Assembly (NCBI RefSeq): GCF_009914755.1
Contig: NC_060947.1
Length of the DNA stretch: 64,000 bases
Reading direction: 5' to 3' (one strand)
Origin: the human T2T-CHM13v2.0 reference genome, Homo sapiens
The translations under genes and the position numbers were made by a program. The notes below the pieces were generated by a model. That model saw only the letters and a program-made list of their open reading frames with translations, did not search any database and was not told the DNA's origin. Below are positions 1 to 64,000 of this stretch, in pieces. Positions within the stretch are counted from its first letter, which is position 1. Each line of letters starts with the position of its first letter.

Positions 1-995
1 TCTTGGCCTGTGTCTTTCCCCTGTCTCTTTGTTAAGCTGTCTGTTTAGGCATCACAGTCAGCTGTTAAGCAATACAAATTGCCACTGATTACTCTTTTGT
101 TTTCAATAATGCTGTGAAGCATAAACTGCTACTCAGTGTAATACAGTTAAATTCAGGACACTTTGCAGTGGTAGTCTTTGAAAACAGTCTTGAAATTTTG
201 TTCTGACCCATGGAGGGCTCTTCTTAGTTGCCTCTTTCCTGAGACCTCTCTGATAAACTAACTGGCCTACAGTTTAGCTTGTTGTTTTCATGAAGATGCC
301 ATTATGCTTCTTCATTGTTTACCAGCAGAATTTGCATCTTTTTCAAGCCCTTTTAGCCTTGAACTTCCTCACATGTTTCCAACAAAATCTCTTATCTTGA
401 AAAGAGCTCCAGAGATCTCTGTTATGATTTGCCTCTCTTCCGGGCAATATCTCTGTGCCACTAGTCCAAATCTGGGGATGGGGACAATGGCCTTCTTGTC
501 TCAAAGTGACATGCCTGTTTTTGATCAGTGAGCTAAGTAGAGGTGGTAGCTTCTAGTTTTCCTGACTTTCCCATTACTGTGCAACATCTGTCCTACAAGT
601 AAGCTTAGGATTGTATCATCTTAAAAAAAGATGCCAACATCTTTTTTTAAAAAAAGACTAAATAGTATTCTGTTGTGTATACACCCCACTTTCTGCATCC
701 ATTCATCTGTTGATGGGACTTAGGTTGATTGCATATCTTGGCTATTGTGAATAATGCTGCAATGAACATGAGAGTGCAGATGCCCCCTTAACAAGTCGAT
801 ATCAGTTTCTTTGGATATATACCCAGAAGTGGGATTACTGGATTATATGGTAGTTGTTGTTGTTTTTTTTTTTTTTTTTTTTTTTTTGAGAAACTTTCAT
901 ACTATTTCCCATAACAGCCCTATTAATTCACATTACCACCAACAGTGAGCAAGGGTTCCCTTTCTGGGCTTCCTTTGCATTTTTCAGATAATTAG

Positions 996-1521
996 TGTGA
1001 ACCCCAAATATCTGCAGGTCTCAGTCAATTTAGAAAGTGTATTTTGCCAAGGTTAAGAACACACCTGTGACACAGACTCAGACATGTGTTCAAGGTGGTT
1101 GGGGGTACAGTGTGCTTTTATACATTTTAGAGAGACATGAGAGATCAATCAATACGTGTAAGATGTGCATTGGTTCCAGCCTCAATACGTGTAAGATGTG
1201 CATTGGTTCCAGCCGGTAAGGCAGGACAACTTAAAGTGAGGGCTTCCAGGTTAGAAGCAGATAACAGACAAAAGGGTTGCATTCTTTTGAGTCCTTGATC
1301 AGCCTTCCACTGCTTACACAATTTAGCCTGGCTCAGTGAATCTGCATTTTTATATAAACGATAGGAGAGAGGAAGCAATCAGATATGCATTTGTCTCAGG
1401 TGAGCCTCAGAGGGATGACTTTGAATAGAATGAGAGGCAGGTTTGCCCTAAGCAGTTTCCAGCTTGACTTTTCCCTTTAGCTTAGTGACTTTGGGGTCCC
1501 AAAATTTATTTTCCTTTCACA
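996..1521 (-). mobile_element. MER4A-type ERV1 solo LTR
   Basis: Reverse complement begins TGTGAAAGGAAAATAAATTTTGGGACCCCAAAGTCACTAAGCTAAAGGGAAAAGTCAAGCTGG. It has TG..CA ends and a 4-bp TSD ttag (992-995/1522-1525). Confidence 0.85.
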
Positions 1522-1592
1522 TTAGTGATGTTGAGCATTTTCTCATATACCTATTGGCTATATGTGTGTCTTCTTTTGAGACATGCCTATTT

Positions 1593-2641
1593 AAATTAAA
1601 GAGATATAATATTTTTTAAAACCAAGCAAAAACAAAGTACTTTTCCTACTCTCACTACCTAAGTAATACACCTCAGATATCAAATGTGTGTTTTTTTCCC
1701 CCACACTAAGCAAACAATTCTCCAAAGACACCAGATAGGTATCCTTTAATTCAATTCAATTATTATACTATCTACCTGGAGATAGCATCAGATTCCACAG
1801 ATTAAAGGTTCAGTTCCACAAGACTGCCCCGCCCTCCACTTCAAATGCTAATCACAAGTAGTAGGTTGTCATCTACATTTTTGACTGACTGTCTATAAAC
1901 CAGAGTTACCATAACCCATTCTCGGGTTCAATGAATTTGCCAGAGGTTCTTACAGAACTCAGGGAAATGTGCGACTTACATTTAGCCATTTATCATAAAA
2001 TACATTACAAAAGATACAAATGAACGCCTAGATAGAAGAGATGCCTAGCACAAGGTATGAGAGAAGGCTCATGGAGCTTTCATACCCTCTCCCACGTGCC
2101 ACTCTCCAGGAATACCCACATGTTCAGTTATCTGGAAGCTCATTCTATTCTTGTCCTTTTGAGTTTTTATGGAGGCTTCATCGTGTAGGCATGATTGATT
2201 ACATTATTAGCCATCGGTAATCAAGTCAACTTTCTGCCCTCCCTAGAGGTCAGAGAGTGGGGCTCAAAGTTCTAATCCTCTAATTACAGGAATGGTTTCC
2301 CTGGCAACCAACCCCCATCTTAAGGCTACCCAGGAACTCACCAAAAGTCATCTCATTAGAAGAAAAGATGCTCTAATCACCTAGGAAATCTCAAAGCTTT
2401 TAGCAGCTCTGTGTCAGAAACTGGAAGTCAAAGATCGAATGTCAGAACAAAAGATTTGCCTAGCACCCCAACCTGCAAGGGAATATTACAATTTCTGTCT
2501 CAGGAACTGGGGCAGAGGCCAAATACTAGACTAAAAGATGCTCTTAGAATCCCATCACTCAGTAAATTACGAGGCATTTAAGAGCTCTGTTCCAGGCACT
2601 GGGTGAATAGACTAATATTTATATTTCTTATTATTTCATAC
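1593..2641 (-). mobile_element. MER21-family LTR
   Basis: Motifs tatctacctggagatagcatcagattccacag, cacaagactgcccc and aaaagatgctc repeats. It interrupts the host L1 at gcctatt|caggtctttt. Confidence 0.75.
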
Positions 2642-3284
2642 AGGTCTTTTGCCCATTCGTTAACCAGGTTATTTGCTTTCTTGCTATTGAGTTGAGTTGC
2701 TGAATATTTTGGATATTAACTTTTTGTTAGATATATGGTTTGCAAATATTTTCTGCCATTCAAAAGTTGCCTTTTCACTCATGAAAAGGCAACTTTTGTA
2801 TCCTTTGATGTGCAGAAACTTGTAGTTTCTCTTATCTACGTTTCCTTTTGTTGCATGTGCTTTTGGTGTCATATCAATCAATTAAGGCCAACACCAATGC
2901 CATTAAGGTCTTCACCTATGTTTTGTTCTAGGAGATTTGCAGTTTCATGTCTTGTTTTTAAGTCTTAAATTTATTTTGAGTTGAATTTTGTGTATGTTTT
3001 AAGATATGGGTCCAATTTTATTTTTTTGCATCTGGAAATCAGGTTTTCCCAATACCATGTGGATATCCACTTTTCCCAAAACCATTTTTTGAAGAGACTA
3101 TGCTTTTAATTTTTGATCACAGAATGTTTTTCATTTGTGTCTCCTTTATTTTTTGTGATGTTTCAGTTTCCAGAATATAATTCTTTTGCTTCCATAATTA
3201 GGTTTATTACTATTTTATTATTTTTGGTGCCACTGTAAATGGGGTTGTGTTCTCTTTTGTTTGAATTATAAATAATTCGATTTT

Positions 3285-3442
3285 AAATATGTATCATATA
3301 GATTATATATCTTATATGTTATACATAGTTATACAGATTATATATCATATCTTGTATGTTATAATTATACATACATTATATGAATCTATACGTATCTATA
3401 TATCATATACTATATATAGACATCTATAACATATAGATAGAT
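3285..3442. repeat. TA-rich low-complexity tract
   Basis: Degenerate tatatc/tataca/tataga units. Confidence 0.8.
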
Positions 3443-4344
3443 GTTTTGTTTGGATAGAAATTTATTTTCTACCAATGGAAACAAAAAGATAAAATTGTTA
3501 CTACAAATCCAAAGCAGTCCCTCTAAACAGTGAATAAAAAATGGTGAAGAAACAACTGATAGCTGGAGCACTCTTTTTGTGTTAGTAGAAATGCCAAATT
3601 AAAAATACTGGGTAAACATATATTTATGAAAGTCATTTTTTTTGCTTTTGCAAAAGCACATTAGACCAAAGTTTTTACTTATATGGATCTTTAAGAAAGC
3701 ACACAGGCAATACTCTTCAGCACCTTCATAGATAATTTTCTGTTTGAAATTAAAATCACTGTCTCCAAGTTTTATATGCTGTGCAGCATATTTTAAACAA
3801 CATATTCATTCCCTCTAAAGAAAATCTCTATAGATGATTTTCTGCATTTTAATTTTACAATGCATGTACAACAAACAAAATTTCACTGGCTTGACAAAGA
3901 CATAAAGTGGCTCTTACCCATTAGATTTTATTAATTATATTTTTGCCAACCCAAGGATTTATAAAAGCCTACTCATGAAAAACAAGGTCCAGAGCCTATC
4001 TAAAACTTGCAAATTACCCAAACATGCCATGGGTAGACTGTGAAGGTCAGCTGAGTATTCTTAAGGCATCTTTGTAGGATGCATACCAAAAAGAGAAGAA
4101 AAATTACAAAATCTAAAATTACTTTTACTTGGGAAGTTTCAGCAGTATTTTCATACAGCCTAAGCAAAACACAGAATAAAATATATTAGAGCTAATGGAA
4201 TCCATAACTATTCTAGAAAGAATGAAATGAATTAAAGAAAAAATTAGGCTAAAAAACATTCATTTTAATTGTTAAGCACTCATTTATTCATTCAGAAATT
4301 ATTGTTCACCACTTTTTACCCATTAGGATATGGGTAAGCTATGT

Positions 4345-5440
4345 TGAGAAAAACAAATAGTAAATAACAATTGTTGGTAAGAATGTAGAAAAATAAGATC
4401 CCTTGTGCACTGTTGGTGGTTATATAAAAATGGTACAGCTGCTATGGAAAACAGTATAGTGGTTCCTCAAAAAATACAAAATCATATTATCATATGATTC
4501 AGCAATTCTACTTTTTGGTATCTACCCAAAATTATTGAAAGCAGGGTCTTGAAAACCTATTTGTACACCCATGTTTATAGCAGCATTATTCACCATAGGC
4601 AAAACGTGGAAGCAACTCAAGTGTTCATCATGGATCAATTAATAAAACGTGATATATACATATAATAGATGTTATTTATCTTTTTAATAGAGGGAAATTC
4701 TGATGTAACCTACAACATGGATAAGCCTCAAGGATGGCTATGGTTTGGATGTCATCATCAAAACTCATGTTGGAACCTGAATTTCTAGTGTGGCAATGTT
4801 ACAATGTGGTACCTTTAAGAGGTGATTAGGTTTTTAAACATAAATTAATGTCATTCTTAAGAGACTGGATTAGACATTACTAGAACGGATTTGTTTCCAT
4901 GAGAGCAGGTTATTATAAAGGGAGGTTACCTTTTGTGTTTCGTCTCTTTTCATGTACATGCTTTTTCTTCCTCCTTCTTTGCCATGTTGTCATGCAGCAC
5001 AGGGCCCTCATCAGAAGCTGAGCAGATGCCAGAACTATTCTTTTGGACTTTCCAGTCACCATTATTATGAGTTGAATAAACCTATTTTCTTTATAAATTA
5101 TCTAGCCTCAGATATTCTGTTATAGCAAAACAAAGTGGACTAGGGCAAGGATTTTATGCTAAGATAAATAAGCCAGTAACAAAAAGACAAATACTGTATA
5201 ATTCTAATTATATGCAGTACCAAAAGTAGACAGATTTGTATGGAACAGTAATCATCAGGTGCTGGTGAAAGAATCAACTGAGTGTTGTTGACCAATGGAT
5301 ATAGAGTTTTATTTTTGCAATCTAAAAAGAGTTGTGAGGATTGCTTGCACCACAATGTGAATGTAGATAATATTACTTAACTGTACATCCAAAATGGTTA
5401 AGTTAGTAAATTTTATGTTATATATATTTTTCCAAAAAAA
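4345..5440 (+). mobile_element. L1MB-type LINE-1 3' end, split by an MST LTR
   Basis: Motifs cccttgtgcactgttggt, gctatggaaaacagtatagtggttcctcaaaaa and aaaatggttaagttagtaaattttatgttat, ending in an A-tail at about 5434. Confidence 0.8.
4736..5147 (+). mobile_element. MST-family (MSTB/MSTC-like) ERVL-MaLR solo LTR
   Basis: Starts (t)gctatggtttggatgt...aaaactcatgtt and ends aataaacctattttctttataaatta...ggactagggca. 5-bp TSD aggat (4731-4735/5148-5152). Confidence 0.85.
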
Positions 5441-5689
5441 ATGAAGAATTATTGTTGAGTGTCCCCTATTGACTGAGAAACATATTAGAAATTGAGGGTA
5501 TTGTGATACACAGATATGATTCCTTACCCCCAAATTTGAGAGAGTTGACAAAGACACAATATTTACGTATGATGTGAAAAGTTTGTGGGAGAAAGAATAC
5601 TTACATTGATGTGAGGAGGTCAATGAACCTTTGCTGAAAGACTAAAGAATAAGTAAGAAATATCAAAATGCTTGAGAATTATTTTTTAT

Positions 5690-5860
5690 ACAAGCTGTGT
5701 GACCATACGCAAATTTCTTAACCTCTCCGAGTCTCAGATTCCTCATTAGTAAAATTGGATGATTTCTGTCAAGGAGTAATTGTAAGGATTAAATGAAATA
5801 ATATATGTAAAGATCCTGACACAGTTTCTGGCAAATAGTGATCATAAAAAATTGTGTCTA
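5690..5860 (+). mobile_element. MIR SINE (3' part interrupted by L1PA)
   Basis: MIR core gctgtgtgacc...ttaacctctccgagtctcagattcctcattagtaaaat...aaggattaaatgaaataatatatgtaaag. Confidence 0.8.
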
Positions 5861-6337
5861 CATGTACACGTATGTTTATTGCGGCACTATGCACAATAGC
5901 AAAGACTTGGAACCAACCCAAATGTCCATCAATGATAGACTGGATTAAGAAAATGTGGCACATATACACCATGGAATACTGTGCAGCCATAAAAAAGGAT
6001 GAGTTCATGTCCTTTGTAGGGACATGGATGAAGCTGGAAACCATCATTCTCAGCAAACTATCGCAAGGACAGAAAACCAAACACCGCATGTTCTCACTCA
6101 TAGGTGGGAATTGAATGAGAACACTTGGACACAGGGTGGGGAACATCACACACCGGGGCCTATCATGGGGTGGGGGGAGGGGGAGAGATAGCATTAGGAG
6201 ATATACCTAATGTAAATGACAAGTTAATGGGTGCAGCACACCAACATGGCACATGTATACGTATGTAACAAACCTGCACGTTGTGCCACATGTACCCTAG
6301 AACTTAAAGTATAATTTAAAAAAAAAAAACACATACA
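5861..6337 (+). mobile_element. 5'-truncated young L1PA (about L1PA4-5) 3' end
   Basis: The ORF2 C-terminus is in frame (…TIAKTWNQPKCPSMIDWIKKMWHIYTMEY…LIGGN). It has the G-rich 3'UTR and a poly(A) tail. TSD about ataaaaaattgt(g/a)tcta (~5844-5860/~6340-6356). Confidence 0.92.
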
Positions 6338-6584
6338 CATAAAAAAATTGTATCTATTAGTATTAATAGCGTTCTTTTATTATCACTACTGCTGTATTAC
6401 TCTGGCATCAACTTCTTTCCTGCATTGTTAAATCCTGTTGCTGCTATTTTAGTTTTCACTTGCATATCTATTCCTTCTTTCTTATTTTACTTTCTCTATC
6501 CAATTCCTCATCATTTCTTATTTGCCTTATTACAATGTAATATCCACCATTTTTATTGTTGTTCTTACGTTGCTGATAGAGTTG

Positions 6585-7270
6585 TTAGGATTCTGAGTTT
6601 ACCAAAATGCATTCAGATCATGTCACTCTCTTCTTTAAGAATCTTGAAAGCTTCCTTCACACACAAAAAAACAACCAAGGCTGGGTGTGGTGGCTAACAC
6701 CTATAATCCCACACTTTGGGAAGCTGAGGCAGGTGGATCACTTTAGGTCAGGAGTTCGACACCAGCCTGAACAGCATGTCGAAACCCCATCTCTAGTAAA
6801 AATACAAAAATTAGCCAAGTGTGGTGGCCTGTACCTGTAGTCCCAGCTACTCTGGAGACTAAGGCACAAGAATTGCTTCAACTTGGGAGGCAGAGGCTGC
6901 AGTGAGCTGAGATCATGCTATTGCACTCTAGCCTGGGTGACAGAGACCCTGTCTATCCCGTCTTAATAATAATAATAATAATAATAGTAATAATAATAAT
7001 GATAGAAAACAAAATACCTTGGTGTGGTATTCTGAGCTCTCTTACGTTGAGCCCCACCTATCTTTACAGTTTTTTCTTTCACTATACTGTGTGATACTCT
7101 CCTTTGTCCAACTATAACAGACTTCTCTTCATTTCCCAAATATGTAGTACATTTTTGCTATTCTGTGCCTTTACACACTGCATTTCCTTTGGTTGAAATG
7201 GCATTCTTTACCTCTTCAAATTATTTCTTCCTTTGAATCTTAGTTCAAATATTACTTTCTTGGCGTTAAT
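6585..7270 (+). mobile_element. L2 LINE remnant split by Alu
   Basis: L2-like motifs cagatcatgtcactctc, tctgtgcctttacacactgcatttcc and tcttagttcaaatattactt. Confidence 0.5.
6679..7000 (+). mobile_element. AluS (Sx/Sz-like) with (TAA)n tail
   Basis: Full dimer ggctgggtgtggtggct…aaaatacaaaaattagcc…gcctgggtgacagag, with the tail converted to (taa)n at 6964-7000. Confidence 0.92.
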
Positions 7271-7779
7271 TATTGAATACAAATTTGTATATCAATGTCA
7301 TATGGTACTTTATTCCCCTTAGTATGAATTTCCCTGCGTCCAAAGTCTGATTTAAGCATATCAATTTTGACTTCTGTATTATTTATGATCTGATTCCTTC
7401 TAAGTTCATCTCTAATCCATCCCTAACTCTTCATTGACAAATATCACTGGCTCTAACAAGATATTGTCATTTTCATTCCCCTCATATCAAGTCATTTAAG
7501 TATTCCTGGACAACCACGAGTCCTCAAAACTCTAGGCTTCCATTGCTTACTCATGATGTAACACTGTGTAATACCTTCTGCTTATACTTCTCAATACTCC
7601 TGGATTTTTGTTTTATGTATTAGCATTTGACTTGCATTTAGCTTCTAATTAAATTGCTTCTCAAGAGCAGAATCTTAAGTTTGTTTGTATTTTACAGCAT
7701 CTGGCATTTTCCTTCATATAACAGATGTTTGTTCAGATGGTTGTTTTAGAGATATAAGGGCTTAGAAAATCTTAGAAAC

Positions 7780-7880
7780 CAACTTATTTCATCTCATTTT
7801 ACAGAGAAGGAAAATAGAGCCCAGAACAGAAAAGGTGTCCTCTAGGAAAGCCAAGTTAGTTAGTGGCAGGATGTAGAAAG
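7780..7880 (-). mobile_element. MIR/MIR3 fragment
   Basis: ctcattttacagagaaggaaaatagagcccaga…gttagttagtggcag. Confidence 0.55.
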
Positions 7881-8285
7881 GAGCTTCAGATTAAGATTTT
7901 TTGATTGATATTTTTATATTTGAGACTGTTTCAGATGTTATTTTAAGTTTTATGAGATAAATTTTAAGACATTTACTGAAAGCATTTTGTAAAATATTTT
8001 CTTGCTTTGTGTGGAAGCCAACTAAGTTTTAAATAAAAAATAACATACAACCTGATAGCATTTATGCATGAGTACAAAAAAATCTACTTTTTAAAATAAA
8101 AAAGCAGAAGAGACTTCCAGTATACAGAATCTTGTAGTTTTGCACTTCAGTCTAATGAGTAAAAGGTAAATAAACTGAAAAAGCAACAACTCTTCTTAGA
8201 CCAGTAATAAAAGTGAGGCCACACGGCACACTGTTACCCCCAAATTGGAAAGTGTAACAGGAGAATAAATAAAGTTACACCATTC

Positions 8286-9980
8286 TGAGAGGTGACAGCG
8301 TGCTGGCAGGCCTCAGAGCCCTGGCTCGTTCTCGGCACCTCCTCTGCCTGGGCTCCCACTTTGGCGGCATTTGAGGAGCGTTTCAGCCCACCACTGCACT
8401 GTGGGAGCCCCTTTCTGGGCTGGCCAAGGCTGGAGCCCACTCCCTCAGCTTGAAGGGAGGTGTGGAGGGAGAGGCGCCAGTGGGAACCAGGGCTGCGTGT
8501 GGCCCCTGTGGGCCAGCTGGAGTTCCAGGTGGGCGTGGGCTTGGCGGGCCCACACTCAGAGCAGTCGGCCAGCCCTGCTGGCCCCGGGCAATGAGGGACT
8601 TAGCACCCGGGCCAGCGGCTGGGTCCCCCAGCAGTGCCAGCCCACCGGCGCTGTGCTCGATTTCTCACCGGGCCTTAGCTGCCTTCCCACGGGGCAGGGC
8701 TCGGGACCTGCAGCCCGCCATGCCTGAGCCTTCCCCCGCCTCCGTGGGTTCCTGTGCAGCCCGAGCCTCCCCGACGAATGCCGCCCCCTGCTCCAGGGCG
8801 CCCAGTCCCATCGACCACCCAAGGGCTGAGGAGTGCGAGCGCACAGCGCGGGACTGGCAGGCAGCTCCACCTGCAGCCCCGGTGCGGGATCCACTAGGTG
8901 AAGCCAGCTGGGCTCCTGAGTCTGGTGGGGAGGTGGAGAGTCTTTATATCTAGCTCAGGGATTGTAAACACACCAATCAGCACCCTGTGTCTAGCTCAGG
9001 GTTTGTGAGTGCACCAATCGACACTCTGTATCTTGCTGCTCTGGTGGGGCCTTGGAGAACCTTTATGTCTAGCTCAGGGATTGTAAATACACCAATCAGC
9101 ACCCTGTGTCTAGCTCAGGGTTTGTGAGTGCACCAGTCGACACACTGTATCTAGCTGCTCTGGTGGGGCCTTGGAGAACCTTTATGTCTAGCTCAGGGAT
9201 TGTAAATACACCAATCGGCACTCTGTATCTAGCTCAAGGTTTGTAAATACACCAATCGGCACTCTGTATCTAGCTCAAGGTTTGTAAACACACCAATCAG
9301 CACCCTGTGTTTAGCTCAAGGTTTGTGAATGCACCAATCGACACTCTTTATCTAGCTGCTCTGGTGGGGCCTCGGAGAACCTGTGTGTCCAAACTCTGTA
9401 TCTAACTAATCTGATGGGGACATGGAGAACCTTTGTATCTAGCTCAGGGATTGTAAATGCACCAATCAGCGCCCTGTCAAAACAGGCCACTCGGCTCTAC
9501 CAATCAGCAGGATGTGGGTGGGGCCAGATAAGAGAATAAAAGCAGTCTGCCCGAGCCAGCAGTGACAACCCGCTCGGGTCCCCTTCCACAGTGTGGAAGC
9601 TTTGTTCTTTTGTTCTTTGCAATAAATCTTGCTACTGCTCACTCTTTGGGTCCACGCTGCTTTTTATGAGCTGTAACACTCACCGCGAAGATCTGCAGCT
9701 TCACTCCTGAGCCCAGAGAGACCACGAGCCCACCGGGAGGAACAAACAACTCCAGACGCGTTGCCTTAAGAGCTGTAACACTCACCGCGAAGGTCTGCAG
9801 CTTCACTCCTGAGCCAGCAAGACCACAAACCCACCAGAAGGAAGAAACTCCGAACATATCTGAACATCAGAAGGGACAGACTCCAGACGCGCCACCTTAA
9901 GAGCTGTAACACTCACCGCGAGGGTCCACGGCTTCATTCTTGAAGTCAGTGAGACCAAGAACCCACCAATTCCGGACACA
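8286..9980 (+). mobile_element. LTR12C (ERV9) solo LTR, full length
   Basis: Starts TGAGAGGTGACAGCGTGCTGGCAG and ends CCAATTCCGGACACA. 4-bp TSD attc (8282-8285/9981-9984). It has a CpG-rich 5' part, a tandem U3 enhancer array and U5 repeats (gctgtaacactcaccgcga x3). Confidence 0.97.
8945..9560 (+). promoter_or_regulatory. LTR12C U3 enhancer array and promoter (NF-Y CCAAT, GT/Sp1 box, GATA, TATA-like)
   Basis: Nine intact CCAAT motifs plus one variant (ccagt) lie in tagctcaggg/caccaatc repeat units. gggtggggccagataagagaataaaagc follows at about 9517-9543. The poly(A) signal aataaa is at 9621. Confidence 0.75.
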
Positions 9981-11460
9981 ATTCCAAAGCAGAAACTCAG
10001 TACTAGAAATTCCTTTGTGAACCAGTGCCAAGGTAGTAAAACCTGATGTGTAATTGACAAACTGCTGGAGGCTCACTGTGGAACAATCTGAGACTTAAAT
10101 CTCTAGGAAGGAGCCAGTAATGGAGGATGACCCTCCTCCCCATTTTTGTGAGTTTTACATTTAGGGATTTGACCAGGTTCTTATGAAAAATATTCTCTCA
10201 TGATTTTGACAAGGGGAGGAGAAAAAATATACATATGAAATATGCTTAGAATATTCTGTTCTTCTTAATAGTCTTCCCTCAGCATAAACTTACTAGAGCC
10301 TAACTGGATGTGGTTTTATCAGAGCCAACTGACCTGAGGAAAGAGGACTGGCCAACTCCAGCTTCCTCTAGTCTTTCAAATGAGAGAGGGAAATCCCAAA
10401 CTCCAGTTTACTCTAGCTATTCTGTCCCACCTAAGGGATGGTGAGTGAGTCTGAGAAGCACATGTGAAGATCATATTCCAGAGGTACGTCTCCCTAAAAG
10501 ACTGGGACCTAATAATAAATCTATAGAATACTTTTCCTTCCTCATGTTACTAAAGGCTTATGTATGGCAGTTTCTTTAATCTAGTATATCATGACTGGCT
10601 ATCAGTAAAAATGTACAAGACTAACTAAAAACACAAAACACAATGTAAAGAGACAGAACAGGCATCAGAACCAGGCTCAGATATAGCAGAGATGTTGAAA
10701 TTATCAGACTACAAATTTAAAACAACTATGGTTACTATGCTAAGGGCTCAAATAAAGTAGACCACATGAAAAAACAGACAGGCAGTTTAATCAGAGAGAT
10801 AGAAAGTCTAAGAAAGAATAAAAAAAAATGCTAGAGCTCAAAAGCACTATAACATAAATCACGAATGGCTTTGGTGGGCTTATTAGTAGACTAGACACAT
10901 CTTAGAAATAATCTCTAAGCTTGAAGATATCTAAAAAAAAACCCTACAAAATTGATAAAAACCAAAGAGAATAATTACTGAAAAAAACAATTACAAAAGG
11001 TATAAATATGCAAAACAAGAATACCAGAAGGAGAAGAAAGGAGAATGAAAATAATGAAATATTTGAAAAAATAATAACTGAGCATTTTCCACAAATTAAT
11101 GTCAGACACCAAACTGGAGATCCAAAAAGCTCAGAGACCATCAAGAAGAAAAAAATGCCAAAGAAACCCTACACCTAGGCATATTGTTTTAAAGCTATAA
11201 AAAATTACAAATGAAGAAAAAGTTTGAAAAAAAGCCAGGAGAAAATAATACCACAGAGAGAGGGGAGAGAAAGATGATGAAATAGAAAGATCCACTGATA
11301 ATCCATTCCACAAAGACAACAAGTTATCAACACTCTACACTGAAAAAAAAATACCTTCATTAGAGCCAAAAATTAAGTACCAGCATGACCACAGGAGGGA
11401 GGAGCACCAAGTGGGCTCTTGGGGTCCCCAATTTTAGGACTTGACTCTTATACAGCATTT

Positions 11461-12025
11461 ATGTTTATTTTTATTTTCTATTATACTTTAAGTTCTGGCA
11501 TACATGTGCAGAATGTGCAGATTTGTTAAATAAGTATACATGGTGGTTTGCTGCCCCCATCACTCTGTCATTTACATTAAGTATTTCTCCTAATGCTATC
11601 CCTCCCCTTGTCCCCCATCCCCCAACAGGCCCCAGTGTGTGATGTTTCCCTCCCTGTGTCCATTTGTTCTCATTGTTCAACTCCCACTTATGAGCGAGAA
11701 CATGTGGTGTTTTGTTTTCTGTTCCTCTGTTAGTTTGCTGAGGATGATGGTTTCCAGCTTCATCCACGACCCTGCGAAGGATATGAACTCATTCTTTTTT
11801 ATGGCTGCATACTATTCCTCTGTGTATATGTGGCACATTTTCTTTATCCAGTCTATCATTGATGGGCATTTGGGTTGGTTCCAAGTATTTGCTATTGTAA
11901 ATAGTGCTGCAGTAAACACACATGTGCATGTGTCTTTATGGTAGAATGCATTATAATCCTTTGGGTATATACCCAGTAATGGGATTGCTGAATCAAATGG
12001 TATTTCTGGTTCTAGATCCTTGGGG
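11461..12025 (-). mobile_element. 5'-truncated L1PA7-like 3' end nested in copy A
   Basis: ttatactttaagttctggcatacatgtgcagaatgtgcag…ttctagatcctt. Imperfect TSD tcttatacagcattt/tctacacagaattt (11446-11460/12026-12039). Confidence 0.88.
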
Positions 12026-15000
12026 TCTACACAGAATTTCTGGATCTGCCCTGGGCCAGAGTGGAACCTGCTGCCTTGAAGGGTGAGTCCCAGGCCAGGC
12101 AGCACTCATGACAAGCTAACTGAAGAGCCCTTGGACCTTGAGGGAACATCTGCAGTATTCTGGAAGTACTCCTTGTGGCCTAGGTGGCTGTGGCTGCAGG
12201 GTGAGGCTTCACTGACTTCAGAAAGGGGAGGGAAGAGTAAGAAAAACTGCACCTGGCTCAGCTGCAATATAATAGAACACCAAGTAAACTTCTGAGGTTT
12301 TTGAATCTAATCCCTGACCCCCAGATAGCACTTCTGGACTCACCCAAAAGTTGGGAGATCTTGTCAACCTAAAGGAAAAAAACACAGGCCTGGCAAACTT
12401 TGCAAACTGCTGATTATAAAGCCCAAGGGCCTTGAGTGAGCATAGATAGTATACAGGGAGTGGGTACAGCAGACCTGGGGTGAGACTCAACGCTATGCTG
12501 GCTTCAGGTATGATCCAGTGCAGTCATAGCAGTGGTGGTCACATGGGTACTTGTGTGACTCCACCCCCAGCTTTTGATGACTCAGAAAAAAAGAGAGCGG
12601 CTCCATATGTTTAGAAAAAGGTAAGGGAAGAGAACAAGAGTCTCTGCCTGGTAATCCAGAAAATTCTCCCAGATATAGTCCAAAATCATCAAGGCAGTAC
12701 TTCTAAGAGTCTGCAAGAATCACAGTGTTACTGGCCGTGGGGTTCCCCCTAAAGCAGATACAGCTTATATCATAACACCCAAGTTCTTCCAAATATTGAA
12801 GAACCTTCCCAAAAAGGAAGGCTACAGTTATACACAGAGGGTGAAGACTACAATAATTACCTAGATCTCCAATGCCCAGACACTGAAGAATATCTGCTAG
12901 TATCAACACCATCCAGGAAAACATGACCTGTACAAATTAACTAAATAACACACCAGGGACCAATCCCAGAGAAACAGAGATATGTCACCTTTCAGAGAGA
13001 GAATTCAAAATAGGTATGTTGAGAAAACACAAATTCAAAATAACACAAAGAATAAATTCAGATAAATTTAACAAAGAGATTGAAATAATTACTTTAATAA
13101 TAATTAAAGAGATTGAAATAAGTAGCAAGAAGAAATTCTCCAGCTGACAAATGAAATGGGCATACAAACGAGGGCATCAGAGTCCTTAAACAGTAGAATT
13201 AATCAAACAGAAGAATTAGTGAGCTTAAAGATTACTATTTGAAAATACACAGTCAGAGGAAACAAACAAACAAACAAACAATGAAGTAAGCCTATAGGAT
13301 TTAGAAAATATCCTCAAAAGGGAATATCTAAGAATTATTGGCCATAAAGAGGAGGCAGAGAAAGAGATAGGGGTAGATAGTTTATTCCAAGAGATAATAA
13401 CAGAGAAATTCCCAAACCTAGAGAAACATATCAGTATCCAAGTATAAGAAGGCTACAGAACACCAAGCAGATTTAACCCAAAGACTACTTCAAGGCATTT
13501 AATAATCAAACTCCCAAAGGTCAAGGATAAAGAAAGAATTCTAAAAGCAGCTAGAGAAAAGAAACAAATAACATACCATGGAGCTCCAATACACCTGGCA
13601 GAATATTTTTCAGTGGAAGACTTATAGACCAAGATAAAGTGGTACGACATTTTAAAGTGCTGAAAAAAATTACCCTAGAATAGTATATTTGGTGCAAATA
13701 TCATTCAAACATGAAGGAAAATTAAAGACTTTACCAGGCAAACAGAAGCTGACTGATTTGATTAATACCAGACCCATCCTACAATTAAAGAGAGCAGTTC
13801 AATCAGAAAGAAAAATACATTAATAAGCAATAAATAATCACTTGAAAATATAAAAGTTACTGGCAGTAGTAAGTATACAAAAAACAGAAAATATTATAGC
13901 GCTGTAACTGTAGTGTATAAACTACCTCTATGCTAAGTTGAAAGAGTAAACAATAAAGCAATCGAAAATAATAAGTAGAACAACTTTTCAAGACATATTA
14001 ATTACCATAAGATATAATTAGAAACAACAAAAAGTTAAAAAGCAAGGGGTTAAAGTTAAGGCTTAGATTATTAGCTTTATTTTTTATATGTTTGTTTGTT
14101 TATTCCTATAGTGTTAAGTTGTTATTCGGTTGAAATTATGAATTTTAAGATGGTATTTGCAGACTCATTGTAACTTCAAACCAAAAAACACAACAGATGC
14201 ACAAAAATAAAAAGGCACTAAATTATATCACCAGAAAGAATTACCTTCACAAGAGGAAGACAGGAAGAAAAGAAAGAAGACCACAAACAAAAAGAAAACA
14301 AATAACAAAATGGCAGTAGTAAGTCCTTACATATAAAAAACAACATTGAATATAAATGGACTAAACTGTTCAATCAAAACATATAGACTTACTGAATGGA
14401 TAAAAAGCAAGACCCATTGATCTGTTGCCTACAATAAACACACTTCATCTATAAAGACACACATGTGGCTGAAAATAAAGGAATAAAAAATGATATCTCA
14501 TGCCAATGAAAATAAAAAAAGAGGAGTCACTATGCTTATATTAGACAAAATAGATTTCAAGACAAAAACTATAAGAGACAAAGAAGGTCAATATATAATG
14601 ATAAAAAGGTAAATTCAGCCAGAGCATATAAAAATTTTAAATATATATGCACCAAACCCTGGAGCACTATATGACAATAAATTGAAAAATCCAGAAGAAA
14701 TAGACAAATTCCTAGATACATACAATCTACCAAGATTAAATCTGAAACCTGAACAGACCAATAAATAATGAGATTGAAGCCATAATAAAAGTCTCCCAGT
14801 AAAGAAAAGCCCAGGACCCTATGGCTTCACTGCCAAATTTTATCAAACATTTAGAGAAGAGGTAATACCAATCCTACTCAAACTACTCTGAAAAATAGAG
14901 GAGAAGGGAATATGTCCAACCTCATTCCATGATACCAGTATTAGTATTACTCTAATACCAAAACCAGGCAAGGACACATAAAAAAAATGAAAACTACAGA

Positions 15001-15547
15001 CTAATATCTCTGATAAATATTGATGCAAAAAACCTCAACAAAATTCTAGCAAATTAAATTCAACAATACATTAGAAAGATCATTCGTCACGACCAAGTGT
15101 GATTTATTTCTGGAATGCAAGGATGGTTCAACATATGCAAATCAATCAATGTGACACATTATATCAACAGAATGAAGGATAAAAGCCACATAATCATTTC
15201 AATTGATGCTGACAAAGCATTTTATATAATTTAGCATCCCTTCATGACAAAAATATGCAAAAATCTGTGTATAGAATGACCATACCTTAATATAATAAAA
15301 GCCACATATGACAGGACCATGGCTAGTGTAATATTGAATGGGGAAAAACTAAAAGCCTTTTTTCTAAGATCTAGAACCTGACAAGAATGTTCACTGTTAC
15401 CACTGTTATTCAACAAAGTATTGCAAGTCCTAGCTAGAGCAGTCAGACAAGAGAGACATAAAGGATATACATATTTGAAGAAAAGACATCAAATTATTGT
15501 TGTTTGTGAATGATATTATCTTATATTTGAGAAAACCTAAAGACTCC

Positions 15548-15913
15548 TGTATTAGTCCATGTTTACACTGCTGATAAAGACATACCTAAGACTGGGTAAT
15601 TTATAAAGAGAAAGAGGTTTAATGGACTCACAGTTCCACGTGGCTGGGGAGGCCCCACAATCATGGTGGGAAGCAAAAGGCATGTCTTACATGGTGGCAG
15701 ACAAAAGACAATCAGAGCCAAGCTAAAGAGGAAACCCTTGATAAAACCATCAGATCTCATGAAACTTATTCACTACCACTAGAACAGTATGAGGGAAACT
15801 GCCCCCATGATTCAATTATGGGTCTCCCACTGGGTCCCTCCCACAACATGTGGAAATATGGGAACTACAATTCAAGGTGGATTTGGGTGGAAACACAGAG
15901 CCAACCTGTTTCA
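15548..15913 (-). mobile_element. THE1B/C MaLR solo LTR
   Basis: tgtattagtccatgtttacactgctgataaagacatacc…; 5-bp TSD actcc (15543-15547/15914-15918). Confidence 0.92.
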
Positions 15914-16093
15914 ACTCCACAGACACACAAAAATATTAGAACTAATAAATTCAGTCAAGTTGCAGGATACGAAACCCACATACAAAAATCAGTAGCATTT
16001 CTACATGCCAAAAGTAAACTATCTGACGAAATACAATGTAATCCCATTTACAATAGCCACACATGAAATTAAATACCTATAAATTAACCAAAG

Positions 16094-16681
16094 TGTTGGG
16101 GAAACCAGCCCTACACCACCCAGCTGGTACCCCGAATCCAGTGGAGACAAAGGAATTAGAAAGAGACAGAATAAGATTTTCAAAGGCGGGCCAGGGGACA
16201 GGAGCCTCGGAGGCTTGCTCACAGCCCAGAGCTCTTCAGCTCCGCCTAATTTATTGGTTTACAAGCTCTTTGTTCTTAGGGCAAATGGGAGGGGTAGGAA
16301 GGAATGAGGAAAAGGATTAAAAGGATTAATCAGGAGAACCTGTGAGTCACTCAATAAGATGTATAGCAGTGGTGGTTTCTGAATTTCCTTGAGCAAAGGC
16401 GTGTGGCTAAACTACTTAAGATCTTTAACTTATTGGGACTGAAATGGGTGGGAGTGGCTTTCAGGAGAAGCCAAGATGTTTGATTACACTCCACTGCTTC
16501 AAGGGAGTGTTATCTCCCCAAGCAACCTGTGGCATGCCACTGAGCTGTTATGCTCTTGGTACATAAAGATATGAAGGCAATAAGGAGACTTTTCTCCACA
16601 GAGGCCGCCCATGGCTCCCCAGGGGTGTCTCACACAGGGGAGACCATATCATCTGGCATCCCAGAAACTCTCTTTCCCACA
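16094..16681 (-). mobile_element. LTR14-family (HERV-K14/HML-1, ERVK) solo LTR
   Basis: Reverse complement runs TGTGGGAAAGAGAGTTTCTGGGATGCCAGATG…CTGGTTTCCCCAACA and contains AATAAA. TSD caaag (16089-16093/16682-16686). Confidence 0.8.
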
Positions 16682-18282
16682 CAAAGAAATGAAAGATCTG
16701 TATAATAAAAATTAAAAAGTCATGAAGGAAATTTAAGAGAATACCAAAAAATTGAAAAATATTTCATGTTCATAGATTGAAGCAATCAATATTGTGAAAA
16801 TGTCCATACTACCCAAAGCAATCTACTTATTCAATACAATTCCTATAAAACTATCAATGACATTCTTCAGGGACATAGAAAAAAAAATCCTAAAATTTAT
16901 ATGAAACCACAAAAGACCCATAATAGCTAAAGCTATTCTAAGCAAAAGAACAAAAACGGAAGAACCACATTCCCATACTTCAAATTATGCTTCAGAGCTA
17001 TATTAACAATAGCAAGGTACTGGCATAAAAACAGACACATAGACCAGTGGAACAGAATAGAGAACCCAGAAACAAATCCAGACACCTACAGTGAACTCAT
17101 CTGTGACAATGACTTCAAGAAAATAGACTGGGGAAAGGAGAGAGTCTTCAATAAATGGTGCTGAAAATGCTGGATATCCATATGCAAACAAAGGAATCTA
17201 GACCCCTAACTCTCACCAAATATAAGAATCAAATCAAAGTGGATTAAAGACTTAAATCTAATACCTGAAACTATGAAATGACTGCAAGAAAACATTGGGG
17301 AAAACCTCCAGGACATGGGTCTGGGCAAAGACTTCTTGAGCAATACCTTACAAGCACAGGCAACCAAAGCAAACATAAACAAATGAAATCACGTCAAGTT
17401 AAAAAAAGCTTCTGCACAGCAAAGAATACAATCAACAAAGTGAAGAGTGAACCAACAGAATGGGAGAAAATATTTGCAACTACCCATCTGACAAGGGATT
17501 AATAACCAGAACATATAAGGGGCTCAAACACCTCTGTAAAAATGAATCTAATAATCCAATCCAAAAATAGGCAAAATATTTGAATAGACATTTCTCAAAA
17601 GAAGACATGCATATGGTAAACAGGCATATGAAAAGGTGCTCAACATCATTGATCATCAGATAAATGCAAATCAGAACTACAATGAGATATCTCCCCCTAG
17701 TTTAAATGGCTTATATCCAAAAGACAGGCAAAAACAAATCTCGAGAAAATGTAAAGAAAAGGGAACCCTTGTACACTCTTGGTGGGAATGTATATTTGTA
17801 CAACCACCATGGAGAACTGTTTGGAGGGTCAAAAAAAGAAAAAAAAAAAAAAAACAAGAAATGAGCTACCATGTAATCCAGTAATCCCACTGCTGGGTTT
17901 ATACCGAAAAGAAAATAAATCAGTATATCAAAGATGTATCTGCACTCCTATGTTTGTTGATGTTTGTTGTAGCACTGATTACAATAGCTAAGATTTGGAA
18001 GCAATCTAACTCTTCATCAACAGATGAGTGGATCAAGAAAATGTGGTACATACACAATGGCATACTACGCAGGTATAAAAAATGAGATCTAGTCATTTGC
18101 ATCAACACTAATGGAATTTTAGATCATCATGTTAAATAAGTCGGGCATAGAAAGGGAAACATTGCATGTTCTCAATTATTTGTGAGATCTAAAAATAAAA
18201 ACAATTTAACTCATGGACATAGAGAATAGAAGGATGGTTACCAGAGGCTGATAAGGGTAGTGGGGTGTTTTGGCAAAGTGGT

Positions 18283-18635
18283 TGTATTAGTCCCTTCTCA
18301 CACTGCTGTAAAGAACTACCGGAGACTGAGTAATCTATAAAGGAAAGAGTAATTGACTCACAGTTTCCCATGGCTAGGGAGGCCTCAGGAAATTTACAAT
18401 CATGGCGGAAAGTGAAGGGAAAGCAAGTCACATCTTTCATGGCAGCAGGATAGAGAGAGAGAGAGAGAAGGGGGAAGTGCCACACACTTTTAAACCATCA
18501 GATCTTGTGAGAACTCACTCACTCTCCTGAGAACAGCAAGGAGGAAACCCGCCTCCATGATGCCATCACCCCCGCCAGGCCCCTCCTCCAACACGACATT
18601 AGATTTCGGCGGGGACACAAATCCAAACCATATCA
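18283..18635 (-). mobile_element. THE1D/MSTA-like MaLR solo LTR
   Basis: tgtattagtcccttctcacactgctgtaaagaactacc…ccaaaccatatca; TSD gtggt/gtggg (18278-18282/18636-18640). Confidence 0.88.
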
Positions 18636-19079
18636 GTGGGGACAGTTAATGTGTACAAAAAAAATAGAATGAATAAGACCTACTACTTGACAGCAGAACA
18701 GGGTGACTATAGTCAATAATAACTTAACTGTATATTTTAAAATAGCTTAAAGAATGTAATTGATTGTTTTTAACTCAAAGAATAAATGCTTCAGGGAATT
18801 AATACCCCATTCTCCATGCTGTCCTCCTTTCAAATTGCATGCCTGTATCACAACATCTAAGGTACCCTATAAATAATACACCTACCATGTACCAATAAAA
18901 ATGTAAAAAAATAATTTTTATAAAATAATACTGTACATATTGAGGAACAAAGATTAGAATAGCATCTGACTTCTCCAAGGCAATCATGCAAGCAAGAAGA
19001 GAGTAGAGTAAAATATGTAACATGTTGAGTGAAAACAGTAGCTACATGCATGCACTTTTTAAAAAAAGGATAAAGATAT

Positions 19080-19285
19080 CTTGGTGGTGGTTTCACAACA
19101 TTGTATGAACAATGTCACTGAATTGTACATTTTAAAATGGTTAAATTGGCAGATGTTGTATACATTTTTACTAAAATTAAAAAATGTAATAATACAACGT
19201 AACAAAGATTACTGAATCATATACTTTAAGCAGGTGAATTGTATGGCATATAAAGTATATCTTAATAGAGCTGTTTTTATAAAAA
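19080..19285 (+). mobile_element. Old L1M 3'-end fragments
   Basis: ggtggtggtttcacaacattgt…actgaattgtacattttaaaatgg and a second gtgaattgtatggcat…cttaatagagctg terminus. Confidence 0.6.
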
Positions 19286-20495
19286 GAGAAAAGGAGATTA
19301 TTCAGACTGAGCATTACTTGTGCCACTAAAAATAAATGAGAAACTCTGACGTGTTGCTATATAGTCTTCAATGAACCAGCTATCTTTCATTACGTTATTT
19401 TCTGTAGAAAAACTCTCATGTTTCTTTGATGTGTTTCTGCCATCAGAAGAGGAGATATTTTTATATTTTATCCTCTTGAATCTTTTGACTTGAAGACACG
19501 GTGCTACCAACTGTCCTATGACAATGTGTGCAGTTAGTAATCATTATGTTCTTCTGGTATACGTCTTAGCCTCCCCCAGTTCAAGGTAGGCAAGGTCTAC
19601 ACTTTCTCTACCCTATAATCTTGCTAAAAGGTTACTATTGTAAAATAAAACTAGTTAGATCAATCAGTGTTAAACCTACATTAATGAAGAAACAGACAAA
19701 AAAACATATAATGAATCTTTGTAACACATAAAAGTCCAATTCTCTGTCCTCAGGTGGTCTAAGAAGCCTTTCCAGGAAGAAGTAATAATATACCAATGAT
19801 AGAACTGGTCAATCTTATCATGGGTCAGAGGTCAGAGGCCTTCTGAAATGTAGGAGTAGGGATATCACAAGACTAACCACATAGATATTATAACACAGAG
19901 AGGTACTTTAGAGTGCCTCATTTAAACAATTAAGTTCTGTTCACAACTTAGGTGATTTATTGGTGGTATGGCAGACCAGTTAAAAATAACTCTATGTAAC
20001 TTACCCTTAATCATCATGCTGGAAAGTCAAAATGCTAGTAATAATCTCTCAGTGAGTACCTACTATGGGCCAGATAGTATCATAATCTGGGTTCCCATAA
20101 AACAAGCATGAGATAAGGACTTGGGAACTTATTCCAGCAAGCAGGAATGTATCAGTGTGTGAAAACAATGAGACAGGGAAAGAAGAAAAGGGTTTAGTTT
20201 GTGTGGATTACGACTATTCAGGTGGCACTTAACCTGAGTGCTAAAGGTTAAGCAGGGCTTCAAATCAAAAATCTGTATAAGTATGTTCCTAGATGGGGCA
20301 TAAAAATGTGTAAAGTCATGAGACAGGGTGACCTACTCATGAGACACCAAGAGGAAGAAAAAAAGACGTTTGAAATTGTGGCAAAGATAAAAAATACCAT
20401 GAATTTGCTCAAATGGGAGAATGGTTAAACAATAATGACATCATCATGCTTTGTAATTCTGCAACACGATGATGATTAAAAGCAATCTTCTAGAT

Positions 20496-21793
20496 CAGCA
20501 ATTTTCAACCATTTTGGTCTCAGGACCCCTTTGCATTTTTGATAATTATTAAAAAGCCTAAAAAGCTTTTGTTTACAGAGGTTATATCAGTTGCTATTTG
20601 CCACATCAGAAATTAAACTGAAAATAAATTATTAATTGACTTTAATGTAATACTAATAATAAACCAATGACATGTTAACATAAATAGTACATTTTAAGAA
20701 GAAACTATATTTTCAAAATGAAATATATTGAGAGAAGTGGCATTGTTTAAAATTTTTGCACATATCTTTAATACCTCATTTAATAGAACACAACTGTATT
20801 CTCATATGTGCTTTTGCATTTAGTCTGTAATGAGATGTTGCTTTGTTTGATGCATACAAAGACAATTCAGCTTTACACAAATTACTAGCTGAAAAAGAAA
20901 AGGATATTTTAATTGCCTTTTCAACAATTTTAAATATCCTGTGATACTACAACAAAACTCAACTGGTAGGAGTCTCTTAAAGGTTACTACAGTGTGAAAT
21001 CTGAAACTGTTTCAGTGAACATTTAGCGTGGTGAATGGATTTTTCTTCACATGGATGATTTTGTAATGTCTGCAAGGTCATGTAAAAATACTGCTTCACA
21101 TTTGTAAATATCATCATGCATCTTATGAAAAAAGGTCTGAGATATTGGGAAACTGAAACTCATGGTGGTAGATACAAAATTTGCAAAAGTTTTAATTTTC
21201 CGTGAATTGTCAAGTATTATCATTGGCAGTAGCTACTATCCCTTGCTTTCATTGAAGTGGCATACTCATTTCATTTATAAATATCTTCAAATAACCAAGT
21301 CTGAAGAAGCATCATTTTTTTTCTGTTTTTTTTTTTTTTAGGGAAAATATGATGTTCCATGAAATATAGCCGCCAATGCAGTTCATAACTCAAATAATTA
21401 TACAAATGCTTTTTCTGAAGATAACCATCTCACATCAGTATGTGATTTAGAAGTACTTTATGTATACTTCTCATTTTGTCATATGGCTTACTAAAAAGAC
21501 ATGTTCAAGAGTGGAACAGTAATTAAAATTAATCATGCTTTCTGCTTCATCAAGTACATTCTTCAGTGAAACTGGAATTTTTAAAACTGAAAGTGCATGA
21601 CAGTGAAGAAAACATGACCACTTGTGCAGTTTGATGCCACTTTCTTAATTTATGCTAAGGTGCAAGCTGTGTTACTTACCATTGGTTTTACACCATCAGT
21701 ACAAATGTCTACACGGTGAAAAAAAATAGTTTTGATCTTGCAGACTCCCTAAAAGCTTTGTGGGGAGCCCTAGACGTGTATGGAGTACCAATG

Positions 21794-21794
<1 letters not shown>
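20496..21794. mobile_element. Charlie1a-like hAT DNA transposon
   Basis: Begins cagcaattttcaaccattttggtctcaggacccctttgca after ttctagat. Ends aaaatagttttgatcttgcagactccctaaaag…, with the terminal inverted repeat eroded at a microsatellite. Confidence 0.8.
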
Positions 21795-21838
<44 letters not shown>

Positions 21839-21882
21839 AGTATGTGTGTGTGTATATATATACATATATACACACACACACA
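21795..21882. repeat. (TATC)11 microsatellite followed by TG/TA/CA dinucleotide runs
   Basis: Perfect TATC units at 21795-21838. Confidence 0.95.
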
Positions 21883-21903
21883 ATGTATGATGTATATCAT
21901 ACA

Positions 21904-21984
21904 TGATATCTTCTGCTACATAATTCCAAATGCATAGTATCTTATTAAGCCTTAACCTTTACTTTAAAAAGAAATACAAAAATT
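21904..21984 (+). repeat. 81-bp dispersed direct repeat, copy 1 (copy 2 at 22985-23065)
   Basis: Ungapped manual alignment shows 7 mismatches in 81 bp. Confidence 0.9.
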
Positions 21985-22089
21985 GACTCAAAATTATGGA
22001 AAGAGAAAGCCTTTGTCCTTTTATTTCTACCTGCACTGTTTGAAAGCTGATTCTGAAGCTGTTCATTTTCCTGTACTTCCAATCTTCCC

Positions 22090-22520
22090 TGCTTCCTTAG
22101 CTTGGGTCTCCTGAGAAGCAAACTGCAAGACAAGATGAGGTATGCCAAATATTTATTTATGGAAGGAACAGGAGGTGAGGAGAGCCTTCATACTGTGATT
22201 CAGTTCTGACACCTCTGAAAGGGGAGAGAAAAGGAAAGAGAATTAAGTAGACAGAGGCTAGGATTACAGGGCAGTTCCAACGGTCGTTTAGCCAGGACCA
22301 TGTGGAGACATCAAACTAAAGTCTTCCATTGTAGGAGTTCTATGTTCCTCCACAACAGACCTTACTATCTTCACTCTGCTCAGTCATTGGCTGGGTGAAG
22401 CCCATGGGCAGTGAGACTTTGGCAGGCATGTAGTGGTAGATTCACAAGGAGAGTAGCAGGGACCATCAGTCTACCATGCTACCTGAAGCATGACATCTGA
22501 GTGGCACATTTTCATGACCC
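22090..22520 (-). mobile_element. LTR16-like ERVL LTR, possibly with adjacent internal sequence to about 22760
   Basis: cttagcttgggtctcctgagaagcaaactgcaagacaag…agagccttcatactgtgattcagttctgacacctctgaaagg. Confidence 0.55.
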
Positions 22521-23395
22521 TGCAATTTACCCCTTGTGCCAAACGAATCCACTTGTCCAAGCAAGTTTTTAGAACATCATCCATTGTTCCCAGGGTTCTG
22601 TCTTCCTGACAGAAATCTTAAAAACAAGAGTTTTGTGAACAAACTACAATCTCTGGCATTGTAATTGATCTTAGGAACATAACTGGCACTTATCTTTATT
22701 CTCTCTTCTCCACCACATAGTCTAGATTACCTTTACCCTCGGCTATCACTGAGGCAGAAAAGTAGAGTGGGCCAGAGGCTACAAAGCACGTCTAGGTCCT
22801 AAGTAAAATGAGGGGATATGTATCAGGACATTTACTTGCTCAGCTTTTCACTCTGCAAGGTCTCTCCATGGAGATAATGTAGAAGGCACTGGCACAGAAC
22901 AATTTAAACTTTTGGAGGTGAATCTTTCACTCCTGAGAGCGTAATATTGTGAGGCATTTTTATATACTTTGATAATATCGGTGCTGATATCTTCTGCTAG
23001 GTAATTCAAAATGCAGAGTATCTTATTAAGCCTTAACCTTTACTTTACAAAGAAATATACAAATTCACAGCTAAATCCTCCTTAATAACAGTTGTTAGCT
23101 GACATTTGGTATATGCTTAATGGTTCCTGCTGTTTCTTGAGAGGTAAATATAATCCTACAGCATCTAATTTCCCTTTGGGACTATCATCAGGCCTCATCT
23201 ACAGATACCCAAGGATATTCAGCTCTTAACCACTTCCTTGAATTTTATTTTATGTGCCTTTATTTTATATTAAAAATAATCATTGCTTTCTTCAAAAATT
23301 TGCTTCTCAAAAGTAACACCATACTTCTATCTTTTGGGAAATAAATTGAATTTGATTTCTAACAAAAGGTTTAGAATATCATTTCATCTCCCCCC

Positions 23396-23396
<1 letters not shown>

Positions 23397-23433
<37 letters not shown>
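23397..23433. repeat. Poly(T) homopolymer
   Basis: About 37 uninterrupted T; no TSD found. Confidence 0.9.
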
Positions 23434-23435
<2 letters not shown>

Positions 23436-24451
23436 AGTGAAGGAAATCAAGACCCAGCATTAAAAAATGTGACATTTCCAAATGAATAAAGCAGGTTAAC
23501 GGCAGAGTTGGTAGTAGATGGAGGTACCATCAAAATCCTTCCAGGTAAACAAAAGAAATATACAATCTGGGACAACTGTTATTTGGCAAGGTGAGAGCTA
23601 AATGAAACAGTGGGACAGTAACAGATGATGATAATGTTTGATAGAATTAGCATAAATTTCCATATTCTTTGATTTGACTTTAACAAATCCATTACATTTT
23701 AGTAATCCTGTCTTTGTTTTAATATGTTCAGTGGCTTTGCCTCCCTCATCTTAAGGGCAGTTATAAAAGAAATTATATTTACAATCAAATATAGAGATAA
23801 AATGAATGCTGTCTCATGTGTTATAAAAAGATAATTACCATGATAACAAGAGTATATTGAATGTAATTTAATTGCCTATATTCATCATCTTTCTTTGCTT
23901 ATAGGCTAAACTGTCTACAAAAAAGTTATGCACATAGCATCGCAATTGTCCAAATACTCCCCTCTAGCCAGACGTGCTAGAATTTTCATAAAGCTTCCCT
24001 TTGGTTGGTTTCACTTCTCTTCACAAAACTTTCCATCAAGCTTGCTTCAGTCATCTCACAATATGCTAGTTTTTAGATCTCTAACAGCCCACCATTGTGT
24101 CTTATTTTTCTCTCAGTTACTTTCCACTTTTCTGTTCAAGTGAAGGAAATAATATGTCATGATATACTGTCTAGTCTTTGACTTCCCACAAAGAGTTGCA
24201 TGTCATCTCCCACACCAGGAAGCCTTAAGGAGCAATTCAAGTTTCCTTGCACTTCCGTCTTTTATCTGGAACTGGAACTAGGGGTAGCAGAAGGTGGGGA
24301 AGTACACAGTTAAAACAAAAATAGAGTGAAAAATGTTATTCATATTGAATGTATCAAAATGTTAATTATTTCAATTTCTCTTAGGGTATGCTAATATTTT
24401 CTCTATGTTAAACTCGCACAAGTCACTAAAATATTTAGAATTCAATATGGT

Positions 24452-24820
24452 TATATTGACCAAGGTAGGCTAGGTTATGCTACAGTAACAAATACATTTC
24501 AGATCTCTGTGACTTAAAATAAGAAGTTATTTCTTCCTCAGAGGACATATCCATCATTGTTTCACAGGGAAGCTCATCTATTGTAGCTACTCATTCCCCC
24601 CAGGTTGTCAGAAACAGCCATCATCTTGTAACATTGCTTGCCACTATACCAGAGGGAAAAGAAGACTCTACAATGTATGACATTATTAATTAAATGATGC
24701 AGTGAGGAAGGGACACAGTCAACTCTGTTCACATTCATCAGACAGAACTAATTCACTGTATGTTTGTTCCCAGAAAAAGAAACAATGTGTGGGGCAAACA
24801 CAGCTAACGGCTATTACAAA
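24452..24820 (-). mobile_element. Old MLT1 (J/K/L-like) LTR
   Basis: aggtaggctaggttatgctacagtaacaaa…gacttaaaataagaagttatttctt. Confidence 0.55.
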
Positions 24821-24900
24821 GAAAAAAAACCATGTTTCTTTTGTTCTCTTGTCTTATGGCCCTTAAGAAAATATTAAAACATAACTATCTTCATTTAAAA

Positions 24901-24929
24901 TATATATATATGTATGTGTGTGTGTGTGT

Positions 24930-24966
<37 letters not shown>
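24901..24966. repeat. (TA)n(TG)n microsatellite
   Basis: tatatatatatgtatgtgtg…gtgtg. Confidence 0.95.
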
Positions 24967-24967
<1 letters not shown>

Positions 24968-25202
24968 CTCCAAGGATCAGTTTTCTGTAACTGCCCAGTG
25001 AAAATGGGAATATCCTCTGAATTGTCCTGACAAGTCTGCCTTCTGGTTAGGTTCTTTCAAGGGAAGTGATCTCACTACCTAAGTGTCCTATATGTAGACA
25101 CTTAGCATTGTTATTCAAGAATAGTGTTCTTTATTTTTGGCTGAAATTTAATTTGTCATAACTGTATTCCTCCAGGTTCTTCCCTCTAGAAAAATCAGAA
25201 TT

Positions 25203-25459
25203 CAGTCATCCCTCAGATATCTGGGGGATTGGTTTCAGATCTCCAGGACCCCCACCATACACACACAATACGCAAATCTGCACACACTCAAGTCACACAG
25301 TTGGCTTGACAAAACCTGGATATATGGAAAGCTGGCCCTCTGTGTATACAAGTTTCACATCCCATGAATACTGTGTTTCAGATCCTGGTTTGGTTGAAAA
25401 CAAATCCGCATATAAATGGACTTATGCAGTTCCAACGTGTGTTGTTCACAGGCCAACTG
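25203..25459 (-). mobile_element. MER8 (Tigger2-derived MITE)
   Basis: cagtcatccctc…gggggattggtttcag…gtgttgttcacaggccaactg; about 250 bp with CAGT..ACTG termini. Confidence 0.8.
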
Positions 25460-25999
25460 TGTATTAATAATAGCAGAAATAGTGATATGCATATAGAAAT
25501 ATACTAATTCTGAAAAGAACTCTATACATTAGGCAGTATTATCTCCATGTAAACAGTGACTACTCTTTCACATAACACAATTTTAAATATATGAAAATAA
25601 GTATTTGCTAACCATTCCCACTTTCTCCAACTATTTCTCATGAAATGATTTCTAAATACTTTATCTCCTTCTTTGGCTTATTCTGAATGTACTAGTTTGG
25701 CGATACTCTTCTAGTGCTGTGGTTCTTAGAAAGAGCCATAGTACTCTAAATAGGGTTAGAACAGCACATAGCTAAATAGGATTTTTTTTCAGTTGCTATC
25801 TTACATTACTAGTGGTATAGACAATGTACACGAGTTGTTTAGTGTATTTATGTGTCTGCTTTAGCAGTCCCAAGTCAATCATCCAGCCTGATTTAATTTT
25901 AATTTCCTTTTATAACCTCAGCCCAGGACTTAGACTACAGTTCACTCTAAATATTCAGTGATAGATTTAAACCCTGTGCTTTCTTCTCCAATGTCTCTG

Positions 26000-26451
26000 A
26001 AGTAGTTTCCAATTTTTGCTGTATAAATTACCACGAACTTGGTGACTTAAAACAACACAAATGTATTGTCTTCCAGTTATGGAAGTCAGAAGTCTAAGGT
26101 AAGTTGGCAAGGCTGTATTTCTTCTGGAGACTACAAAAAAGGATCAAATCTTTGCCTTCTCCAGCTTCTAGAGGCTCCATAAACATCTTGGTTTATAACC
26201 CCACATCACTCTGACCCCTGCTTCCATCATCACATCTTCTTATTGGACTCTAACCTTCTTTCCTCCCTCTTATAAGGACCATTGTCATTACATTGTGCTT
26301 ATCTAGATAGTCTCTGATCATCTCCACATCTCGACATCCTTAACTTAATCACATCTTCAATGTCACTTTTGCCATGTAAGGTAATTATCTTTGCAGTTTT
26401 GGGGGTTTAGGATGTAGATAACTTTCTAGAGCTATTATTTTGCCTACCACA
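26000..26451 (-). mobile_element. MLT1C/D MaLR LTR
   Basis: aaattaccacgaacttggtgacttaaaacaaca…tataaggacc…ttttgccatgtaaggtaa…tgcctaccaca. Confidence 0.8.
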
Positions 26452-26873
26452 ATCTCCTATAACTTGTCTCCTTTCTCATTATGCTTCAGCCACCCTAACT
26501 GTATCATTCAGGGTTTTAAATTAAAAATAACAGGGATGTATGCTGAATAATTAATGAGAAAATGAGCTTATTAAAATAAATTTTTAAAAATTGTTGGAAG
26601 GATTAAAGAATCAGGCTCCAGGCTATACATACAGAAATAGCAGCCAAAATTATCTTCAGAACTGGTGGCATGAGAGAATCACTGCAGCTATTGAGCACTA
26701 AATATGTACCACATCATTTCTGAGCCAGGAACGTAACTTTGCAGCATCATTATGACTGCTAAAGAGAAAAGGCCAATGACCCCTCCCCGGGCCTCTATCT
26801 CTTGAATCAAAATTTCAAATGACTGTGTCTGATTGTTGAAGCCTGAGTCATACTTCCGTACCCTATGTCTAAG

Positions 26874-27427
26874 CGTGTTAGTAAGGGCTTTCCAAAGAAA
26901 CAGGACTAATAAGAGATAGGTGACAGGGAGAGACAGAGAAAGAGAGAGAATGATGAAAGAGGATTTAATTGGGAAATTGGCTCACACAATTGTGGAGACC
27001 AAGAAGTCCCATGATAGCTGCAAGCTAGAGATGCTGGCTCAGTCAAAGTCAGAAGGCCTCAGAACTAGGAAAGCCAATGGTATAACTCCCAGTCCAAGAT
27101 CACAGGCCTGAGAACTCAGGGCAATGCTGGTACAAGTCCTGGGGTCCAAGGGCTGCGGAGCCTGGAGTTGTTGTCCAAGGAAAAGAGAAAGGGTATATCA
27201 CAGCTTCAGCAGATGGATCAAAACATTTATCCTTTCTCTGTGTTTGTTGTCTCAGGGCACTCAGAAGATTGGATGGTACCTGTCTACGTAGAGGGCAGAC
27301 GTTTCTCACCTAGTTCACTCAACTCACAGGATAATCTCTTCTGACACATACCCCAAATATAATGCTTTAACAAATTTCTAGGTATTTTTTAATCCAGTCA
27401 AGTTGACATCTAAAATTAAACATAACA
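26874..27427 (-). mobile_element. MLT2B-type ERVL LTR
   Basis: gttagtaagggctttccaaagaaacag…ggaaattggctcacacaattgtggag…aatccagtcaagttgacatctaaaattaaacataaca. Confidence 0.8.
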
Positions 27428-27508
27428 GCAAGAAAGGCCAAAAAGTTAAATACTTAATATTTCACCTCTTGAAGAAAGAGGCATAAAGAGTTAAAAAGAC
27501 AAGACTTC

Positions 27509-27529
27509 ACTCTATTAAATCTTGCAACT

Positions 27530-27555
<26 letters not shown>
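27509..27555 (+). mobile_element. Ultra-short L1-mediated retrocopy: HERV-W/LTR17-like R end plus poly(A)
   Basis: actctATTAAAtcttgcaactgc plus an A tract, between perfect 16-bp TSDs aaaaagacaagacttc (27493-27508/27556-27571). The left TSD is preceded by TT, giving a TT/AAAA endonuclease site. Confidence 0.8.
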
Positions 27556-27562
<7 letters not shown>

Positions 27563-27649
27563 CAAGACTTCTCAAAACAAAGGAAAGGCTTCAAGATTTC
27601 AGGTTGCCTGAACACATTGCAAATATCTGCATCCACCATAGCTCTCTTT

Positions 27650-28035
27650 CTAAATTATGTTGTTTGGTCCTGAATCAAGACCTTTGTACTTGTAATCACT
27701 TCCTCTCTGAACATTCTTTATGTTCTTCATATGGTTAACTCATTCTCCTTATTCAGATTTCAGCTCAAATCTCCTCTAAGTGGTCCATCTGGCAACATTA
27801 TCTAATGTTCTTCCCTAGTCACCCTCTATCTTTACCTTGTTTTATCTTCTTTATACCACTTACCACTATTTAAATTTAACATAAATTTTACTTGTGGACT
27901 TATTATTGTTATGCATCCCCACTAGACTATAAGTTCCCTGAGAGTAGTGACCATGTCAATTTTATACATCACTATACTCTCATGTTGGCATAGTACCTGG
28001 CACATAGTAAGTTCTCAAAACATACTTGTTGAATT
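27650..28035 (+). mobile_element. L2a 3' end
   Basis: ccactagactataagttccctgagagtag…tagtacctggcacatagtaagttctcaaaacatacttgttgaat. Confidence 0.8.
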
Positions 28036-28044
28036 AAAAAAAAA

Positions 28045-28240
28045 TGTGGTATAGTAGAAGAGGTACATGAATTGAAAGTAAACATACCAAAGTTTGAACC
28101 CTTGCTATACCAAATACAAACTATGTGACCTAAATTAAGTGATTTAACATATTTGGACATTTAATTTCTCATCTGTAAATAATAATGATGATAATAATAA
28201 TGACAGAAACATCATTTTGAAAAAAAAATGTGTAAAGTCC
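28045..28240 (+). mobile_element. MIR SINE
   Basis: gtggtatagtagaagag…ctatgtgacc…ttctcatctgtaaat. Confidence 0.65.
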
Positions 28241-28345
28241 TAGATCATTGCAGTAGAGAAGTTTGTAAAAGTTATCACTGATTCAGTAATTAATACTAAA
28301 AAGAGACTATGAGGATATATGTATATATACACATACATACATACA

Positions 28346-29066
28346 CAGTTGAACCTAGAACAACAAACAACATGGGTTTGAATTGCATGGACCCATTTAT
28401 ACATGGATTTCTTCCACCTTAGCCACCCCTGAGACAGTAAGACCAACTCCTCTTCCTCCTCCTACTCAGCCTACTCAGTGTGAAGACAACAAGGTCGAAG
28501 ATCTTTATTGTGATCCACTTCCACTTTATATGAAGATCTTTACTGTGACCCACATTTACTGAATAGTAAATATATTTTCACCTTCTTATGATTGTCTTGA
28601 TAACTTTTTCTTTTCTTTAGCTTACTTTATGGTAAGCATATAGTATATAATACATACAACATACAAAATACGTGTTAACTGTTTATGTTATCGATAAAGT
28701 TTCTGGTCAACGGTATACTATTAGTAGTAATTTTTCAGGGAGCCAAAATTTATATACAGATTTTTTTTCTTGTTATATTTATTTATTTTAGATGTGCAGA
28801 ATGTGCAGGTTTGTTGCATAGGTATACGTGTGCTGTGGTGGTTTGCTGCACCTACTGGACCCATCCTTTAAGTCGCCTCCCCTCAACCCCCACCCCACAA
28901 CAGTCCCTGGTGTGTTGTTCCCCTCTCTGTGCCCATGTGTTCCCAATGTTCTCCTCCCACATATGAGTGACAACATGTGGTATTTGGTTTTCTGTTCCTA
29001 TACACAGATTTTTGAATGTGCAGGAAGTCAGTGCCCCTAACCTCTGCATTGCTTAAGAGTCAACTT
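28346..29066 (+). mobile_element. Tigger2a DNA transposon split by an L1PA 3' end
   Basis: cagttgaacctagaacaac…gccacccctgagacagtaagacc…cccctaacctctgcattgcttaagagtcaact. Confidence 0.88.
28766..28998 (-). mobile_element. Short L1PA8-like 3' end
   Basis: gatgtgcagaatgtgcaggtttgttgcataggtatacg…tatttggttttctgttcc; TSD tata(t/c)acagattttt (28751-28765/28999-29013). Confidence 0.85.
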
Positions 29067-29101
29067 TATAATATATACATATGTATAGGTATGTATGTAA
29101 A

Positions 29102-29335
29102 ATGCATATACTTATGAATTTTATATATAATTGTGCATAATCAGCAAAGGGAGTTTCTTCTGAATATCAACTGAGCATAATATACAATATTACGAATATA
29201 AATATATATATCATTTTCTTTCAATAACATTAGAGCTATGTGGTTTTCAAAAAATGCAGAAGTAATGAAACACACATATCTTAGAAATTAACTTTAATCA
29301 TACACAAATAAGCCTGATATTAGTTCAACTGGGTA
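29102..29335 (+). repeat. ~230-bp dispersed direct repeat, copy 1 (copy 2 at about 33645-33957)
   Basis: Shared ordered blocks atcag.aaagggagtttctt, gcataatata, ttttcaaaaa and ttag.aattaactttaatcata.acaaata…tcaactgggta. Confidence 0.8.
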
Positions 29336-30762
29336 TATATTATACACGTATGTATATACAAATATTAAGAATGTATATATATGTACACATAAGTTTCTAC
29401 AAATATTAAGAATAAGGGAGATGAGGAAGAGGACAAGGAGAAGAAAATAAAAAGGACTAGCAGCAGAAAATACTTGGCAATGGACAAGGGACACAGAATA
29501 TGACAATTTCACATACTACTTATGGTCGTTATGAAGGAGATCATTACTATGAAAAGTAATTTGTCAGTGTCTACTCAAAGTCAAAAATTTAGTCCAGCAA
29601 TTCTCTTTGTAGGAATTTATGCTAAGTATATAAGAAAAGATATATGCAAAACTTTATAGCATTGCTCCTCAAAGCACTGATTATAATATTGAAAATTATT
29701 TAAATAAATGCTATATATTAATGCAATAGGGATGCCTATGTTTCAAAAAATCAAGTGATATAAAAATATATCTTCATATGTTATTTTAGCAGCATTATTG
29801 AGATATAATTTACATACAATCCAATTTATTCAATGAGTACAATTCAATTATTTTTTGTATATTTACAGTTGTGCAGTATTTACCACAATCAGTTTTAGAA
29901 TATTTTATCACTTATAAGAGAAACACCATACCCATTAGCAGTTATTCCTTATTCTTACCTTCCTCCAGTCGTTGGCAATTACTAATTTAGTTTCTGTCAC
30001 TATGTATATATTCTGGAAATTATGTATAAATAGATAATCTATAGACTTTTATAGTGAGGACTTTTGCGTCTGAGTTCTTTCATTTAGAATAACGTTTTTA
30101 AAGATCATCTGTGTTATAGCATTCCTTTCCCTTTATTCCTTTTTTATTTCCAAATAATATTCCATTGTATGGATATATCACTTTTTCTTTACCATTAATG
30201 TGTTGCTGGACATTTGGGTTGTTTCCACATTTTTGGATACTATGAATAATGCTTTTATGAACATTCTTGCACACGTTTTTGTATAAACATGTGTTTTTAA
30301 TTTTGGAGATATAATACCTGTGAGTAAAATTGTTGGGTCATATGATGATTCTATATTTCATTTATTGAGGAACCATCAAAATGTTTTCCTCAGCAGCCGC
30401 ATCATATTACATCCACATGACCTATGTAAGAAAGTTTCCATTTCTCCATACCCTGGCCCACACTTATTATCTGTCTTTTTGATCATCACCATATTAGGTG
30501 AAGTGAAGTGTTATTGTGACCTTGATTTGCATTTCCTTAATGATCAGCATTGCATATTTTTTCACATGCTTGTTAGATACCTGCATGTCTGCTTTAGAGA
30601 AATATTTGTTCAGATTATTTGCCAATTTTCCAAGTAAGTTATTTTTCTTTTTATGACTGAGGTATAACAGTCATATATTCTGAATAACAATTCCTTATCA
30701 GATATATCATTTGCAAATATTTTCTACAATTCTGTGGGTTTCATTTTAATTTTTACAATAGT

Positions 30763-31024
30763 ATTTTTTTAATTTTTAATTTTTGCAAATAGTAGTTATA
30801 TGTATTTATGGGCTACATGAGCTACTTTGATACAGGAATGCAATACAAGCTAATTACACCAAGGCAAATAGGGTATCTATTACCTCAAGCATGTATCCTT
30901 TATATTTCAAACAATCTAATTATACTTTTAGTTATTATAAGATGAACAATTAAATTATTTTGTACTATAGTCACCATGCTGTGCTAGCAAATACTAGGTC
31001 TTATTTATTTTTTCTATTTTTTGT
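30763..31024 (-). mobile_element. L1MA2/3-type short 3' end
   Basis: tatttatgggctacatgag…tttgatacagg…cctcaagcat…tatagtcaccatgctgtgctagcaaatactaggtctt. Confidence 0.75.
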
Positions 31025-31664
31025 GGATGGGGTTCTCTAAAGCAAACTTTATTTTAATTTGGATGAAGTCCAATTCATTACTTTATTTTGCTTTTGTACT
31101 TGGGGTGGGATAGCTAAGAAATCTTTGCCTAGCTCAAGGACACAAAGATTCACACCTATGTTTTCTTATGATAGTTTTATAGTCTTAGCTTTTACATGTA
31201 GTTCATCAATCCATTTTGTGTTTATTTTTGCCTATGGTGTACATAAGTGTCCAAATCTATTTTTTTCTGCATATGAATATCTAGCTATTACAGCATTTAT
31301 TTGCTGAAGAAAACAATTATTTCTTCATTATTTTATTTTGGCATGCTTGTTGAAATTCTGTTTACTCTAAAACATGAGAATTTATTTCTGGACTCTAAAT
31401 TCTATTCCATTGGTCTATATGTCTATTGTTATTCCAGTACCACACTGTTTGGATGACTGTAGTTTTCTGCTAAATTTGGGAAATACAAAGTGTGAGACTT
31501 CCAAATATGTTTTTCTTTTTCAAGATTATTTTGGATATTCTGAGTCTCTTGAATTTCCATATTAATTTTATCATTGGTTTTCCAATCTCTGCAAAAAGAA
31601 AAGGAGTTGGAATTTTGATAATGATTACATTGAATCTGTGGATCAATTTCAGAAATATTGCCAT

Positions 31665-32033
31665 TGTATTAGTCCATTTTCATATTGCTATGAAGAAATA
31701 CTCAGGACTGGGTAATTTATAAAGAAAAAGAGGTTTATTGGACTCACAGCTCCACTTTGCTGAGGAGGCCTCATAATCATGGCAGAAGGCGGAGGAGCAA
31801 AGGCATGTCTTACACGGCAGCAGGATAGAGAGTGTGTGCAGGGGAATTGCCGTTTATGAGACAATCGGATCTCATGAGGCTTATTCACTGTCACAAAGAC
31901 AGCATGGGAAAAACCCACCCCCATGATTTGATTACCTTCTACTGGGTCCCTCCAGTGACATAATTCCTCCTAGGAATTATGGGAGCTACGATTCAAGATG
32001 AGATTTGGTTGGGAACACAGTCAAATCATATCA
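31665..32033 (-). mobile_element. THE1C-like MaLR solo LTR
   Basis: tgtattagtccattttcatattgctatgaagaaatac…aaatcatatca; TSD gccat/gtcat (31660-31664/32034-32038). Confidence 0.9.
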
Positions 32034-33742
32034 GTCATTTTGTCAATAGTGTTTCCATCCATGAACATGGATATATTTCCATTTATTTAAGTCTCATTAA
32101 ATTTATTTCAATAATATTTTACAATTTTCAGTGTACAAATGTTGCAATTTTTGGTTAAATTTATTTCCAAACATTTGATTCTTTTTGATGCCTTCTTAAG
32201 TGTAATTATTTCTTAATTTCCTTTTGGATTGGGCTTGTGTATTGAAGTAAAACTCACTTTTTAAATTTGATCTTGTATCTTTCAACCTTGTTGAGCTGAC
32301 ATATTAGCTTGAATAGTTTGTGTTTGTATATTTCTTATAGTTTTCTATATAGAAGATCATGTTATCTGTAAATAAAGATTTACTTCTTTCTTTCCAATCT
32401 GGATACATTTTACCTGATTTCATTTTATTGCCTAATTTTTCTGGCTAAAGCATTTAGCAAGATGTTGACTCAAAGAGGTGTGAATGAATATCTTTGTCCT
32501 CTTCCTAAAGTTAGGTGGAAAGCTTTTAGTTTTTTACCATTAAGTATGATATTAGCTCTGTGTTTCATGACAAAAACACTCAGCAAACTAGGAATATCAG
32601 AGAACTTTCTTAGCCTTATATATTTTCAGTATCTATTATATTGATAATCTTTGTTATCAGTTATTGATATTATGAATTATATTAATGATTTTTAAAATAT
32701 TAAATGATTACTACAATCTTCGGATTAACACTTCATGGTCAATATATATTATTTTCAATATAATGCTGAATTCAACTACCAGTATATTATATTGAATTTA
32801 TGTATCTCTATTTTATAAATAAAATTCAGCTGTTGTTTGCATTTTTCTATGTTTCATACAAACTGTATCAAGATTATACTATCTCCATAGGATGTACTGA
32901 AACAATTTGCTTTTTTCTTTATGTTCTAAAACAGATTAATAGCATAAAAAGTATATATTATTAGAAGAAATAAAATTACTCAGAGATAACTTTTTATTAG
33001 ACCAGGGTTCTTTAGGAGGAAATATACTTTTACCCTTGAAATTTTTATTTCCTTTTTTTTTAATCATTCCAGATTTTCTATTTTCTTCTGACATCATTTT
33101 GGAAATTTATATTTTCTTAGTAAATTATCAGTTTCATGAATATTTTCTAAGTTTGTCACTTACTTACAATTTTTATTCTTCAGACATCTAATTTTTTCTT
33201 CATTTTTGGTTTGTTTTATCTTCTATTAGATTTATCTGTGCTGGATTTATTCCTCTCTATTTTATGGTCTTCAATTCATTTGTCAATTTTTATAATTTAT
33301 ATCTTTACTGAAATAAAAGAAATTTGGATTTTATGTAAGATTATAAATTTGTAGAGGGATAATAATCTAATTTGTCTTTACTAATCAGGTCAATATGAAA
33401 TGTACTTGATTGTTCAGTACTTGAAGTCACAACCAAAGCACAAAGTGTCTGATTATAATGAACTCTAATTTCAGACAAAGTATCCAATAGGAAATTACAA
33501 GGATTTGTTATTTCTCAGCATCAAATTCTGAAGACTAAAATAAGATTCATTATCAACACTGTTGTTTTTCTATATTGAAAGTAACTAGCTATTTTTCTTT
33601 GAACATCAATATTTTTAAAAGATCTTTTTGTATTTTGACTGAAGATGCATATAATTAAACTTACTAATTTTATTACATGTGGATATTTATGTCTAATCAG
33701 AAAAGGGAGTTTCTTTTAAATATCTATTGGGCATAATATAGC

Positions 33743-33789
<47 letters not shown>
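33743..33789. repeat. (AGAT)11 microsatellite
   Basis: Perfect tetranucleotide run. Confidence 0.95.
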
Positions 33790-34502
33790 AATATATATCT
33801 AGATTCATTTGTCTATTTATCTGTATATATCCATTTTCATTTCATAATGTTAGTTTCACTTGTTTTTCAAAAAGTAGAGAGGGAATAAAACAAGCATACC
33901 CCTTAGCAATTAACTTTAATCATATACAAATAAAACTGACATGATGTCAACTGGGTAGGCACTTGAGTAGATAAATCTTGCCTTCTCAACTAAATTATTA
34001 CTCTAATAATAGCTGTTGCTGCAGAACTTGCCACTGTGTGCTTGAATTTTTAGATTTCCTGTAGTGTCAGCAAAAAGCAGATTACTAAACCTTGAAAAAA
34101 AATTTCATGTGTGATTTGAAGGGGATTTAATTTTGTTATTTTAACCAGTGCTTGGCAGCACAGCAAAGAGGTTAACATTCAAATATGAGAATTACTAAAG
34201 ACCATCTGGGTTTTATTTTCCTAATATATGGTTATTGTAATTTATTTCTTGTGGAGTGCAGACCCATATTAGTTATTCCAAAGAGTTGAGCCTTACTTTG
34301 TTTTAAAAATCATGAGGGAGGTTGATTTCTGGGGCTGATCATGGGTTGAATTTTATACGAAATATTAAAAATGATAGAATTATGTTTAAGTGTAATAAAT
34401 TTATCACTTGTGACAAAAATCTGAAACAACACATCATTTATAAATGGACATACAAGACAAATTACTGAGATAACAAATTATTTTGAAACTTTTTTGTCAA
34501 AA

Positions 34503-34612
34503 CCAATGTTTCCTAAACTGTTGTAAAAAAAAAAAAACAAAAAAACAAAAAACCTATATCAGAATGACTTAAGAGCTTGCTAAAATTGCAGAATCCTGGG
34601 ACCTATCTCATA
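34503..34612. mobile_element. MER5-like hAT fragment
   Basis: caatgtttcctaaactg…atcagaatgacttaagagcttgctaaaattgcagaatcctgggacc. Confidence 0.6.
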
Positions 34613-34621
34613 CTTGGGCAA

Positions 34622-34678
34622 TGATAATAGTTTGGATGTTTGTCCCTGCCCAAATCTTCTAATACACTGTAATCCCCA
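34622..34678 (+). mobile_element. 5' stub of an MST LTR
   Basis: tgataatagtttggatgtttgtccctgcccaaatct…tgtaatcccca. Confidence 0.65.
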
Positions 34679-34680
34679 GG

Positions 34681-41807
<7,127 letters not shown>

Positions 41808-41864
41808 TCCTTGCCTAGTCCTTCCTTCAGCATTAACCCCTAATGTGTTGTCAATTCCTGATGA

Positions 41865-44170
41865 TATTATTCAAGGAACCAAATTATATTGAGCCAGCCA
41901 CATTGTTAGGAATTAGGGATAACATAAAATTAAGTCATAAATCTTGTTCATAAGAAGTGTTGCCTTGTCATAGAGGTATTCATGAGAACAGACAACTTTA
42001 ATAAAATAATGCTTTTTATAGATAGAATGTGCCCTGCAGCCTACGGAAGGCTCAAGTAGTGTTGCCTAACCCATTCTAGGGAATAAATGCAAGGTAGTTA
42101 GCCAGAGGAGATTATCACACTTTGTCCTAAAGAAAGAGAATGAATAAACTACGCTAAAACTTAGGGCAATGGCATTCAAAGAGGAAGAAATATTATAAGC
42201 AAAAGAATATTGGCAAAATGGGGTTGTGATTGGGGATATATAAGGTTAACCTTTGTTCAGATATTCAGTGAGATATTGGTAATCAAGAAGTATTTCTTGA
42301 AGCATAGTTAAGGACAAGGTCATAGAAATTGTTTATACAGAGTAAAATATTTGGCCTTTATCCTGAGGGACATAAATATTCACTGACACCAAATGCACAG
42401 GCAACAAAAGCAAAAATAAACAAATAGGATTGCATCAAACTAAAAAGCTTCTGTACATTCAAGTAAACAATCAACAGAGTAAAAAGGCACCTACAGAGTA
42501 GGAGAGAATATTTGCAATCCATACAGTTAATTAGGGGTTGATATCAAAAATATATTTAAAAAAACATGCAACTCAAAATGGCAAAAAACACACACAACTA
42601 ACCTGATTTTAAAATGGGAAAAGTACTTGCATAGACATTTTTAAATAAGATACACAAACAGTCCACAGGTATATGAAAAGGTGCTCAACTTCCCAGTTAT
42701 CAGTGAAGCATGAAGTCAAAATCACAATAAAATATCTCTTTAAGTGTGGTAGGATGAACATTATTAAAAAAAGAAAAATAAAAAGAACACATTTGGGTGA
42801 GGATGTGGAAAAAAACAGAGCCCTTGTACACTCCTGGTGCAAATGTAAATTGGCACTGACATTACAGAAAACAATATCGTGGAGTCTCAGAAAAATAAAA
42901 ATAAAACTGCCACATTATTCAGCAATCTTTTTAGGTATATATGCCAAAGAAATAAAGTTAGTATTTTGAAGACATATTTGAACTCTCATGTTCATTGTAA
43001 AATTATTTACAATAGCCAAGATATGAAAACAACTTGAGTCCCTTAAAAATGGATAAAGAAAATCTGGTGTATATACACAGAAGAATATTATTCAGTCTTA
43101 AAAATTAGAAAATCCTGCCATTTGTGATGACATGAATGAACCTGGAGGGCATTATGCTAAATGGAATAAGCCAGATGCAGAAAGACGTATACTTATACAT
43201 ATACCTGATCTCACTTATATGTGGAATCTGAAAATGTCAAATTCATAGAAATAGATTGTATAATGGTGGTTATCAGTGGTTGGGGTAGGGGGATATGAAA
43301 ATATATTGTTCAAGGAAAATAAAGTTTCAGTTACGCAAGATTAATAAGCATTGAAACCTAAGGTACAACATGTGTCTATAATTAACTATATTTTATTTTA
43401 TACTTGAAATTTCCTAAGAGGGTAGGTATTTAATGTTCTCACTACACAACAATAAATGGTAAGTATGTGAGATGATGAACATGTTAATTAGCTTGATTGT
43501 GGTGGATATTTCACAGTGCATACATATAACAAATCATCAAGTTTTACAACTTATATATAATTTTTAACTATCAACTATACTTACAAACAGTTGGGGAAAA
43601 ATAATCCAAATGAGAGAGAAATCTGAGGAATAGTTTAAAAAGATGTAGAAGTTGTGCAAACTTAAGAAACACCAAAGAGGTTAAATTATCAGGTAAAAAT
43701 TACAGTTTGAATATAGAATATGAGTGTAACTCCTAGGTTTCTAGAATGAGTAACCAAGGAGAATGATATATCACAATATGAGATAAGGTATATAGAGTAA
43801 GGAGCTTGTTTGTTGAGTATAGCATATGAGTTCCATAAATAACATATTTAAGTATGAGTGCTTATTGGAAATTTTGAATAGAAATGCTAGATAGAAAGTT
43901 GGCTATATAAGTATGGTACCAAGAAGAAATATCTGCATGAGAAATACAGGTTTTCAAGTCATCTATATGTAGGTGGCTATCAAATCTATGAGGGTAAATG
44001 AGATAATACAGGGAAGAGCATATAAGGTAAAATGATCTGAACAGAAGACAGAACCCTGGAAAACACCAATATTTAAGAGATTGGACTAAGAAGTGGAGCC
44101 CAGGAAGAAGGCAGGTAAAAAAGGACAGTGAGCTACAGGAAAGCCAGGAAAATAGTAATAAAGTAGTTAA
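41865..44170 (-). mobile_element. L2 remnants flanking an L1MA8-like insertion
   Basis: tattcaaggaacc…cattgttagg and ttggcctttatcctgagggaca. It resumes at 43680-44170 (gtggctatcaaatctatgagggtaaatgagat, gacagaaccctggaaaacaccaatatttaag). Confidence 0.55.
42383..43602 (+). mobile_element. 5'-truncated L1MA8-like LINE-1
   Basis: gacaccaaatgcacaggcaacaaaagc…aaagtttcagttacgcaagattaataag…atgttaattagcttgattgtggt…ttggggaaaaa. Confidence 0.85.
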
Positions 44171-44407
44171 TAACATGAAATTTCTTTTAAGAGAAGTATT
44201 ACAGATAATAAATCTATATGCATATTACCATACTAAAAGCCCCAAAAAAGAATGAATGTGGAGAATTGTATTTAAATTTGTTTGACACTGACTTGGAAAA
44301 TGCAGATGTACAAAATTAAGTATTAATTCATGCTTTATTTATATTAGAAACATGATATTTGTTATTGTCCCATCAACTCTTTCTCAGAGGAACAATATTA
44401 AGCAATA

Positions 44408-44514
44408 CAGTGGTTCTCTTGCATAATTTTGTCTCCAAGGAGACATTTCACATTGTATCTAGACATTTTTCTATTTCACAGCTGAGATAAGGCTGCTACT
44501 GACACATATGTAGA
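44408..44514 (+). mobile_element. MER20-like fragment
   Basis: cagtggttctc…aattttgtctccaaggagacattt…agacattttt…tgctactgaca. Confidence 0.6.
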
Positions 44515-45170
44515 ACAGAATAATGGTTCCAAAATAAACTACATATGTATAGTCAAATGAATTTCTACAAGAGTGCCAAGACCACTGAATGGGGAAAAGA
44601 ATAGTCTTTTACAAGCTGGTGCTGGAAAAACTATATATATCCACATGCAAAAATGAATTTAAATCCAACTTTGCACCATATACAAAAATTAACTCATAAT
44701 GGATGAAAGACCTACATGAAAAAGCTAAAAGTATAAAACTATTAGAAGAAAACATAAGTGTAAATACGTATGACCTTGGATTAGGCAAGTTTTTAAAGAT
44801 ATGATGCCACAAACAAAGACTATAAAACAAAAACAGATAAATTTGACTTCCTCAAAATTAAAAAATTTGTGTATCAAAGGATATTATTTAAAAAGTAAAG
44901 ATACATCCTACAGATAACATTCTGGTATCCAATATACAGAACTTGTATCCAATATACAGAACAATATACAGTTCCAATATACAGAACTTATACAAGGCAC
45001 TGTTAAAAATATAAAAAATTTAAATGGTCACAGAATTCAAATGGACATTTTCCTCAAAATGATACATAAATGGCCTGTAAGCACATAAAAGTTGCTCAAC
45101 ATCATTAGTCATTAGGAAATAAAAATAAGAACCACAAGGAGATACTACTTTTTACTCACTAGAATGACTA
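44515..45170 (+). mobile_element. Old L1M ORF2 fragment with a small internal tandem repeat
   Basis: aagagtgccaagaccactgaatggggaaaagaatagtcttt…tcaacatcattagtcattaggaaat; (ccaatatacagaac) units at 44925-44988. Confidence 0.75.
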
Positions 45171-45959
45171 TGGTAATTATAAGTGTGTGTACATAGTGTT
45201 GATTTTAATACACTCATATATATAGTTACATACTCAAATATCTAGCTGTCTGCCTATGCTCTTGATTATGTTGGCAGTTACATAGATATATAAATTTAAA
45301 AAAAGAAATAAACGTTCTAAGTACTTCTCCCGCCTTTTACTGGATAATCTTTTGTCCTCTTTGGGTTGAACACACACTCTGCTCAGTAGATCTGTTTAAA
45401 AAGATCTTGTGAAAACAGTAAGAAAGAAGCATCTTAGTGTCTCTCATGCATACAATCTTCTTGGACCCTAACACGCTGTTTTCCTACCATATATCTTACT
45501 TGAACTGCTAGCTTAGCTTTGAGTGGCTCTCCAGTGCCAGGTTTATCACTCAAAAACTTAAGATGTCATTCACTTGATAAACTGATGCTACCACTTCACA
45601 ATAGCTCAAGGGGGGGTGAATGTGGGATGGAACTTTTTCTTTCCCTTTGTGAACTTTCGCTCTCCATGAAATTAACACAACAGACTAAGGGGTGTTGTGG
45701 GAATTTATTTACTTAATAGTTAGGACACCTCAAATGGAATTATAATGTAGGAGTGGCAAGGATTAAAGTTATAACAAATGTAGACTCTAACTTGATTTAG
45801 GCCAAACATAAGGAGATTCCCAAGGACAATACCCAAACTTCTGACGTGGCTTTTCCACCCTTAGATCTATCTGCATCTATTCATACATTACTTTTTAAAA
45901 GTCTATCTGCTGAAAACCTTTGTACCTTTTTTCTTCATAACACTCCATTCCTTTTCACA

Positions 45960-47185
45960 GCATCAGCTCAAAATCAAGAATCTCATCATGTAATCAGATC
46001 CAAGTGAGGATGAGGCATCTCATAGCCCATTGAATACATCTCCTTTAAGTGCTTATCCTCTAAGCCTATCAAGCTCTGAAGTAGATAAATTATCTAACCC
46101 CCTCATAATCAACCTACAGTAGTGAGAAAGGCATAGTATAACCGTTACTAATGCTCTGTTCAAAATGGGGAGGTGAGGAAGTAAGAGGCACACAGGTGTT
46201 TCTGGACTGCAGAACTTTTAAAATATAGCTGTGGACAGATTTGTATGTCTGGAAATTAACTCTGTAACTCATATCTAAACCCTCTGGACTCTGACTCTGT
46301 GAGAGTCATGTTTCTTTTTCATAAAAAGTTAGCACATGTTTGCAGTTTAGTTATTTTATTTTCTCAGACTGCTTCCTTCAAGTAGAATTTGTGATGTGAT
46401 AAGTATTTCTTCCATTTTTTTACAGTCTTTGTCTCTTTCAGGCCAGGTTAGAGGTGTTTATGTCAATATAATTATCTTAATAACTTTGTGAGTCTCCTGC
46501 GAATGCTATTGGGGTACACTCCATTAGATAAAAAGCAACATCTACAAAATCTCTTATATGAAAGTCCTTTTCTACTTTGGGTTTATTCTAGAACTCCAGA
46601 ATTCATAGTCTTTAAGTATTTAAAGGATATTTTACCTGACTGATTAATTATAGATATTTAGAATATGTTTCCTTGCTAGTGCCCTGAATTTGATCTTTGC
46701 TTGGAAGCCATTTCTTATTTTTCACAGCTTGTTAAGGTTGAGAATATTCCAAACTACTAAGTCCCAGATTCTTCATGTTTAATAGTATGTCCTTGAGTTT
46801 ATCTTTCTCCTCTAAGATTTTACTCTTAGCAGCAAGAAGAAACAAAGCTCTAGTCTGGAAACCTTAGCTAGATCATCCAGCTTATTAGCTATATTTTCTA
46901 CTTTACAAATAGAAACAAGGACACAGTTTTGCTAAACTATTTCCCCTATGAACAACAATCACCTTTCTTCCAGTTTCCAACAAGATTTTCCATGCTTTCA
47001 TTTAAATCCTCACTAGTAGCTTCCTCGCTTTCTAAAATTCTACCTACAGTCTGATTGAAGCAATTTAGGCTTTCACTAATGCTTTTCTTAAAATTCTTCC
47101 AGTTCCAGATAGTTTATTTCTCCAAAACCACTCATATATTTCAATTGTGTGTTACAGAAGCACCCTGTTCCAAGTTACCAAAATC
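45960..47185 (-). mobile_element. MLT1 internal (MaLR-int) region
   Basis: MaLR-int-like motifs. It abuts the LTR at ttaccaaaatc|tgtattagtt (reverse complement aactaataca|gattttggt). Confidence 0.6.
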
Positions 47186-47770
47186 TGTATTAGTTATCTG
47201 TTGCTGTGTAACAAATTATCTCAAAATTAGCAGCTGAAGACAATAAACATTTCTCACACCACTCAATTTCTGGGGATCAATAATGTAGAAGAAGCTTAGC
47301 TAGGAGATTCTGGCTCATGATCTTTCATGATATGGCAGTCAAGTAGTCTACCAGGTCTATATAGGCCATCTGAAGGCTTAGGTGTGGCTGGAGAATCCAC
47401 TTCTAAGCCTATGACATGGATATTTAAAAAATTATTTGGTTCCTCAAGACAGATCTTTTCATGCAATTGTTCACTACACGGTATCTGAGTTCCTTCAGAA
47501 AGAGATGTGAGAGAGACAGACACACACAAATACACACACACAAATACACACACACACACACACACACACACACGGTGGGTGGGGAGAGAAAGAGAGAGAG
47601 AGAATTGGAAAGTGCGACCACGATGGAAGCAACAGTGTCTATAACACAGTCTCAGAAGTTACATACCATCACACAGACCAACCCTGGGACAGCACCTAAG
47701 AGTACAGAAGGGCATGAATACCGAGACGCAGGGGTCACTGAGAGCCTATTTGTTATCTAGCTGCTATAAG
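47186..47770 (-). mobile_element. MLT1F-like LTR containing a (CA)n/(GA)n microsatellite
   Basis: tgtattagttatctgttgctgtgtaacaaattatctcaaaattagcagc…ggctggagaatccacttc; CA run at 47520-47572. Confidence 0.75.
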
Positions 47771-47959
47771 CACTAACCACAATTTTTATATTTTCTGTTC
47801 AGCTTTTCATTATTAGAAGAGGGATTCCAATTCCTCTTACATTATTATTATTATTTATTCAAGCCATTTCACAAGTGCTTGCTATATTTTCAACCTTATT
47901 TCCCATTCTACCTTTCATGCAATGAAATTGAGAATTAGTGTAATATATTGAAATGAGGG

Positions 47960-48185
47960 TAGACTGCAGCTAAACAGGCCTGTGTTGAAAATCTGACTCC
48001 ATAATAAATAAGCTTGGTGATCATTAGCGTGTTATTTCAACTTTGATATTGAGTTTCAATATTTTAGTCTTTAATATGGGAATAATAATACCTCTTCCTC
48101 ACCAAGCTGTGTAAGGATTAAATAAATGTTAATGTATATAAAAGACGGGGCTGAGTGCCACGTACATAATAGCTCCGTAAATCTG
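47960..48185 (+). mobile_element. MIR SINE
   Basis: aatatgggaataataatacct…gctgtgtaaggattaaataaa…gtgccacgtacataatagctc. Confidence 0.65.
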
Positions 48186-48199
48186 AGCTCTCATTTTTT

Positions 48200-48530
48200 C
48201 TATATATACTCCATGCTTTGTGAACTCCTTGCTTTTCCCACAGTTCATTCTGCCAGAAATAAACCTAGTATTCAAGGTCAAGTTCAAATTTTCTTCTCTG
48301 CTTCCTCAAAACCCTGCTGGAGGTTACTGTTCCTTCTGAACTCTCATAGTGCATCATCTATAAAGTTATTATGGCATATACACAATTTTCTACTGCACAT
48401 TAATGGCTACTTGTGTGCATATACAATATTCTCAAACAGCTTGTAAATGCTCTAAAATTAGATTCTTTTGCCAATTAATCTTTTATCTTTCACAGTACCA
48501 TGCATTTATTAGGAACTCAATAACTCATCC
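48200..48530 (+). mobile_element. L2 3' remnant
   Basis: ttcaaggtcaagttcaaat…cttgtaaatgctc…tatctttcacagtacc…taggaactcaataa. Confidence 0.5.
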
Positions 48531-50146
48531 AGGAATAAAGAGAACTGTCAAAAAATGAACCTAAACTCTTCAAATCAATCTTTACTATCTTTTTCAGATT
48601 ATCTCTTTGGTAAACTGAAAATATATGAAATTAAAAATACTGACTTTATCACAGCTAGCAGGAATAAAAGAAAAATACTGACTTTAGAATTACCCTCTTG
48701 ACCCCTTTTCTACGATCTACTCCTAGGGCTCTGCTAATTTTAACTTTTACAAATATTTGGGCACATGTCAGGAGACCATAGGCTAAAGTCACACTTTTCT
48801 CAAGAAGAATGTAGATTCGACAATTTAGAATCCCTAAGTTTCTCTCTTTCTAACTATGTAAACCTCCAGCATTGCATAAACTAGTTTTTCTTTTTTTTTT
48901 TAATAGAATCCTGATGCTTTTGTACCTATATGTGTCACCTTCACTGTACATATTCAGGTGTAGTCAATTCTCAAGTAAAGGCTAGTAAATCATTTTATTT
49001 TGAGAGCTAACACCTGCACTTTCTGCTTTATTTCTTGCTTAGCAAAATCTTCTTTTTATAGTTAACAGACTTTGTTTTATATGACTGCTTTATTGACCAC
49101 TCATACTATTTTTTGATCACATGAAATGTGGAAGTGCTTGAAAGGGGAAACATGTAAACATGGCTCCACTCAAGGAAAGCTTTAATCAGGTGCGGGTGAG
49201 CTTAGGCTGAAGCTAACAGAAAGAGCTTTACCAACATGTAGTAAAGAGAAATACATACAGATCAACTTTAGGAAAGTAGATGACCTTTCAAGATTTCCTA
49301 AACCATGTCTTCATTCTACAGAGTCATTTCTTTAATGAATGTAAATTCCAAATCATGTAGTAATGGAAGAATTAATAATCTGATAAATATGTTTTACAAT
49401 AGGAAATAATTAGAAAGAGGAGAACGGGCAAAAAGGCAATAACTTTATTTATTAAGCCAAGACATCATTGGGATTTAAATTAAGCCACTTTAAAACAATG
49501 TTTTCTGTTCCTAGATGCTCCCGAAATTTTCATGTGCACATTTGCTCATGAAGATTTGACACAATCATATGCATAGGTGAGGAAAGTGGTGAATATGTTG
49601 TTTAGTGGATACAGTCTAGTGAATACTTACAAAAAAACAAAGTATTTATTTCACAGACTATTGGAACTAAAAGAAACCATAAAAGCCATTCAGACCAACC
49701 ACTAACTTTACACTTAGAAAAACTAAACACTAGAGATCAACAACTTTCCAGTAAGTCCGTGACAGAGCAGAGTTCAAAACTTTCCTGTCCATCAAACTAT
49801 GCTGAGTGCTCTATCTTTACTTTGTAAACTGCCTTCTATTGGATTTTTATTTTTCTTTATCCTATTTATACTACCATGGTTTGGAAGTTACATGCTCTAT
49901 TTCTATTCATAGCATGTATCCTTAACTTTTCAGCATGCCTAATTGACTTAATAAAGTCCAAAGTTAACCAATATCCCTCTCCTCTGGAACAATAGAATGC
50001 TGAGGCAAGAAATGTTGGTTGTCTAGACAACAGGTATTCTCTTCTCTTTTCCGTGCTAACAGACCACAGTTTTAAATATTGAGAAACAATACCTTCAAAG
50101 AAGGTGAATCTATTATTAGATGGTAAATCATAATTGGCCTTAGTCA

Positions 50147-50629
<483 letters not shown>

Positions 50630-50844
50630 TTAACAGAAGACGTTTTTCACCATCTTCTTTCTGCTTTTCAATGTGTTTGTGTGAGAACATGGTACTTGAG
50701 TGGCTGAGGTTATCTTCTAACCATGAGGGGAGATATCAGAAACTCATGATAGAAAACACAGCAGAATAAGGATGAGAGCTTGTGTCCTCAATGACATAAT
50801 TGAGCTGGTGCACCAATCTATATACTGTTGACTTCTGGACTTCT

Positions 50845-51050
50845 TTCTATTAACTGAAAAAAATTGTATGTATTTATGATGGATGACATGATGTTTTGAA
50901 ATATGTTTATATTACAAAATAGTTAAATTGAGCTAATTAACATATATATTGTCTCACATGCTTAGTGTGCGTGCATGTTGAGAACACTTGAAATCTTTTC
51001 TCAGAGATTTTCAAGTATAGAATACATTATTATTAGGTGTAGTCACCATT
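50845..51050 (-). mobile_element. L1MA5-7-like short 3' end
   Basis: atgatgttttgaaatatgt…gagctaattaacatat…ttcaagtatagaatacattattatt…tagtcacca. Confidence 0.7.
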
Positions 51051-51912
51051 GGACATCATAATATGCAAAATAAGTATTATTTCTAATTGTTTAAGATGCT
51101 GTTAATAGAGTAGTTATTTCCAACTGAAAACATAAATTATTTGAATCTTTAAGTCACCCTTATGTTCTACATATTATTTTTATACAATATTTTAGTTACT
51201 TGCCATATTAATGCTTTATAGAGTCAATGCTTATTTAGATTCACAAATATGATAACTTTTTGTTGACCATTCTTTGAATCTCATTGTTTTCAGGCTTCAA
51301 TTTTCCAATTCATAACGTTCATCCTTTAAAATTTATTTCAGTGATAATTTGTTAATTGCAAATTCTCTAACACCTTAGCTGAAAAAGTATTTATTTTTCC
51401 ACCACTAATGGATTATGCTTTATATATGTATAGAATTCCATATCAACAGTTATTTTATTCTGCAATTGGAAGATACTATTCTATTGTCATGTGGCTGAAA
51501 ATGTTGTTGATGAGAATTGACTGTTAGTCTAATTATCATACCTTGGTTTGAATTTGTATTTTGATTATTTTCTAGACTTTGATATTTTCTAGTTTCACTT
51601 TAGTATATGTAGATGTGAGTTTATTTTTATTTAATCCTGTATGAAAATTCTTGTACATTCTGAATCCAAGAGTTCATATTTTTTAATTATGGAAAGTTCT
51701 CAAGTACAATATTCTCAAATATTAACAATATTTGAGGCACTAATGAACATATGTAAGACATTCTTCTTTTTTTTTTTTTTTATTTTAAAATCTCTGCCCC
51801 AAAACTGCAATCTCTTTAAACTTCTGTACTTTATTCTGGATACTTTCTTCAGAATACTTTTAATTTTTATTATTTATCACTTCATCTTCTGTTAACTTCC
51901 TGTTTTAAGAAA

Positions 51913-52145
51913 AATGTTCACTGCAGCACTACTCATAATAGCAAACACATGGAATCCACACAAATGCCCATCAATGATAGACTGAATAAAGAAAATGTGA
52001 TACATATACACCATGGAATACTACGCAGCCATACAAAGGAATGAGATCATGTCCTTTGCAGGGACATGGATGGAGCTAGAAGCCATTATCCTCAGCAAAC
52101 TAATGCAGGAACAGAAAACGAAACACTACATGTTCTCACTTATAA
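51913..52145 (+). mobile_element. L1PA ORF2-end fragment lacking 3'UTR and poly(A)
   Basis: atgttcactgcagcactact…caaatgcccatcaatgatagac…tgttctcacttataa. Confidence 0.85.
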
Positions 52146-52759
52146 TGTTTTTAATGTTATCTCTTAAAAACATGATGTAACCAAATAACAAAAATAACTA
52201 AAAATTTTAAAATTATTTAAAATTATATATAATTTTTGAACCAATGAAAACGCTGGCTCTTGTTTCCAACTCGAAGCTTGGATCTTACTGTCACACTCAC
52301 ATTGTTCACCTCACTTTATCTGTGGGAGACGTACAGTCAATATATCAGAAATTCAAACAGGTTGGAGCTTGTACTACAGTGAAGAGACGAGGTCTCAGGG
52401 GTGCAGTGCGGTCCAAATATTTGCAGAAAAGTCCACCAGGTTTTCTGGTGTGAGGGGAACAAATTTTAGTAACATAGTCTCAGGGTGACAGCAGAATATT
52501 TAATCACCTACAGGCCTGTCTTCCCATCCCAGCCCCATGGACAATCTTTCCACTCAGAAGCCAAATGTCAGCAACTTCTGTATTCTGAGCGCCTCAGTGT
52601 ACCTACTACTGCAATAAAAAATTATATTTTTCATCTTAGTTCTGGTTTTGTGTATATTAGAGGATGAAGAAAATGAGTTATTCGTTGACATTTTTGAAAG
52701 CCAGTGTTTAAGGCATGGAAGAAAGAAGGTACAAAGGTAATATTGTTGAGACTTAAGTA

Positions 52760-54012
52760 TAAAAGCTGTTGTCTTTGATTTGGAAATATCACTCTGAAAT
52801 CTTGAAATATTGTGTCTTAAAAAATACCTATTTACTGGAACTTTCTACTGAAGAGATCTAGAAACAAAATGATAATTTACAGTAGAAATGAGCATACCTA
52901 GCATCCAAATAGTAGTCTCTAAATAATAGTTAAACTGAAAGAAACCAGAGATCCTTGAATAAATCACTTATTTGAAGTTAGAGGCAGGAAATGTACTACA
53001 TGAACCTAATACATCTTATATCAGAAATAAATAAAAGCTAGGAAAGACTAATAGAATAATACCAAAGGACTCAGGACCCAACTTGAATGGGATTCCAATG
53101 GCCAAAGATGAGAGAATTTGAGCATCAGCAAGGATAATAACTATAGTGGATTCAAACGTAACAAATATGTTTAAATCAATTTCATGGAATTTCATAATTT
53201 ATGACATTGGGAAGATAGTAGGGAAGTAACACATTATTATAAAAACTGAAAAATAAAAGGAAATATTTAAGAACGTGCCCTACTTTTCCTGTATTAATTA
53301 CACTTCAGTGTCTTAGGAGAATTGCTCTATTCTAGCACCCTGAGGACAGTGCATCCATCTACATAGGTCACGTAGGCAGGTCTAAACTACTTCAGGTCTA
53401 AGTCTCGATTGCATATCCTGTGATACTCCTGGAACATGGGAAGATAGATAATCTTCTAAGGAGCTTTCACAGGCCATTTCTGACCCCTCCCCCATCCAAT
53501 TCAAAGAAACTGTCATGACACAGCTAGTTTCACATCACATTCCATGTTCTGCTACAGTATTCCCCTAATTAGGGTAGACTTGCAGGTTATAAAGCTCATT
53601 CACTGCAGCATGAAATTGACTTCCTAGCAGCAAAATGTTGCATCACTTGTGTTATCACCTGGCCCTGTCTGTTTCATGGCACGTAGGATGTGAGAAGGGG
53701 ATGACATTGCTGATCTTGCTTTGCTGTGTATGTAATAGAGTGTCTGAATCTATAAAGGGATCATTGTTTCTTTAGCAGCCAAATCTATCAGCCTGTTTGA
53801 CGAGGGTCACCAAGTAAATGATGAGAGGAAGTTTGTTTTTCTAAATATCATGCCAGTTTATAAATGTTTGAAGAATAAAAATAATAGAATATCAACAATA
53901 TAAAACCCTTGATAAAATAATGAATTTAGGCAGTATCATGAATGACTGCTTATCTCATTAAAAGAGGGAACCAAAGATTATAAATTATTTGATAGAATTA
54001 CAAAGCTCCACC
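52760..54012 (+). mobile_element. Old L1MD/ME-type 3'UTR, continuing at 57593-57627 and about 61583-61795
   Basis: gaaatgagcatacctagcatccaaat…aaccagagatccttg…ggccaaagatgag…; caaagctccacc joins tgtaaaataatcttgccaaaaaa. Confidence 0.6.
53309..53802 (+). mobile_element. Probable ERVL-class solo LTR (MER74/LTR53-like)
   Basis: A ~490-bp higher-GC insert that starts TG, contains ggtcacgtaggcagg and a tataaa box, and interrupts the host L1 at cttcag|agggtcacc. Confidence 0.4.
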
Positions 54013-54400
54013 TGATATGCTTATGCTTTGTGTCCCCACCCAAATCTCATCTGAAATTGTAGTTCCCATAATCCCCATAATCCTCACTTGTCAAGGGAGA
54101 AACCAGGTGGAGGTAACTGAATCATGGGGGCAGTTTCTCCTGTGCTGTTCTCATGACAGTGAGTGAGTTCTCACAAGATCTGATAGTTTTATAAGGGGCT
54201 CTTCCCCCTTCGCTCCGTATTTTTCCTTCTTGCCGCCTTCTGAGGAAGCTGCCTTGCTTCCCCTTTGCCTTCCATCATGATTGTAAGTTTCCTGAGGACT
54301 CCCCAGCCATGCTGAACTGTGAGTCAATTAAACCTCTTGCATTTATAAATTACCCAGTCTCAGGCAGTCCTTTATAGCAGCGTGAAAACAGATTAATACA
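54013..54400 (+). mobile_element. THE1D MaLR LTR, full length
   Basis: tgatatgcttatgctttgtgtccccacccaaatctc…attaaacctctt…gattaataca. Left flank is ccacc; right flank is catgt, which does not match. Confidence 0.92.
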
Positions 54401-56310
54401 CATGTAGATTGGAAATAAATAAAACTCTCTATTTGCAGATGACATAATCTTGTACATAAATACATTAAGAAATTCACAAACAAAAACTGCTATGAGATAC
54501 AAAGTTTAAATTCTAATGTAAACTAGGGACCTTCATTAACAATTATGTATCAAAACTAGTACACTGATAGTGTGGTTCAAAAAATATACTACACTAAAAC
54601 AAAATGTTAATAACAGGAGAAACTCTGTGCATGCAGGAGAGAAGGGGATTATGGAAACTGTACTTTCTGTGAAATTTTTCTGTATCCCTAATATTGCTCT
54701 AAAGATAGAGTCTATTAAAACAAAAGATATGAGAGCTAGAAAGCGAGTTCATCACAGTTGTAGGATACAAAATTAATATGCAAAAATCAATTCTATTTGT
54801 ATACACTTCAAGTGAACACTATGAAAATGAAATTTAAAAAGCAATTTTATTTATAAGATCAAAAGAACAAAACAATTATGAATAATAATATTTTTTAAAG
54901 TTCATATAGAAATGAAAGAGAACAAGAGTACCCAAAACAATGTTGAAAAACAACAAGGTGGAGGACTCAAGAGTTCCTAATTACAAAACCTATTACAAAG
55001 CTACAGCAATTAAGACAGTATGGTAGTGGAATGAGAGTAGACATATAAATCAATTTAACATGATTAGAAGTCTAGAAATAAACCATTACATTCATGGTCA
55101 GTTAGTCTGCCAAGACAATTCAATCAAGAAATAATAGATATTTTAAATAAAGAGTTTGGAATATCTAAATATCCACATGTAAGTTAATTATGTTAAACCT
55201 CTATCTCATAAAAGTCACAAAAATTAAATTAAAACAGCTCAAAAACCTAAATACAAGAGCTAAAATGCATAAAGGAAAATTCATAAGGAAAAACTTTTAG
55301 AGAAAAAATAGTTTAAACATTTGTGACCTTGATTTAGATAATGGTTTCTTAGACATGATATCAAAAGTACAAGTGATAGAAAAAAATAGATAAATTTGTA
55401 TCAAAAATAAAAACTTTTATTCCTCAAAGAATATTATTAAGAAAATAAAACCCAGAAATGGGAGAAAATATTTACCATTTATAAATCCTTTAAGGGATAT
55501 ATATTTGTGTATGTATGTATATAAATATACATACATGTATAATTAATACTTCTAAGATTCAATAATAAGAAGACAAATTACCTCATAAAAATACAGTCAA
55601 AAGATTTAAAGAGTCATCATACACCCACGGGCAATAAGCATCATTAGCCATGAGAGAACTGCAAATCAAAAGTACAATGAGACACCACTTCACACCCATT
55701 ACTGTGGCTATAACAAAAGAGTCAGAAATATAATAGCAAGTGTTGGCAATACGTTGGTGAATTTAGAGCCCAAGAGAAACAAAACATATTTTCACACAAA
55801 TATGTGTATGTCAATGTTTTTAGTAGCACTTTTTATAATAACCAAAGAGTAAAATTACCAGAAGTGCTCAAGTAATGAACAGATAATAAAGTATGGTATA
55901 TCTGTACAATGAATGGAATATTTTGGCACCACAATGGAATAACGGTACAACTGATAATGGTACAACACAGATGCATCTGGAAAACGTTATACTAAGTGAA
56001 TGAGGTAAAAAAATATGACATATGACAAATTTATTATTCTATTCATATTACATGTCTAGAATACGCAAATCTGTAGACAAAGAAAGCAGATTGGCTCTTG
56101 TTAGGGTCTGAGGGCGGCAAGGCAGGATCAGACATCTTAGGAATGACTGCAAATGGGTATATGGCTTTTCTTTGGAGTAACAAAAATGTTCTAAAATTGT
56201 TTGTGATAATAACTTAATAATTCTGTGAATATACTAAAAAGTTATAACTTTAAATAAATGAATTATATAATACGTGAATTATATCTCAATAAAGCTCCTA
56301 TTTTAAAAAG
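54401..56310 (+). mobile_element. L1MB/MC-type ORF2 and 3' end with a nested L1MC 3' fragment (about 54500-54720)
   Basis: ctctatttgcagatgacat…; ends gaattatatctcaataaagct. Confidence 0.75.
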
Positions 56311-57167
56311 TCGGGTAAATATTCTGACTTCACTCTAACACTGTAGAGAGTATTGGAAAAATTGAATATGAAAATTAAAATATGGCTCAGTCTTATGTAA
56401 GTATAGGAATACATTATTAATAATATATTTGAAAAGAGTCAATCATTGCATTAAAAAGTGATAAATTGTAACTAAATAGGGTTTGTATGAGTAGTTCAAA
56501 GATGTCTTAACATTAGCACATTTTAGGTATAAGATACTACATAGTCAGATAAAAAGAGAAAACCCATACAATTCTCTCATAGATTCTGAAAAGGCTTTTG
56601 TTATTCTTTGATCTAGGACTTTCAATTTCAATATCATGGTGAATTAATTTAAACTGCTTGAGTACCCTTCTATTAAAAAATCACACTGGATAAAATGAAA
56701 AAAAAATTAGAGCATATGTCACAATGGAGAAGAAAAGTGGAAATACACGATGCTATAAATATAATAAGAACTCAAAGCCAGAGAGGTAAGTATATAAGCT
56801 GACAGTATAGATGCTCCATAGGGTAAGTGGGGTGGTCTAACTCAAATACAGGTCATAGGGATTAAGGACATTTAGCTTAACATCTACAGACGAAAAATTT
56901 ACAAGAACTTGTCTTTTGTTAAATAGGAAATTAGAAATTATATCTCACAATATAGCCAAACGTTTAAATATCTTTTCCTTAAATGAAATGTTAAAACTAT
57001 AAAGTTATCTGTGATAAATGCAAACTTCAAGTATAAGTGCAAAAATCTGAATAGTCTTACTTAACTGAAGAAAATCAAATACACAAAAAATCATTTTTCA
57101 TGCAAATATTCCAGGCACAAATATTTTCATTGCAAAATTCTGTCAAAAAATTACAAACTACATACTT

Positions 57168-57463
57168 CCAAACAACTTAAGTGTACAACTCAAGGAACTG
57201 GGAAAAAAGAATAAACTAAGCCTAATGTCAGCAGAAGGAAAGAAAAAAATACGTATTAGAGCAGAAATAAACAAAATAGAGTCTCAAAAAACAATAGAAA
57301 AATCAATGAAACTATGAGTGGTTCCTTGAAAAGATACATGAAATTGGCAAATATTTACATAGATTAAGATAAAAAGAGAGAACACTCAAATATGTAATCA
57401 GAAATGAGAGAGGAGGCATTTCAGTTGATACCACAGAAATGCAAATAATCATAAGAGACAGAT
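57168..57463 (+). mobile_element. L1M ORF2 fragment
   Basis: caactcaaggaactgg…agcagaaataaacaaaatagag…gataccacagaaatgcaaataatcataagagac. Confidence 0.75.
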
Positions 57464-57587
57464 ATGATTTTAAGTTTCCTGAGGCCTTCCCAGCCATGCA
57501 GAACTGTGAGTCAATTAAACCTCTTTCCTTTATCAATTACCCAGTCTCAGGCAGTTCTTTCTAGCAGTATGAAAACAGATTAATACA
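57464..57587 (+). mobile_element. 3' ~124 bp of a THE1D LTR
   Basis: atgattttaagtttcctgaggccttcccagccatg…gaaaacagattaataca, followed by ctacc. Confidence 0.88.
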
Positions 57588-57627
57588 CTACCTGTAAAAT
57601 AATCTTGCCAAAAAAGTAATTAGAATA

Positions 57628-59750
<2,123 letters not shown>

Positions 59751-60529
59751 ACTTCTGAACAGCAAAGAAAACAATAAACAAAGAGATGACCCAATGATAT
59801 GAGAAAATATTTGCAAACTACCCATCTGAGAAGAGATTAGTAACCAGAATGTATAAGGAGCTCAAACAACTCTATAGGAAAAAGTCAAATAATCCAACCA
59901 AAAAATAGGTAAATGATTTGAATATACATTTCTCAACGGAAGACATACAAATAGCAAGCAGGCATCTGAAAAGGTGCTCGACATCACTGGTCATAAGCAA
60001 AATGCAAATCAAAACTACAATGAGATACCATCTCACTCCAGTTAAAATGGCTTATGTTCAAAAAACAGGTAATAACAAATGCTGACATGGACCTGGAGAA
60101 AAAGAAATCCTCAATACACCTTTGCCAGGAATGTAAATTAGTAAACCACTATGGAGAACAGTTTTGAGGTTCCTTAAACAACTAAAAATAGTGGTACCGT
60201 ACCATCCAGAAATCGCATTGCTAGGTATATACCCAAAGGAAAGGAAATCAGTATATTTAAGAGATATCTGCACTCTTAGTTTTGTTGCTCCACTGTTCAC
60301 AATGTCTAAGATTTGGAGGCAACCTAAGTGTCCATCAACAGATGAATAGATTTTTTAAAAATGTGATACTTATTCGGTCATCTTGCCAGCCACTTGTAAA
60401 CAATGTTGTACTACTCAGCCACAAAAAAGAATGAGATCCAGTCATTTGCAACAACATGGATGGAACTGGAGACCATGTTAAGTGAAATAAGCCAGGCACA
60501 GAAAGACAAACATTGCATGTTCTTACTTA

Positions 60530-61089
<560 letters not shown>

Positions 61090-61225
61090 TTAAATGCCTG
61101 AGGGGATGGACACCACATTCTCCATGATGTGATTATTATGCATTTTATGCCTGTATCAAAACACCTCACGTACCCCATAAATGTATACACCTATGTACCC
61201 ACAAAAATTACAAACTGTAATTTTT

Positions 61226-61515
61226 ATTTTTGAGATGGAGTCCCGCTCTGTTGCCCAGCCTGGAGTGCAGTGGCAAGACCACTCGGCTCACTGCAACCTC
61301 CACCTCCTGGGTTCAAGTGATTCTCCTGCCTCAGCCTCCCAAGTAGCTGGGATTACAGGTACACACCACCATGCCCGGCTAATTTTTGTATTTTTAGGAG
61401 GGACAGGGTTTCACCATGTTGGCCAGGCTGGTCTCAAACTCCTGACCTCAGGTGATCCACCCACCTCAGCCTTCCAAAGTGCTGGGATTACAGATATGAG
61501 CCACCATGCCCAGCC
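61226..61515 (-). mobile_element. AluSx-like
   Basis: tgagatggagtcccgctc…cctcaggtgatcc…cccagcc; TSD ta(c/a)aaactgtaattttt (61209-61225/61516-61532). Confidence 0.93.
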
Positions 61516-61849
61516 TAAAAACTGTAATTTTTAAAAAATAAAAATTATACAAATAATTTATTTTTAAAAATTAATTAGAATATTTCTCTCTTGAAATTCT
61601 CCCTCTTGATGCTCAATTTTCTAACCTATGACTTGTTTCAAAATAACACAGATGGAGGAGGGAAAGAGGGAGGCACAGATTTTATAAAAGGCCTTGAGTT
61701 GATATTTACCGAAGCTGGGAGACAGTAAATCATATCATACTATTATATCTACCTTTATATGTTTGAGATGTTTCATAACAAAAATTTTTTAAAAGAAATG
61801 GGGAAAAAACATATAAATATATAAGCTTACCTCTAAATATATACAGCGC

Positions 61850-62450
61850 CTGTGAGCAGAATATAAAACTTCATTAGAAGATAGTAAAGAATGCCAAATT
61901 TAATGAAAAGTGATACCAACTTCATATATTGGAAGGCTCAGGATTTTAAAAATGTTGCTCCTTTCTAAAATAGTCCTTAATTTTAATTAAGTCTAATCAG
62001 AATTCTAACTAAAATTTTAATGGAATTTTAGTAATCGAAATTTTATATTGAATTTAAAAGGGAAAAAGTATAACCATGGCATTTGTGAAAAAAAAGTGGA
62101 AGGATTTGCTCTATTAATATTCAGTTTAAAAGTATAATAATTAAGAGAGTGTGGTGTTCATGAAGAAAGAGACATATTGACTAATGGAATTAAATAAAAA
62201 GCCCCAGAAAGAGAACAAGGCATATATAGAATTCTGATATGAAAGATAAAACATTGTAGATTGGCGGGGAAAGAAGGAGATATTCCATTTATGGATATGG
62301 GATAACTGACTATTCATATTAGAAAAAGTGAAATTGGATCTCTATTTGTATCTTACACAAAACTAAATTCAAAATGGATGAAGAGTGTAAATTTGAAAAG
62401 GTAAAAGTTCGATAATTTTACAGCAAAATATAGGAAAATATCTACATGAA
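61850..62450 (+). mobile_element. Old L1M ORF2 remnant
   Basis: ttcatatattggaaggctca…ggataactgactattcatatt…aaattcaaaatggatgaagagtgtaaat. Confidence 0.6.
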
Positions 62451-62462
62451 ATATATTTCCCC

Positions 62463-62717
62463 TTTGTTTTTATTTGACAGGTAATAACTGTACATATTGA
62501 TGGGATACAGTGTGATATTTTGATACATGCACACAATGTGTAATGATCAAATCAGGGCAATTAGCATATACATCACCTCAAATACTTATTATTTCTCTAT
62601 GATAGAAACATTCAAAATCTACTGTTCTAGATATTTGAAAATATACAACAAATTGTTAATTTATAGTCACCCTATGGTGCTATGGAAGCTATAATTCATT
62701 TTTCCTTTTCCTATCTA
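62463..62717 (-). mobile_element. L1MA4/5-like short 3' end
   Basis: gtgtaatgatcaaatcagggcaattagcatatacatcacctcaaa…tatagtcaccct. Confidence 0.75.
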
Positions 62718-63039
62718 GGTATAATTTAAAGCAGATGGTTATTAACACAAACATTACAAAAGGGAAGGGGGATGTGATAAGAGATAGGTAAATGAAGTGC
62801 CTAAAAATTAAACATTCATGTTAAACTATTCCTTCAAATGCAATAAAATGTACATTAACCTATGTGTGATATATTACATATAAAATATATGCTAATAAAG
62901 GGAGCAGGGAACATTGTAGTGAGAAGGTAAAGAGAGCTGATATTTTTTCACCACTGAATAAGGCAGACGCTTTTAATTTGAGTCAGATTTTTTTAAGCAA
63001 CCCTTTCAGCTGTCTCCTTAACTTCCACCAAGGAGATAT

Positions 63040-63041
<2 letters not shown>

Positions 63042-63087
<46 letters not shown>
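63042..63087. repeat. (AT)23 microsatellite
   Basis: Perfect dinucleotide run. Confidence 0.95.
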
Positions 63088-63089
<2 letters not shown>

Positions 63090-63315
63090 TTAAATACATT
63101 TCCCTAAATATATTTTTGCAATAAATAGCTTCTATATATAATGTATATATATAATTTTACAAATCATCATATATATAATTTTACAAACCATCATATATAT
63201 ATATATACACACACACACACAATTTTACAAACCACCTCTGAACTGACCACAAAGTTTAAGATAGGGAGACTTGGAGAAACCGGAAATATTTTGGTTTGAG
63301 AGAAGAGGGAGAGCT

Positions 63316-63459
63316 GCCCTGCCCTGCCCTGCCCTGCCCTCCCCTCCCCTCCCCCCTGCCCGCCGGCCGCGCCCTGCCTTTCTTTCTTTCCCTTCCTCCC
63401 TTCCTTCCTACCTTCCTTCCTTCCTTTTTTCCTTCCCTCCTTCCTTTCTTTTTCCCTTC
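63316..63459. repeat. (GCCCT)5(CCCCT)n GC-rich tract followed by a (CCTT)n polypyrimidine tract
   Basis: Read directly from the sequence. Confidence 0.9.
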
Positions 63460-63584
63460 ATTCTTGCATTTTGCTCACCCACGTTTTACAGCAGAAAGGG
63501 TTTATGGTAGCCAAAGGTACGGTATACATTTTGCTGTTCATTCGAACAAAGGGAACAGATGAATGAGGGTGATTATGTATATAT

Positions 63585-64000
63585 CAATTATAAATCCTTT
63601 TGGTTATCCACAAGAGAAACCCTAACATAATGCCTTAAATAATAAAGACACTAAAGTATCTCACTTCATAAGTCTGGAGCTCCATAGTTCCAAGTTGAGT
63701 TTAGTGGTTATATTAGGCTGCTGTGTCAGCTTCTCAAATCTCTCAGCTTTGGCTTTTCCTTCAGGATTGCAAGACAGATTACACTGCTTCTAATCTGATA
63801 TTTTTACTGCAAAGTATCAAAAGAAATATTAATTGACTTTGCACATATTGCCCAAGTGCCAACTAGGAGTCAGGGATGTGCCACATTCTATAATACTAGA
63901 AGTAGACCCACACAAGGAAGAATAACTTCACCCCTAAATCCCAATACTGTTCCTATTGAGTAACACTGGCTTAGACCAATCACAGTTCATCCTCTATGGC
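63585..64000 (-). mobile_element. Old MLT1 (K/L-like) LTR
   Basis: ttttggttatccacaagagaaaccctaacataatgccttaaataataaaga…ctggcttagaccaatcacagttcatcctct. Confidence 0.5.

What the first reader, a model, noticed from the sequence alone, without database searches (positions are those of the whole stretch)
27491..27571. 23-nt HERV-W-like processed retrocopy with perfect 16-bp TSDs and pure poly(A)
Seen: tt|AAAAAGACAAGACTTC, then actctATTAAAtcttgcaactgc, then a 29-A run whose last five A begin the second AAAAAGACAAGACTTC. This carries every hallmark of target-primed reverse transcription: a TT/AAAA site, a perfect TSD, and a poly(A) signal 12 nt before the tail. Established, from recalled consensus: the HERV-W LTR17 R region ends …tttcactctattaaatcttgcaactgca, and HERV-W mRNAs are known to be copied by L1 as processed pseudogenes. 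The ttc end of the TSD matches the LTR bases upstream, giving 5' microhomology. Inference: this is an extreme 5'-truncated ERV transcript retrocopy, too short for repeat masking. The unmutated tail and TSD suggest it may be young or polymorphic.
Basis: partly seen in the sequence, partly recalled or inferred. Interest (0 to 1): 0.72.

Follow-up and report, generated by a model that had tools for sequence, protein, structure and literature searches.

The report
Tiny HERV-W retrocopy with poly(A) tail
This is a 23-base scrap from the end of an ancient human retrovirus (HERV-W) with a poly(A) tail and a duplicated target site, likely pasted in by LINE-1 enzymes millions of years ago; it is an unusually short but otherwise ordinary member of a known class.

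Summary
The anatomy is confirmed: TT|AAAA site, exact 16-bp duplication (27493-27508, 27556-27571), 23-nt insert, ATTAAA 12 nt before a 29-A run. The insert is the R-region end of the HERV-W LTR: 370 exact genome copies of the 22-mer, control 0, and the syncytin-1 3' LTR holds the exact 26-mer. It is the shortest of 91 tailed copies with an exact 18-mer, but not unique: a 27-nt sibling and a 22-23-nt sibling (one substitution) also lie on chrX. Youth is not shown. Pure tails of 24 A or more occur in 12 of 90 other copies, and copies I match to loci with gibbon or rhesus orthologues have 26-32 A, one with an exact 16-bp TSD. My estimate of a human-specific origin is about 0.1. The template RNA cannot be assigned: 1 of 50 traceable copies came from a host read-through transcript. 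Very short HERV-W retrocopies are already in print. Ape and pangenome empty sites could not be checked. Verdict: new member of a known kind, modest interest.

The parts
27491..27497 (+). L1 endonuclease-type target TT|AAAAA (bottom strand TTTTT/AA)
   Evidence: sequence; motif as defined for HERV-W processed pseudogenes in PMC5016936
27493..27508 (+). left target-site duplication, 16 bp
27506..27508 (+). TTC 5'-junction microhomology shared by TSD end and the LTR bases upstream of the insert
   Evidence: 26-mer exact in ERVW-1 3' LTR and in 56 of 68 tailed copies; chance about 0.015 from local composition
27509..27531 (+). 23-nt 3' end of the HERV-W (LTR17) R region, ending at the R/U5 poly(A) site
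27514..27519 (+). ATTAAA polyadenylation signal
27532..27555 (+). poly(A) tail, 24 A outside the TSD (29-A run to 27560)
27556..27571 (+). right target-site duplication, identical to the left

Best explanation
The insert is the last 23 bases of a HERV-W LTR R region plus poly(A) between exact 16-bp duplications, likely made when LINE-1 proteins reverse-transcribed a HERV-W RNA at this site and stopped almost at once, probably during the main HERV-W retrocopy wave over about 15 million years ago. Shown: anatomy, family identity, and that the copy ends where other tailed copies end and LTRs run on into U5. Inferred: L1 ORF2p nicked the bottom strand at TTTT/AA, primed on the poly(A), copied the tail and 23-26 nt, and the cDNA end annealed through 3-4 nt of microhomology to the upstream target end, giving the TSD. 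Inferred: the template was a proviral transcript, the event is old and fixed, and the copy is neutral (no promoter or coding sequence, no gene in the window).
For: 370 exact 22-mer copies, control 0; all 30 read are one LTR family, 25 running into U5 and 5 into A-rich tails. The env frame upstream of tailed copy L096 hits Syncytin-1 at E 1.7e-170 and is 90% identical to the chr7 locus with a 540-aa open frame, whose 3' LTR holds the exact 26-mer. Tailed copies form a continuum from 23 nt to over 1.4 kb. 49 of 50 copies long enough to trace run into HERV-W internal sequence. Pure A runs of 24 or more occur in 12 of 90 other tailed copies, 29 or more in 4 of 90. Long copies with tails of 23 A or more are as diverged from their nearest held relative as the rest (median 6.1% vs 5.8%, 12 vs 39 copies). 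L069 (738 nt, A26, exact 16-bp TSD) and L085 (about 1155 nt, A32) match by band and length loci 8q21.11 (gibbon orthologue) and 18p11.21 (rhesus orthologue) in Table S1 of PMC5775608. Over 90% of HERV-W loci date to 43-20 Mya and only 1 of 211 looks human-specific, itself uncertain (PMC5775608 passages).
Against: The combination of exact TSD, exact insert and long pure tail is 9 to 97 times likelier for a very young copy than for an old one in my rough model, which lifts the chance of a human-specific origin to 0.04-0.32 (assumed rates). The two short siblings look more decayed than this copy. 23 nt cannot name a source locus, and a host read-through source exists for L038. No orthologue or haplotype could be examined.
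Confidence: 0.75

Rival explanations
1. Same mechanism but recent: a human-specific, possibly still polymorphic L1-made copy of an LTR17-ended RNA (the filled allele would be 63 bp longer than the empty one).
For: Exact 16-bp TSD, exact 23-mer and a 29-A run; only 4 of 90 other tailed copies have a run that long. Species-specific ERV-W retrocopies are reported in chimpanzee and gorilla. Polymorphic canonical insertions have median 30-bp poly(A) tracts (PMC12350158 passage).
Against: Prior about 1 in 211. Old copies show the same features: L069, L085, L091, L038. An exact TSD plus exact insert has probability 0.11-0.39 at 17-30 Myr for rates of 0.10-0.13% per Myr.
Confidence: 0.12
2. The template was a host read-through transcript, or an L1/SVA 3' transduction (orphan), that used the poly(A) signal of an LTR17 copy, not a proviral RNA.
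For: L038 (chr3:29.856 Mb) holds about 530 nt of unique host DNA plus LTR17 U3-R between exact 15-bp TSDs and is 93-94% identical to one source at chr7:156.566 Mb whose LTR continues into U5. Hundreds of LTRs carry the same signal.
Against: Only 1 of 50 traceable tailed copies has such a source. I did not survey the LTRs for upstream L1 or SVA elements.
Confidence: 0.09
3. A longer HERV-W retrocopy lost its 5' part later through a deletion that used the TTC microhomology.
For: Internal deletions are common in HERV-W copies; the 3-4 nt microhomology fits deletion as well as TPRT.
Against: The deletion would have to end at or inside the left TSD, and two siblings show the same ultra-short layout with intact TSDs. 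No HERV-W sequence lies in the 1.47 kb upstream.
Confidence: 0.03
4. Chance sequence or an assembly artefact.
For: Homopolymer length can be miscalled in assemblies (general knowledge).
Against: The 16-mer repeat is far above chance; the 22-mer has 370 family copies and the reversed control none; the end point equals the family poly(A) site.
Confidence: 0.01

Closest known systems
HERV-W (LTR17/HERV17) L1-processed pseudogenes; 135 catalogued in hg19 (PMC5016936, section 5 and passages read; Pavlicek 2002 Genome Res and Gene papers not held, known only through that paper's account)
   Same: Ends at the R/U5 boundary, poly(A) tail, TT/AAAA site, TSD. The 0-0.5 kb class was reported as the commonest in the Pavlicek dataset.
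   Different: Only 23 nt; no 5' R-U5, no U3, no internal sequence. Table S1 of PMC5775608 has one Xq27 row (Xq27.1, about 3.2 kb), not this site. TSD 16 bp against the 5-15 bp quoted (13 bp if the microhomology is given to the insert).
5'-truncated L1 in-trans retrocopies (Alu, SVA, mRNA) with junction microhomology (PMC2912911, passages read)
   Same: TT/AAAA target, TSD in the 14-16 bp peak given for full-length L1, short 5' microhomology.
   Different: The template is an ERV LTR end, and the copy is near the lower limit at which a source can be recognised.
Orphan 3' transductions of L1/SVA (PMC12350158, passages read)
   Same: Short non-L1 sequence plus poly(A) and TSD.
   Different: No unique sequence to map a source; the insert is a multi-copy LTR end.

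Membership tests
HERV-W LTR17 sequence | Identity to the R end of a bona fide HERV-W LTR | tested here: met
   Exact 26-mer in the 3' LTR beside the 540-aa syncytin-1-like frame on chr7 and in L096
HERV-W LTR17 sequence | Better match to LTR17 than to related ERV1 LTR consensus models (LTR12/HERV9, LTR30) | not testable with these tools
   No Dfam or RepBase library; all 30 of the 370 exact copies that I read belong to one family by eye
HERV-W processed pseudogene | 3' LTR ends at the R/U5 boundary (consensus position 326) | tested here: met
   Tail starts where LTRs continue into U5; U3-R measures 322-328 nt in L058 and L038; definition
HERV-W processed pseudogene | Poly(A) tail | tested here: met
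   24 A outside the TSD
HERV-W processed pseudogene | TT/AAAA insertion motif | tested here: met
   27491-27497
HERV-W processed pseudogene | Target-site duplication (5-15 bp quoted) | tested here: met
   16 bp exact, or 13 bp plus 3 nt microhomology; nine other copies have exact 15-18 bp TSDs
Full-length HERV-W processed pseudogene | 5' LTR of R-U5 form and colinearity with a proviral mRNA | tested here: not met
   No HERV-W sequence upstream; so it is filed only as a 5'-truncated retrocopy, not as a full-length one
HERV-W processed pseudogene | Template was a proviral transcript | tested here: inconclusive
   49 of 50 traceable copies are proviral, 1 is host read-through; this copy is too short to trace
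Polymorphic or human-specific retrotransposon insertion | Empty site in apes or in human haplotypes | not testable with these tools
   No relatives held; no paralogous empty site in the genome; the long-read supplement was cut when stored
Orphan 3' transduction | Traceable source downstream of a full-length L1 or SVA | not tested
   The 370 LTR copies were not surveyed for upstream elements

The most novel reading that the evidence does not exclude
A human-specific, perhaps still segregating, L1-made copy of an LTR17-ended RNA: direct evidence that HERV-W-ended transcripts were retrotransposed in the human germ line after the split from chimpanzee, hidden because it is too short for repeat masking and for insertion classifiers.
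Probability: 0.12. Interest if true: 0.65.

Novelty: new member of a known kind. Interest (0 to 1): 0.3.

Why it matters
As it stands it marks the short end of L1 5' truncation for a trans-mobilised RNA and shows that HERV-W retrocopy catalogues miss a few copies under 30 nt (3 found) and at least 8 of 91 under 100 nt. That refines a known point. It would matter more if the site proved empty in apes or in some people, because only one doubtful human-specific HERV-W locus is reported and ongoing L1 mobilisation of HERV-W has been proposed in a review (PMC5537654 passages). One look at public ape and pangenome alignments would settle it.

Tried and rejected
Paralogous empty site: a 1.3-kb query found only the locus itself and an old 70%-identity repeat in the left flank. 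Viral contig scan for the 27-mer: 0. Rfam over 26500-28500: 4 weak matches far below gathering score, none on the insert. The bacterial promoter/terminator scan is not relevant to human DNA. Tail purity as a clock: no useful relation to divergence (Spearman 0.26, p 0.07, 51 copies, and in the wrong direction). L032 looked like a 50-nt copy but has inverted LTR upstream (5' inversion) and was dropped from the short class. L035 and L041 are short but gave no convincing TSD. Further ultra-short copies: searches added none; one search added L145. These patterns miss copies with two or more changes and many with one. Polymorphism in print: no hit for the coordinates or LTR17/HERV17 in the supplements of PMC12350158, uninformative because the main table file was cut when stored; none in the four supplements of PMC2912911; the locus table of PMC5016936 was not readable. 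Paper searches listed nothing on this locus; one search returned irrelevant papers. The two Pavlicek 2002 papers are not held, so they or unseen supplements may already list such copies.

Full report
Observation. The 16-mer occurs twice in 64 kb against 0.01 expected. The site is single-copy: a 1.3-kb query returned itself and an old repeat family at about 70% identity over roughly 26925-27430. No HERV-W sequence lies in the 1.47 kb upstream.

Identity. The 22-mer has 370 exact copies in the genome and the reversed control none. All 30 copies read share the same LTR upstream; 25 continue into a common U5-like sequence and 5 turn into an A-rich tail at the same base as the window copy. A tailed copy on Xq (L096) has an env frame that hits Syncytin-1 at E 1.7e-170 and is 90% identical to a chr7 locus with a 540-aa open frame, which I take to be ERVW-1 (7q21.2, named in PMC5016936). 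Its 3' LTR holds the window's 26-mer exactly. PMC5016936 (section 5 and passages read) defines HERV-W processed pseudogenes by a 3' LTR ending at position 326, a poly(A) tail, TT/AAAA and a 5-15 bp TSD, and counts about 800 HERV-W LTRs, consistent with 370 exact copies. I could not compare with Dfam LTR12 or LTR30 models.

Census. 69 places carry the 18-mer followed by 6 or more A and 22 distinct places by 3-5 A. All 91 were read: 68 over about 1.5 kb, 18 over 90 nt upstream, and four only 57-67 nt back. Lengths run from 23 nt to over 1.4 kb. At least 8 of 91 are under 100 nt (23, 27, 41, about 42, 73, 74, 79, 81 nt), six with a recognisable TSD. The window copy is the shortest of these. Five more places from a 12-mer scan are all over 100 nt. 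A one-mismatch scan added L145 at chrX:12.27 Mb: 22-23 nt with one substitution, a 13-14 bp exact TSD and a tail decayed to a microsatellite. L095 at chrX:100.24 Mb is 27 nt with a 13-bp TSD with one mismatch. So the ultra-short class is real but small, and the window copy is not alone. The account of Pavlicek et al. (Gene 2002, PMID 12468100, not held) in PMC5016936 says the 0-0.5 kb class was the commonest in their dataset, though Grandi et al. attribute part of that to fragmentation.

Mechanism. Shown: target motif, TSD, tail, family end point, and a 3-nt junction microhomology (4 nt if the source was of the CTTC sub-lineage; chance about 0.015). Inferred from established L1 biology and PMC2912911 (passages): ORF2p nicked at TTTT/AA, primed on the tail, copied 23-26 nt beyond it, and the cDNA end joined the upstream target end. 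Microhomology of 4-6 nt is also seen in longer copies such as L093 and L090.

Age. Among 90 other tailed copies 12 have pure runs of 24 A or more and 4 have 29 or more (median 10.5). Among 51 long copies, those with 23 A or more differ from their nearest held relative by a median 6.1%, the others by 5.8%. Of 26 copies with a chosen boundary, 15 have exact TSDs of 10 bp or more and nine of 15-18 bp (biased upward because most boundaries were found by exact match). Matching by band and length to Table S1 of PMC5775608 (parts 1-2 read, row search): L069 (738 nt, A26, exact 16-bp TSD) to 8q21.11 with a gibbon orthologue; L085 (about 1155 nt, A32) to 18p11.21 with a rhesus orthologue; L044 (1225 nt, A28) to 3q25.2 and L092 (A24) to 22q12.3, both with gibbon orthologues. 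These matches are mine, across assemblies. The same paper dates over 90% of loci to 43-20 Mya, with one uncertain human-specific locus among 211 and a few ape-specific retrocopies. Against my reading: a rough model still favours youth by 9- to 97-fold, giving 0.04-0.13 (tail threshold 24) or 0.12-0.32 (threshold 29) for a human-specific origin from a prior of 1 in 211 (rates and the young-case probability are assumed), and both short siblings look more decayed. I put it at about 0.12. Orthologues and haplotypes were not available, and the supplement searches were uninformative.

Template. Of 50 tailed copies long enough to trace, 49 run into HERV-W internal sequence; some carry R-U5 at their 5' end within about 1.1 kb, as spliced transcripts would. 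One, L038, holds about 530 nt of unique host DNA plus U3-R between exact 15-bp TSDs and maps at 93-94% to a single chr7 source whose LTR continues into U5. A host read-through RNA ending at an LTR17 poly(A) site can therefore be retrocopied, and 23 nt cannot exclude that origin here.

Function. No gene lies in the window (hub annotation); the insert sits about 100 bp beyond a RefSeq enhancer and carries only a poly(A) signal without the U5 downstream sequence. Neutrality is the default inference; nothing was tested.

Verdict. A real, L1-type, extremely truncated retrocopy of the HERV-W LTR end; new member of a known kind. The locus did not appear in the paper searches run, which cover open-access text only. 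Interest 0.3; about 0.65 if the empty site is found in apes or people.

Noticed in passing
L145 (G000:C23:12267063-12267093, minus), L095 (G000:C23:100239263, minus) and window 27509-27531: All three LTR17-end copies under 30 nt that I found lie on chrX, which holds 8 of the 91 tailed exact-18-mer copies. Post hoc and three cases only; may be chance.
   Followed up: partly
L038 (G000:C3:29855871-29856728, minus); source L144 (G000:C7:156.566 Mb): 858-nt retrocopy of a host read-through transcript: about 530 nt unique DNA plus LTR17 U3-R and poly(A), exact 15-bp TSD, 93-94% identical to one source whose LTR continues into U5.
   Followed up: partly
L032 (G000:C2:11102665, minus): Tailed copy with 50 nt of LTR end preceded by inverted LTR sequence, a twin-priming-like 5' inversion.
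   Followed up: partly
L040, L053, L079, L081: Retrocopies of about 1.1 kb between TSDs; L040 and L079 carry LTR R-U5-like sequence at the 5' end joined to the env end and U3-R, as from a spliced HERV-W transcript.
   Followed up: partly
window 26927-27427: Old interspersed repeat (about 70% identity to many loci) overlapping the RefSeq enhancer and not in the listed masked stretches; its end resembles an MLT-type LTR (recalled, not tested).
   Followed up: no
window 23397-23433 (minus strand): A pure run of 37 A on the minus strand followed by a G run, with no upstream exact duplication found; origin unexplained.
   Followed up: partly
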